Assembly (NCBI GenBank): GCA_029856155.1
Contig: JAHQWL010000068.1
Location: 1 to 24,170 of the forward strand
DNA length: 24,170 bases
Reading direction: 5' to 3'
From: Promethearchaeia archaeon
GTDB taxonomy: Archaea > Asgardarchaeota > Lokiarchaeia > Sigyniarchaeales > SOKP01
Both the position numbers and the translations under genes were made by a program. Positions within the stretch are counted from its first letter, which is position 1, and every line of letters starts with the position of its first letter. Below the pieces are notes generated by a model. The model saw only the letters and a list, made by a program, of their open reading frames with translations. It was not told the origin of the DNA and did no database searches. Shown piece after piece: positions 1 through 24,170 of this stretch.

Positions 1-221
1 AGCGGTAAATAATCTAATATTTAAAAATTATAAAAATAATATTTCAAAATATCAATTAAGTTATAAAAATAAATAGAATAAATTACAGTTCATTAGGATT
101 CAGACTTTAAAATCCTTTGATACTGTTTTATTTTAAGTAATTTTTAATAACAAATTCTATATAAGAAATTTCTATAATAATTAAATTAATAATTGAAATA
201 GATTCATATTAGTAATTAAAA

Positions 222-1412
222 ATGTTTGATATTAACAATATCAGAAATATTTGCGTGGTTGGAGCAGGGATAATGGGACATGGAATTGCTCAAGTTTCTC
301 TAATGGCCGGCTTTAATGTCACTTTAATTGATTTAAAAGAAGAACTCGTAGATAAAGGTTTGAAAAAAATTGAGGAAGGATTAGAAAAAATTAAAAATAA
401 GGGTAAGTTGGGAGAAATTCCCTCTATTGGTGATCTTTTAAGAAAGTGTACAAAATCAACCGATTTGGCTTCTGCTGTGAATGATGCTGATTTTGTGTTT
501 GAAGCAGTCGTTGAAAAAATAGAGATTAAAAAAAAAGTGTGTAACATAGTCATGCAAAATTCACCTTCTCACTGTATTTTTGCCTCAAATACCTCAACAT
601 TTAGAATAACTGAAATTGCTGAAGATTCAAAAAGACCAGAACAGGTCATTGGAATGCATTTTTTTCCACCAGTTCCTATTCAATGCTGTGTTGAGGTAAT
701 GAAAGGGGAAAAAACTTCGGATGACGTATTAGATATATGTGTAGCTCTTGGTGAGAAATTACCTTGTTTTAAAGGAAAAAGGCTTTCAGTAAGAATTGAA
801 AAGGAAAGTCCAGGATTTATAGCAAATAGATTACTAATTCCTTCACTTATATATTCAAACTGGATTTTTGACCAAGCATATGAAAAGAACATTCCATGGG
901 AACAGATTGATGCCGATGCAGGAGCAGGACAGTTAGTCTTAATGGGTCCATGTCAATTAAATGATTATCTTGGAATAGATGTTAGTTATAATAGTCTGAA
1001 GAGTTATGAAAAATATATTTCCCGTGATTTTGCTCCGGGTAAAGTGCTTACTAAACTCGTACTAGAAGGAAATTTTGGAAAAAAGACAGGAAAAGGCTTT
1101 TATGATTGGACAAAGGGGACACCAAAAGTAAATTTAAGTAAAAAAGCAGGCTTATTTAACCCTGAAATACATTTAGCAATCCAATTAAATGAAGGGTGTA
1201 AGCTTTTGGAAGAGAAAATCGTTTCTGGTTATAAAATTATTGATGATATTATGTTAAAAGGAACTAATATGCTTGGTCCATTTAGTGCCGGTAGACTTAA
1301 TTTCGAAAAGTGGTCTAAATTATTAGAAGATATTGCAGAAAAGTCGGGAAAGAATTATCTTAAACCCTGTAACCTTATGAAATCTGGTGATTTCGTTAAA
1401 ATGAGAAGGTAA
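222..1412 (+). CDS. 3-hydroxyacyl-CoA dehydrogenase (NAD-binding domain plus duplicated C-terminal domain)
   Basis: Rossmann VVGAGIMGHGIAQ, EAVVE, ASNTST, GMHFF with downstream VEV (catalytic His/Glu), PGFIANR, GKKTGKGFY; second C-terminal helical repeat (NEGCKLLEE...IDDIM...GPF). Confidence 0.93.
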   Translation: MFDINNIRNICVVGAGIMGHGIAQVSLMAGFNVTLIDLKEELVDKGLKKIEEGLEKIKNKGKLGEIPSIGDLLRKCTKSTDLASAVNDADFVFEAVVEKIEIKKKVCNIVMQNSPSHCIFASNTSTFRITEIAEDSKRPEQVIGMHFFPPVPIQCCVEVMKGEKTSDDVLDICVALGEKLPCFKGKRLSVRIEKESPGFIANRLLIPSLIYSNWIFDQAYEKNIPWEQIDADAGAGQLVLMGPCQLNDYLGIDVSYNSLKSYEKYISRDFAPGKVLTKLVLEGNFGKKTGKGFYDWTKGTPKVNLSKKAGLFNPEIHLAIQLNEGCKLLEEKIVSGYKIIDDIMLKGTNMLGPFSAGRLNFEKWSKLLEDIAEKSGKNYLKPCNLMKSGDFVKMRR

Positions 1413-1475
1413 CTTCCATGTGATTTATAAATATAATAAATATTTAATTTTCAAAAATAAAAATAAAAAAAAGGA

Positions 1476-2735
1476 TTATAATAATCCAGTATATCTCTGA
1501 ATTTGGGATTGAATTAAAAGAAGTTGGATGTTTCTTGATCCGCCAATTACTTCTTCAATTTTACTAATATCACATAATTCATCAACAGGGGTATTATCTG
1601 TGATCGATATGCCCCCCATATGTTGTTGAGCTTCATAACAGACTTCATGTGTAAGTTTAGCTAAATAATATTTACCTTGAGAAGAAATAGACGCCACCCA
1701 TTTTTCTGCCTCTTTAGAGGGCTTTTCTGCAAATAAGATTCTCTCATCGTATACAGTTGCGGCTTGTAGAGCGAGAGCAGTAGCAGCATTAGTCTTTGTT
1801 AATAAATCTGCTAATCCATATCCGACACCTTGATATCTGATCACAGGTTTGCCAAATTGTTTCCTTAAATTGGTATAAATAATACCATAAGCTAATCCCG
1901 CCCAGCAAATTCCTACGCCACTTCCCATTATTGAAAGTCTCTCAGGAACTAATCCTTCAAAAAGTCTTTTATATCCAAGTCCATCATCTGCAAGTACATA
2001 ATCTCGAGGTACTAAAACATTATCTAATATGGTATGTGCAATTTGGACTCGTGGTACTGAATTAATTTTTAATCGTTCGGTTCTTATTCCAAAATCACGG
2101 GCAATGATAGCTTGCACCATTGTGTCTCTTGGATTTGCTTCATCATAAACTCCATAACATGCAAAATAATCAGCAACCGCACCATTGGTGGTATAAACTT
2201 TCTCTCCGTTAAATATAACGCCCTCATCGGTTTTTGTACATTTAGTTGTCAGATTAACAGCATCAGAACCTCTCTCAGGTTCAGTAATACCTATACAGCC
2301 AATTTTTTGTCCAGATAAAAGCTCATCTTGCACTTTCAAAGGAATATCAGAAGCCCCTCCATGTTCATAATAATGAAAAGTAGGATTTCCGCATAATATT
2401 CCGGTTGCTAATCGTGCTAGTTCCAATTGAGGGTCTAACAACGAGAGATGAGCACCTAATAATATTTCTTTTTTCATTCCATAGGGTTTGAAGTCTTTCC
2501 ATGGATTTATTCGTTGTATATAACCATGCTTTCCAAGTTCTGGAAGTAACCCATAGACATCTTTTGATTTATCGATTTTTGGATGTAAATCTAAGCAAAA
2601 TTCTTGAAGTTTATTGCAATACTCTCGTTCTTCTTCATTTAGCATTGGAAAAACATTGTCATTAAAGATTTTGAAGACATTTTCCAATGACATCTTCTCG
2701 AGAATTTGATCATTAATAATTTTCTCTTGAAACAT
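1476..2735 (-). CDS. Acyl-CoA dehydrogenase
   Basis: GCIGITEPERGSDA, FNGEKVYTTNG, RKQFGKPV, QHMGGIS motifs; ERL glutamate in helix G and IGGS instead of YEGT (IVD/LCAD-like arrangement). Confidence 0.93.
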   Translation of the reverse strand: MFQEKIINDQILEKMSLENVFKIFNDNVFPMLNEEEREYCNKLQEFCLDLHPKIDKSKDVYGLLPELGKHGYIQRINPWKDFKPYGMKKEILLGAHLSLLDPQLELARLATGILCGNPTFHYYEHGGASDIPLKVQDELLSGQKIGCIGITEPERGSDAVNLTTKCTKTDEGVIFNGEKVYTTNGAVADYFACYGVYDEANPRDTMVQAIIARDFGIRTERLKINSVPRVQIAHTILDNVLVPRDYVLADDGLGYKRLFEGLVPERLSIMGSGVGICWAGLAYGIIYTNLRKQFGKPVIRYQGVGYGLADLLTKTNAATALALQAATVYDERILFAEKPSKEAEKWVASISSQGKYYLAKLTHEVCYEAQQHMGGISITDNTPVDELCDISKIEEVIGGSRNIQLLLIQSQIQRYTGLL

Positions 2736-2861
2736 TTTTTCGTCAATTTCATTTGTAATTTTTAAAATTTGAAAGTACTTATATTAATTAGTCTAAATTT
2801 TTTATTACAATTAAATCTTTGAGAATAAAAAGGAGTTAGAGAGAATTTAGCTTTAATTATT

Positions 2862-4622
2862 TTAAGAATAATTCTGCTTTACATAATTTTGAACTCTTTT
2901 AATTTCATCTAAATGAGTCTCTACCTTTCCAAAAATATAAAATCTAACCTCTGGACCGGTTCCACTTGGTCTGAAATATAGAGTTGAGTCATTACTCTTC
3001 AATTGATAAATATCAATCATGTTATTATTATCTGATAATGCTTGGACATCATATTCTTTCTCATCAATCAAAATCTTGTTGTTATGATTTTTTTCAAAAT
3101 TTTTCATAATTCTAACTTTTTCTTCATCAATGGCAGGTATTGTACGGTTTATCCCTTTTATTGACCAGTCAATTGATTCAGAAATGACATAACCTCTACA
3201 GATAAGTTCAGTTATTAAAACTAAAGCAGGAACCGGATACTTATCGGCAATAACAGTGAATTCAGTACTAAAATCATAATCACCAGTTTCTTTATTTTTG
3301 GAGACATCTAAAATATTAAGGGTATGACCTCCGCTTTCTTCCCAGTAAACCATTAAAAACGATTCCCTTTCTAGATTTTTATTTTCCATTAATTTTATTA
3401 ATTGGTGCCTAAGAGGGGTGGGGTTATTAATTTTAATTAAATTTTTATTCTCATCTTCAAAATATAAGAGTGCTGTATCGATCTTTGACTGATCAACCTT
3501 AATTCCAAGAAGAAAATACATAATCACACCTAGGTGTTTATATCCAACCCCAGTTAAAATATTTAAAAAACTAGAGTAGTCACCTCTTAAATCACTTGGA
3601 ATTGTTCTTACATTTATGATTTTTTTATTAAATTCCTTTGCTAATATATTATGCATCGCAGAATAGACTTCATTCGGTATATAAGTAAAATATTCTCCAT
3701 TCTGTTTAATATATAATACAATTCTATCTCTATCAGCATCTAATAATAATGCAATATTTGAGTTCACTTGAGTCATTATATTTTGTAGCTTTGATTCTTG
3801 TATATATTTTAATGGATTAGGAGGATTAAGTTCTTCTTCAACAACTGTAATATTTGCACCGTAATGCTTAAATAGATTTACAATTCCTCTAGCTTTACCC
3901 AAATAAGGCCAAATTACTATATTCTTACCTTTTATACTCTTTACTTCTATTACTTTTGACAACAGATTAATTACATAATCATTATTTTTTTGCTCTGCTT
4001 CAATTAGAATAGGTGTGAAATTTGATTTAAATTGAATTTCATTCACTTCAAGTGCTTTTTTTGAAATATCCTTAAAAAGATCTCCTGACATAGGAATAGG
4101 GTAATCTATATATAATTTTATACCGTTCCATGATAAATCATTGTGACTTGCGGTTAAGACAATAATTAGATTTATGTTTTCATATAATGCGATTGATGCA
4201 GCTCCATAGGGCGAAGAAATTTTTGATTCTCCTGGATTGTCTTTCTGATAATAAATCTCAAATCCATCATAAGCGAAAATTTCAGAACAATATTGTAGTA
4301 ATAGATCTTTAGTTGGTCGGTCATCCGTAAAAATTAAAATTTTTAAATTTTTATTGTTTTTCATTTCTTTAAATTTTTGACTAATAGCTTTGAACATTCT
4401 AAGAAATAGAAAGAGTTTTTTCTTGGTTAAGACATATTTTTCTTTCTCATCTGGTATTTTAATGTCAAGAATTTGAATTCGTAATCCTGATGTAGGAGCA
4501 ACAATTGGGTCAATTATATTCTTTTCTTCTTCTATTAATTCGGGTAATTTCAAAATTTTTATTCCTTCTTCTACCTGTCCAAATTTAATATCCTCTATTT
4601 CATAATCAATCAAATTAAACAC
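2862..4622 (-). CDS. Alpha-D-phosphohexomutase family protein (PGM/PMM/GlmM-like, divergent)
   Basis: TSGLR, TASHN (phosphoserine loop), DADRDR (metal loop), EESGG (sugar loop), RPSGTGP (phosphate loop); GTG start. Confidence 0.85.
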   Translation of the reverse strand: MFNLIDYEIEDIKFGQVEEGIKILKLPELIEEEKNIIDPIVAPTSGLRIQILDIKIPDEKEKYVLTKKKLFLFLRMFKAISQKFKEMKNNKNLKILIFTDDRPTKDLLLQYCSEIFAYDGFEIYYQKDNPGESKISSPYGAASIALYENINLIIVLTASHNDLSWNGIKLYIDYPIPMSGDLFKDISKKALEVNEIQFKSNFTPILIEAEQKNNDYVINLLSKVIEVKSIKGKNIVIWPYLGKARGIVNLFKHYGANITVVEEELNPPNPLKYIQESKLQNIMTQVNSNIALLLDADRDRIVLYIKQNGEYFTYIPNEVYSAMHNILAKEFNKKIINVRTIPSDLRGDYSSFLNILTGVGYKHLGVIMYFLLGIKVDQSKIDTALLYFEDENKNLIKINNPTPLRHQLIKLMENKNLERESFLMVYWEESGGHTLNILDVSKNKETGDYDFSTEFTVIADKYPVPALVLITELICRGYVISESIDWSIKGINRTIPAIDEEKVRIMKNFEKNHNNKILIDEKEYDVQALSDNNNMIDIYQLKSNDSTLYFRPSGTGPEVRFYIFGKVETHLDEIKRVQNYVKQNYS

Positions 4623-4665
4623 CCAAAATAGATTGAAATTATTTTTTTATTTTTATATTACAAAT

Positions 4666-5535
4666 TTATGAAATTTTTTTAATAGATTCTTTCAAAATTG
4701 CTAAAATTTTCTCTCGATACATAGGTTCAATAGCAATCATTCCATGAGTCTTTATAATACGGCTTTCGCTAGAGAGGATTTTTTCACAAAATTCTGGGGT
4801 AAGCCTATTTGGTAAATCTTGTTTGTTTGCAATTCCGATAACTAATTTATCTTGATAAAATTTATCTAATATATCATGGATTATTTCTTTTGAATTGTTA
4901 ATGTTTTCATATGTCGAATCTGTCACAAGTAATGTAATATCAGTTCCCTGTAAAAGACTTTTCCATAAAGATCTGAATTGAGCTTGCCCTGCAAAATCCC
5001 ATAGAGTTATTGATCTTTCAAATTCATCACCATCATAAGCAGCAATATCAGCTGTAATGGTAGGAACATATTCAAGGTCAACATTCTTTCCACAGATTAA
5101 TTTTGTTAATGTAGTCTTCCCAACGCCCCCAAATCCTATAATCGATACTTTAATAGCGCCTAAAATAATATTATCTAATTCATGTTCAAATTCAGTAAAA
5201 ATACTACGATTTCCTCCCCAACTGTCATTCTCAAGAATTTTCCCATACTTATCAATAAATTTTGTTCTTATACTCAATATCTTAGAATTCACAACCGAAT
5301 CATCGTCATCTAAATTTGTACATACTACAATGATGATTACGTCAATGATCGTATAATAATATTTGAAATCCTCCGTTTGTGTACTTTTAATATCACTTTG
5401 ACTGATTTCTTTCATAAAACCTGAAAAGGCACTTAAAAATCCCGCTAACAAATCTCTATCAACGTCAGAACTTCCATAATTCCTGAATAACAGTGATTTA
5501 CCGTCTCTTGTTAATATGTTTATATATTCAATCAT
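4666..5535 (-). CDS. Longin-like domain fused to an Arf-like small GTPase
   Basis: N-terminal ~125 aa has the Asgard longin pattern (INILTRDGKSLL...DLLAGFLSAFSGFMKEI...IIIVVC); C-terminal G1 GFGGVGKT, G2 YVPT, G3 WDFAGQ followed by FRSLW, G4 ANKQDLP. Confidence 0.85.
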   Translation of the reverse strand: MIEYINILTRDGKSLLFRNYGSSDVDRDLLAGFLSAFSGFMKEISQSDIKSTQTEDFKYYYTIIDVIIIVVCTNLDDDDSVVNSKILSIRTKFIDKYGKILENDSWGGNRSIFTEFEHELDNIILGAIKVSIIGFGGVGKTTLTKLICGKNVDLEYVPTITADIAAYDGDEFERSITLWDFAGQAQFRSLWKSLLQGTDITLLVTDSTYENINNSKEIIHDILDKFYQDKLVIGIANKQDLPNRLTPEFCEKILSSESRIIKTHGMIAIEPMYREKILAILKESIKKIS

Positions 5536-5810
5536 TATGAGGATAAATCTTATTTCACTATTACTGAATATTTACTATTAAAAATAAAATTAACATAAAT
5601 TTTTGGTTTTAAGAGGAACGAATGCAAAAAAATTTATATAGAGATTTTTAGAAAAAAGAAATTTATAATATTTTTTATTCTTAAGAAATTTTTTATAAGA
5701 GCATTATGATTAATTAAATAAGAATTTTATATGAAAAATAATTCTTGAAAGAATTAGCTCTTTCTAACTAGAGCAATCTCTTCATAATCATATTAAAAAG
5801 AGGAAAATCA

Positions 5811-6410
5811 ATGGAAGATAAAGATGATTTATTTAAAGAAAATACAGTCAAATCTATTAAAGAAGCAAATGAAAAAATTGAGAAATTTGCTTCAATTCTC
5901 GAAAAATTTGGACTTGATATTATAACTAAGATGGGACAAACAAATTTAAAAATCACTATGCTAACTGACAAAATCAACGAGTTGAGTAAAGCAACACTCG
6001 ATATTAAATCATTAGCGCCGCAATTAAAGAATGTTATTGAAAATCAAAAAATCTTAGAAGCAGAACTTGATTTAATTAGGTCTTTGATTCAAAGATCAGA
6101 GATATCACTACTCTCTAGAGACGCTAAAAGTGAAGAAGTAGAACGAGATGTATCTGCAACTGATAAAAAAGAGTCAATTATTGAAAAATTCAATATTCTA
6201 AAAAATGATATTGATGATATTGAGGATCCTGAAGTAGTGATTGAACAACTCGAGAATATTAAAGAAGATATATTTATCTTTAAAGGAGGACACAGAATTC
6301 TGTATGAAATTTCACAATTTGGAAAGATGTTAATAGGTCTCGAAGATATCTCCGATGATGTTAAAGTCTCACTAAAGGAAAAAATTGTATTTTGGATAAA
6401 TAAACTCTAA
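5811..6410 (+). CDS. Hypothetical helical/coiled-coil protein
   Basis: 199-aa ATG ORF preceded by AGAGGA; host-like codon usage; heptad-like E/K/L/I-rich N-terminal half; family not recognised. Confidence 0.75.
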   Translation: MEDKDDLFKENTVKSIKEANEKIEKFASILEKFGLDIITKMGQTNLKITMLTDKINELSKATLDIKSLAPQLKNVIENQKILEAELDLIRSLIQRSEISLLSRDAKSEEVERDVSATDKKESIIEKFNILKNDIDDIEDPEVVIEQLENIKEDIFIFKGGHRILYEISQFGKMLIGLEDISDDVKVSLKEKIVFWINKL

Positions 6411-6493
6411 CTTCTTATAAGTCAAAATTTAAGTATTTATTCTTAATAATCATTTCTACATTAACCATCTTTTAACATTTTATTAGCACTGTT

Positions 6494-6571
6494 AGAGAGA
6501 ATTAAGGAGAAGTAGTAGTATAAAAAAAGTAGATGAAATCAATGGAATAATAGCTTCTCTTTATTCTCTCT
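6494..6571. repeat. Imperfect ~18-bp inverted repeat (stem-loop) between convergent genes
   Basis: AGAGAGAATTAAGGAGAAG (6494-6512) pairs with CTTCTCTTTATTCTCTCT (6554-6571) with one bulge and one G-U pair. Confidence 0.5.
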
Positions 6572-6703
6572 TCTAAAAAGAGGTAATAGTGATCAAATTT
6601 GTTATTGAATTATTAGTTATTATCTATTTAAAGCCCTCGATTTATGAGATTAAAACAAAGATTAAATAATTATAGAAAAGTAAAATGTGAAAAAATATTC
6701 TTA

Positions 6704-7282
6704 TTATTCCTCTAATTTTGAACGTAAGGTAAGTTTAGCCATCTTTTCAAAAATTAATTTAACATTTTTTCCTGTTAATGCCGAAGTCTCGAAAAATGGT
6801 TCATCAATTTTTTCACTTAGATGCTCTGCCATGGGCAATATGATCTTTCGCTCTTCATTCAAATCTATTTTATTGCCAATCAAAAGTCGTGGAATTCCCG
6901 AAAGACCATATTTAACTGCGGTTGAAAACCAATTATTTATATTTGAGAAAGAGCTTGAGCGTGTTAAATCATAAACTAACATCATTCCATCAGCGCCGTT
7001 GAAATATGGCCGATGTAACATATAGAATTGAGGTTGACCAGCTATATCCCAAACCATTAGATTAATTTTTGTATCCTTACCCATGTCGTCCTTTATTGTG
7101 ACTGGTTCTTTCGTGATGTTAACACCTACGGTTGGTATATATTCATAATTGAATTTATCACCACAGAAATTTGTCAAAAGACTTGTTTTACCGACGGCAG
7201 GGTCCCCAATCACGATTATTTTAAAAATCATCTCAGTTCGTCCATGAAACACTAACTTTCCTTTTTCATTTTCCTCTGTCAT
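6704..7282 (-). CDS. Rab-like small GTPase
   Basis: FKIIVIGDPAVGKTSL, YIPTVGV, WDIAGQ, YFNGADG, GNKIDL, FFETSALTGKNV; all G motifs intact; no C-terminal Cys. ATG at 7282 preferred over TTG at 7294. Confidence 0.92.
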   Translation of the reverse strand: MTEENEKGKLVFHGRTEMIFKIIVIGDPAVGKTSLLTNFCGDKFNYEYIPTVGVNITKEPVTIKDDMGKDTKINLMVWDIAGQPQFYMLHRPYFNGADGMMLVYDLTRSSSFSNINNWFSTAVKYGLSGIPRLLIGNKIDLNEERKIILPMAEHLSEKIDEPFFETSALTGKNVKLIFEKMAKLTLRSKLEE

Positions 7283-7360
7283 GATTTTTCTCAAATATTT
7301 TTTTGAAATTTTTCAGTTTTTAATTAATTAATTAATGAGTTTCGAATATAAAAATTTTAA

Positions 7361-7711
7361 TCATTCTTTTCTAAGTTGAATTCGTTTTTTTATTTCAAAT
7401 CTTGAAGTTTTATTTTTTTCGCGAGAGATAAAAAAAATTTCACTCAAAAAAAATTTAATTTTTTTCCATCTATCCTCTAAATTCTTGATAATCTCTAGGA
7501 GATTATATTTACCCTTAATCTGACCAACACTTAAATGTGGTCTAAATCCCTTTTTAAATTTATTTACATCATTACAATCTGGTACTATTTTAAGAATTCT
7601 TGCTTGTAAATTTTGAATTATGTCAAATGGCTCTGATTTAAGCCATAATGTAAAGCTATGACGTCCATGGTTAAAATAATGAAAATTTTGAAGTGTGACT
7701 TCAAATGCCTT
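7361..7711 (-). pseudogene. 2H phosphoesterase (2'-5' RNA ligase-like), C-terminal half
   Basis: KAFEVTLQNFHYF...TLWL...GFRPHLSVGQ carries the second HxS/T motif; it joins in frame to the N-terminal half at 8911-9105 when 7712-8910 is removed. Confidence 0.8.
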
Positions 7712-8910
7712 TGGCTTGTCGGTAAATATCGGCGTTCCTTCACTAAGGACAACGGGTGCAACCACAAAATGCAGCTCGTAAAAAACAAAAGCAAAAATCA
7801 AAGAAATACTAAAATTCAAAGTCCAAATTTAGATCCTTAGCGAGCCACGGAACGCCCTAACGCCATAGTAAGAGGGCGCACTGTTGTGATACACAAAGAC
7901 ATTGCCGTAGCGGCGATCAGCAAAGAGGGCGCCGCCGAGTTTTCTAATATCAGAAGGTGTTTTCACCCAGCTCGACGTCTTCGTATCGAAATTTCCAAGT
8001 TTCTGCAACTCTCGATATTGTTCTTCCGTTAAAAGCTCAATGCCCATGGCAGCTGCCATATCAATAGCGTTATTTTCTGGTTTAAATGCTTTCCTTGCCT
8101 CCTGCCCTTCACGGTCGTAACAAACATTTCTGCGACCTTTAGGACTTTCCGCTGAACAATCATAAAAAATGTATTCGCCCGTCTTTTTATCATGACCAAC
8201 AACATCCGGTTCACCGCCAGTTCTTTCCATTTCATTGAGTGACCACAGTTTTTCAGTATTAGCTTCCAGCTTTGCTTGTACTTTAGCCCATTCAAGACCT
8301 TTATGGCGGTTCATGTTTTTCTCAAAACGGGCTTTCAACGCTCTGAGTAGTTCTTCACGTTGTTCTGGTGACAACTCTTTTTTGAGCTTGCGCATAATCA
8401 TAGTATTCATCCCGAGTTTATAAAATCATCTATGCAGGGTGACGTTTACTTTACAGCTCATATTCATTTAAAAGACTCCTTTTGATTTTTTTTTTTAAAT
8501 TCGAAGTTAATTTTAAAAACTTATGTAATTTTGTAACTTTAATACTTTCATTATCATTTTCAACAAGAAAGAAATTATGAGAATATTTCTGATCTTTAAT
8601 GTCGGTCTTAATTCATTTTTGAATAAGATATAGAGCTTATTTTATTATTAATCAAGCGACACTGAATCAATAAACGAAACAAAGTTATAAATTTGTCTGA
8701 TTTGAATTGGAAAAAGTTTCAAAAGGCTAAATATCATTTCTTTTGGAGGAATTTTATCATTTGAGAAGTATATAGATGGATGACTCAATTCGTTTCAAAA
8801 TAATCATTGATTTTTTTTATAACAATCGCTATAGAAGGGGCAAGGAATCCTAGAATGAAAGCAAAGGGGATCATTGCAGCTTTGCTCATTTTATCAGTGT
8901 CTGAATCACC
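7712..8910. mobile_element. ~1.2 kb insertion interrupting the 2H phosphoesterase gene (no transposase)
   Basis: Deleting 7712-8910 restores ...EVCKLI-KAFEVTL...; junctions show only a short inverted TTGG/CCAA; the left part is GC-rich relative to the host. Confidence 0.65.
7829..8410 (-). CDS. DUF4256 family protein (bacterial-like, probably horizontally acquired)
   Basis: Recognised sequence LKARFEKNMNRH...MERTGGEPDVVG...DCSAESPKGRR...FDTKTSSW...FVYHN...FRGSL; two hand-counted 60-nt lines are 53% and 43% GC. Several possible ATGs. Confidence 0.88.
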   Translation of the reverse strand: MNTMIMRKLKKELSPEQREELLRALKARFEKNMNRHKGLEWAKVQAKLEANTEKLWSLNEMERTGGEPDVVGHDKKTGEYIFYDCSAESPKGRRNVCYDREGQEARKAFKPENNAIDMAAAMGIELLTEEQYRELQKLGNFDTKTSSWVKTPSDIRKLGGALFADRRYGNVFVYHNSAPSYYGVRAFRGSLRI

Positions 8911-9105
8911 AATCAATTTGCATACCTCTGAAAATTTTTTTTCAAGTGTATTATAATCCGTTTCAGGTCTGAATGGATAGAGTAAAGTTATGTGAGGCAT
9001 CCATCTATAAATATTTCGATCATATACTTTACGAATTTCTTGAATTGGTTCCCAACTTTCTTGTGGAGGGATAATTACAACCGCAGAAGTATACACTTTT
9101 TTCAT
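8911..9105 (-). pseudogene. 2H phosphoesterase (2'-5' RNA ligase-like), N-terminal half; reads through into the insert to a stop at 8785
   Basis: TSAVVIIPP...IQEIRKVYDRNIYRWMPHITLLYPF carries the first HxT motif; similarity ends at EVCKLI. Confidence 0.8.
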
Positions 9106-9185
9106 CGTTCTTAAACAAAATATAAATTTAGTCTCATCTCATAAAATACTAAATTTTAATTTTCTTAAATTTTATTTTTTAACTA

Positions 9186-9692
9186 ATGAAGATAAAACAA
9201 CGACATTTTATACGAAAATCTGAATTGAAGCCATTGAAAGACGAAATATTAAGACAATACGATGAAAAGTTCGTTAATCAAATATTTCCTAGAAAAAGTA
9301 ATGTTGAGCTTATTCAAACGGAAGCAGGAGATGAATTATACGCAATAAACAATGTGTTAAAACTATTTAAATCAAAAGAGGGGTATATTCCAGTTTTAAC
9401 CTTATTATTAGACAATCAAATAGAGTTGAAGACTATAGTTGTTGATTTTGGTGCTATTCGATATGTTGCAAATGGTGCTGATGTAATGCGTCCTGGTATT
9501 ACCAAAATAGATCCTTCAATTAAGAAAGGAGATATCGTAGCAATTATAGAAGAGACCAAAAGTAGAGCGTTAGCTGTTGGAAGAGCAATATTTGATGCTC
9601 CTGAAATGGAAGCAAAAAGTTCTGGAAAAGTTGTGCAGAATATTCACACAATCCAAGATTCTATTTGGGAATTCGAAAAACAGTTTAAATAA
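9186..9692 (+). CDS. DUF1947/PUA domain RNA-binding protein (MCT-1/Tma20-like)
   Basis: IKQRHFIRKSE N-terminus; VVDFGAIRYVANGADVMRPGI and ALAVG...GKVVQNIHTIQDSIW PUA motifs. Confidence 0.9.
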   Translation: MKIKQRHFIRKSELKPLKDEILRQYDEKFVNQIFPRKSNVELIQTEAGDELYAINNVLKLFKSKEGYIPVLTLLLDNQIELKTIVVDFGAIRYVANGADVMRPGITKIDPSIKKGDIVAIIEETKSRALAVGRAIFDAPEMEAKSSGKVVQNIHTIQDSIWEFEKQFK

Positions 9693-9984
9693 ATTCTGCC
9701 TGTAATATCGAATTAAATATAGTTTTTTCTGATTCTATTAATTGATTAATTGGGAAACTTTCTTGCTCATAAGAATCTAATAGATCTCCACACTCTTTAA
9801 ACCTGCACAAATTAATTATAATTTTTAGACCTTCTTCTACAATTTCTTTATCAACAAATTCATCTGAAGTGTGCATTAATTTAATTATTGAGTGAGCTTT
9901 CCATAATTCATTCTCATAAATTTGATTATCTATACCCAAAAATTCTTCAAAAATTTCCGTGAAAAACTCAACTTCAGCAATCAT
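9685..9984 (-). CDS. Hypothetical acidic protein (99 aa)
   Basis: ATG at 9984 with GAGGTGG upstream (9997-10003); host-like composition; 8-bp convergent overlap with the PUA gene. Confidence 0.6.
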   Translation of the reverse strand: MIAEVEFFTEIFEEFLGIDNQIYENELWKAHSIIKLMHTSDEFVDKEIVEEGLKIIINLCRFKECGDLLDSYEQESFPINQLIESEKTIFNSILQAEFI

Positions 9985-10353
9985 TTTTAGCTTATACCAC
10001 CTCAACCCTTACGTGCTGAAAAATACATATTTCTCCCCTACTGCGGCAATAATATATTTATCTATTAATATATTTTAATCCAATCATTTCCATTATGTTC
10101 CGTTATGATAATACTAACATTATAGAATCGGTCTAAAACAGACGAAATCAATCATTTTATCATAGAATTTTTTTGAAATTGTTAATTTTATCAATTTTTT
10201 TTTCACTTTTTTATGATTCATCTATCTTCTTTGAATATTAGTAATCATACTTATCCGAAATTATAAGATTGATCTAATAAACATACAATTAAAACTCAAA
10301 TAATATCTACATATCTATATATAGTTTAAATTAAGTCGTGAGTTAAAGATCTT

Positions 10354-11145
10354 ATGAGTAATCAAGAATTAATTCTTTATGAAGTTAAAGGGCGTATTGC
10401 TACAATTACAATAAATAGACCAGACAAGGCGAATGCGTGCAATATTCCTATGTTAAAATTGATATATGAAAGTTTAATTAATGCTGACATAGATGAGAAA
10501 GTAAAATGTATTTTGATCAAGAGCACAGGGCAGCAATTCTTTTCAGCTGGTTACGACCTTAAGGAAATCCAAGGGTCTCCAGAAAACGTAGCACAAATCA
10601 CTGAATGGGGGAGGAAGGTCAATGAGACAATAGTTCTTATGAAAAAACCAGTAATCACACAAATTCAAGGAATAGCTATAGGTTTTGGGGTAATGGTGAT
10701 TATGGCTTCTGATTTGAGGGTTTTTGCGGATAGACCTATTAATGAATTATATTTGAGATTGCCAGAACTTGCAATCTCAGCTTTTCCTCAGACTGGAGCA
10801 ACTCTTTTGCCCCTTTTAGGACTCGGATTGACCTATGCAAAGAATCTCCTTTTTACTACGGATAAATTTGGTGTTAAGGAATTAAATAACATCAATTTTC
10901 CAACACGGATTTTTCCACTCGAACAACTTGATATTGAAACCCTTAATTTCGCAAAACAGATAGTTAAATATCAGACAGAATTTATCTTCTTTACAAAAAG
11001 CATGTTAAGGATTATGAATAAAGCATACATTAAATCATGCTTTGATTTGGAAGATGAATGTGGAAAAGCCGCTTATGATACAAACAAAAAAAATATGAAG
11101 GAATTCGACGATTTTATTAAGGGCTTACATGAAAAATACCCTTAA
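10354..11145 (+). CDS. Enoyl-CoA hydratase/isomerase (crotonase superfamily)
   Basis: IATITINRPDKANA, FSAGYDL, KPVITQIQGIAIGFG, LPE...P.TGAT motifs. Confidence 0.9.
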   Translation: MSNQELILYEVKGRIATITINRPDKANACNIPMLKLIYESLINADIDEKVKCILIKSTGQQFFSAGYDLKEIQGSPENVAQITEWGRKVNETIVLMKKPVITQIQGIAIGFGVMVIMASDLRVFADRPINELYLRLPELAISAFPQTGATLLPLLGLGLTYAKNLLFTTDKFGVKELNNINFPTRIFPLEQLDIETLNFAKQIVKYQTEFIFFTKSMLRIMNKAYIKSCFDLEDECGKAAYDTNKKNMKEFDDFIKGLHEKYP

Positions 11146-11430
11146 TTTTTTTTTTTTATAAAATTTTCCAATTGAAATTTTATTTAAACAACCCCAAGTA
11201 AATTTTTTTTAGCACCCACTTCTAAATTTTTTACTTAGTGATTTATAAGTGTTTTTGGAAACTATGTTTCTTGTGGAGTATAAAGTTAAAGTTTTATAAT
11301 ATGTAGGTGATATGTTCCTTGGATATTACTGCATCTTATATTTTGACTTAATTTTATATTACTCGGATGGTCATAACGAGTATATTGATAAACATATCTC
11401 GATGACTCATCATAATTAAAAAAAGAGGTT

Positions 11431-11742
11431 GTGTGTGGAAAAATGAGTATGTATAGATCGTATTTATTGAAAAATAATTTCTGGGCGAAAAAAGGTAATG
11501 AAAAAATTCCTGATGCAGAAAAAGTATTTATAAAACATTCTGAGGGAGTAGGAGGAATATATGCAATTATTGAGAACGATAAAAAAGGTGTTAAGATTAT
11601 AAATGATGGGAGGGAATTTTTCTTTAATAATTTTGATAAACTGGATACTTTTTTAACTCGTCTTCAACAGCGAAAAGATGACTTTATGAAAATACTTAGA
11701 AGAAAGGATATTTCGCAGAAATTACGAATGTTAGATATTTAA
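11431..11742 (+). CDS. Hypothetical protein (~100 aa)
   Basis: Open frame with GAGGT upstream; start either GTG 11431 or ATG 11443; family not recognised. Confidence 0.6.
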   Translation: MCGKMSMYRSYLLKNNFWAKKGNEKIPDAEKVFIKHSEGVGGIYAIIENDKKGVKIINDGREFFFNNFDKLDTFLTRLQQRKDDFMKILRRKDISQKLRMLDI

Positions 11743-11807
11743 ATTTTTTTAATTAATTTCTACTTTTTTAGTTAGTACAGTATAATTTTAATTTAGGTTA
11801 AATTATA

Positions 11808-13418
11808 TTAAGATTTATAAATCGGTTGAAGTCCTGTTTGAAAATGTCTCAGACGTAATTCCGCTCCTCGAGAAATTCTAACTTTAGGAATTTTTTCTTT
11901 ATTATGGTAAAGTTCAGTTATTGCTGCTACAGCATAATCTATATGCGAAGCACTATACACATTTCGAGGCATTGCGAAACGGACTAAATTTAAAATCCCT
12001 TTTCGTTGTTCAGGTGTTTTCTTATCCCACTCAAAAGCGAAAGGGCCCAATTCAACAGCTCGTATACCAAAGTGTTTTAAAAGTTCGATAGTAAATCCAA
12101 CACCTCCAAAATCTTCGATTTTCATATCGGTTCCCTCAAAAAATTTGTCCATATTAAGGTATACCGCATGACCACCTGCAGGAAGAATAACAGGGATACC
12201 ATTTTTAGCGAGCTTTCGTGCAAATTCTCTTACTTGATTTTTTCGTTCATTTAAGTAAGGTTGTTTTATAACCTCATAAAGCCCTGCAGCTAAAGCCATT
12301 ATATCTCGACCACTCATTCCACCGTATGAATCATTTCCGAAAGTCAATATCTGTCTTTCTTTCAGTCTAATTCCAATATCTCCATTTATGGAAAACTTTT
12401 TATGAAAAAGACCTTTATCTCTAAAGAAAAGTCCGCCACCCATGTTAGCTAGGCCATCTTTCTTGAAACTTATAGTAAAACCATCAACATAAGAAAACAT
12501 TTCTTGCACAATACTTTGGATTGAGCGATTTTTATATCCTTCTTCAAATTCTTTTATAAAGTTAGCATTTTCGCTGAAGCGACATGCATCGAAGAAAAAA
12601 GGAAGATTATATTTTTTAGCGATTTTATGAACCGATTTTATATTTTTCATTGAGACTGGTTGACCAGCCGCTGTATTGTTTGTAATTGTAACATAAATTA
12701 ATGGAATTGATTCGACACTCTTATCTTGAATTAGGTCCTCAAGGCCTTCAAGATCCATATTACCTTTAAAGGGATTTCTTTTATCCATTTCATCATAAGG
12801 AAAGTCTTCCATAAGATTTGCTGAAAATAAATTTATAGCTTTGATACCGTTTGCCACTATATTAGCCTCAGTAGTATCAAAGTGTCCATTATTTGGGATA
12901 TAATAAGTAATATTTTTATTTTCTTTTAAGAGGGGAGCTATTGTTGAGAATAGTAAATGTTCCGCACAACGTCCTTGTGGAACAATGAAGGCATTAGGAC
13001 GGGTTAATTGATGAATACCTCCATTTACAAAACCTCCCTCATATGAAGTTATGTAAAGCTCATCAATGAGTTTTTTTACGTTTGTTTCACCAGAAAGAAT
13101 TAAATCTATAGATCTTTTTGGATTATCACCTCGCTCAAACGTGTCTCGAACAGCTTCTAAAAGAACATAATAACCCTTATTGCGAGCATAAGATTCATCA
13201 CCATGGAACAAAGCAGCCCATTGATAATCTGTCATTGTTCCAGAGCCCGAATCAGATAAAAAATCTACAAAAGTCAAATCTGCTGGAAAAGAAAACATAT
13301 TATATTCGGTTTTCTCAAGTACATATTCACGTTGCTCCTTTGTGACTTTTTTTATTGTCCTTACTACTAGTGGCTTATTTGCCGGGACTGGAACACCTAA
13401 TTCATCCTGTGATTTCAA
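11808..13418 (-). CDS. tnaA: Tryptophanase (beta-eliminating lyase, PLP-dependent), long form
   Basis: DFLSDSG, GDESY, QGRCAE, HFDTT, DACRFSEN, SFKKDG (PLP lysine), YGGMSGRD, GGHAVY; C-terminal LRHF matches tryptophanase rather than tyrosine phenol-lyase (LRFF). TTG start. Confidence 0.85.
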   Translation of the reverse strand: MKSQDELGVPVPANKPLVVRTIKKVTKEQREYVLEKTEYNMFSFPADLTFVDFLSDSGSGTMTDYQWAALFHGDESYARNKGYYVLLEAVRDTFERGDNPKRSIDLILSGETNVKKLIDELYITSYEGGFVNGGIHQLTRPNAFIVPQGRCAEHLLFSTIAPLLKENKNITYYIPNNGHFDTTEANIVANGIKAINLFSANLMEDFPYDEMDKRNPFKGNMDLEGLEDLIQDKSVESIPLIYVTITNNTAAGQPVSMKNIKSVHKIAKKYNLPFFFDACRFSENANFIKEFEEGYKNRSIQSIVQEMFSYVDGFTISFKKDGLANMGGGLFFRDKGLFHKKFSINGDIGIRLKERQILTFGNDSYGGMSGRDIMALAAGLYEVIKQPYLNERKNQVREFARKLAKNGIPVILPAGGHAVYLNMDKFFEGTDMKIEDFGGVGFTIELLKHFGIRAVELGPFAFEWDKKTPEQRKGILNLVRFAMPRNVYSASHIDYAVAAITELYHNKEKIPKVRISRGAELRLRHFQTGLQPIYKS

Positions 13419-13603
13419 AATCTTAAACCTACAAATTAAAATTAGAATATTATTTTGAGTTTTTCAAAGATACTTGAATTTATAATTATAAATCATTAAA
13501 AAACAATATGTAAAATAGAATCTACGAATGTAAGAATTGAAAATTTTAATTTTAATATTAAATTCATTATTTTAATAAAATTAATTTTAAAAAGCAATTT
13601 AAA

Positions 13604-15292
13604 ATGGAACTCCCAGATTATATTAAAAACAGAATTTGGAAAGATTATTTACCAGAGGGAATGACATTAGAAATTGATATCCCAGAAGACCAGTCTCTAA
13701 TTAACTTGTTCGAGACGGGTGCTAAAGAATATGGTAAGAAAGTGGCAATGGACTATTTTGGGAGAGAATTTACTTTTAATGCGATGGATAATCTAACAAG
13801 AAGATTTGCTACTGGTCTTTTAAAATTAGGTGTAAAAAAAGGGGATGTGATATCATTATGGTTGCCAAATTCCCCACACTTTAGTATTTGTTATTTTGCT
13901 GCCTTAGGGCTTGGAGCAACATTAACCGCCATAAGTCCTCTATTTGTAGCAAGAGAAATGGCATATCAAATTAAAGATTCTGGCGCAAAATATTTGATTA
14001 TGATTGATAGGTTTATCAAGGAATTTAAGAAAGTTGAAGACCAATTGGTATTGGAGAAAGTTATAATTGTTAATGTTGCCGGTGAGATTCCAGATGTGCC
14101 TGAAACCAGCAAAATAATTCATTACAATACGTTAATGGAACAGAATCCACAACCACTTACAGATTTCGAAGTTATTATCAATCCTAAAGAAGATATCGCA
14201 GTAATACAGTATACAGGAGGGACAACAGGAGACCCCAAAGGCGCTTGTTTATCTCATTATAACATTATTGCAAATATACTCCAAATGCAGCAAATATCAA
14301 ATTACATGAAAGAAGTTTATATTAAAGGAGATCTTGTAAATATTTGTATTCTTCCGTGGTATCATATCTATGGACAAACATGTGAACTTATTCAAGGTCC
14401 TATGACGGGTGGAAAAGGATTAATCTTTCCTACATTTGATATTCCTCGCATTATTGAAACTATTAAAGAAAAAAAGCCAAATACTCTATTAGGAGTACCA
14501 ACGATGTTTATTAATCTGTTAAGTTCGCCATTAAGTAAGAATGTAGATTTTTCTTGCTTAAAATATGCCAATGTAGGAGCTTCAGCAATGCCTATAGAAA
14601 TCGCTAAAGAATGGGAGAAAAAAACAGGATTTCCCTTAGGAGAAGGTTATGGACTTAGTGAAACAAGCCCCACTGTCACAAATAGTCCTCCTTGGGCTAT
14701 TAAAAAGCTTGGTAGTTGTGGCATCCCTGTTGCAAATACTTTATGTGGGATTATTGATGATAATCTTAATTTCTTACCTATTGGAGAATCTGGAGAATTA
14801 GTTGTTGCAGGTCCTCAAGTTATGCTAGGATATCATAATCGACCAGAAGAGAATAAAAATGTATTTTTTGAAGCAGGGGGTTATAGGTGGCTACGGACAG
14901 GTGATTTTGCAAAAATGGATGAGGAAGGTTATATTTTTTTAATTGATCGAGTAAAGGATATGATAAAGTATAAAGGTCATAGTGTTTATCCAAGAGAAAT
15001 TGAAGAAGTTTTATATGAGCATCCTGCAATTCAAGAATGTGCTGTAATTGGTATTAAAGACCCAGAAAGAGGTGAAAATATTATGGCACATATTATTCTT
15101 AAGACAGAATATAAAGGGAAAATCAGTGAACAACAGATTATTGATTGGTCTAAAGAGCAAATGGCTGCTTATAAATATCCAAGAATAATAAAATTTGTAA
15201 GTTCTCTTCCAAAAAGCGCCATAGGAAAAGTCTTAAGACGAATAATCCGAGATAAAGAAGCTAAAAAGACTGAAAAAAGAAGAAGTATCTAA
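13604..15292 (+). CDS. fadD: Long-chain fatty acid--CoA ligase (AMP-forming)
   Basis: QYTGGTTGDPKG, EGYGLSETSP, GPQVMLGY, WLRTGD, DRVKDMIK, VYPREIEEVL, LPKSAIGKVLRR. Confidence 0.92.
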   Translation: MELPDYIKNRIWKDYLPEGMTLEIDIPEDQSLINLFETGAKEYGKKVAMDYFGREFTFNAMDNLTRRFATGLLKLGVKKGDVISLWLPNSPHFSICYFAALGLGATLTAISPLFVAREMAYQIKDSGAKYLIMIDRFIKEFKKVEDQLVLEKVIIVNVAGEIPDVPETSKIIHYNTLMEQNPQPLTDFEVIINPKEDIAVIQYTGGTTGDPKGACLSHYNIIANILQMQQISNYMKEVYIKGDLVNICILPWYHIYGQTCELIQGPMTGGKGLIFPTFDIPRIIETIKEKKPNTLLGVPTMFINLLSSPLSKNVDFSCLKYANVGASAMPIEIAKEWEKKTGFPLGEGYGLSETSPTVTNSPPWAIKKLGSCGIPVANTLCGIIDDNLNFLPIGESGELVVAGPQVMLGYHNRPEENKNVFFEAGGYRWLRTGDFAKMDEEGYIFLIDRVKDMIKYKGHSVYPREIEEVLYEHPAIQECAVIGIKDPERGENIMAHIILKTEYKGKISEQQIIDWSKEQMAAYKYPRIIKFVSSLPKSAIGKVLRRIIRDKEAKKTEKRRSI

Positions 15293-15367
15293 GATTATTT
15301 TTTTATTCCTTCAATTCTTTATTTTCAATAATTATATGATTTTAATATTTCATTTAATAATTAAATT

Positions 15368-17728
15368 ATGAATGAACGAATTAAGAAGTTACTATCGCAA
15401 AGTCGTACAACAACCCCTTATATTTCCTTGGAACGTGCTTTATTATTAACAGAGTTTTATGCAACTGGTGCAGCTCATATTTTTACTCCTCCAGTTGCTA
15501 GAGCGAAAGCATTTAAATACTTGATGGAAAATAAAAAGATCTGCTTCAATAAAGGGGAATTAATTGTTGGTGAACGTGGTCCAGCACCAAAAGCAACACC
15601 TACATATCCAGAAGTTTGTTGCCATAGTTTACATGATCTAGACGTTTTAAATACACGTGATAGAATTTCATACAAAGTTTCTGAAGATACAAGACAAAAG
15701 GCAGCAAATGTAATTATTCCGTTTTGGAAAGGAAGATCTATCCGTGATAAAATATTCTCCCAAGTTGATGATGAATGGATTAATGCATATGAAGCAGGGA
15801 TTTTTACGGAGTTCATGGAACAGAGAGCACCTGGACACACAGTTGGTGGAAAAAACATATGGAATAAGGGGTTATTAGATTTTAAGCAAGAAATAAAAGA
15901 AAGTATAGAAAGATTAGATTTTTATAATGATCCACAAGCTTTTGATAAGAGAGAGCAATTAACTGCGATGAATATCTCTGCAGATGCGATTATTGCTTTT
16001 GCTGAACGCCATGCTCAAGAAGCTAAAAATTTAGCTAATAAGGAGTTAGAATCAAAAAGAAAAAAAGAATTACAAAAGATCTCTGAGATATGTTCTCGCG
16101 TTCCTGCACAGGCACCCAGAACGTTCTGGGAGGCACTCCAACATTATTGGTTCATTCATTTAGGTGTTATAACTGAATATAATACATGGGATTCTTTCAA
16201 TCCGGGACGCTTAGATCAACATCTATATCCATTCTATAAGGATGATATTGCTAATGGAATATTAACAAAGGAAGATGCATATGAATTGCTCCAAGCTTTC
16301 TGGGTGAAGTTTAATAATCAACCCGCTCCTCCAAAGGTTGGAGTAACTGCTGAAGAGAGCAATACTTATACGGATTTTTGCAATGTTAATATTGGTGGAC
16401 TTAAAGAGGATGGTTCCGATGGAGTGAATGAAATGTCCTATATATTATTAGATGTAATAGAAGAAATGAGGATAGTTCAGCCAAGTAGTAATGTTCAGAT
16501 TAGTACAAAGACCCCCGATCGATTCTTGAAAAGAGCTCTTGAAATAATTAAAACTGGTTTTGGACAACCATCAGTTTTCAATTGTGATGCAATAATTCAA
16601 GAACTGACAAGACAAGGTAAATCCATATTAGATGCTCGAAACGGTGGGGCAAGTGGGTGTGTTGAATCTGGTGCTTTCGGAAAAGAAGCATATATATTAA
16701 CAGGATATTTTAATTTAGTAAAAATATTGGAAGTCACCCTTCATAATGGTTTCGATCCTATAACTAAAAAACAGATTGGATTGAAGACTGGTGGGCCTAC
16801 AACTTTTAAAACATTTGATGAATTATTTGAAGCTTATAGAAAACAAGTAACTCATTTTGTAAATATTAAAATTAAAGGTAATCAAATAATTGAACGAATC
16901 TGGGCACAGAGTCCTGCCCCTTTCCTTTCATTATTAATCGATGATTGTATAAAGAATGGGAAGGATTACAATAATGGGGGAGCCAAATACAACACTTCAT
17001 ATATCCAAATTGTTGGAATGGGTAGCATCACAGATTGTTTAGCTTCTTTGAAATATAATATATTTGATAAAAAAATTATATCTATGGAAGATTTAATAAA
17101 AGCCTTAGATAAAGATTTCATTGGAAATGAAGTTTTACAACAGAAATTAATTTATAAAACTCCCAAATACGGGAATGATAATAACTATGCTGATTCGATA
17201 ACCACACAAGTTTTTGATATTGTTTATAATGCGATCGATAATCGTCCTAATACTAAAGGTGGTGTACATCATATTAATCTACTTCCTACTACGGTTCATA
17301 TTTACTTCGGTCAAGTAACTGGTGCCACACCAGATGGGCGTAAAGCTTATACTCCATTATCAGAAGGCATCTCTCCAGTTCAAAGTATGGATATTAATGG
17401 CCCAACTGCAGTTATTAAATCAGCTGGAAAAATAGATCATCTGAGAACGGGAGGAACTTTACTAAACCAAAAATTTGCACCTCAATTTTTTTCAGAAGAA
17501 AATAAGATTAATAAATTGGGCCATTTAATTAGAGCATACTTTGAAATGGATGGTCATCATGTACAATTTAATGTCGTATCAGCAGATACTTTACGAGCAG
17601 CACAGAAAAATCCGGAAGATTATAGAGATCTCATTGTACGAGTTGCGGGATATAGCGACTATTTTGTGAATTTAGGACCAGATTTACAGGATGAGATTAT
17701 TAGAAGAACTGAACATACCACAATTTAA
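15368..17728 (+). CDS. hypD: Glycyl radical enzyme, trans-4-hydroxy-L-proline dehydratase type
   Basis: RVAGYS glycyl loop, SGCVE Cys loop, plus HypD-type motifs FTEFMEQRAPGHT, WDSFNPGRLDQ, EESNTYTDF, GYFNL and LPTTVH. Confidence 0.87.
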   Translation: MNERIKKLLSQSRTTTPYISLERALLLTEFYATGAAHIFTPPVARAKAFKYLMENKKICFNKGELIVGERGPAPKATPTYPEVCCHSLHDLDVLNTRDRISYKVSEDTRQKAANVIIPFWKGRSIRDKIFSQVDDEWINAYEAGIFTEFMEQRAPGHTVGGKNIWNKGLLDFKQEIKESIERLDFYNDPQAFDKREQLTAMNISADAIIAFAERHAQEAKNLANKELESKRKKELQKISEICSRVPAQAPRTFWEALQHYWFIHLGVITEYNTWDSFNPGRLDQHLYPFYKDDIANGILTKEDAYELLQAFWVKFNNQPAPPKVGVTAEESNTYTDFCNVNIGGLKEDGSDGVNEMSYILLDVIEEMRIVQPSSNVQISTKTPDRFLKRALEIIKTGFGQPSVFNCDAIIQELTRQGKSILDARNGGASGCVESGAFGKEAYILTGYFNLVKILEVTLHNGFDPITKKQIGLKTGGPTTFKTFDELFEAYRKQVTHFVNIKIKGNQIIERIWAQSPAPFLSLLIDDCIKNGKDYNNGGAKYNTSYIQIVGMGSITDCLASLKYNIFDKKIISMEDLIKALDKDFIGNEVLQQKLIYKTPKYGNDNNYADSITTQVFDIVYNAIDNRPNTKGGVHHINLLPTTVHIYFGQVTGATPDGRKAYTPLSEGISPVQSMDINGPTAVIKSAGKIDHLRTGGTLLNQKFAPQFFSEENKINKLGHLIRAYFEMDGHHVQFNVVSADTLRAAQKNPEDYRDLIVRVAGYSDYFVNLGPDLQDEIIRRTEHTTI

Positions 17729-17821
17729 TACTGATTTTTATTAAAAATTAATTCTACTTCTTTTTTTGCCTTCAATATTTAATATCATTTTATTGAGTTT
17801 TTTTATATTGTTTTGAAGAAA

Positions 17822-17893
17822 TATGTACTTATTCAGTACATAAATTTATAAATGAAAATTTCTTTTTTAATTATATGTACCGATCATGTACCG
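17822..17893 (+). promoter_or_regulatory. Putative promoter/operator: four ATGTAC boxes flanking a TATA-like element
   Basis: Inverted TATGTAC-N7-GTACATA (17822-17842), TTTATAAA (17845-17852), direct ATGTACCG repeats at 17875 and 17886 (11-bp spacing); GAGGTGA at 17907-17913. Confidence 0.6.
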
Positions 17894-17920
17894 TTAATTA
17901 AGAAAAGAGGTGAAAAGAAA

Positions 17921-18691
17921 ATGAGTAAAGAGAAATATAAAGACATATTTAAGATTATAGTTCTTGGAGCGGCTGGAGTGGGTAAAACCACATTAATTGA
18001 ACAATTTTCAGATGAATTTCTTCACAAAGATGCTGCTCCAAAAGTAGGTGTGAATTTTTTTATTAAAAATATAACTATTGATGGCCATAATTATAAACTA
18101 CAGTTTTGGGATATTATTGACGATGAAAAATTCGGATCGCTTCAAACACTATACTATACTGGAGCCTCAGCTGTTTTTTTTATATTTGATTTATCTAGAC
18201 CAGAAACTTTTGATTATTATCAGACGCGCTTTAAGAAAGTTTGGAATCAGATCAGAGATGACAAATGCCCTGTGCTTATAATTGGAAATAAACTTGATTT
18301 AGTAGAGAATCAGAAATCAATTGATAGGGAAAAATTTCGGAAATTTGTTAATAAAGAAGGTTTAATGGGTTATATTGAATTAACTTCAACTAATAATATT
18401 GAAGAACTAGTAAAACAACTTCCCAATATTATTCAAAAAGCTTTAAAAAAGAGTTATCAAGTCAAATTTTTAGTTAATAACAAAGAACTAGAAGATATTA
18501 AAAGATTTGCTAAACTTTCTCATCAGACACAATCAGAATTTATTCGCACAGCAATATGGGAAAAAATAAAATTGATTAACACACCTTCTATGATCGAGAA
18601 TTCAATAAAAAATAAAAAGATAGTAGAAGACAAATTGCGTTTAGACGAATTGAAAAAAATTCGAGAATTATTAAAAAGGTCAGAAGAGTAA
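17921..18691 (+). CDS. Degenerate Rab-like GTPase fused to a C-terminal ribbon-helix-helix (CopG-like) domain
   Basis: G1 GAAGVGKT and G4 GNKLDL intact; G2 (PKVGV), G3 (WDIIDDE) and G5 (ELTS) altered; RHH pattern YQVKFLV-NNKELEDIKRFAKLS-HQTQSEFIRTAIWEKI at 18452-18571. Start set at ATG 17921, 7 nt after GAGGTGA. Confidence 0.8.
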   Translation: MSKEKYKDIFKIIVLGAAGVGKTTLIEQFSDEFLHKDAAPKVGVNFFIKNITIDGHNYKLQFWDIIDDEKFGSLQTLYYTGASAVFFIFDLSRPETFDYYQTRFKKVWNQIRDDKCPVLIIGNKLDLVENQKSIDREKFRKFVNKEGLMGYIELTSTNNIEELVKQLPNIIQKALKKSYQVKFLVNNKELEDIKRFAKLSHQTQSEFIRTAIWEKIKLINTPSMIENSIKNKKIVEDKLRLDELKKIRELLKRSEE

Positions 18692-18853
18692 GAAATTTAT
18701 GAAGAAGCTTTAATTATTAATAATTTTTAAAATTTTTTCTTTTTTTTTTCAACTTTTTCTATTTAATAATATATAAATTCATGAAATTTATTATGGAAAT
18801 GTAAAATTGGTATACAACAATTCAACACCGTTAACAATAATGTAGGAAAATAA

Positions 18854-19058
18854 ATGAGTTTTGATTCAGAATTAAATAAAAATAATCTTATTGATAACAT
18901 TCATATTGAAGAAAAATCTTATAATGCTTTAATTCAATTACTGAAAAAAAAAAACAGGGCTAAATTTTAAATACTATAATAAAAATTTTATAGAAAAGCG
19001 TTTACATACTGTCCGTATCCGGCTGTAATTTTAAGTAATACTACGAAGAATATGATTG
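18854..19058 (+). pseudogene. Remnant resembling a CheR methyltransferase N-terminal domain, frameshifted in an A11 tract
   Basis: MSFDSEL...YNALIQLLKKK, then with one fewer A (tract 18944-18954) TGLNFKYYNKNFIEKRL...RIRL* (stop 19026-19028), then YYEEY; matches the CheR_N pattern LL...TG.dF..Y....I.rR....R.....y.eY. Confidence 0.5.
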
Positions 19059-19233
19059 AAGAGAAACCAAAGCTTATCATTAAGAGTTGAAATATTAAAA
19101 ACTCATCCAATCTAATCACTTCTTCTAGTTATATCCCCTAAATATAAAATTAAATTGTTTTTATATTTTTAACTTATTTATTCTTAATAATATATAATTC
19201 GAATTGGATTAATTACAATACTCAATGCTTTGA

Positions 19234-19332
19234 ATAAATTGGAAATTGCAGACTTTTATTTTAGCAGTTTTTGGTTCTTTTCAATTTATTGTCTTAACAA
19301 TAACAACTAAGATTTTCTCTAAAGGAGGATGA
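19234..19332 (+). pseudogene. Start-less fragment resembling the first TM helix of a membrane protein
   Basis: INWKLQTFILAVFGSFQFIVLTITTKIFSKGG* between two TGA codons; protein-like hydrophobic helix; family uncertain. Confidence 0.25.
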
Positions 19333-19421
19333 TATTTGTTTCTTGATTTTATACTAAAATAGTTTTTAACATTTAGATTTTTTAATTAATTATTCTTTAT
19401 GCATAGAAAATAAATAAGATA

Positions 19422-20165
19422 ATGACTAGAGAAACTCAATTAATACAACGATTACAAGATGGTTCTCTTCGAGCAATAATATTCGACTTTGACGGGACTT
19501 TATTAGATATTCGTCAAACCCTTGAAAAATCAATCGAAGAGGTATTGGAAAAAGAAGTCCAACAAGCAGATTTTGATATGGATAACACTATTCAAGAGAT
19601 TGGAGCTTTACTAGAAACTATTCAAGGGTACCCATTACCTAAGATCTTACTTGAGTCTTATAATATCTTCAAATATATAACAGCACTTAAGAATTTAACT
19701 TATTTTAAAAAATTACGTATTGCAATAAAAATATTTTCAAAATATCTAGAATATTCAAAAGAAGCGGTTTTTTTTCCATCTGTAAAACCACTTTTGAAGA
19801 AACTGAAGAAAAAATATGATCTCTTTATTCTCTCACATAACAAAACTGAAACAATCATTGAACATCTTGAGAAAGAGAATTTAAGTGAATTTTTTAAGGG
19901 TATTTATGGAAGTGATAAAATACCCGTTCAAAAACCAGATCCATTGGCACTTCAACCCCCCTTAGAAAACTATGAAAAACGTAATAGAGAAGAGTTTTTA
20001 ATGATTGGTGATATGCCATCAGATATAATCGCTGGACGTGAAGCGGGAATGTGGACTTTAGGAGTAGCAAGTGGTGTATCAAAAAAAGGAATATTAAAAG
20101 AAAATCAACCAGATTTATTGATTAATTCGCTAAATGAATTATTACAATTAATAGAAAAAAATTAA
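19422..20165 (+). CDS. HAD-superfamily phosphatase (subfamily IA, phosphoglycolate phosphatase-like)
   Basis: Motif I FDFDGTL, motif II ILSHN, motif III KPDP, motif IV IGDMPSDIIAG. Confidence 0.9.
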   Translation: MTRETQLIQRLQDGSLRAIIFDFDGTLLDIRQTLEKSIEEVLEKEVQQADFDMDNTIQEIGALLETIQGYPLPKILLESYNIFKYITALKNLTYFKKLRIAIKIFSKYLEYSKEAVFFPSVKPLLKKLKKKYDLFILSHNKTETIIEHLEKENLSEFFKGIYGSDKIPVQKPDPLALQPPLENYEKRNREEFLMIGDMPSDIIAGREAGMWTLGVASGVSKKGILKENQPDLLINSLNELLQLIEKN

Positions 20166-20172
20166 CCATTGA

Positions 20173-20403
20173 CTTGACTCAGCACCTCCAGAATTCTATA
20201 TTGATTCAGTTACATATAATTTCGCTACAAATACAATCATAATTGAAATGCCAACTTTCCCTTTTGGATTAATATCAGCTATGGGATATATTGATTCAGA
20301 AGATCTACCTCCAGAAATCCCGGGGTATAATATATTCCTCATTTCCTTGATGATTGTTGTTATATCTGGAATAGTAATTAAGAAACTACACAAAAAAAGA
20401 TAA
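20173..20403 (+). pseudogene. C-terminal remnant (or micro-ORF) of a Loki-CTERM-type surface protein
   Basis: 76-codon frame LDSAPPEFYIDSVTY...PPEIPGYNIFLISLMIVVISGIVIKKLHKKR*: IPGY motif (20317-20328), TM helix, basic tail; TGA directly upstream; first ATG at 20248, no signal peptide. Confidence 0.65.
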
Positions 20404-20623
20404 AAATCCAATTTTAACTCTTTTTTTTAATTCTTCTTCTTTTTTATAGTTTTTATTTATTCCGAATAATCTTAAAGAGAATTTATACGATAACTAATCA
20501 TACTTAAGAGAATCGTAAGAGAATCGATAATTTTTTATATAAAAGATCCTTTAAGTAAAGTTATAATTCAGCTGAAAAAATTGAATTTTATTAAAATTTA
20601 ATACTATTTTTAATAATTGGTTA

Positions 20624-22297
20624 GTGATTAGTATGGAACTCGAAAAACTAGAAAAAAAAGGCTACGAAATAGCAGCAGAAATGGAACGAAAGAAATCCAC
20701 TGAAGAGAGATTGCAAGAAGAATTAAAATATGAAAAGCGACACCAAGATTGGACTTATAAATTGATGAAATACAATCCTATTGATCCATTAAATGATTTA
20801 TATCGATATGTTATCAAAAGAATGGATTTAAAGCCAATAGAGGGACGCTTACAATGGTGGGCTGCTTATATATATATTAAATGGGCTGCTAGAACGTTCT
20901 GGAACTTCAAAGCTGAATACCCAAAAGGGAACATCTTTCCAGAATGGGGTCCCGGTATTCTGGTAGGCAATCATGAATCCCATATCGATCCTTTCTTTTA
21001 TGGAGCCGCTTGTCATAGAAGAATTCGCTATATGAGTAAATTAGATAATTTTAAGACCCCTATAGTTAAAACTCTCTTCAATAACCTAGGAGCGTTTAAA
21101 GTTGATCGTGAAAATCCTGAACGAGGATGGCAGAAAGCAAAAGAAGTTATCCAAGGTGGAGAATGGGTAGGTATATTTCCGGAAGGGACGCGTTCCAAGG
21201 ATGGAAATCTAGGAGAATTTAAAACTGGAGCTGTAAGGCTTGCTATTGAGATGCAAGTACCAATTGTACCAATGGCTGTTGTTGGCTCGAGAAATGCTCT
21301 ACCTAAAGGCAACCTTGTTATGAAGCCAACGCAAGTAAAAGTTCGTGTTGGTGATCCGATTTATTATACTAATTATGATATCAATAATGTATCTTATGAA
21401 GACATAAGAAGATTAACTGATGAATTAAGGAATACCATTTTTGAATTACGAGAGGGTGTATATGGAAAGGAAAAAGAAGAACTCTCGATTGGCTCACCAG
21501 AAGAAGTTGAGAAGGAATCCAAATTTAATTTCATGAGTTATTTGAAAGATCAAGGAAAAGGTATTATTAGGCTCATTGATGATTCTTGGTACGCTTTTTT
21601 AAGAAGTTTAGAGGCGTTTGGAGTAAGGACGCAATTTCAACACATAGTACAATGTTTTTCAGGAGATTTAGTGTGTAATTGGTCAGATCTCATGATGCCG
21701 TATAAAGCAATTGATTTTGATAAATATATTCCCGCAGAAGGAGCTGCACTTATTTGTCCTAGTCATAATTCTGAATGGGATGTACTTATACTGGCAGCAG
21801 CTATAATACATCATGAACCCCGACGTGTAGCGTATCAGATGGCAAAACAATCGCTATTTAAAATTCCAGTTGTTAATGCTTGGGTCAGAAATCATCATGC
21901 GTTCCCTTTAAAACGAGGAGCACATGATGTAGAGGCTTATATTTATGCAAAAGAACTTCTTAGAAGTGGTGAAGTTGTAATCACATACCCCGAAGGAACT
22001 ACGAATCTTGGACATGGTCAACTTTTAGAAGCCCATACTGGTCCTATGCGATTAGCTATTGAAACACAAGTACCTATTATCCCTATAGGTATAACTGGAA
22101 CAGAAGCCACCTATCCTAAGCATGCGAAAATGTTGAAGTTTTATAAAGGCCAAATTCTCAAATGTGGTCCCCCATTCATGGATCATCAAAAGTATTGGGA
22201 TAAGCCAATGCCAGATTACGATGAACTTAAGAGATTAACAGAAAAGATGATGGATCAGATAAGAGATTTACTTCTTTACGATACACCTGATGCATGA
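20624..22297 (+). CDS. Tandem two-domain PlsC-family (lysophospholipid) acyltransferase
   Basis: Domain 1: NHESHID, FKVDR, FPEGTRS, VPIVP. Domain 2: SHNSEWD, FPLKRG, YPEGTTN, VPIIP. Both keep HxxxxD. Start GTG 20624 or ATG 20633. Confidence 0.9.
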   Translation: MISMELEKLEKKGYEIAAEMERKKSTEERLQEELKYEKRHQDWTYKLMKYNPIDPLNDLYRYVIKRMDLKPIEGRLQWWAAYIYIKWAARTFWNFKAEYPKGNIFPEWGPGILVGNHESHIDPFFYGAACHRRIRYMSKLDNFKTPIVKTLFNNLGAFKVDRENPERGWQKAKEVIQGGEWVGIFPEGTRSKDGNLGEFKTGAVRLAIEMQVPIVPMAVVGSRNALPKGNLVMKPTQVKVRVGDPIYYTNYDINNVSYEDIRRLTDELRNTIFELREGVYGKEKEELSIGSPEEVEKESKFNFMSYLKDQGKGIIRLIDDSWYAFLRSLEAFGVRTQFQHIVQCFSGDLVCNWSDLMMPYKAIDFDKYIPAEGAALICPSHNSEWDVLILAAAIIHHEPRRVAYQMAKQSLFKIPVVNAWVRNHHAFPLKRGAHDVEAYIYAKELLRSGEVVITYPEGTTNLGHGQLLEAHTGPMRLAIETQVPIIPIGITGTEATYPKHAKMLKFYKGQILKCGPPFMDHQKYWDKPMPDYDELKRLTEKMMDQIRDLLLYDTPDA

Positions 22298-22317
22298 GTT
22301 ATTGAGGAACTATATAA

Positions 22318-23376
22318 ATGGAAACAAGAGAGCACCTGAGCAAAAAAAAATTTAAAGTTGGAATTCCGAGAGCTCTTCATTTTTATAGGTATTTTCCATT
22401 TTGGAAAAAATTACTTGAAGAATTAGACGTCGAAATCATTTTAAGTCCACCAACTAATAAAAAAATAGTTGAGGAAGGGGTAACGCACGGATTTGGAGAG
22501 CTTTGTATTCCTGTAAAGATATACTATGGTCATGTGTTGAAATTGGTTCGAGAACATCCTGATTTGGACTATATCTTTGTTCCAAGGTATGTAGCAGAAG
22601 TAAAAGATGCTTATTTCTGCCCTAAATTCTTATCGCTCCCAGATATTATCAAAATTTTACCAGAAGTGCCAAAAATATTAAATTTTGAAGTGAATGTGAA
22701 GGAGTTTCCAATAGCGACATCCGCAATCGAGCTTGGAAATCAATTAGGGAGAACTCAAAATCAATCTTTAAATGCATATAGAGGGGCTCAAAAGTATTTT
22801 GATGAATATCATCAATTTTTACGAGATGGAGCTCCAGTCAATCATGCATTACGGTTAGTGGAAAGAGATCGTCCATTTACCTTACCTAAAAGAAAGCACA
22901 AGGGTGACATTAAATTCTTGCTTTTAGGGCATGCTTATAATATTTTCGATACTTTTATTAATTTAGATTTCCAGAAAAAACTACAGGATCAAGGGGTTGA
23001 AGTATTTACAATCGAAAATTTACCAGAATCATTATTCAAAGAACCAGTGATTATAAATAAACGTCTTAGAAATTATTGGAGACATGAAGAGGAAATAATG
23101 CAATCAATTAGATATTTTCTCACTAAGGGTCGTAGCGAGATTGATGGAGTTATTTTCCTTATAAGTTTTGCTTGTGGTCCAGATAGCCTCATCTCTGAAT
23201 TAGTCATGCGAGATATGAGGGTTGTGGGGTTACCTTATCTTGAAATAATAATGGATGAACATAGTGGAGAAGCAGGTCTTTTAACAAGAGTGGAAAGCTT
23301 TGTTGAGATGGTGCGCCGTAAAAAGAAGAAATTAATGCTCGAGTCTAATAAGGCGAAATCTGTTAAATCGTTATAA
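22318..23376 (+). CDS. DUF2229 / 2-hydroxyacyl-CoA dehydratase (HGD-D)-like Fe-S protein (acyl-CoA dehydratase activase-related)
   Basis: KVGIPRAL..Y..FPFW, ELCIPVKIYYGHV, FCPKF, GHAYN, SFACGPDS, DEHSGEAGLLTRVESF; three conserved Cys; 20 bp after the acyltransferase stop, with GAGGA in the gap. Confidence 0.87.
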   Translation: METREHLSKKKFKVGIPRALHFYRYFPFWKKLLEELDVEIILSPPTNKKIVEEGVTHGFGELCIPVKIYYGHVLKLVREHPDLDYIFVPRYVAEVKDAYFCPKFLSLPDIIKILPEVPKILNFEVNVKEFPIATSAIELGNQLGRTQNQSLNAYRGAQKYFDEYHQFLRDGAPVNHALRLVERDRPFTLPKRKHKGDIKFLLLGHAYNIFDTFINLDFQKKLQDQGVEVFTIENLPESLFKEPVIINKRLRNYWRHEEEIMQSIRYFLTKGRSEIDGVIFLISFACGPDSLISELVMRDMRVVGLPYLEIIMDEHSGEAGLLTRVESFVEMVRRKKKKLMLESNKAKSVKSL

Positions 23377-23774
23377 ACTATTAAAAAAAGTCTGAAGCAA
23401 TTTATTAAACTTCTTTTCTTGAGGTATTTTTTCGTTGCTAATACCTGCTGTCATATACTAAAATAATGGGTAGTACAAGAGTACTTTAGAAATAAAGATT
23501 GAATAAAAAATTTTTTGACCATTATAAGCTCAAATACTCTCATTTTTACTACTATAAGGGGGGAGTTAGGGGGGTATCTTTAATTCCATTTAATCTTCTA
23601 GATCATGCTATAAATAGGATATATTTAACCTCTGTAAGGGACAGTCCTAAGACTAAATTACTTGATATGTTAGGCTTGGATAGGAGTCAGGAAGGTCGTC
23701 TTGACAGCAATTTGAGAATTTGGTATCGAGTTAGTCCGTTAAGTTCAAAAACAACTAGTTCTGTTAAAAGTTTA

Positions 23775-23792
23775 TGAATGAACGTTCGTTCA
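23775..23792. promoter_or_regulatory. 18-bp near-perfect palindrome, candidate operator
   Basis: TGAATGAAC-GTTCGTTCA, one mismatched pair; resembles operators of dimeric HTH (TetR-type) regulators. Confidence 0.45.
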
Positions 23793-23951
23793 ATTTCCTC
23801 AAATACTTTTTAACATACTAAAGAAGAGTACACTCGTTTTTATTGAAGCTAAATAATTTTATTAATAAATAATCTTTTACTAAATAAATTGAGTTTATTA
23901 AAAGTTCTACTGAGCTTAAAGAAATAATATATGTATTCAATCAGTATCTAA

Positions 23952-24095
23952 ATAAACATTTTTGTAAGATTTATAGTTGAAGAACATACAGGTGAGGCTG
24001 GACTTTTAACTCGAATAGAATCCTTCACTGAAATGATTAAGCACAAGAAGAGAATGCAAGCTGGAAAAAAGAAAGCGAAAAGAGGCGTGCAATAA
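23952..24095 (+). pseudogene. Start-less diverged paralogous copy of the DUF2229/HGD-D protein C-terminus
   Basis: INIFVRFIVEEHTGEAGLLTRIESFTEMIKHKKRMQAGKKKAKRGVQ* aligns with IIMDEHSGEAGLLTRVESFVEMVRRKKK of 22318..23376; in-frame TAA at 23949. Confidence 0.8.
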
Positions 24096-24113
24096 TCGTT
24101 TCGTGCAATAATC
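24086..24113 (+). repeat. 12-bp direct repeat CGTGCAATAATC x2
   Basis: Copies at 24086-24097 and 24102-24113 separated by GTTT; the first spans the remnant's stop codon. Confidence 0.7.
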
Positions 24114-24130
24114 CCAACCCTGTGTTTGAC

Positions 24131-24170
24131 ATGAGCGAAGAAAAACTAGCAATACATAAAAGAAAAGTAG
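24131..24170 (+). CDS. Partial CDS running off the window (MSEEKLAIHKRKV...), possibly the next subunit of the DUF2229 system
   Basis: ATG at 24131 with 13 open codons to the window edge; the position matches the usual DUF2229 -> HGD-D -> activase order, but it is too short to identify. Confidence 0.4.
   Translation, partial: MSEEKLAIHKRKV

Follow-up and report, generated by a model that had tools for sequence, protein, structure and literature searches.

Does a gene that joins a Rab-like G domain to a ribbon-helix-helix (RHH) segment encode a transcription regulator, and which promoter would it control? This question is raised by one locus in a stretch of 24,170 nucleotides (hereafter the window) from a Promethearchaeia archaeon, whose genome is a 4.1-Mb metagenome assembly. 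The open reading frame at 17921-18691 turned out as originally described, a Rab-like G domain followed by a C-terminal segment of RHH type. From the comparisons reported here, we consider its product likely to be a DNA-binding protein of the one-component type that regulates its own expression; DNA binding itself, repression, nucleotide binding and any target beyond its own promoter are inferences.

The gene and the two domains of its product

The gene, the parts of its product and the flanking signals are located in the window as follows.

17907..17912, + strand: ribosome-binding site GAGGTG, 8 nt 5' of the ATG, read from the sequence
17921..18691, + strand: coding sequence of the 256-aa protein (P0001)
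17942..18430, + strand: Rab-like G domain, residues 8-170 (Pfam Ras, Rab12 alignment, family residue counts, AF2 model)
18449..18580, + strand: RHH module, residues 177-220, with strand KKSYQVKFLV, helix A (187-199) and helix B (204-220, QSEFIRTAIWEKI)
18581..18628, + strand: variable polar linker, residues 221-236 (34% mean pairwise identity)
18629..18688, + strand: conserved amphipathic C-terminal helix LRLxELKKIRELLE, residues 237-256 (alignment, models)
18733..18749, + strand: T-rich tract 3' of the stop codon, read from the sequence, putative terminator

The start at 17921 (MSKEK...) matches that of about 45 orthologues of 250-260 aa each, and GAGGTG or GGAG is kept in the aligned upstream regions of orthologues. 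The alternative reading of a gene caller, 279 aa from 17852 (P0002), is probably wrong; its start falls inside the TATA box described below. The T-rich tract is likely to be an archaeal terminator, and the Ras-RHH gene looks monocistronic. Scans of the window for tRNAs and Rfam families gave no matches, and none of the public runs listed as containing the sequence was from RNA.

The G domain was recognised by Pfam Ras (PF00071; 7.8e-30 and 104 bits over residues 11-167, the cut-off being 21.6), by TIGR00231 small_GTP (68.6 against 42.5) and by Pfam Roc (PF08477, 1.7e-20). Its nearest solved structures are Rab12, Rab2A and Rab30 (about 1e-25), and the full-length AF2 model has a pLDDT of about 80-90 across it. 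In agreement with the original prediction, the P-loop (GAAGVGKT) and NKxD (NKLD) motifs are intact, and across the family Lys22, Asn123 and Asp126 are present in 59, 55 and 56 of 59 sequences, respectively. The predicted alteration of the G2 Thr and of the G3 Gly and Gln was borne out by the alignment with Rab12, where STVGVDF pairs with APKVGVNF and WDTAGQERF with WDIIDDEKF: Lys41 stands in place of the switch I Thr and Asp in place of both the DxxG Gly and the catalytic Gln (DIIDD). The family-wide counts agree, as the switch I position is Lys in 47/59 sequences and Thr in 2/59, the DxxG Gly position carries D, N, A, H or S (Gly in 1/59) and the catalytic Gln position D, N or E (Gln in 0/59). 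The claim that G5 is altered as well holds for its sequence, which has changed from ETSAK to ELTST, but was overstated since this change is mild and Ser156 is kept in 58/59 sequences. A paralogous GTPase at 6704-7294 has canonical PTVGV and WDIAGQ motifs. The fusion protein ends in ...LLKRSEE, with no prenylation Cys motif at its C-terminus, no Cys in its last 130 residues and no membrane anchor at this end.

Because G1, G4 and G5 are intact, the Rab-like domain probably still binds guanine nucleotide, and from these motifs together with the lost switch residues we infer possible GTP/GDP sensing. As the Thr, Gly and Gln of the classical GTP/GDP switch and of hydrolysis are lost, a nucleotide-loaded docking or dimerisation module appears more likely than a timer.

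The segment made of YQVKFLV, a helix and QSEFIRTAIWEKI is the most conserved part of the protein, with a mean pairwise identity of 75% in the RHH module, compared with 72% in the C-terminal helix and 66% in the G domain. The C-terminal helix is helical in both AF2 models (full-length and module alone) and has six invariant residues (L239, E243, L244, I247, R248 and L251). Among 49 module sequences, 47 matched the Pfam family NikA-like, 46 DUF6290 and 17 RHH_1, the best match reaching 2.8e-8. P0001 itself stays below the Pfam gathering score of 27 with DUF6290 (24.1 bits for the whole protein, 24.8 for the module alone) and NikA-like (20.7 and 23.8), below the cut-off of 20.5 with RHH_1 (15.4) and below the curated cut-offs of NCBIfam with RelB_antitoxin (1.7e-4) and aCcr1. 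The distant proteins matched by profile are bona fide RHH_1, NikA-like or CopG_antitoxin proteins, above the Pfam cut-off for RHH_1/NikA-like, and throughout the family the helix B motif QSEFIRTAI agrees with the consensus of RHH_1 and NikA-like. When PDB sequences were searched with profiles of the module, nothing significant came up (best values 0.91 for uS13, 0.084 for RNase H and 0.2 for DUF1778). In an ESM Atlas feature search, the matches that carry family names all belong to RHH families; with scores of 0.82-0.83 they serve as leads only.

The AF2 model of the module alone is confident (pLDDT 84.7 overall and above 90 in the RHH part), with residues 1-15 extended and helices at 16-28 and 33-49. 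Nearly all of its top 50 Foldseek neighbours are RHH proteins (TMt 0.7-0.91), among them PutA (2gpe_D, TMt 0.91, rmsd 1.1 Å), CopG (1ea4_F, TMt 0.84), Arc, NikA, TacA, AtaR and KacA; the E-values all exceed 0.08 and are not significant alone, as expected for a fold of 45 residues. In the full-length AF2 monomer the beta-strand and the tail have pLDDT values under 50, so that this model, unreliable at residues 179-187, is uninformative for the RHH segment and the tail. Taken together, the profile matches and a confident single-chain protomer model whose neighbours are almost all RHH proteins support the assignment of the C-terminal segment to this fold.

Palindromes in the promoter and their covariation with the beta-strand

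Upstream of the gene, two palindromes that resemble operators flank a TATA box.

17823..17841, no strand assigned: operator-like site 1, ATGTAC-TTATTCA-GTACAT, GTAC cores 11 bp apart, ending 4 bp before the TATA box
17845..17852, + strand: TATA box TTTATAAA, read from the sequence, its putative role assigned by the archaeal consensus
17875..17893, no strand assigned: operator-like site 2, ATGTAC-CGATCAT-GTACCG, 52 bp from site 1

When eight orthologous upstream regions were aligned, the ATGTAC-N7-GTACAT blocks were invariant in flanks that have diverged, and AAATTTATAAAT was kept at the TATA box. Site 2 lies about 26 bp downstream of the TATA centre, at the expected transcription start, and in the window is the reverse complement of the AGGTACATGATCGGTACAT of the orthologues. 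The two sites are 52-53 bp apart in most loci (range 49-54). Within the first 11 loci compared (5-13 kb each), the motif occurs solely in this promoter, in two copies per locus and in one copy in L011, which carries leucine-rich repeats (LRR) in place of the G domain. Nearly every further locus whose upstream sequence is complete also has palindromes, mostly two in Ras forms and one or two in LRR forms. The exact TGTAC-N7-GTACA occurs only twice in the 4.1-Mb genome, the second copy within an ORF, and nine of the 11 copies of GTAC-N7-GTAC in this genome lie within ORFs, leaving sites 1 and 2 as the only intergenic ones. A regulon search of 54 genomes with one mismatch allowed found the motif no commoner than a reversed control. 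Neither this comparison nor the exact search of the own genome yielded a second target site; a recurrent extra match, ATATACTGAATCCGTACAT, was rejected as a second target since it sits within a coding region.

In some genomes the G domain is swapped for LRR at the same locus, with the RHH module and an operator-like site kept; these LRR-RHH proteins are 61% identical to the Ras form across the module. Standalone RHH proteins devoid of a G domain also exist, two of which (L050 and L052) keep operator-like palindromes. Since LRR can take the place of the G domain, which other members lack altogether, the constant core of the family is the RHH module rather than the GTPase. In a tree of the 85-residue module, which has too few columns to order events, the architectures cluster and LRR forms fall in at least two places.

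The half-site core changes together with the beta-strand of the module. Upstream regions of the 43 loci with a QxKxL strand hold on average 3.2 GTAC, those of 15 loci with FxKxM (standalone paralogues) 3.6 GATC and fewer than 0.3 GTAC, and in the single QxTxW locus there are three TATATAG repeats. Such covariation speaks for autoregulation and for a beta-ribbon that reads the DNA, although it represents few independent events because it covers only about three clades of related sequences. The conserved palindromes in the own promoter and the strand/operator covariation thus lend strong comparative support to the originally predicted role in DNA binding and transcription control.

Proposed mechanism and alternative functions

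We propose that the RHH module (177-220) dimerises and inserts a two-stranded beta-ribbon, with Q180, K182 and L184 facing outward, into the major groove over the self-complementary GTAC. Each 19-bp palindrome, with its cores 11 bp or one helical turn apart, would take two dimers side by side, in the manner of Arc or CopG operators. Since site 1 abuts the BRE/TATA region and site 2 covers the expected transcription start, their occupancy should shut off the gene's own promoter. A distance of 52 bp is about five turns, which would place both sites on the same face of the DNA, and bound dimers could be linked by the conserved terminal helix, by the G domains or by both. The Rab-like domain would be the input or partner-docking part.

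A more specific reading, which we put forward only tentatively, is that the protein is a one-component transcription factor to which the Ras-family G domain gives a nucleotide-dependent input. As the RHH module would force a dimer, the two switch-less G domains could act as a nucleotide-dependent dimerisation device that sets the cooperativity of RHH dimers on the paired GTAC sites, and the exchange with LRR would amount to ROCO-style modules wired to DNA in Asgard archaea. If true, this would be a use of small GTPases not known in eukaryotes or bacteria.

The predicted autoregulator has a neighbour that suggests a different function.

15368-17728, + strand (same strand as the RHH gene): hypD, glycyl radical enzyme gene (trans-4-hydroxy-L-proline dehydratase), directly upstream

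The protein might be a pathway-specific regulator of this gene, which scores 1296.8 bits against NF043068 glycl_HYPD (cut-off 1100) and, in L001-L011 and most of L015-L043 (LRR forms included), lies ahead of the gene for the RHH module on the same strand. We regard this as unlikely. No GTAC-N7-GTAC was found upstream of hypD, or elsewhere in the first 11 loci outside the promoter of the fusion gene, the hypD upstream regions have no GTAC element in common, and a T-run and a distinct promoter lie between the two genes. Moreover, the Ras-form loci L032 and L037 keep the operator behind other upstream genes that showed no glycyl-radical motif. The fusion is missing from about 11 genomes of the genus that carry hypD, and it is present in G189, a genome in one contig, where no hypD scored above the cut-off. 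The link looks like synteny only; as all loci come from one family, common descent rather than function may account for the gene order they share.

It is rather improbable that the RHH-like segment serves dimerisation or partner binding only, in a dimeric small GTPase with no role at the DNA, while another factor binds the palindromes. The scores of P0001 under the Pfam gathering thresholds would allow this, and the small GTPases of Asgard archaea are usually considered in the context of membranes or the cytoskeleton. It is opposed, however, by the family-wide fit of helix B to the RHH consensus, by an operator that accompanies the module whatever the N-terminal domain (LRR forms and the standalone L050 and L052 included), by the joint change of core (GTAC to GATC) and strand residues in the paralogues, and by a C-terminus with neither prenylation Cys nor membrane anchor.

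Also very improbable is an antitoxin-like module, in which the RHH segment and the C-terminal helix would neutralise a toxic partner and autoregulate, with the G domain or LRR as the neutralised or sensing part. The RelB_antitoxin and DUF6290 matches, the best structural neighbours (TacA, AtaR and KacA, which also have a partner-binding C-terminal helix) and the antitoxin-like order of RHH, disordered linker and conserved helix would fit this idea. Yet those profile scores are all under the curated cut-offs, no toxin-like gene adjoins the module in any locus (around it are hypD, CheR-like, Steroid_dh and HAD genes), within a genus the gene keeps its place on the chromosome, and it is single-copy in each genome.

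Finally, a mis-assembly or frameshift joining two separate genes, a concern for a genome in 104 contigs, has a negligible probability given more than 55 full-length homologues from NCBI, JGI, ENA and Logan, contigs from four runs of four independent studies that span 18404-18720 with zero differences, and a single open frame with continuous conservation through the junction. The fusion thus exists in relatives and in independent assemblies, as the original prediction required of a real gene. The proposed search of Asgard genomes for the same architecture found it in relatives but not as a general Asgard feature, the family being present in 54 of 134 genomes of essentially one GTDB family, mostly of one genus. 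Ras-RHH proteins are therefore essentially confined to a small Loki-type Asgard clade. That the organism itself belongs to the Asgard archaea was judged from the source names of close homologues and from the search across its phylum. A search of the own genome for paralogues of the module gave nothing beyond weak matches (0.024 upward). In line with the original prediction, which knew of no characterised Ras-RHH fusion, no paper describing a Ras or Rab domain joined to an RHH module came up in our literature search; a paper on Atabeyarchaeia uses both terms in unrelated passages.

Comparison with known systems

Ras-family GTPases are greatly expanded in Asgard archaea; what they do is mostly obscure and is usually read in terms of eukaryotic membrane traffic. 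The present family is a rare Asgard Ras-type case with a concrete output, a putative 19-bp operator before its own gene, and it appears to wire a Ras-family protein directly to gene control. If this is true, a switch-less, constrained and LRR-swappable G domain would show a small-GTPase module as a plug-in input to a prokaryote-style repressor. At 256 aa and two sites the system is small, and it would be tractable in vitro with no need to culture the organism. It has little bearing on the ancestor of eukaryotes because it is restricted to one Lokiarchaeial family.

The Arc, Mnt and CopG repressors have the same beta-alpha-alpha protomer, with CopG (1ea4) and Arc (1baz) giving the best superpositions (rmsd 1.2-1.6 Å over 40-45 residues), and also the motif S-E-x-I-R-x-A-I in helix B. 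In both systems short symmetric subsites, here putative ones, overlap the own promoter at a spacing of one helical turn. By contrast, these repressors have 45-55 residues and no other domain, whereas here a G domain of 170 residues comes before the RHH module and a conserved helix after it. NikR (RHH and a nickel-binding ACT-like domain) and PutA (RHH and proline dehydrogenase) combine an RHH dimer and a ligand-handling domain in one polypeptide and regulate their own or neighbouring genes, as is predicted for the present protein. Their RHH domain is N-terminal, however, while the module here is C-terminal and has LRR or a Ras-like G domain as its partner, neither of which was found in described RHH regulators in the literature search. 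The type II RHH antitoxins (TacA/AtaR/KacA, RelB and ParD), which include the top Foldseek neighbours, share the RHH, the flexible linker and the C-terminal helix. They autoregulate through promoter palindromes, which are present here too, but this family differs from them in its large N-terminal domain, in its single-copy chromosomal gene with no toxin gene nearby and in its restriction to one archaeal family.

On the side of the GTPases, the Pfam Ras fold with its P-loop, NKxD and G5 Ser is shared with Rab and Ras proteins and with the pseudoGTPases Rnd and RhoH. Small GTPases deficient in hydrolysis have typically lost the catalytic Gln; here, in contrast to those proteins, the losses extend family-wide to the Thr of switch I and the Gly of DxxG, the lipidation Cys is absent and a predicted DNA-binding domain is fused. 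ROCO proteins (LRR, Roc and COR) contain the same pair of LRR and Ras-like G domain, which here occur as alternative N-terminal domains that are not joined, with no COR match and with the RHH module directly after the G domain as the output. What the present analysis adds for this family is the replacement of the G domain by LRR at the same locus, the GATC arrays that accompany the standalone paralogues, and the confinement to one family.

The fusion gene and its two domains

The open frame at 17852-18691 gives, from an ATG at 17921 preceded by GAGGTG (17907-17912), the 256-residue protein P0001, whose MSKEK start is common to about 45 homologues of 250-260 residues. The 279-residue version proposed by the gene caller starts within the TATA box and is probably wrong. 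The original prediction of a Rab-like G domain fused to a ribbon-helix-helix (RHH) segment was borne out by profile matches, by more than 55 full-length homologues (58-87% identity) from NCBI, JGI, ENA and Logan assemblies, and by contigs from four runs, each of a different study, that cover 18404-18720 with zero differences and bridge the junction of the two domains. The fusion is thus present in relatives and in independent assemblies. A 276-residue homologue on an ENA contig of 1320 bases (P0063) carries canonical TIGVDF and WDVAGEERF motifs in its N-terminal half and is nearly identical to the homologue P0034 in its C-terminal half, the result of either recombination or a chimeric assembly.

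Residues 11-167 of P0001 match the Pfam Ras family (7.8e-30), with Roc and Arf ranking behind; among solved proteins, Rab12, Rab2A, Rab30 and Rab35 are closest (about 1e-25). In the Rab12 alignment, STVGVDF of switch I stands opposite APKVGVNF, and WDTAGQERF opposite WDIIDDEKF. Counts over 59 G-domain members of the fusion family agree with the earlier view that the P-loop and NKxD are intact and that the G2 Thr and G3 Gly/Gln are altered: the P-loop Lys is retained in 59 of 59, NKxD in 50-56 and the G5 Ser in 58; at the switch I Thr position 47 members have Lys and 2 have Thr, the DxxG Gly is found in one member and the catalytic Gln in none of the 59. By profile P0001 belongs to the Ras family, but it lacks the family's switch residues and a lipidation motif. 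Mean pairwise identity is 65-66% in the switch regions versus 66% elsewhere in the G domain. Another Ras-family gene of the window (6704-7294, minus strand, 196 residues, Ras 1.2e-44) has canonical PTVGV and WDIAGQ motifs. Taken with these motifs, the family-wide loss of switch residues indicates a stable trait and not decay. The G domain is predicted to retain the requirements for holding a guanine nucleotide and to have lost both gamma-phosphate coupling to the switches and hydrolysis. A further Ras/Roc-family gene (4666-5535, minus strand) bears a 128-residue N-terminal extension without Pfam match.

Residues 177-220, the RHH module, gave matches that are consistent with one another, though below cut-off, to DUF6290 (4.1e-5), NikA-like (4.6e-4) and RHH_1 (0.019) in Pfam and to RelB antitoxin (1.7e-4) and aCcr1 (4.6e-4) in NCBIfam. 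Among 49 module sequences, 47 matched NikA-like (best 2.8e-8), 46 DUF6290 and 17 RHH_1. Against 1.84 billion representatives the module profile retrieved just 70 proteins at E <=0.001; when ten weaker matches were scanned, seven were ordinary RHH_1, NikA-like or CopG-antitoxin proteins, and four of these seven lay above the Pfam cut-off. When the whole monomer was modelled, the G domain came out well, but pLDDT was below 50 for the strand and tail. Folded alone from a 73-sequence alignment, the module reached a pLDDT of 84.7: its N-terminal segment is extended, two helices span module residues 16-28 and 33-49, and a long helix ends the chain. In a Foldseek search of the PDB every E-value exceeded 0.08, as expected for only about 45 residues; the top 50 were almost all RHH proteins, including the antitoxins TacA, AtaR and KacA as well as NikA, ORF56 and ParD, and TMt was 0.84 for CopG, 0.85 for Arc and 0.91 for the PutA DNA-binding domain (rmsd 1.1 A). 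As a single chain, the protomer therefore models as an RHH, in agreement with the profile matches and with the prediction for the C-terminal segment. L239, E243, L244, I247, R248 and L251 are invariant in the C-terminal helix.

Operator-like sites and the neighbouring hypD gene

Upstream regions of 190-220 bp from eight loci diverge apart from one block, in which ATGTAC-N7-GTACAT is followed by AAATTTATAAAT and then, about 52 bp after the first palindrome, by a second GTAC-N7-GTAC. In the window these elements are:

17823-17841, operator-like site 1
17845-17852, TTTATAAA
17875-17893, operator-like site 2

At site 2 the window reads ATGTACCGATCATGTACCG and the orthologues AGGTACATGATCGGTACAT, which are reverse complements; the short stretch between the self-complementary GTAC arms is inverted, and the GTAC-N7-GTAC geometry is kept. 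In the first 11 loci (5-13 kb) the palindrome is confined to the fusion-gene promoter, with two copies per locus and one in L011, a locus with the leucine-rich-repeat (LRR) form. In 29 further loci from related genomes it was found in nearly all those whose upstream region is complete, with 52-53 bp between the two sites in most (range 49-54). The window's own 4.1-Mb genome contains 11 GTAC-N7-GTAC in total, no excess over other spacings, and all nine outside this promoter fall within open reading frames. GTAC occurs there at 1.42 per kb, about half of the approximately 2.8 per kb expected from 30% G+C, a scarcity that might reflect restriction avoidance.

Site 1 adjoins the BRE/TATA element and site 2 lies about 26 bp past the TATA centre, at the expected transcription start; a site by BRE/TATA and a site over the start form the usual geometry of archaeal autorepressors. 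Being its own reverse complement, GTAC suits a two-fold symmetric ribbon, and a pair of cores at 11-bp spacing fits two dimers bound to the same face, the arrangement of the Arc and CopG operators.

A regulatory link to the upstream gene is a minor alternative. This gene (15368-17728) is hypD, a trans-4-hydroxy-L-proline dehydratase by its NCBIfam equivalog (1296.8 bits, cut-off 1100). Tryptophanase-like and acyl-CoA ligase genes precede it, a HAD hydrolase gene follows the fusion gene, and this order recurs in related loci. Against a functional link, all of these loci belong to a single family, GTAC sites are absent from hypD, and two loci retain the operator behind upstream genes other than hypD. 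Within the genus, about 11 genomes carry hypD and not the fusion, and a one-contig genome carries the fusion and no hypD above cut-off. From this distribution we read the adjacency as inherited synteny. The window has no activating radical-SAM gene, and its genome gives seven matches to the hypD model, one of them over cut-off. In the NCBI assembly of locus L001, hypD is called in two pieces (439 and 333 residues) and a downstream 802-residue gene as 448 and 347 residues; both are whole in the near-identical JGI contigs L002/L003, and the splits are likely assembly or frameshift differences.

The 730-bp gap 3' of the fusion gene contains nothing but the remnants of two genes that are whole in orthologous loci: a CheR-like gene (18854-19022, plus strand) cut down to its first 45-56 codons, and a Steroid_dh/DUF1295 gene (19119-18997, minus strand, 90% identity) of which the first 41 codons are left. 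A deletion of about 1.6 kb has taken the 3' parts of this convergent pair.

Exchange of the N-terminal domain and covariation of strand and subsites

In proteins of 422-459 residues, leucine-rich repeats replace the G domain, and identity to P0001 is 61% over the last 96 residues. These LRR forms occupy the same locus, immediately downstream of that same gene for a 786-residue glycyl radical enzyme, and the palindrome is kept; among 400 genomes searched across the phylum, no genome with the LRR form had a G-domain form. In a form of 317-320 residues, G domain and RHH are separated by a coiled coil and a linker with the motif LRSSIMxELKKxxIPxHxNGxYLEKPD, and the LRR forms carry the same linker. 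This conserved motif occurs once or twice in the long, LRR and standalone forms, either N- or C-terminal to the RHH (P0048-P0062, P0068-P0073). The RHH module is the constant part and the N-terminal domain is exchangeable.

Weaker module matches in related genomes were fetched at 14 places and then at 20 more, most of which encode 112-180-residue proteins that combine an RHH with this linker motif and a coiled coil. The promoters of these standalone paralogues contain arrays of short subsites whose sequence tracks that of the strand.

Strand sequences and promoter subsites of the standalone paralogues
QVKFLA or QIKFLV: ATGTAC pairs (loci L050, L052)
KFIKVMV or KFIKIML: three to five TGATCA, 9- or 11-bp period
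KLIKVLV: GATCAT or GACCAT, 11-bp period
KQITFWL: three TATATAG

Over all loci, QxKxL proteins (n=43) have a mean of 3.2 GTAC per upstream region and FxKxM proteins (n=15) a mean of 3.6 GATC and fewer than 0.3 GTAC, counts that represent few clades and not many independent events. The outward-facing strand residues thus change together with the repeated tetranucleotide, as DNA reading by the ribbon predicts; this covariation would be hard to explain if another factor bound these sites. Loci L044-L049 and L055-L069 encode standalone proteins of 112-140 residues (RHH, LRRxVLKELK..YLxKP motif, coiled coil) behind three to five TGATCA or GATCAT boxes of 9- or 11-bp period, and this family is absent from the window's own genome.

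By NCBI name, the source genomes of the homologues are Loki-, Hod-, Hermod-, Odin- and Thorarchaeota. The search of 400 phylum genomes gives a narrower range: 54 of 134 genomes of one GTDB family, including 39 of 53 in the window's genus, one genome of a second family and none of the other 265. The architecture that was to be sought across Asgard archaea does occur in relatives, but essentially within one GTDB family. The window's genome has one copy.

Proposed mechanism and comparison with known regulators

Taken together, these results are best accounted for if P0001 represses its own gene through the RHH, with the N-terminal domain as an exchangeable input. The RHH would keep two G-domain copies together. 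If these touched each other in a nucleotide-dependent way, or if a partner docked, this could set how cooperatively dimers bind the paired sites; the invariant terminal helix could also provide such a contact. Within the transcription-factor interpretation first proposed, the part that gains support is a DNA-binding regulator, now considered likely from the conserved palindromes and the strand-operator covariation. P0001 does not belong to a toxin-antitoxin pair, since the loci inspected have no toxin gene beside it. New here are the LRR and standalone forms, the strand-operator covariation, the narrow taxonomic range and the test against hypD.

In the literature searched, a Ras- or Rab-RHH fusion is nowhere described, as the original prediction had supposed. 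P0001 is not a ROCO protein, since these have a COR domain and it has none. It is proposed to work like the Arc/CopG-type repressors and is likened to NikR and PutA, which couple an RHH to a ligand-handling domain; as a predicted RHH one-component regulator, it has an unprecedented Ras-like input domain.

Follow-up and report, generated by a model that had tools for sequence, protein, structure and literature searches.

How eukaryotes gained bacterial-type lipids despite their archaeal host lineage is an open problem, and a Lokiarchaeial locus in which a tandem PlsC acyltransferase gene directly precedes a DUF2229 gene raises the question of whether an archaeon might make fatty-acyl glycerolipids and reduce them to ethers. 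Ger homologues (PMC13159169) and PlsC (PMC6737245) have already been published in Lokiarchaeota, so that the idea is less new than the sequence-only reading of this DNA had assumed. What has been published, however, are isolated PlsC genes and 'Ger homologues', whereas the locus described here joins both in one conserved operon, of which we found no description in the literature. The window analysed, 24,170 nt in length, is the entire contig C68 of genome G000 (GCA_029856155.1, JAHQWL010000068.1).

A tandem acyltransferase with two conserved active sites

The acyltransferase gene, PlsC2, occupies positions 20624–22297 (+) and encodes 557 aa from a GTG at 20624 (an alternative ATG start lies at 20633). 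Two stretches match PF01553 (190 bits vs. a cut-off of 23), and the TIGR00530 score, which is a sum over the two domains, is 164.6 bits (cut-off 102.95). The first domain carries the block I dyad HX4D as H117-x4-D122 and the block III motif FPEGT at 185; the second carries H381-x4-D386 and YPEGT at 455, and conservation of the two dyads and the two block III motifs is at least 95% among 70 orthologues. With HX4D and (F/Y)PEGT in place and scores above the thresholds, PlsC2 is a predicted member of the PlsC/LPLAT family (PF01553), and its original description as a tandem glycerolipid acyltransferase holds, both catalytic dyads being intact. The nearest solved chain is the PlsC (1-acyl-sn-glycerol-3-phosphate acyltransferase) of T. 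maritima (PDB 5KYM, E 7e-16), which has the same two blocks. Unlike PlsC, PlsC2 has two complete domains per chain (separate genes in the sister family), reads YPEGTT instead of FPEGTR in the second domain and carries no hydrophobic anchor. No transmembrane segment was found in PlsC2 (highest Kyte-Doolittle 19-residue mean 1.47) or in any other protein of the operon, and a search of the genome for PlsY found none; both results count against an ether-lipid function. Genome-wide (97% completeness), there are only three PF01553 domains, all of them in two clusters, PlsC2-DH352 and contig C56.

Upstream on the same strand, as first reported, lies a gene for a HAD-superfamily (HAD_2) phosphatase of 247 aa (19422–20165, +; Pfam HAD_2 94.6 bits), in which the DxDxT motif reads DFDGT (residues 22–26) and for which every NCBIfam equivalog score is under its cut-off. 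This phosphatase is a conserved neighbour in the family of the window, located 5' of PlsC2 in most of 80 loci, and is possibly a separate transcript here because a 458-nt gap precedes PlsC2. The window also contains genes for an acyl-CoA synthetase, a 3-hydroxyacyl-CoA dehydrogenase, an acyl-CoA dehydrogenase and an enoyl-CoA hydratase; these acyl-CoA synthetase and beta-oxidation-type genes would fit a supply of acyl-CoA and count for the ether-lipid reading.

DH352 is a stand-alone DUF2229 module

The gene that follows, at 22318–23376 (+), encodes a protein of 352 aa (DH352), which Pfam, invariant columns and an AF2 model identify as a stand-alone DUF2229 module of the Red1 type; the three conserved cysteines noted at the outset are C63, C101 and C286. 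DUF2229 (PF09989) matches residues 13–234 (155.7 bits vs. 29.4; profile positions 1–217 of 218), and the HGD-D-like tail, residues 273–331, matches PF06050 (26.2 bits vs. a cut-off of 28.4; profile positions 282–341 of 342). Assignment of DH352 as a 2-hydroxyacyl-CoA dehydratase D-component was rejected, the PF06050 match being below the gathering score and limited to the last ~60 residues, as was assignment as a double-cubane cluster reductase (NF040772; 15 bits vs. 350 for the equivalog). Pfam found no BcrAD_BadFG domain in DH352.

When 98 module-1 (Red1) sequences of all architectures were compared, C63, C101 and C286 proved invariant, and 39 columns, all three Cys included, were conserved at 85% or more. 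DH352 retains the three cysteines and ~30 other residues in common with the Red1 module of PlsA/Ger-type proteins, and C63, C101, C286, H72, Y207, W254, D313-E-H315, T323-R324 and E326 are common to DH352 and all activase-fused forms. Clustering with soluble 2-hydroxyacyl-CoA dehydratases was not observed; DH352 is a DUF2229 module with all the invariant residues of the PlsA/Ger type.

In its AF2 model (pLDDT 94.6), DH352 is folded like the catalytic subunits of 2-hydroxyacyl-CoA dehydratase, benzoyl-CoA reductase and the double-cubane protein: the top 20 Foldseek matches in the PDB are all HadB/C, DCCP or BzdNO/MbdON (E 1.7e-10 to 6.8e-7), at a TM of ~0.5. DH352 is accordingly a predicted [4Fe-4S] catalytic subunit (Red1 type) of a radical enzyme with the BCR/HAD fold. 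As in HadBC ((R)-2-hydroxyisocaproyl-CoA dehydratase), class I benzoyl-CoA reductase and DCCP (with their activators HadI and DCCP-R for the first and last), modelling predicts a heterodimer whose Cys-ligated clusters lie where the two subunits meet, and an HgdC-type activase would inject electrons in an ATP-driven manner. Identity to these systems is only 13–16%, however, the HGD-D and double-cubane models score below their cut-offs, and the known enzymes use CoA thioesters or small molecules without linkage to an acyltransferase, whereas DH352 is so linked.

Relationship to PlsA, PlsR and Ger

Module mapping of 130 long homologues agrees with the published layouts, namely Act1-Act2-Red1 plus Red2 in PlsA/PlsR (PMC12838417) and BBDHDDH in Ger (PMC13159169). 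In a quick tree with SH-aLRT support only, the DH352 clade (100*) lies within a starred clade (97*) of stand-alone forms, whereas all activase-fused forms, together with the Asgard protein BD865, make up another starred clade (99*), to which the characterised proteins of C. perfringens, T. maritima and D. alkenivorans are assigned from their architecture. The 'PlsA/Ger-like' label is weakened on two grounds, as DH352 lacks the fusion of two activase domains with Red1 (BBD or Act1-Act2-Red1) and falls outside the clade of activase-fused forms; the conserved Red1 residues are shared with those forms.

The system of Clostridium perfringens (CPE1194/CPE1195) resembles the archaeal set in comprising an activase, a three-Cys Red1 and a Red2, in the BCR/HAD-type fold and in the Red1 invariant residues (PMC12838417); PlsA/PlsR is also split over two genes, as the archaeal set is split, and single-gene forms of PlsA occur in Enterococcus, Lactococcus and Bifidobacterium. 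Unlike PlsA, in which two activase domains are fused to Red1, the archaeal Red1 stands alone, with a separate one-domain activase and an extra 64-aa protein, and belongs to a different starred clade. Ger (Thermotoga maritima Tmari_0479; Desulfatibacillum alkenivorans SHJ90043) likewise combines DUF2229 with short HGD-D pieces and needs BcrAD_BadFG activation, and the clade with that architecture includes BD865, the neighbour of DH352 in relatives. Ger is, however, one chain of ~1400 aa, and the BBD arrangement described as 'conserved in all alkyl-ether producers' (PMC13159169) is absent from DH352. At two bacterial PlsA/Ger-type loci checked, no PlsC neighbour was found. Two of the nearest relatives outside the Lokiarchaeial clade (an Omnitrophota MAG and a contig with bacterial-type neighbours) have the order Red1-Red2-Act plus a small ORF, and there was no acyltransferase neighbour at either locus.

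Conservation of the PlsC2-DH352 linkage

PlsC2 and DH352 are separated by exactly 20 nt (22298–22317, +), the gap originally noted, with GAGGA located 10 nt ahead of the DH352 ATG, and the same spacing recurs in relatives; this arrangement suggests that the two genes are probably co-translated. An RNA library from a relative yielded a 677-nt contig that spans the junction, although DNA carry-over is possible. Among 80 loci, taken from different Promethearchaeota MAGs, 75 have PlsC2 directly 5' of DH352 (within 700 nt), with a median separation of 24 nt between alignment ends, while protein divergence between these loci reaches 31% for DH352 and 52% for PlsC2. The adjacency is far beyond chance. 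Orthologues were detected in 45 of the 54 sampled genomes of the family; those with at least 68% identity are confined to this one family, plus two outliers, so that independence does not hold for many of the 80 loci. Acyltransferase linkage nevertheless recurs in three layouts at 45–49% identity: besides that of the window, there are the sister-family layout, with the two PlsC domains as separate genes followed by Red1-Red2-Act, and a third, PlsC-Red1-Act-Red2. The linkage also persists where one or two additional gene sets have been inserted after DH352, ahead of its partners. The conserved acyltransferase linkage whose absence would have spoken against the earlier proposal is borne out. In two complete genomes of the family, HAD-PlsC2-PlsC-like is kept and the reductase genes are lost at the locus, indicating that the acyltransferases can work without them.

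Partner genes in relatives and on a second contig

There is no activase in the window, as had been noted, because the window is the whole of contig C68. In relatives with a simple operon, the order is HAD, PlsC2, DH352 (Red1), DH396 (Red2), HgdC-type activase, a 64-aa protein and a His-less PlsC-like protein, the second PlsC-fold gene, which ends the operon 3' of the activase. Activase and second-subunit partners of the kind that the proposal called for are present: in these relatives they lie directly downstream, and in this genome DH396 and act340 are on contig C56 (7841–10067), which also carries the genes for the 64-aa and His-less PlsC-like proteins. The activase act340 is a separate, single-domain protein of 340 aa (TIGR00241, 198.9 bits vs. 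a cut-off of 125.4), and Red2 has three invariant Cys of its own. These two proteins correspond to the second subunit and the HgdC-type ATP-dependent activase of BCR/HAD/DCCP systems, and their genes are adjacent to DH352 in relatives. In 11 loci, the PlsA/Ger-type-clade paralogue BD865 and a 462-aa partner lie directly 3' of DH352.

DH352 and DH396 are predicted to form a heterodimer (ipSAE 0.81 vs. 0.00 for the best control), with agreement between runs in at least 88% of contacts, partner pLDDT of at least 87 and all six invariant Cys at the interface. Of 80 solved complexes, 58 attained the mark applied, as did 2 of 110 mismatched pairs; because HadBC-like complexes are solved, the prediction shows likeness as much as binding.

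Proposed reduction of acyl esters to ethers as the best reading

The best reading, to which we assign a probability of about 0.55, is that the window holds the 5' half of a lipid operon, Lokiarchaeial and conserved, that would reduce a PlsC-made acyl-glycerolipid from ester to ether. PlsC2 would acylate one or both positions of glycerol phosphate or of a lyso-lipid from acyl-CoA; a dimer of the activase would, with ATP, deliver a low-potential electron into the [4Fe-4S] clusters of Red1/Red2, which would reduce the carbonyl of the freshly made glycerol-bound fatty-acyl ester, giving either an alk-1-enyl ether as PlsA does or an alkyl ether as Ger does. Removal of the phosphate may fall to the HAD enzyme, and the His-less PlsC-like and 64-aa proteins may hold lipid or dock the complex. 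Of the acyl-to-ether pathway initially proposed, the partners, the linkage and the separation from the dehydratases stand, whereas DH352 is neither activase-fused nor within the fused clade. To our knowledge, the only lipids described to date from cultured Lokiarchaeia are isoprenoid, which counts against this reading.

Conceivably, but improbably, Red1, Red2 and the activase could be a radical dehydratase or reductase of soluble acyl-CoA or hydroxyacyl-CoA, with PlsC2 using or competing for acyl-CoA and no ether bond being formed. The nearest solved folds are those of CoA-ester enzymes and DH352 lies outside the PlsA/Ger-type clade, but the HGD-D match is the sub-threshold one of the last 60 residues. 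We know, moreover, of no characterised DUF2229 enzyme with substrates other than glycerolipid esters. Such esters have been described as their substrates (PMC13159169, PMC9702350). The acyl-CoA synthetase and beta-oxidation genes of the window, and an acyl-CoA dehydrogenase fragment and a 3HCDH gene found between the genes in some relatives, would suit soluble substrates, as would the lack of PlsC neighbours in the closest bacterial relatives checked; however, the proximity of the beta-oxidation genes is not conserved, whereas in the simple operon the reductase genes are flanked by a PlsC-fold gene on either side.

It appears more improbable still that the same chemistry serves another purpose, namely to remodel scavenged bacterial phospholipids or to acylate an archaeal intermediate such as GGGP or lyso-lipids of the archaeol type, yielding minor mixed isoprenoid/alkyl, storage or signalling lipids and not the bulk membrane. 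The normal GGGP synthase in the genome, the failure to find PlsY, the dispensability of the reductase genes in two relatives and the chimeric lipids proposed for Lokiarchaeota (PMC6737245) are consistent with such a role, but the two intact PlsC2 sites accord no less well with a backbone that is acylated twice. Finally, adjacency without functional meaning, with unrelated genes held together by descent in one family, would suit the non-independence of many loci but is hardly credible given the three layouts, the survival of the linkage through insertions and the involvement of every PF01553 domain of the genome.

The conserved pairing offers a candidate, testable route by which archaea closely related to eukaryotes might make non-isoprenoid ether lipids. 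The minimal set comprises five to seven genes, a size suited to anaerobic expression in E. coli with standard ether-lipid assays as the readout. Within the DUF2229 family, the locus further defines a clade of stand-alone Red1/Red2/activase sets; we know of no function for this clade in bacteria either, so that a functional result here would annotate many hundreds of bacterial proteins.

A paralogous cassette and a relic at the contig end

Downstream of DH352, an AT-rich spacer (23377–23951, no strand) contains no convincing gene (a 92-aa ORF at 23499–23777 has no Pfam or NCBIfam match), and neither Rfam families nor tRNA were found in it. The ORF previously seen to start at 24131 is cut by the contig end after 13 codons; in relatives, where the gene is complete, it encodes an 803-aa FAD_binding_4-DUF2229 protein. 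This gene belongs to a 4.8-kb cassette (FAD_binding_4-Red1, 803 aa; activase, 343 aa; Red2, 444 aa), the left edge of which is covered by 23971–24170 (+), with the contig ending 40 nt into the cassette and its right end on contig C86 of the same genome (93844–93233, minus strand). The same junction, with 94–100% nucleotide matches, occurs in ~35 loci. The operon is split in this genome, with the recently spread paralogous cassette and an IS-like element after DH352 and the second half on C56. The cassette is 94–98% identical in nucleotide sequence between genomes whose DH352 genes share only 74–78% identity, which suggests recent exchange of putative lipid-modifying genes among Asgard species. 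A broader picture, in which one Lokiarchaeia family would make non-isoprenoid alkyl or alk-1-enyl ether glycerolipids from a self-contained operon and trade a flavin-fused reductase between species as a cassette landing beside the first, is tentative and open to considerable doubt. Were it true, the archaeal lineage closest to eukaryotes would possess plasmalogen-like chemistry, and active selection would be acting on it.

Between the spacer and the cassette start, overlapping the left-edge match, is a stranded 48-codon remnant of a DH352-type gene, from its 3' end (23952–24095, +; ...IESFTEMIK...QAGKKKAK...), with 43% identity to the DH352 C-terminus by tblastn and 94% nucleotide identity to locus L090 (3236–3435). 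Comparison of C-termini shows that it represents another allele, the sequence type of which is the working C-terminus of the DH352 orthologue in L090.

Operon genes and their partners

The genome (4.1 Mb, 30% GC, 97% complete, 5.7% contaminated), whose nearest relatives are MAGs labelled Promethearchaeota or Promethearchaeia, carries on the plus strand of its 24,170-bp contig C68, all of which the window covers, genes for a HAD_2 phosphatase (19422-20165), for PlsC2, a 557-aa protein with two PF01553 acyltransferase domains (20624-22297), and for DH352, a 352-aa DUF2229 protein with a short HGD-D-like tail (22318-23376). The phosphatase, the tandem PlsC and the DUF2229 gene following after a 20-nt spacer, all described in the sequence-only reading, were borne out by ORF, Pfam, NCBIfam and sequence analysis; the spacer contains GAGGA. 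The two HX4D dyads of PlsC2 and its two (F/Y)PEGT blocks show conservation of 95% or more among 70 orthologues, the closest solved relative is T. maritima PlsC, and no hydrophobic segment of membrane-spanning length was found from the hydrophobicity of the sequence. Rfam and tRNA scans of the entire window detected no RNA genes in the spacers; a sigma-70 promoter and terminator scan, a model not applicable to archaea, gave sites no more frequent than in shuffled sequence.

In less rearranged relatives (including loci L048, L081, L084, L085 and L099), the operon order is HAD phosphatase, PlsC2, DH352, a 396-aa Red2 subunit, a 340-aa single-domain HgdC-type activase, a small ORF and a 233-aa PlsC-fold protein. 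In the present genome, the second half of this arrangement lies on another contig (C56, 7841-10985), where the activase passes TIGR00241 and block I of the 233-aa protein lacks the histidine, as it does in the orthologues; the invariant cysteines of Red2 are C51, C81 and C309. The small protein, 64 aa and helical (C56, about 10075-10266, locus L021), has counterparts (L104 7848-8102 and L105 6681-6866) of 84 aa in a sister family and of 61 aa in an Omnitrophota bacterium; in these lineages, it always lies 3' of the activase and shares the stretch F.DL....IP, and family searches returned no match to it.

Metatranscriptome contigs from three studies match PlsC2 and DH352 with 88-100% identity, one of them spanning the boundary between the two genes. 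As the libraries may contain DNA, these contigs are weak evidence for expression; word shares were 0.07-0.09, and uncovered stretches carry no meaning.

DH352 as a free-standing Red1 module

The alignment-based AlphaFold model of DH352 is confident (pLDDT 94.6) and has, among its best 20 PDB matches, only catalytic subunits of 2-hydroxyisocaproyl-CoA dehydratase, double-cubane cluster protein and class I benzoyl-CoA reductase. The sequence scores under the cut-offs of the HGD-D and double-cubane models and, judged by sequence, DH352 is a DUF2229 module outside the 2-hydroxyacyl-CoA dehydratase, double-cubane and benzoyl-CoA reductase families. The PDB holds no DUF2229 structure and NCBIfam no PlsA/Ger model. 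The main rival to ester-to-ether reduction, a radical enzyme acting on CoA esters and formed by Red1, Red2 and the activase, has this fold on its side and this family placement against it, and we consider it unlikely.

When the module was mapped against approximately 130 longer homologues, those of about 1400 aa comprised two activase domains, module 1 and module 2, and those of about 1000 aa two activase domains and module 1, with module 2 encoded by a separate gene of about 440 aa that follows. This layout is that published for the plasmalogen synthase PlsA/PlsR (Act1-Act2-Red1 / Red2; PMC12838417) and for the glycerol ester reductase Ger (BBDHDDH; PMC13159169), and DH352 is therefore a free-standing Red1. 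Across 98 Red1 modules of all architectures, C63, C101 and C286 are invariant, and so are H72, Y207, W254, D313-E-H315, T323-R324 and E326.

Prediction of a complex between DH352 and the Red2 subunit from C56 gave an ipSAE of 0.81 vs. 0.00 in three controls, with contacts agreeing at 88% or more between runs and partner pLDDT of at least 87; 58 of 80 solved complexes attain the mark used, as do 2 of 110 mismatched pairs. The predicted interface contains all six invariant cysteine regions. Because HadBC-type heterodimers have already been solved, the passing model shows likeness to these heterodimers as much as binding.

Position relative to PlsA and Ger

When Red1 modules were placed in a quick maximum-likelihood tree with Red2 as the root, one starred clade (97) unites the DH352 clade (itself starred, 100) with PlsC-linked archaeal forms, a flavin-fused paralogue and an Omnitrophota protein, and a separate starred clade (99) contains every activase-fused form together with the Asgard protein BD865. 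This separation places DH352, as far as the module tree goes, in a sister family and not within the PlsA/Ger-architecture group, with architecture standing in for the characterised PlsA, PlsR and Ger of C. perfringens, T. maritima and D. alkenivorans.

BD865, an 865-aa protein in which partial and full activase domains are fused to Red1, is encoded with a 462-aa partner 3' of DH352 in 11 of 80 loci (for example, L019/L035 13073-17070, L096 11717-15732 and L123 9005-12975, minus strand). The pair falls on a long branch of the PlsA/Ger-architecture clade, and no BD865 orthologue was found in the present genome. Ger homologues have been reported in Lokiarchaeota by DIAMOND with query coverage of at least 30% (PMC13159169); these are probably BD865-type proteins.

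Linkage to acyltransferases

At 75 of the 80 loci, the gene immediately 5' of DH352 is PlsC2. In the sister family, which belongs to the same taxonomic order, the two PlsC domains are separate genes 5' of Red1-Red2-activase, and a third layout is PlsC-Red1-activase-Red2. The only PF01553 domains in the whole genome are the two in PlsC2 and one on C56; PlsY was looked for in the genome and not found. A GGGP synthase is encoded, so that ordinary archaeal lipid synthesis is expected as well. Of 54 genomes sampled from the window's family, 45 carry a DH352 orthologue (at least 68% identity), and homologues at 45-49% identity are present in the remaining order and class; about 190 genomes of other families yielded two matches at E<=1e-60, one a 35%-identical homologue and one a likely mis-binned orthologue. 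PF01553 by itself is also present in three further Asgard families. A PlsC neighbour is absent at both bacterial PlsA/Ger-type loci checked (n = 2) and beside the two closest non-Lokiarchaeial relatives of DH352, one in an Omnitrophota MAG and the other on a contig whose neighbouring genes are of bacterial type.

At two loci of the same family, both from 100% complete genomes (L126 11160-15424 and L127 11459-15647), the order is HAD phosphatase, PlsC2 and the 233-aa PlsC-like protein, with Red1, Red2 and the activase gone from between. As the reductase genes were deleted at this locus and the acyltransferases kept, the acyltransferases are independent of the reductase.

The proposal of a PlsA/Ger-like ester-to-ether lipid pathway is partly supported: its enzyme class, its partners and its conserved tie to glycerolipid acyltransferases hold, and the Red1 tree gives a sister family of the PlsA/Ger clade. 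Ester-to-ether reduction is the best inference for the operon, with a probability of about 0.55. PlsC genes in Lokiarchaeota have been published (PMC6737245; also Villanueva 2017, as cited in PMC12993045); a literature search found no paper on the operon, the stand-alone clade or the cassette described below.

A cassette at the contig end

Positions 23971-24170 are 94-100% identical in nucleotide sequence, at about 35 loci, to the junction and start of a gene for an 803-aa FAD_binding_4-Red1 protein. This gene opens a 4.8-kb cassette that also encodes a 343-aa activase and a 444-aa Red2 (L016 11778-16562, L062 11708-16604, L068 2359-7156 and L090 3275-8186). Cassette copies are 94.1-98.5% identical in nucleotide sequence between loci, whereas the adjoining DH352 genes are only 73.5-77.9% identical, a disparity more in line with recent interspecies spread than with vertical inheritance. 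Contigs end close to DH352 (within 2 kb at 39 of 80 loci and in C68) because assemblers break at cassette sequence common to co-occurring species. Selenocysteine in the flavin-fused paralogue, suspected from single-TGA flags, was rejected, the TGA being the gene's own stop codon, with which the following gene overlaps.

The right end of the cassette (C-terminal half of the 444-aa gene, 98% identity) lies at the end of contig C86 (93844-93233). Directly 3' of it are a 5'-truncated DH352 copy (92455-93135, minus strand; residues 119-345, 93% identical) and then a gene for a 549-aa MULE-like transposase (L020 8710-10359, minus strand). The cassette probably links C68 and C86 as adjacent contigs; none of the genome's contigs starts inside the 803-aa gene, and the cassette middle is missing from the assembly. 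A relic of 48 codons (23952-24095) represents the 3' end of a different DH352 allele, of the type that forms the working DH352 C-terminus in L090, and at other loci the cassette is preceded by a fragment from the 5' part of the Red2 gene. Stranded gene ends, from the 3' end of DH352 and the 5' end of Red2, flank the cassette. No integrase was found inside it, and the pattern looks like recent horizontal spread. In L123, a single contig carries in series HAD phosphatase, PlsC2, DH352, BD865, the 462-aa partner, the cassette and Red2.

Other genes on the contig

Beta-oxidation-type genes encode a 3-hydroxyacyl-CoA dehydrogenase (222-1412, plus), an acyl-CoA dehydrogenase (1476-2735, minus) and an enoyl-CoA hydratase (10354-11145, plus). 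They could supply or consume acyl-CoA, but their position beside the operon is not conserved. At 13604-17728 (plus), an AMP-binding acyl-CoA synthetase is followed after 75 nt by a glycyl radical enzyme of 786 aa that resembles pyruvate formate-lyase; an activating enzyme was not noted within the window. Three genes encode small Ras/Arf/Roc-type GTPases (4666-5535, minus; 6704-7294, minus; 17852-18691, plus), the last with a C-terminal ribbon-helix-helix-like piece that weakly matches DUF6290/NikA-like proteins at residues 199-239.
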